This document shows positions 1 to 64,000 of a DNA stretch of 64,000 bases, piece by piece. The notes under the pieces are model-generated. The model saw only the letters and a list, made by a program, of their open reading frames with translations. It did no database searches and was not told the origin of the DNA. Each line of letters begins with the position of its first letter. Position 1 is the stretch's first letter. Made by a program: the position numbers and the translations under genes. The stretch is from an uncultured Mycoplasmatota bacterium (lineage in GTDB: Bacteria; Bacillota_I; Bacilli_A; RF39; UBA660): the NCBI GenBank assembly GCA_900547225.1, contig URFW01000001.1:128456-192455 (forward strand). Reading direction: 5' to 3'.

Positions 1-30663: not shown

Positions 30664-31133
30664 TGGATGAAAGAATAATATTAAATACGGATGGCAAAAT
30701 AGATTTAACGATACCAAAAGATTTTGAAGAATATGATAATACGATTGATATTTATTTGCATGGAACGGATGAACTTGTTGGAATGATATGGTTTGAAGAT
30801 TTTTCGGATGATGAGTTTACTAAGTATTATGGTAATGTTGGTTATGTGATTAAAGAAAAGTTTAGAAGAAAAGGTTATGCATTTTCAGCGCTTAAACTAT
30901 TAAAAAAAGTCTTGCTTGATAATGATATTGATAAAATGATATTTAGTATATTTCCAAATAATATTGCTTCTTGTAAAACGGTGGAAAAATTAGGTGCCAG
31001 AATACTTTGCTATAGAAACGTACCTAAGAATCATTCTTTGTATAATTTTTCCGAAAATCAAGTAGTAATATATGAATATAACATTGAAAGGAATAGTAAA
31101 TATGAGGAAGATAAAACTAAAAAGCATTTATAG
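30664..31133 (+). CDS. GNAT-family acetyltransferase
   Basis: Start at MDERIIL after RBS aggag. [20 protein letters not shown] matches the GNAT motif A region. About 156 aa. Confidence 0.6.
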
Positions 31134-31341
31134 ACATTTTAAGGGTAACTTATATTTGGTAGAAGATTTAGCAGTTCACTCGGAAACAGGGGAAATACTT
31201 GTAATATATAGACACTTGTATGATGATTGTGCTTGTTTTGCAAGACCACTTGATATGTTTTTATCAGAAGTTGACCATGAAAAGTATCCTGATGTAAAAC
31301 AAAAATATAGGTTTGAAGAGGTTATAATACCTAAAAAATAA
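31102..31341 (+). CDS. DUF1653-family small protein
   Basis: [11 protein letters not shown] motif. Overlaps the GNAT 3' end by 32 nt. Confidence 0.5.
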
Positions 31342-31352
31342 AAGGAGGACAT

Positions 31353-31853
31353 ATGTTAAAAGAATACTTAACAGAAGAAAAGTATGAAGAATTAAAAGAA
31401 AGTAATGATATGATTTATAAGGCTTTAGAATTATCATTAGAGTTATTTAAAAGCGACACTGATAAAGGCGGATTTCCTTACGTTCTTCATCTATTTTACG
31501 TATATAAAAACGTTTTAGAAAAAGAAGAAAAGGTAGTAGCACTACTTCACGATGTTATTGAAGATAAAAACGTAACTAAAGAAGATTTATTAGAAATTGG
31601 TTTTCCAAGCAAAATAGTAAGTGATATATTAGTACTAACTAGAAGAAAAGACGTAAGTTATGATGCTTATATAGATAACATAATAAAAACCGGTAGTAAA
31701 GAGGCTTTAGAAGTAAAACTAGCAGATTTAAAAAATAACATAGATTTAACTAGGATAAAAAATCCTTCCGTAAAAGATTATGAAAGAGTAGAAAAAAGGT
31801 ATATGCCTTCTTATGAAAAAATACTAAATAGATTAAAGGAGATAGAAAAATGA
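31353..31853 (+). CDS. HD-domain protein of RelA/SpoT-hydrolase type (small alarmone hydrolase-like)
   Basis: HLFYVYKNV...VALLHDVIEDKNVTKEDLLEIGFPSKIVSDILVLTRR aligns with the RSH HD motif H..V...LLHDxxEDT...FG..V..LV.GVTK. 166 aa. 4-nt overlap with serS. Confidence 0.6.
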   Translation: MLKEYLTEEKYEELKESNDMIYKALELSLELFKSDTDKGGFPYVLHLFYVYKNVLEKEEKVVALLHDVIEDKNVTKEDLLEIGFPSKIVSDILVLTRRKDVSYDAYIDNIIKTGSKEALEVKLADLKNNIDLTRIKNPSVKDYERVEKRYMPSYEKILNRLKEIEK

Positions 31854-33142
31854 TAGATATTAAATTAATAAGAGAAAACAAAGAATTAGTAAAAGAAAAT
31901 ATTAAAAAGAAGTTTCAAGATAAGAAATTACCACTTGTTGATGAAGTTTATGATATGGACATAAAGTATCGTAAGATAAAAACAGAAGCTGATGAAAAAA
32001 GAAGTAAGATTAACTCTTTAAGTAAAGAAATAGGAAATCTTATGCGCAATAAAGATATAGATGGTGCAAACAAAATAAAAAATGAAGTTGCATCTATTAA
32101 AGAATCTATTCCGGAAATTGAAAAAGAAGAGGAAATGCTTGAAAAAGAAATAAAAGAAAGAATGATGGTAATACCAAACATAATAGCAAACGACGTTCCA
32201 ATTGGAGAAGATGACTCTAAAAACGTTGAAGAAGGAAGATTTGGAGAACCTAAAGTGCCTTCTTATGAAATTCCATATCATTCAGATATAATGGCTTCAT
32301 TTAACGGATTAGATAAGGATGCTGCTGCAAGAGTATCTGGTAATGGTTTTTACTATTTAATGGGAGATATTGCACGTCTTCATTCAGCTGTATTAGCATA
32401 CGCAAGAGACTTTATGATAGATAAGGGATTTACATACTGCATTCCACCATATATGATTCATTCTGATGCGGTTGATGGAGTTATGTCGTTTGAAGAAAAA
32501 GAAGCTATGATGTATAAAATAGAAGGTGAAGATTTATACTTAATAGGTACGTCAGAACACTCTATGATAGCTAAGTTTAAAGATCAATTATTAACGGAAG
32601 ATATGCTTCCTATTACAATGACATCATATTCTCCTTGCTTTAGAAAAGAAGTTGGAGCACACGGAATAGAAGAACGTGGAGTATATAGAATTCACCAGTT
32701 TGAAAAGCAAGAAATGGTAGTAGTATGTAAACCAGAAGATAGTGAGTCTTGGTATAACAAGATGTGGAATTATTCTGTTGAATTATTTAGAAGCCTTGAT
32801 ATTCCAGTTAGAAAACTTGTTTGCTGTTCTGGAGATTTAGCAGACCTTAAATATAGATCTTGCGATATAGAAGCTTGGAGTCCTAGACAACAAAAATACT
32901 TTGAGGTATGTTCATGTTCTAATCTTACTGATGCACAAGCAAGAAGACTTGGTATACGTTATAAAAAGTCTGATGGAACAAAAGAGTTTGCACATACTTT
33001 AAACAATACCGTTATCGCTCCTCCTAGAATGTTAATTGCATTTTTAGAAAACAATTTACAAGAAGATGGAAGTGTTCTTATACCAGAAAAATTAAGACCT
33101 TATATGGGTGGTAAGGATAAACTTATTCCGGCAAATAAATAA
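31850..33142 (+). CDS. serS: Seryl-tRNA synthetase
   Basis: 430 aa. N-terminal coiled-coil arm, class II motifs (FRKEVGAHGIEERGVYRIHQFEKQE, motif 3 region). Confidence 0.9.
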   Translation: MIDIKLIRENKELVKENIKKKFQDKKLPLVDEVYDMDIKYRKIKTEADEKRSKINSLSKEIGNLMRNKDIDGANKIKNEVASIKESIPEIEKEEEMLEKEIKERMMVIPNIIANDVPIGEDDSKNVEEGRFGEPKVPSYEIPYHSDIMASFNGLDKDAAARVSGNGFYYLMGDIARLHSAVLAYARDFMIDKGFTYCIPPYMIHSDAVDGVMSFEEKEAMMYKIEGEDLYLIGTSEHSMIAKFKDQLLTEDMLPITMTSYSPCFRKEVGAHGIEERGVYRIHQFEKQEMVVVCKPEDSESWYNKMWNYSVELFRSLDIPVRKLVCCSGDLADLKYRSCDIEAWSPRQQKYFEVCSCSNLTDAQARRLGIRYKKSDGTKEFAHTLNNTVIAPPRMLIAFLENNLQEDGSVLIPEKLRPYMGGKDKLIPANK

Positions 33143-33223
33143 AAGGATTAATTCCTTTTTTTATTTGTGTTAAATTTAATTTTATGATATCATACTTTCT
33201 ATTAGAAAAAGAGTGATTGAAAA

Positions 33224-33691
33224 ATGAGATACTATGTTGATAAAGACACCATGGATTTTTTAGAAGAAAACGTAGAAGCAGTAATCTATTTGCTTAAAAA
33301 AGCATATATTAGTACTAAAGAGTATTATAAAGGAAAAGCTCTTTCTGATTTTCTTTACTTTAATACTTATAAAACATTTACTAATGGATATTGTTTTTAT
33401 TTTTCAAGAATGCTTAAAAGCATTTATAAAAATGCTTGTTTTGTTTCATGTGATAAATATTATGCTCATATAAGTCATATATTTATTAAGATAAAAGGTG
33501 ATATTTATGACGTATATGGTAAAAGAAACATAAGTAAATATGAAAAGTTAGAAAATAAAGAATTAGAAAAAATAGGTTTAAATCACATTGAAGTAGAAAG
33601 TGAAATATATGAAACATTTAAGATGTATTTTCATAAGTATTTAGATTTGTATGTGAGCTATAACAAGCTTTTTATCAAGAAAAAACATTAA
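33224..33691 (+). CDS. Hypothetical protein
   Basis: 155 aa, Y/K-rich, no recognisable domain. Lies in an AT-rich islet. Confidence 0.35.
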   Translation: MRYYVDKDTMDFLEENVEAVIYLLKKAYISTKEYYKGKALSDFLYFNTYKTFTNGYCFYFSRMLKSIYKNACFVSCDKYYAHISHIFIKIKGDIYDVYGKRNISKYEKLENKELEKIGLNHIEVESEIYETFKMYFHKYLDLYVSYNKLFIKKKH

Positions 33692-33808
33692 AAATTATTA
33701 AAAAAACTTGCATTATTTAAAAAAATGTGGTAAATTCTTTCTATCGCTATTTTTTATAGTGATTTTAATTTGGCTTTAATTTTATTATATAAAGAAAGGA
33801 GAAATACA

Positions 33809-34078
33809 ATGTTAAAAGAACAAAAGCTTATAAGTTATCTTGTTGTTCGTGAAAAAGTATCTACGGGTTATTTAAGTAAATTTAATATTGCTAAAGATGA
33901 TTTTAATTCTTTACTTGTACCTAACAATGCAGAATTAAGAAGATACTATGATGAAGAATATAAGCGTGCACTAACAAAAGTTATGGATGACGAATACGTA
34001 GGAATAACCTTTGATAACTTAGATGCAATTAAGGAAGCATTAGAAGAAAAAGAAAAAGCAAAATCACTTGCTATGTAA
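33809..34078 (+). CDS. Small hypothetical protein, paralog A
   Basis: Start at MLKEQK after RBS aaaggag. C-terminal motif RRYYDEEYKRALTKVMDDEYVGITFDNL shared with the next gene. Confidence 0.4.
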   Translation: MLKEQKLISYLVVREKVSTGYLSKFNIAKDDFNSLLVPNNAELRRYYDEEYKRALTKVMDDEYVGITFDNLDAIKEALEEKEKAKSLAM

Positions 34079-34235
34079 AAGAAGTGGTTTGTTTTTTTTT
34101 TATTTCAGATAATGATTAATACTGATAAATATTAATTACAAAATTATGAAAAATAACACGATTCGACATATTTTTTTAATTAAAATCACTATAATACTAT
34201 TGTGATTTTTTTATTTGAGAAAGGAATAAGTAGTT

Positions 34236-34451
34236 ATGAAAACAGAAATTGAATTATTAAATTATTTAAAAAAATTTATTATAAGTAAGGAGATATTTAA
34301 CATAAATATTAAACCTCGCAATATAGATATACTAAAAAGATATTATGATGATAATTATAAAAAGGCTTCTATATTAGTTATGGAAGATGAATATGTAGGT
34401 ATTACGTTTGATAATTTAGAAAAAATAAATACTTTAATTAAAAAAAGTTAG
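34236..34451 (+). CDS. Small hypothetical protein, paralog B
   Basis: KRYYDDNYKKASILVMEDEYVGITFDNL shares the C-terminal motif with paralog A. Confidence 0.4.
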   Translation: MKTEIELLNYLKKFIISKEIFNINIKPRNIDILKRYYDDNYKKASILVMEDEYVGITFDNLEKINTLIKKS

Positions 34452-34495
34452 TTAAAATACGTTTATTATAGTATAATTATTACGAGGTGTTATAT

Positions 34496-35848
34496 ATGTT
34501 TGAAAATAATAAAATATTTATATTAGGATTTGCAAGAAGTGGTTATGAAGCTGCTAAATTTTTAATAAAAAGAGGAAATGAAGTTTTAATAAATGATGGT
34601 AAAGATGAAAGTAAGGTAGATAAGGATAAACTAAAAGAACTAAAAGATCTAGGAGTTAAGTTTTTCTTTGGTTCACATCCAGATGACTTATTAGATGAAA
34701 GTTATGATTATTTAATTAAGAATCCAGGAGTTCCAATACATCATAAATATATAGAAAAAGCAAAAGAACTTAAAATAGAAGTTATAAATGAAGTAGAAAT
34801 GGCTTATAGATTATTACCAAAAGACGTTACGTTAGTTTCTATTACTGGTACTAATGGTAAGACAACAACTACAACACTTACTTACGAAATGATTAAAGAA
34901 GAAGAAGGTATTAGATGCCATTTAGCAGGAAATATAGGATACCCTTTATGTAGTTTTTTAGATAAATTACAAAAGGGTGATGTAATTGTTATGGAAACAT
35001 CTTGCCAGCAACTTAATAACGTAAAAGAATTTAAACCTCATATAGCAGTTATGACTAATTTATCAGAAGCTCACGTTGACTTTTTTGATAATAGTTATAG
35101 TAAGTATAAAGACGTTAAAACAAAGATATTTAAAAATCAAACAAAAGATGATATTGCAATTCTTAATTTAGAAAATGATGAAGTATTAAAACAAACAAAA
35201 GATATTAAGTCTAAGAAGTTATATTTCTCATCAAAGAAAAAGGCTGATTGTTACTTAAAAGATGATATTATTTATTATAATAATGAAGAAGTACTTGATA
35301 CTAATAAAATGATTATAGTAGGTAACCATAATAAAGAAAACGTAATGGCATCTATTATGGTAGCAAAAGAATTTAACGTATCAAATGATACAATTAGAAA
35401 AGTTGCTTACAATTTTAAAGGTGTTGAGCACAGACTAGAATTTTCTGGAGAAATAGATGGTGTTAAGTATTATAATGATACTGAAGCAACTAACATTAAA
35501 TGTACTCAAATTGCACTTTCTTCATTTAATAAACCAACTATAATAATATTAGGCGGATTAGAAAGAGGACAAGATTTTAATGAACTTACACCATATATGA
35601 AAAACGTTAAAGCAGTTTTAGCAATTGGTGAGTGTAGAAAAAGAGTAGAAGACTATGCAAAAAGTTTAAAAATCCCTGTTTATACACATGAATTTTTAAA
35701 AGATGCTATGAAAGAAATAGAAGGTATTAAAAAAAGTGGAGATGTTGTTCTTTTATCTCCGGCATCAGCATCTTGGGATCAATATAAAGAATGTGAAATT
35801 AGAGGAAAAGAATTTAAAGACTACGTAAAAACATTAAAAGAGGCATAA
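34496..35848 (+). CDS. murD: UDP-N-acetylmuramoylalanine--D-glutamate ligase
   Basis: ITGTNGKTTTTTL P-loop and Mur ligase middle/C-terminal domains. RBS gaggtg. Terminator hairpin aggcat/atgcct overlaps the stop codon. Confidence 0.85.
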   Translation: MFENNKIFILGFARSGYEAAKFLIKRGNEVLINDGKDESKVDKDKLKELKDLGVKFFFGSHPDDLLDESYDYLIKNPGVPIHHKYIEKAKELKIEVINEVEMAYRLLPKDVTLVSITGTNGKTTTTTLTYEMIKEEEGIRCHLAGNIGYPLCSFLDKLQKGDVIVMETSCQQLNNVKEFKPHIAVMTNLSEAHVDFFDNSYSKYKDVKTKIFKNQTKDDIAILNLENDEVLKQTKDIKSKKLYFSSKKKADCYLKDDIIYYNNEEVLDTNKMIIVGNHNKENVMASIMVAKEFNVSNDTIRKVAYNFKGVEHRLEFSGEIDGVKYYNDTEATNIKCTQIALSSFNKPTIIILGGLERGQDFNELTPYMKNVKAVLAIGECRKRVEDYAKSLKIPVYTHEFLKDAMKEIEGIKKSGDVVLLSPASASWDQYKECEIRGKEFKDYVKTLKEA

Positions 35849-35863
35849 AAATGCCTTTTTTAT
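35841..35863 (+). terminator. Rho-independent terminator of murD
   Basis: aggcat-aaaa-atgcct followed by tttttt. Confidence 0.6.
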
Positions 35864-35891
35864 TTGACAAAAAAGTTAAGATATGTATAAT
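35864..35891 (+). promoter_or_regulatory. Sigma-A-type promoter (TTGACA, 16 nt, TATAAT)
   Basis: Consensus hexamers immediately upstream of the 35916 ORF. Confidence 0.55.
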
Positions 35892-35915
35892 AGCTTTAAT
35901 GAAAAGAGGGGTTTT

Positions 35916-37184
35916 ATGAGTTTGGAACAGGAATTACTACTATATGGTATACAAAACTTTTGTTTTAACACAAGGTTTAATTGTACTGAGGAAAGAAAGA
36001 GAATAATATTTGAATATTATAAACCTATTTTTGAAAAGAATTTATCAAAAAATTATGATGTGGAAATAACAAGTGAGATTGATTTAATATTAAAAGACTT
36101 AATAGATTATTATTACGAAAATGGTTTAAATACAAAAATCGATGATTTTTTAAGAAGAAAGGCAAAGGTTGTTTTAAGCGATAAAAGAATGAATTTTGAT
36201 GATGCTATTTTTGAAAATGAAGATAAGATAAGATTGCATTATACGCTTTTTTTATTCAAAAAGATGAAAAAAGTTAATAAAAATCATGTATTAGCTGATG
36301 ATGAAGTTTTAAAATTATCAGTTGACATTATAAATCAGTTATTAAATTCTTACGTTAAGTCTGATAAATCTTCATTGGTAAATAATTATTTTAATTCCCT
36401 CATAAGAAGAAAAATTCTTTGTTATGAAAATGAAGAAAAATTGATATATGATTATTGTATTAGATTTGGTCCAACGAAAGATATAGTTAATTATTTTTAT
36501 GAAAAATGTGTTAGCTATGAAGAATTAGCAGGCTATGACTTAACTGAAAAAGAATACTTGATTTTAATAGAAGAAATTCTAAATAATATAAATTCACTTC
36601 ACTTTGTTTTCAAAACAAAGTTAATAGAAAAGGTAAGAAAAATTAATAAGGAATGCAAAGACGATAGATTAGATATTATTGAAGAAATAAGGTACGGAAA
36701 CTTTGATAATGTTGAATTGCTTAGATGTTTGTATTCAAATATTATAGATTTAGTGTTTGATAAGTTTAAGGATAAAGTTTATGTTTCAAATGAAGAATTT
36801 AAAAAGATATTAAAACAGAAATATGATGAATATTTTGATAAAACCGTAGTCAAATTGTATAATGATGGCAACATTAATTTTCAAAGATACATAAATGTTA
36901 GACTTTCAAATTTTTGCAAGACCAATAAGAGATTAAATTCTAACTTTTTTGTAGATGAAGAAGAAAAGGATCAAACTATTAGAAATAATGAAAGTTTAAT
37001 TGATGTAGTATTTAAAAGATACAAGAAAAAAATTAGTCCTTCTGACGTATTAGAGGATATCATAATAGAATCATATTATAAAAGCGCAGAAGAGTATTTT
37101 AAAATCAAGAGAAAAAGAGATTTTGCATCATACGTAGATTATAAAATGAACTCTTACGTTAAAAAAATGAATTTGAATAAATAA
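35916..37184 (+). CDS. Hypothetical protein (423 aa, no recognisable domain)
   Basis: Start reassigned to MSLEQE (RBS aaagagggg). The longer six-frame ORF begins inside the promoter and terminator. Confidence 0.45.
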   Translation: MSLEQELLLYGIQNFCFNTRFNCTEERKRIIFEYYKPIFEKNLSKNYDVEITSEIDLILKDLIDYYYENGLNTKIDDFLRRKAKVVLSDKRMNFDDAIFENEDKIRLHYTLFLFKKMKKVNKNHVLADDEVLKLSVDIINQLLNSYVKSDKSSLVNNYFNSLIRRKILCYENEEKLIYDYCIRFGPTKDIVNYFYEKCVSYEELAGYDLTEKEYLILIEEILNNINSLHFVFKTKLIEKVRKINKECKDDRLDIIEEIRYGNFDNVELLRCLYSNIIDLVFDKFKDKVYVSNEEFKKILKQKYDEYFDKTVVKLYNDGNINFQRYINVRLSNFCKTNKRLNSNFFVDEEEKDQTIRNNESLIDVVFKRYKKKISPSDVLEDIIIESYYKSAEEYFKIKRKRDFASYVDYKMNSYVKKMNLNK

Positions 37185-37237
37185 AATAACAAATTCTTTT
37201 TTTTGTGTTATACTATTTTAAGAAATGAGTGATTGAT

Positions 37238-38665
37238 ATGTTAAAACCAAATTATAAAGAAGCTAAAAAAAGAACTAAAGAAGATATAAAAGTATTAAGA
37301 AATGAATATAAAATTCCAGATGAAGTTAAAAACTTGGGAGAAAATAAAAAGTACTTTATTAAGACTTATGGTTGTCAAATGAACGAGCACGATAGCGAGG
37401 TAATATCCGCAATATTAGAAGATATGAAGTTCACCAAAACAGATGATTATGAAGATGCTGACTTAATTATTTTAAATACTTGTGCCATTAGAGAAAACGC
37501 ACATAATAAAACTTTTGGAATGCTTGGTAGAATAAAGCACTTAAAGCAGGATAAACCTAATTTAATGGTTGGACTTGCAGGATGTATGAGTCAGGAAGAA
37601 AGTGTAGTAGATGAAATAATTAATAAGTATAAATGGATGGATTTTGTATTTGGAACTCATAATATCTATAAGCTTCCAGAAATTTTAAAAGAACACATGA
37701 AAACTGAAAAACTAGAAGTTAACGTATGGTCTAACGAAGGAAACGTAATAGAAGGGCTTCCATCAAAAAGAGATTCTAAATATAAAGCATGGGTAAACAT
37801 CATGTATGGTTGTGATAAGTTTTGTACGTACTGTATTGTTCCTTATACAAGAGGTAAACAAAGAAGTAGAATGCCAGAAGATATAATAAGTGAAGTTAAA
37901 AAACTAAAAGAAAATGGATATATGGAAGTTACACTACTTGGTCAAAATGTTAATGCATATGGTAAAGATTTTAAAGATAGAAATTATAAAATGGAAAACT
38001 TACTTGAAGATGTTGCTAAAACAGGTATTGATAGAGTAAGATTTGTAACATCTCATCCTTGGGATTTTACTGACAATATGATTGATATAATTAAAAAGTA
38101 CGATAATATTTGTAATTATATTCATCTTCCGGTACAATCAGGTTCGTCTAGAATATTAAAGCTTATGGGAAGACGTTATACCAAAGAATCATACTTAGAA
38201 CTTTATAAAAAAATAAGAGAAAAATTAGGGGATAACGCATCTATTACAACTGATATAATAGTAGGATTTCCGGGTGAAACAAATGAGGATTTTGAAGAAA
38301 CTTTAAAACTTGCTAAAGAATGTAAGTATGATTCAGCTTTTACTTTTATTTATTCTCCAAGAGAAGGTACTCCAGCTGCTAAAATGGAAGATAACGTATC
38401 AAAAGAAGAAAAAGAACAAAGGCTATATAAACTTAATGAAATAATAAATAAGTATGCTAAAGAAGCTAACGATAAATTAGTTGGAAAAGTTATGCCTGTT
38501 TTATTAGAAAACGTAAGCGAAAAAGATGAAAGCATGCTGGCAGGTTATACTGATACCATGAAATTAGTTAACGTTAAGGCGGATAAGAAATACATTGGTA
38601 AAATAGTAAACGTTAAAATTACTGATGCTAAAACTTGGAGCTTGGATGGTAAGATAGATGAATGA
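37238..38665 (+). CDS. miaB: tRNA-2-methylthio-N6-dimethylallyladenosine synthase
   Basis: MTTase N-terminal domain, radical-SAM CxxxCxxC (CDKFCTYC), TRAM domain at the C-terminus. Confidence 0.85.
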   Translation: MLKPNYKEAKKRTKEDIKVLRNEYKIPDEVKNLGENKKYFIKTYGCQMNEHDSEVISAILEDMKFTKTDDYEDADLIILNTCAIRENAHNKTFGMLGRIKHLKQDKPNLMVGLAGCMSQEESVVDEIINKYKWMDFVFGTHNIYKLPEILKEHMKTEKLEVNVWSNEGNVIEGLPSKRDSKYKAWVNIMYGCDKFCTYCIVPYTRGKQRSRMPEDIISEVKKLKENGYMEVTLLGQNVNAYGKDFKDRNYKMENLLEDVAKTGIDRVRFVTSHPWDFTDNMIDIIKKYDNICNYIHLPVQSGSSRILKLMGRRYTKESYLELYKKIREKLGDNASITTDIIVGFPGETNEDFEETLKLAKECKYDSAFTFIYSPREGTPAAKMEDNVSKEEKEQRLYKLNEIINKYAKEANDKLVGKVMPVLLENVSEKDESMLAGYTDTMKLVNVKADKKYIGKIVNVKITDAKTWSLDGKIDE

Positions 38666-38984
38666 TATAGAAGAAAAAATAGATGAGTTATTTGATGATT
38701 TTGAAAAGTCTAAGTTATACAAAGATTATCTAAGAGTTCAAGATAAAATGGCTAATGATGAAGAAATAATGAGCATTATAAATGAAATAAAGAAATTTCA
38801 GAAAATAAGTGCTAATAATAAAGATAAATCAGTGGAACTTAAAATAAACAGTCTATATAAAAAGTTAGAGTCTTATCCAATTTATCAAAGTTACCTAATT
38901 ATGCATGATGAGATAGAAGAAGAGTTATTCATGATAAAGGAAATCTTTGATAAATACTTTATGGACTTATTATCTTTAAAGTAG
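38658..38984 (+). CDS. ymcA: YlbF/YmcA-family protein (RicA-like)
   Basis: 108 aa helical protein overlapping the miaB stop. miaB(ymcB)-ymcA synteny as in Bacillus. Terminator hairpin at 38981-39007. Confidence 0.5.
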   Translation: MNDIEEKIDELFDDFEKSKLYKDYLRVQDKMANDEEIMSIINEIKKFQKISANNKDKSVELKINSLYKKLESYPIYQSYLIMHDEIEEELFMIKEIFDKYFMDLLSLK

Positions 38985-39004
38985 TTTAATCACTACTTTT
39001 TTTT

Positions 39005-39436
39005 ATGTACATAAAATATATTGGTGATGGTTATATGGATCCAATTAAGTTAATAAGTTCTGTCAAAGCAGCCTTAGTTGACGTTATTTTAAGAAATGAA
39101 TTAAAGTATTTGAAAGATATTAGTGCCACTGACTTAATGAGAATATATAGTGCGGATTTATGTGGTATTTTAATGGGTTATTTTCCTGGAGCTACAATAA
39201 TGATTAACTCTTCATATAAAACCTGTGCAACACTCATTAATGGTTTAATATATGATTCAGGTGGAATAAGATATGATTTTAATAACTTTCATATTGCAAA
39301 TAAGGAAGAAATAAATTTTATTGAAAAAAGTTATAATAAGCTTCCAGAAGATGTAATTGATAAAATATATGAATCATATTTAAACATTGACGAAAAGCAT
39401 TATGTTTTAAGAAGAAAAAGGGAAAATTTGACGTAA
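39005..39436 (+). CDS. Hypothetical protein
   Basis: 143 aa. Start uncertain (alternative ATG at 39035). Confidence 0.35.
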   Translation: MYIKYIGDGYMDPIKLISSVKAALVDVILRNELKYLKDISATDLMRIYSADLCGILMGYFPGATIMINSSYKTCATLINGLIYDSGGIRYDFNNFHIANKEEINFIEKSYNKLPEDVIDKIYESYLNIDEKHYVLRRKRENLT

Positions 39437-39543
39437 TTTCTCTTTTTTTGTATGTAAAATTTCTGCATAATATATTTATTTGTCTTGACTGGGTGTTTAG
39501 TAAATGATATTATATATCTGTAATATAATAAGGAGGAAGAAGC

Positions 39544-40122
39544 ATGGAAAAAGAAAGAAAAGTTAAAACTCTATCAATAGCTGCATTAATCGTAGCTGTA
39601 TTAGGTTTAACTGTTGCATTTGCTGCTTTATCTACTCAGTTAACAATTAATGGTACTGCTGAAGTAAAAGCTGCAACTTGGGATATTCACTTTGCTAACT
39701 TAAGTGAAGCTACTTTAACAGGAACTGCTACAGTAGCAACTGCACCAACGTTAACTGCAACAAAAATTAGTGATTACAAAATCACAATCGTTAAGCCAGG
39801 TGACGGAGTAAAATATACTTTTGATGTTGAAAACAAAGGTACTATTGATGCAAAACTTGGAACTTTCACTAAGCCAGAACCAGTATGTACTTCAGCAGGT
39901 ACAGCAGAAGGTTCAGCAGCAGCAGCAGCAAAAGTATGTGCAGGTTTAACTTACACTTTAACTTACACTGATACAGGTGCAGCAGTTAAAGCAGAAGACA
40001 CTTTAGCTAAAGGTGAAACTAAAAATCTTACTTTAACATTATCATATGATAGTGATTCTGTTCCATCAAATGATGTTGAAATCAGTGGATTAGATATTAC
40101 TATGGTTTATAATCAAAACTAG
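39544..40122 (+). CDS. TasA/camelysin (CalY/BsaA)-like secreted matrix protein with SipW-cognate signal peptide
   Basis: N-terminal KTLSIAALIVAVLGLTVAFAALS signal. VKPGDGVKYTFDVENKGTIDAKL matches the TasA LKPGD...F.F.N.G core. Promoter TTGACT-17-TATTAT upstream. Confidence 0.6.
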   Translation: MEKERKVKTLSIAALIVAVLGLTVAFAALSTQLTINGTAEVKAATWDIHFANLSEATLTGTATVATAPTLTATKISDYKITIVKPGDGVKYTFDVENKGTIDAKLGTFTKPEPVCTSAGTAEGSAAAAAKVCAGLTYTLTYTDTGAAVKAEDTLAKGETKNLTLTLSYDSDSVPSNDVEISGLDITMVYNQN

Positions 40123-60108: not shown

Positions 60109-60178
60109 AAGTGTCATAAAACGACACTTTTTTTATTTTTGATGTTTTATTATATAAAACTAAAAAAGGAGAGAGTTT
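60109..60178 (+). repeat. Copy B of the upstream cassette
   Basis: Identical to copy A over about 70 bp. Confidence 0.8.
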
Positions 60179-61006
60179 ATGAATGAACTAAAAGAATGCA
60201 CAGAAAAAATGTTTGAGGATATAAAACATATAGATGAAGAAGGTAATGAATATTGGCTAGCTCGTGAGTTACAAAGTACTTTAGGATATCATCAATGGAG
60301 AAGTATAAATGATTTAATTGTAAGAGCTAAAGTTGCTTGCAAAGAAAGTAAATATAATGTAGATGATCATTTTGCGGTACAACGCAAAATGATAAAATTA
60401 GCAAAAGGTGCAGCAAGAAAAGTAATAGATTATAAATTATCTAGATATGCTTGTTATTTAATTGTAATGAATGGTAATCCTAAAAAAGAAATTATAGCTC
60501 TAGGTCAAACTTATTTTGCAATTCAAACAAGAAAACAAGAATTATCTGAAAAAGAGTATTCAATGTTAACTGAAGATGAAAAAAGATTCTATCAAAGAAA
60601 CTTAACTAAAAAAGGAAATTATTCTTTAAACATGGTTGCAAGGAATGTAGGTGTTAGAAACTTTGATAAATTTCATAATGCTGGATATAAAGGATTATAT
60701 GGTGGTGAGACTGCAAATGATATAGCAAAAAGAAAAAAATTAAGATATAGAGAAGACATTCTAGATAATATGAATGAGGATGAGTTAGTTGCAAATCTTT
60801 TTCGTATTAATCAAACTAAACAAAAGCTTTTAAAAGATAAAGTGCAAGGAGAAAGTAATGCTAGTGATATACATTATGAAGTAGGAAAAAAGGTTAGAAA
60901 AGCAATAAAGGATATTGGTGGAACTATGCCAGAAGATATGCCAACTCCTAAAAAGAGTTTGAAAGAGTTAGAAAAAGAAAATAAAAAATTAATAGTTAGT
61001 AAATGA
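60179..61006 (+). CDS. DinD-family protein, paralog 2
   Basis: 275 aa. First 32 aa identical to paralog 1, divergent residues ~33-95, conserved central block, related C-terminus. Confidence 0.55.
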   Translation: MNELKECTEKMFEDIKHIDEEGNEYWLARELQSTLGYHQWRSINDLIVRAKVACKESKYNVDDHFAVQRKMIKLAKGAARKVIDYKLSRYACYLIVMNGNPKKEIIALGQTYFAIQTRKQELSEKEYSMLTEDEKRFYQRNLTKKGNYSLNMVARNVGVRNFDKFHNAGYKGLYGGETANDIAKRKKLRYREDILDNMNEDELVANLFRINQTKQKLLKDKVQGESNASDIHYEVGKKVRKAIKDIGGTMPEDMPTPKKSLKELEKENKKLIVSK

Positions 61007-61092
61007 TATATTACTTTGTAATAAGTTTACTAAAGTTTATTAAGATGATATAATTTTGTTGTTATTTTAAAGCTAAAAAGGAATAAAGAATT

Positions 61093-61551
61093 ATGAAAAA
61101 AGTATTTAAGTTAATGTTATTAATATTATGGATGATTTTAATATTTTGTTTTTCTAATCAAAGGGCAGATGATTCATCTAAATTAAGTGATGGGGTAATA
61201 GTAAAGGTAGCTAGTATTTTTGTTAAGGATAATTTAACAGATAATAAAAAGGATGAATTAATTGATAAATATACCTTTATAATTAGAAAAACAGCCCATT
61301 TTAGCGTTTATTTAATACTTGGTATACTTTCTATTAATTTATTATCTTCGTTTAATATAAAGCGTATTATTATGCTTTCTAGTCTATTTTGTTTTATATA
61401 TGCTTGTACAGATGAATTCCATCAATTATTTGTTATGGGAAGATCTTGTGAAATACGTGATGTTTTAATAGATACTTTAGGATCATTTGTTGGAATACTT
61501 ATTTATTACAAAATTAAATTATATATAAATAAAAGACAAAAATTAACTTAG
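61093..61551 (+). CDS. VanZ-like family membrane protein
   Basis: RKTAHFSVYLILG and DEFHQLFVMGRSCEIRDVLIDTLGSFVG motifs of the VanZ family. 152 aa. Terminator hairpin aagacaaa.../tttgtctt downstream. Confidence 0.65.
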   Translation: MKKVFKLMLLILWMILIFCFSNQRADDSSKLSDGVIVKVASIFVKDNLTDNKKDELIDKYTFIIRKTAHFSVYLILGILSINLLSSFNIKRIIMLSSLFCFIYACTDEFHQLFVMGRSCEIRDVLIDTLGSFVGILIYYKIKLYINKRQKLT

Positions 61552-61598
61552 TAAGTTATTATTTGTCTTTTTAATGATTAAAATAAAAATATCTTTTA

Positions 61599-61666
61599 AG
61601 TGTCATAAAACGACATTTTTTTATGTTTTATATTTTATTAAATAAAACTAAAAAAGGAGAGAGTTT
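61599..61666 (+). repeat. Copy C of the upstream cassette (slightly diverged)
   Basis: gtgtcataaaacgacat... aaaaaaggagagagtttATG. Shares an additional 20 bp (aaataaaaatat(t)ctttaag) with copy B. Confidence 0.75.
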
Positions 61667-62251
61667 ATGAACGAAATTAAAGAACATACAGAAAAGATAT
61701 TTGAAGATATAAAACATATTGATGAATATGGTAATGAATATTGGAGTGCTAGAGAATTTCAAAGAGTTCTTGAATATAAAAATTGGAGAAATTTTAATAG
61801 AGTTATAGATAAAGCTATAATTTCTGCTAATATAAGTTATCCTAATGAAAATTATTGGGGTGTCGAAGTCAACACCCCAATAAATAGTGGTAAGGGTAAA
61901 ATTGAATATATTAAAGATTATAAACTAATAAGATATGCTTGTTATTTAATAGCACAAAATGGCGATTCAAGAAAAGAAGTAATTGCGCTTGCTCAAACTT
62001 ATTTTGCAATCCAAACCAGAAAACAGGAATTATCAGAAAAAGAATATTCAATGTTAACTGAAGATGAAAAAAGATTCTACCAAAGAAACTTAACTAGAAA
62101 AGGAAATTATTCTTTAAATATGGTTGCAAGAAATGTAGGTGTTAGAAACTTTGATAAATTTCATAATGCTGGATATAAAGGTTTATATAATGGTGAAACT
62201 GCAAATGATATAGCAAAAAGAAAAAAATTAATAGAAAAATCAATTTGTTAA
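61667..62251 (+). CDS. DinD-family protein, paralog 3 (C-terminally truncated, 194 aa)
   Basis: Conserved N-terminal and central blocks, but ends RKKLIEKSIC* where paralogs 1 and 2 continue about 80 aa (RYREDILDNM...). Confidence 0.5.
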   Translation: MNEIKEHTEKIFEDIKHIDEYGNEYWSAREFQRVLEYKNWRNFNRVIDKAIISANISYPNENYWGVEVNTPINSGKGKIEYIKDYKLIRYACYLIAQNGDSRKEVIALAQTYFAIQTRKQELSEKEYSMLTEDEKRFYQRNLTRKGNYSLNMVARNVGVRNFDKFHNAGYKGLYNGETANDIAKRKKLIEKSIC

Positions 62252-62332
62252 ACCGTTTTTTAGTACTCTAGATATTTTTTCTAAAATATGCTATAATTAT
62301 TTAGCTTAATTTAAAGAAAGGAGGGAAATATA

Positions 62333-63979
62333 ATGAGTAAGATTAAGATATTTGCATTAGGTGGCCTTAATGAAGAAGGAAAGAATATGTATGTTGTTAA
62401 GGTTGATAATGATATATTTGTTTTTGATGCAGGTTTAAAGTATGCTAGTGATAAGCTTTTAGGGGTTGATTATGTTATACCTAACTTTGATTATATAAAG
62501 GAAAACATTAAAAACATAAAAGGTTTATTTATAACTCATGGTCATGAAAAAAACATGGGAGCAGTATGTGATATTATAAAAGAAATACCTAAGATAAAGG
62601 TATTTGCAACAAGATTTACTGCTGATATATTAAAGAAAGAACTAGAAAGTGAAAATATTAAATTTAAGAATCTTGTAGTAATTGATCCACATAAGAAAAT
62701 TAACTTTGGTAAGAATAGTATTTTTCCTGTAAGACTTACGCACTCTATACCAGATAATGTTGGGTATGCCTTAAACACTCATGATGGAACTATTTTCTAT
62801 ACTGGTAATTATGTTTTTGATGCGACTATGTTAGGTCCTTATAAAGCTGATATAGGTAAACTTGCATATATTGGAAAACAAGGTGTTTTATGTTTGTTAG
62901 GTGAATCTATGTATGCTGATAAGATAGGTTATACATCTCCTAAAAATCGTATTTCAAAGCTTATTCGTGATACTTTAAGTAAGACTGATAATAGAATTAT
63001 AGTTACAGTTTTTACAGCTCATGTATCTAGGATAGAAGAATTATTTAAAGAGATTTCTAAAACTACTAGAAGAGTAGTTGTTATGGGACATAAGCTTCAA
63101 GGAATTATTAATGATATATTAGATAGTAAATATATAGATTTTGATAAATCTAGAATAGGTGATTTAAGTAACATAAATGATAAGGATGCTGTTATTTTAA
63201 TTTCTAATGAAAGAGAAAAACCATTTATGAATTTAAATAGAATAATTAATGGTTATGATAAGTTTGTTAAAATAAAACCAACAGATACGGTTTTCTTTAT
63301 GGAACCTATAAATGATTATAATGAAAAACTTGCAATTAAGGTAATTGATGATATTTCAAAAGCAGGAGCATCAGTTGTTACTATGTCTAAGAAAGATAAC
63401 TTACTTCATCATGCTTCAAGTGAAGATATAATGCTTATGCTTGATTTAATGAATCCTAAGTACTATATGCCTGTTATTGGTGAGTATCGTCATATGGTAG
63501 CGAATGCTAATGCCGCAAGTCACATAGGAATGAAAAAGGAAAACATTTTATTAAAACAAAATGGTGATGTTGTAACATTCATTAATGGTAATTTAAAAGA
63601 AACTCGTGAAAAAGTTAAAACAGATGATATTTTAATAGATGGTAATTCATCTCAAGATATTGGTGGTTTGGTATTAAAAGATAGAGAACTTTTATCTGAT
63701 AATGGTATTGTAATTATATGTGCAACACTAGATAAACAAACTAAAGAGATATTAGCATATCCTCAAGTTTTAACAAAAGGATTTATTTACGTTAGAGAAA
63801 GTACTGATTTAATTAATGAAATGAAACGTATTTCTCTTGAGGTAATAAATGAAAATACTGATAATAATTACGTTGATTATAACAAGATTAAAATGGGCAT
63901 TAGGGAACGTTTAAGTCATTATTTATATGAAGAAACAGAATGTAAACCTATGATTATTACGGTTATTCAAGAAGTGTAG
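62333..63979 (+). CDS. rnj: Ribonuclease J
   Basis: 548 aa. IFALGGLNEEGKN, HGHEKNMG (HxHxDH variant) metallo-beta-lactamase, beta-CASP and C-terminal domain. RBS aaaggaggg. Confidence 0.9.
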   Translation: MSKIKIFALGGLNEEGKNMYVVKVDNDIFVFDAGLKYASDKLLGVDYVIPNFDYIKENIKNIKGLFITHGHEKNMGAVCDIIKEIPKIKVFATRFTADILKKELESENIKFKNLVVIDPHKKINFGKNSIFPVRLTHSIPDNVGYALNTHDGTIFYTGNYVFDATMLGPYKADIGKLAYIGKQGVLCLLGESMYADKIGYTSPKNRISKLIRDTLSKTDNRIIVTVFTAHVSRIEELFKEISKTTRRVVVMGHKLQGIINDILDSKYIDFDKSRIGDLSNINDKDAVILISNEREKPFMNLNRIINGYDKFVKIKPTDTVFFMEPINDYNEKLAIKVIDDISKAGASVVTMSKKDNLLHHASSEDIMLMLDLMNPKYYMPVIGEYRHMVANANAASHIGMKKENILLKQNGDVVTFINGNLKETREKVKTDDILIDGNSSQDIGGLVLKDRELLSDNGIVIICATLDKQTKEILAYPQVLTKGFIYVRESTDLINEMKRISLEVINENTDNNYVDYNKIKMGIRERLSHYLYEETECKPMIITVIQEV

Positions 63980-64000
63980 TTAATCTCACTTCTTTTAATT

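Follow-up and report, generated by a model that had tools for sequence, protein, structure and literature searches.

A predicted Aph1-type alarmone hydrolase gene in a serine T-box serS operon of an uncultured gut lineage

The Aph family of alarmone hydrolases was described in 2023 and has more than 2,000 members; its only established role is immunity against a phage-borne (p)ppApp toxin, and its authors call the physiological role of the many chromosomal members that are not linked to a toxin open (PMC10083569). Aph1 is a compact eight-helix protomer whose termini form the tetramer interface, and its specificity is set by D24 and R119, a D24R/R119A variant gaining ppGpp activity (PMC10083569). 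In the same study ppApp was hydrolysed by 12 of 12 diverse Aph homologues, with modest ppGpp hydrolysis in two of the 12, and the residues R43/R44 of TtRel are given as those that stack on or bind the guanine base (PMC10083569). T-box riboswitches, according to a 2008 survey, control genes for synthetases, transporters and biosynthesis as well as a few genes of unknown function, and the terms ppGpp, ‘HD domain’ and pyrophosphohydrolase are absent from that survey (PMC2494555).

The DNA analysed here (64,000 nt; ‘the window’) carries a gene of this kind, coding for a 166-aa protein, in a cluster that begins with a T-box and ends with serS. The features of the cluster are listed below.

30398..30426, + strand: candidate sigma-70-like promoter (TTGACA, 17 nt, TAATAT), 10 of 12 consensus matches
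30436..30626, + strand: T-box leader RNA (tRNA-sensing riboswitch), Rfam RF00230, 97.5 bits, E 4.3e-21
30584..30650, + strand: predicted T-box terminator helix and U-run UUUUUAUUU, from RNA folding; its 5' arm overlaps the T-box/antiterminator sequence
30663..31133, + strand: GNAT acetyltransferase, 156 aa, variable operon member; PF13302 3.6e-11, PF00583 1.1e-7; AGGAG before the ATG at 30663
31102..31341, + strand: DUF1653 small protein, 79 aa (89 aa from an alternative start at 31072), variable operon member; PF07866 2.8e-24
31353..31853, + strand: Aph1-family small alarmone hydrolase gene, predicted (p)ppApp 3'-pyrophosphohydrolase; ATG start, 166 aa, RSH-type HD domain
31836..31841, + strand: serS Shine-Dalgarno sequence AAGGAG, within the 3' end of the hydrolase gene and 8 nt before the serS ATG; read from the sequence
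31850..33142, + strand: serS, seryl-tRNA synthetase, 430 aa; TIGR00414 2.9e-123, PF02403 and PF00587
33141..33166, + strand: weak A+T-rich hairpin and U-run, putative operon end; folding -6.3 kcal/mol, z-score -2.4

The leader is followed by four genes in the order GNAT, DUF1653, aph-like and serS, and the spacings between them (-32, +11 and -4 nt) leave no space for internal signals. The serS product scores 412 bits on the equivalog model TIGR00414, whose cut-off is 301.65, and has the N-terminal coiled coil of PF02403 and the class II core of PF00587. An earlier reading of the letters alone (the sequence-only reading) had pointed to an RSH motif in the 166-aa protein, to an overlap (ATGA) of its stop codon with the serS start, to tight coupling of the two genes and to a GNAT gene upstream, and all four were borne out. 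The motif is found in the translation as HLFYVYKNV...VVALLHDVIEDKNVT...IGFPSKIVSDILVLTRR, both reading frames are present, and their 4-nt junction at 31850-31853 reads gaaaaATGAtag, with the final Lys codon of the hydrolase gene ending at 31850, its stop codon TGA at 31851-31853 and the serS ATG at 31850-31852; the coupling is seen in this overlap and in the position of the serS Shine-Dalgarno sequence. Two features had no place in that reading, the DUF1653 gene between the GNAT and HD genes and the T-box leader that heads the cluster. The hairpin at 33141..33166, which does not appear in the output of the consensus terminator scan, is probably the operon end. The explanation that we favour, at a probability of about 0.6, is that an Aph1-family hydrolase, most likely one that cleaves ppApp or pppApp, lies in a Ser T-box serS operon and clears an adenosine alarmone when charging fails.

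The T-box leader is a full-length match to RF00230 (model positions 1-219) and scores above the gathering score of 93. A Ser specifier codon, UCU, was read at 30526-30528 within GAA-UCU-A (30523-30529), its reading frame being taken from the alignment to the Rfam model and from the customary GAA-NNN-purine surroundings, and it matches the amino acid of the downstream serS. GAATCTA is unchanged across an alignment of nine leaders and is also present at three further loci (L099, L100 and L104). The T-box motif GGAUGGCACCG occupies 30596-30606, and the UGGC within it (30599-30602) could pair with a tRNA 3' GCCA end; the discriminator of tRNA-Ser is G73, and T-box antitermination needs a free tRNA 3' end. 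Other loci have UGGU in place of UGGC. The terminator helix is predicted to fold at -21.7 kcal/mol (z-score -4.1), with none of 200 shuffled sequences folding equally well. A consensus terminator scan of 30350-33300 returned no terminator, but its loop and G+C criteria are ill-suited to a genome of 26% G+C, and RNA folding was used for that reason. The promoter candidate ends about 10 nt before the leader; since such sites were no commoner in the scan than in shuffled sequence, the sole argument for it is its position just upstream of the Rfam T-box start at 30436. As the T-box is Ser-specific and its terminator strong, read-through should rise when tRNA-Ser is uncharged, and the earlier suggestion of possible control by uncharged tRNA-Ser is well supported by this leader.

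The curated domain models do not capture the family of the hydrolase, so that sequence and fold searches against the PDB were needed. A Pfam scan gave nothing at E<=0.01; of the curated RSH models, HD_4 (PF13328) reached E 0.083 (13 bits against 27.2) and NCBIfam spoT_relA 1.4e-5, far below its cut-off. The protein is a single domain, with no other Pfam or NCBIfam domain and no synthetase or regulatory domain. With phmmer against the PDB, Aph1 (7SMG) was found at E 6.7e-23, residues 18-156 aligning to 5-140, a stretch that takes in most of Y90-E143, the region that delimits the Aph family; SpoT was far behind (4.6e-8). The AlphaFold (AF2) model (pLDDT 96.1) is a single all-helical domain, for which the best Foldseek match was again 7SMG (TM 0.80/0.94, rmsd 1.3 Å, 37% identity). 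Chains of 7SMG take the first four places among the fold matches, with TM on the target of 0.90-0.94 and rmsd of 1.3-1.7 Å; MESH1, PaSAH and RelH follow at TM of about 0.65, and the Foldseek probability was 1.0 for more than 40 RSH hydrolase chains. The PDB sequence matches at E<=0.01 (SpoT, Rel and MESH1 among them) and the top 46 fold matches are all RSH hydrolases (Aph1, SpoT, Rel, MESH1, PaSAH, RelH) or like HD proteins. A generic HD phosphohydrolase of the YpgQ/YedJ type was considered and rejected, as the generic HD model PF01966 did not match the protein even at E<=10 and the PDB and fold matches just described were all of RSH type, with no YpgQ/YedJ-like chain among the PDB sequence matches or the top 50 fold matches. 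The choice between RSH or SAH and YpgQ types, for which the sequence-only reading had proposed profile searches, came out on the RSH side in these PDB comparisons, and the assignment in that reading to the RelA/SpoT-type HD hydrolases holds, as a single-domain member. The residues H46, H66, D67, E70, D125 and N129 are invariant among 40 clade members and D71 is kept in at least 90% of them; the metal and catalytic residues are each kept in 145 or 146 of 146 family representatives. From these results the 166-aa protein is an RSH-type small alarmone hydrolase whose closest characterised relative is Aph1 of Bacteroides caccae.

The arrangement of T-box, aph-like gene and serS was found at every related locus that could be tested (serS 21/21, T-box 21/21); these loci reach down to proteins of about 46% identity and differ in their genomic neighbourhood. 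Fourteen of the loci are from genomes of close relatives found with a single-sequence query, the wider sampling coming from a metagenome scan and exact-protein look-ups. At all 14 genome loci, and at L095-L101, serS directly follows the HD gene (from a 7-nt overlap to a 4-nt gap); the T-box is upstream at 13 of the 14, the fourteenth being cut by a contig end, and is also present at L095, L096, L097 and L099 and, by motif, at L098, L100, L101 and L104. Neighbouring genes vary from locus to locus while the hydrolase-serS pair stays joined. The relatives, which bear the names ‘Clostridium sp. CAG:594’ and ‘Candidatus Aphodocola’ or are MAGs with the label Bacilli, Mollicutes or Mycoplasmatota, belong to uncultured Bacilli. 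The linkage looked for in other clostridial genomes is indeed conserved, though in a lineage that is not clostridial in the strict sense. With a dN/dS of 0.16-0.22 the hydrolase gene is under purifying selection, and its G+C content is that of the DNA around it.

Because serS is essential and needs the upstream promoter and T-box, a break between the hydrolase gene and serS would be lethal irrespective of what the hydrolase does, and the adjacency is for that reason weak evidence of a functional tie; as all the loci come from one lineage, a single ancestral insertion is possible. A (p)ppApp-detoxifying gene of the immunity type, possibly phage-derived, may have landed between T-box and serS in an ancestor, its T-box control being incidental, and may have been kept since insertions do no harm in this interval and serS has to stay with its promoter. 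We regard this as rather unlikely, although several observations fit it. Between T-box and serS the set of extra genes changes: some loci have none, others have DUF1653, a single GNAT or a pair of them, and L012 has some 2 kb of unrelated ORFs. The hydrolase matches the phage family phrog_990 at 3.6e-37, the gene of a near outgroup relative with 46% identity, P0125, is surrounded by small ORFs in a phage-like cluster, and Aph1, with which the family was founded, is itself a prophage-encoded immunity protein (PMC10083569). Linkage to serS was seen neither for P0125 nor for P0386, and none of 80 metagenome loci with Aph-like relatives at <=45% identity has serS, DUF1653, GNAT or YebC within 5 kb. 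Weighing against an incidental insertion, the hydrolase, unlike GNAT and DUF1653, is retained in every one of these operons, in sub-clades of only about 46-47% identity too, it is under the purifying selection noted above, and its tight junction with serS, with the Shine-Dalgarno sequence inside the hydrolase coding end, is kept throughout; moreover, a purely defensive gene would have no obvious gain from being turned down when tRNA-Ser is fully charged.

The two accessory genes behave differently. Counting the window and the 21 related loci with readable upstream sequence, GNAT is present in seven of 22 clusters (among them L001, L002 with two copies, L004, L005, L008 and L095) and missing from the others, compared with 22 of 22 for the HD gene. 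Its NCBIfam matches are weak only, its best PDB match (3FBU) is a generic GNAT, and its surroundings (T-box RNA before; DUF1653, hydrolase and serS after) do not form the two-gene toxin-antitoxin layout of the TacT, AtaT or ItaT type, no antitoxin-type Pfam domain lying beside it. PADLOC gave no defence match for the GNAT, DUF1653, HD or YunG-like proteins. The speculation in the sequence-only reading that this GNAT acts on an aminoacyl substrate thus gains nothing from a generic Acetyltransf_3-type protein of such patchy occurrence that is without a PADLOC match. The DUF1653 gene overlaps the end of the GNAT gene and is present at nine of the 14 genome loci; the sole PDB match of its product is 3BE3, an uncharacterised protein. 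In one case on one contig (P0059/L095) DUF1653 is fused in frame to the HD protein, which could be a sequencing or assembly effect. Such a fusion is not a general rule, as none was found among ten longer family representatives with N-terminal extensions of 60-180 residues.

The residues that determine specificity in Aph1 point to (p)ppApp rather than (p)ppGpp as the probable substrate. The pair D24/R119 is kept as D37/R134 (in 144 and 145 of 146 representatives, respectively), and of the six-residue Aph1 signature D37, D131, R134 and Y150 are identical to D24, D116, R119 and Y134; K133 aligns to R149, a conservative change (Arg in 36 of the 146), and the counterpart of R96 is N109, a residue that does not match (21 of the 146 have Asn). 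Where ppGpp hydrolases have ‘R-K/R’ before the PY..H motif, with the guanine-stacking Arg (R43 of TtRel), the protein has D37-K38, as Aph1 has D24-K25. The sequence-only reading had proposed a (p)ppGpp-hydrolase-like enzyme, and on that proposal a Mesh1/SAH-like hydrolase induced through the T-box would reduce (p)ppGpp whenever uncharged tRNA-Ser builds up, so that charging and stringent-response turnover would be directly coupled. The RSH hydrolase fold with its full catalytic set, which is the part of the proposal that stands, the weak spoT_relA match and the modest ppGpp activity of two of the 12 Aph homologues would all be consistent with it. With the guanine-stacking Arg changed to Asp, R134 kept and Aph1 the closest family, (p)ppGpp turnover is nevertheless the less likely chemistry, and we judge this alternative clearly unlikely: the (p)ppApp-specific Aph1 is the closest relative by a wide margin, both positions had to be mutated in Aph1 for ppGpp hydrolysis (PMC10083569), and breakdown of ppGpp while tRNA is uncharged would oppose the stringent response. 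The window also already codes for an RSH whose hydrolase domain is intact and of the ppGpp type. This two-domain protein (13335-14471; no other long-type RSH was seen in the window) has ‘RK’ at the Aph1 D24 site, is without the ribosome- and tRNA-sensing C-terminal half and, in the catalytic site of its synthetase domain, shows a conserved change of Glu to Gln. Apart from this short RSH the window holds no (p)ppApp or (p)ppGpp synthetase, and it has no toxSAS, no second serS and no tRNA-Ser gene.

The mechanism we favour, (p)ppApp clearance by an Aph1-family hydrolase, builds on what is read directly here: the family and intact catalytic residues of the enzyme, the T-box with its specifier, the operon layout and its lineage-wide conservation. 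Uncharged tRNA-Ser would give more read-through of the Ser T-box terminator into all four genes, hydrolase and SerRS are translated from overlapping or abutting frames, and the hydrolase would strip an adenosine alarmone, ppApp or pppApp being the likeliest, of its 3'-pyrophosphate. In this way charging status would be linked directly to alarmone turnover. The purpose, we infer, is that a toxic adenosine alarmone is cleared faster just as charging breaks down, the point at which RSH synthetases are most active and may yield (p)ppApp as a side product; poisoning by a (p)ppApp-making toxin is an alternative source. Clearance would keep up the purine and ATP supply for re-charging tRNA-Ser.

A bolder form of this idea starts from the missing sensing half and the Glu-to-Gln change of the RSH in the window. 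That form, in which the T-box in place of an RSH links tRNA charging to alarmone metabolism and the Aph-like hydrolase is a dedicated partner of SerRS (clearing a charging-blocking adenosine 3'-pyrophosphate, either ppApp or one at the tRNA CCA end, or forming a physical pair with the synthetase), strikes us as improbable; if true, a (p)ppApp-type hydrolase would for the first time have a housekeeping role under riboswitch control. [quoted passage not shown]

A full-text literature search returned no link of alarmone hydrolases or ppApp to serS or T-boxes, although Dataset S3 or Fig. 5B (‘translation’) of PMC10083569 might list such a context. The clade described here, with expression wired to tRNA-Ser charging and a frame abutting or overlapping that of SerRS, suggests, in a concrete form that is open to testing, a part for endogenous (p)ppApp, or for an adenosine 3'-pyrophosphate related to it, when cells starve for amino acids, and would add an alarmone-metabolising enzyme to the kinds of gene that T-boxes control. 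The scope is one uncultured gut lineage, and the functional tie would follow from gene order and regulation only.

Compared with the described systems, the hydrolase is most like Aph1 of B. caccae (7SMG; Ahmad et al. 2023, PMC10083569): both are single compact HD domains of the RSH type, 37% identical across about 140 residues and superposing with an rmsd of 1.3 Å, and their metal and catalytic residues are the same. Aph1, however, is a prophage immunity protein encoded beside the (p)ppApp synthetase toxin MuF-Apk2 and Tis1, whereas the hydrolase here belongs to a chromosomal housekeeping serS operon with no toxin nearby. In the model it also has about 13 extra N-terminal residues (helix 8-16) and a longer C-terminal helix (140-165), and because it is the termini that differ, and those of Aph1 form the tetramer interface, the quaternary structure may differ as well. 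MESH1, the P. aeruginosa SAH, C. glutamicum RelH and the hydrolase domain of Rel/SpoT have the same fold and H..HD..ED..D..N constellation, but are only 21-25% identical to it (TM about 0.65), carry Arg where it has Asp at the guanine-stacking site and possess an additional C-terminal helix that it is without; Pfam HD_4, which is built on these (p)ppGpp enzymes, scores it below threshold. Like the toxSAS SAH antitoxins (ATfaRel, PaSpo; Jimmy et al. 2020, Kurata et al. 2021) it is an RSH hydrolase that stands alone and could counteract (p)ppApp or the pyrophosphorylation of tRNA, but it has no adjoining toxSAS gene or PADLOC match and its partner is an essential aminoacyl-tRNA synthetase instead of a toxin. 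Finally, the operon resembles the T-box serS genes of Firmicutes (e.g. the Bacillus subtilis serS leader, with the mechanism of Grundy and Henkin) in having a Ser-specifier leader with terminator and antiterminator before serS, and differs from them in placing one to three extra genes between leader and serS, always including the alarmone-hydrolase gene.

The hydrolase gene lies in a compact cluster of four genes headed by a T-box leader (a tRNA-sensing riboswitch), made up as follows.

30436-30626 (+), T-box leader, full-length Rfam match, 97.5 bits (gathering score 93)
30526-30528 (+), specifier UCU (serine codon), within GAA-UCU-A
30596-30606 (+), T-box motif GGAUGGCACCG, from the sequence
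30663-31133 (+), GNAT gene, from the domain scan
31102-31341 (+), DUF1653 gene, from the domain scan; absent from the sequence-only reading
31353-31853 (+), hydrolase gene, 166 aa, from the ORF list and sequence
31850-33142 (+), serS, 430 aa, TIGR00414 equivalog

The genes are spaced by -32, +11 and -4 nt and therefore form one translationally compact unit. The ORF list and the sequence both confirm the ATGA overlap that the sequence-only reading had described between the hydrolase stop (TGA, 31851-31853) and the serS start (ATG, 31850-31852), and an AAGGAG lies within the 3' end of the hydrolase gene, 8 nt ahead of this ATG. serS itself scores 412 bits with TIGR00414 (cut-off 301.65), has both Seryl_tRNA_N and the class II core, and is followed by a weak hairpin and then a U-run. 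A promoter-like site (TTGACA-17-TAATAT) ends about 10 nt ahead of the leader. The 5' flank of the T-box motif pairs with sequence 3' of the motif in an extended terminator helix (-21.7 kcal/mol, z -4.1) with a U-run after it, immediately ahead of the GNAT start. Control by uncharged tRNA-Ser, previously raised as a possibility, is thus borne out, as far as sequence and predicted structure go, by the serine specifier and terminator, and uncharged tRNA-Ser should give joint read-through of all four genes.

Curated domain libraries barely detect the hydrolase: the match to Pfam HD_4 is weak (E 0.083), that to NCBIfam spoT_relA (1.4e-5) is far under the model's cut-off and PF01966 gave no match. 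The top PDB sequence match by a wide margin is Aph1, the (p)ppApp-specific hydrolase of Bacteroides caccae (7SMG, E 6.7e-23, query residues 18-156), followed by SpoT, Rel, MESH1 and other small alarmone hydrolases. An AlphaFold2 model built from an alignment of 38 homologues is confident (pLDDT 96.1, pTM 0.91), and in Foldseek the four chains of 7SMG lead (target-normalised TM 0.90-0.94, rmsd 1.3-1.7 Å, 37-38% identity), with MESH1, P. aeruginosa SAH, C. glutamicum RelH and the hydrolase domains of long RSH proteins in the next tier (TM about 0.6-0.7); compared with Aph1 the model has an extra helix at the N-terminus, and its last helix is longer. The identification as an RSH-type enzyme therefore stands, as the nearest matches by sequence and fold are all Aph1 or RSH proteins and the alternative held to refute it, a generic YpgQ/YedJ-type HD protein, is found among neither the PDB sequence matches nor the top 50 of Foldseek. 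Conservation of the catalytic residues H46, H66-D67, E70-D71, D125 and N129 is complete or almost complete, in 40 clade members as well as in 146 wider-family representatives. The wider family comprises 3,492 clusters at 50% identity with E<=1e-10 and includes phage proteins (phrog_990, 3.6e-37).

A scan of genomes found the gene at 14 loci in uncultured Bacilli, where the hydrolases share 55-89% identity with that of the window; the source labels of the loci are Clostridium sp. CAG:594, Bacilli, Mollicutes, Mycoplasmatota and a few others that are probably binning errors. serS follows the hydrolase gene immediately in 14/14, so that the linkage first noticed in the window is conserved. The T-box precedes the cluster in 13 of the 14 (eight over the gathering score, five at 78-92 bits), the remaining locus being cut by a contig end. 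The interval between T-box and hydrolase gene varies among these loci (L001-L014) and further related ones (L095-L098).

GNAT and DUF1653: window, L001, L002 (two GNATs), L005, L008, L095
GNAT and DUF1653, contig start too near the genes to show a T-box: L004
DUF1653 alone: L003, L007, L009
empty: L006, L010, L011, L013, L014, L096-L098
about 2 kb of unrelated ORFs: L012

The Aph1-family hydrolase gene is the constant member of this lineage's serine T-box serS operon, and GNAT and DUF1653 are dispensable passengers. As serS is essential and dependent on the upstream promoter the pair is not easily split, and the constancy of their order carries less weight than it might seem to; the informative point is that the hydrolase gene, unlike its neighbours GNAT and DUF1653, is never deleted. 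Identities of SerRS and hydrolase co-vary over the loci (Spearman 0.77), the hydrolase gene is under purifying selection (dN/dS 0.16-0.22 versus 0.05-0.07 for serS) and its G+C equals local G+C.

Some loci have individual features. The unrelated ORFs of L012 (4031-6000) include a masked-base stretch and ORFs of 131, 124 and 118 aa, the first of which looks by eye like a PD-(D/E)XK nuclease, and the segment may reflect either insertion into the operon or faulty assembly. One 4.2-kb contig (L095, 1505-2233, protein P0059) carries a 242-aa in-frame DUF1653-hydrolase fusion in the order YebC, T-box, GNAT, fusion, serS; this may be a genuine gene or the product of a sequencing error, and DUF1653 was found in 0/10 other extended family members.

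A second sub-clade (about 47% identical) has a different neighbourhood (rnpB, CDP-OH_P_transf, UPF0154) and keeps the hydrolase gene and serS behind a degenerate UCU T-box (46.6 bits, E 1.7e-9, local search); the gene for RNase P RNA (RF00011, 264-273 bits) is found some 1.5 kb 5' of this unit (L099 3121-3458, L100 3039-3376). In a third (P0126, 46% identical) a serine T-box is directly 5' of the hydrolase gene and the contig stops before the next gene. Within 106 fetched loci the motif GGATGGYACCG is confined to hydrolase loci of the serS-linked clade. The CAG:594 scaffold L001 has a second exact copy (2435-2445), about 2.8 kb upstream of the operon T-box, which presumably marks another T-box-regulated gene; the gathering-threshold Rfam scan made no T-box call there.

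Outside the clade serS was near Aph-like genes in 0/80 metagenome loci at <=45% identity. P0386, also outside the clade, adjoins a DNA-alkylation-repair gene. Among the nearest relatives outside it is P0125 (L105 4001-4708, 46% identity, 80-residue N-terminal extension). Its neighbours, small ORFs all on the same strand and with no match in Pfam, look phage-like, a hint that a mobile Aph gene may have given rise to the serS-linked clade. That the hydrolase is a hitch-hiking immunity gene for which T-box control is incidental is nevertheless unlikely.

With regard to substrate, Aph1 cleaves (p)ppApp and not (p)ppGpp, 12/12 purified homologues from across the family hydrolyse ppApp (two of them also acting modestly on ppGpp), six residues (D24, R96, D116, R119, K133 and Y134) set Aph proteins apart from ppGpp hydrolases, and the D24R/R119A variant of Aph1 can hydrolyse ppGpp (PMC10083569). 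The window hydrolase has D37, N109, D131, R134, R149 and Y150 (four identical, one conservative, one not kept), retaining both members of the experimentally implicated pair D24/R119. A ppGpp-type Arg-Lys stands in place of D37-K38 in the other RSH of the window.

13335-14471 (+), 378-aa RSH with hydrolase (HD_4) and synthetase (RelA_SpoT) domains, from the domain scan

On the strength of these residues and this contrast we place the hydrolase in the Aph1 family, with (p)ppApp as the predicted substrate. The ppGpp hydrolase of the sequence-only reading is improbable, and repair of tRNA-CCA 3'-pyrophosphate, proposed by analogy with MESH1 and ATfaRel (preprint 10.1101/2021.04.30.441581), is more doubtful still.

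If the hydrolase does degrade (p)ppApp, a joint rise of this enzyme and SerRS while tRNA-Ser is uncharged would be useful for either of two possible reasons. RSH synthetases would then be active and able to make adenosine analogues, which have reportedly been obtained from a small alarmone synthetase of B. subtilis and an RSH of Methylobacterium. Alternatively, toxin-made (p)ppApp might hamper re-charging of tRNA-Ser; toxin-derived (p)ppApp drains ATP and blocks purine synthesis (preprint 10.1101/2021.04.30.441581).

The two-domain RSH lies about 17 kb upstream of the serS operon, lacks the TGS/ACT C-terminal half and is followed by a PAP2 phosphatase gene. Its hydrolase residues are intact and its synthetase domain has Gln for the catalytic Glu (RelSeq E323) and Asn for H312, as do 114/118 and 110/118, respectively, of same-length homologues (about 370 aa). 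The protein may represent a short Rel characteristic of the lineage, with a synthetase that is dead or altered; alarmone metabolism there would then be unusual and, speculatively, T-box control of the second hydrolase might be the sole link to tRNA charging.

Other genes of the window are as follows.

27015-28271 (+), 418-aa protein, N-terminus MKNKKGFTLIELLAVIVVLAIIIII, from the ORF list
33224-33691 (+), Phage_YunG-like protein (PF24591, 1.4e-6)
33770-34078 and 34236-34451 (+), two small paralogous ORFs, common motif YYD..YK.A...VM.DEYVGITFDNL

The first has a type IV pilin/pseudopilin-like prepilin signal and a long repetitive C-terminal part; the others sit between serS and murD and also occur after serS in L001.

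In the full-text papers searched we found no description of an alarmone hydrolase as a fixed part of a T-box-controlled aminoacyl-tRNA synthetase operon, nor any relevant paper in which small alarmone hydrolases or ppApp are linked to seryl-tRNA synthetase, its gene serS or T-boxes. The arrangement is confined to one uncultured lineage and its function is one that we infer; for Aph enzymes encoded on chromosomes it offers a physiological setting that can be tested. Neither the T-box nor serS is out of the ordinary, and the hydrolase is a new member of an already known family, Aph, for which the only related remark in the Aph1 paper, supplementary tables aside, is that some homologues lie near 'translation' genes (PMC10083569).
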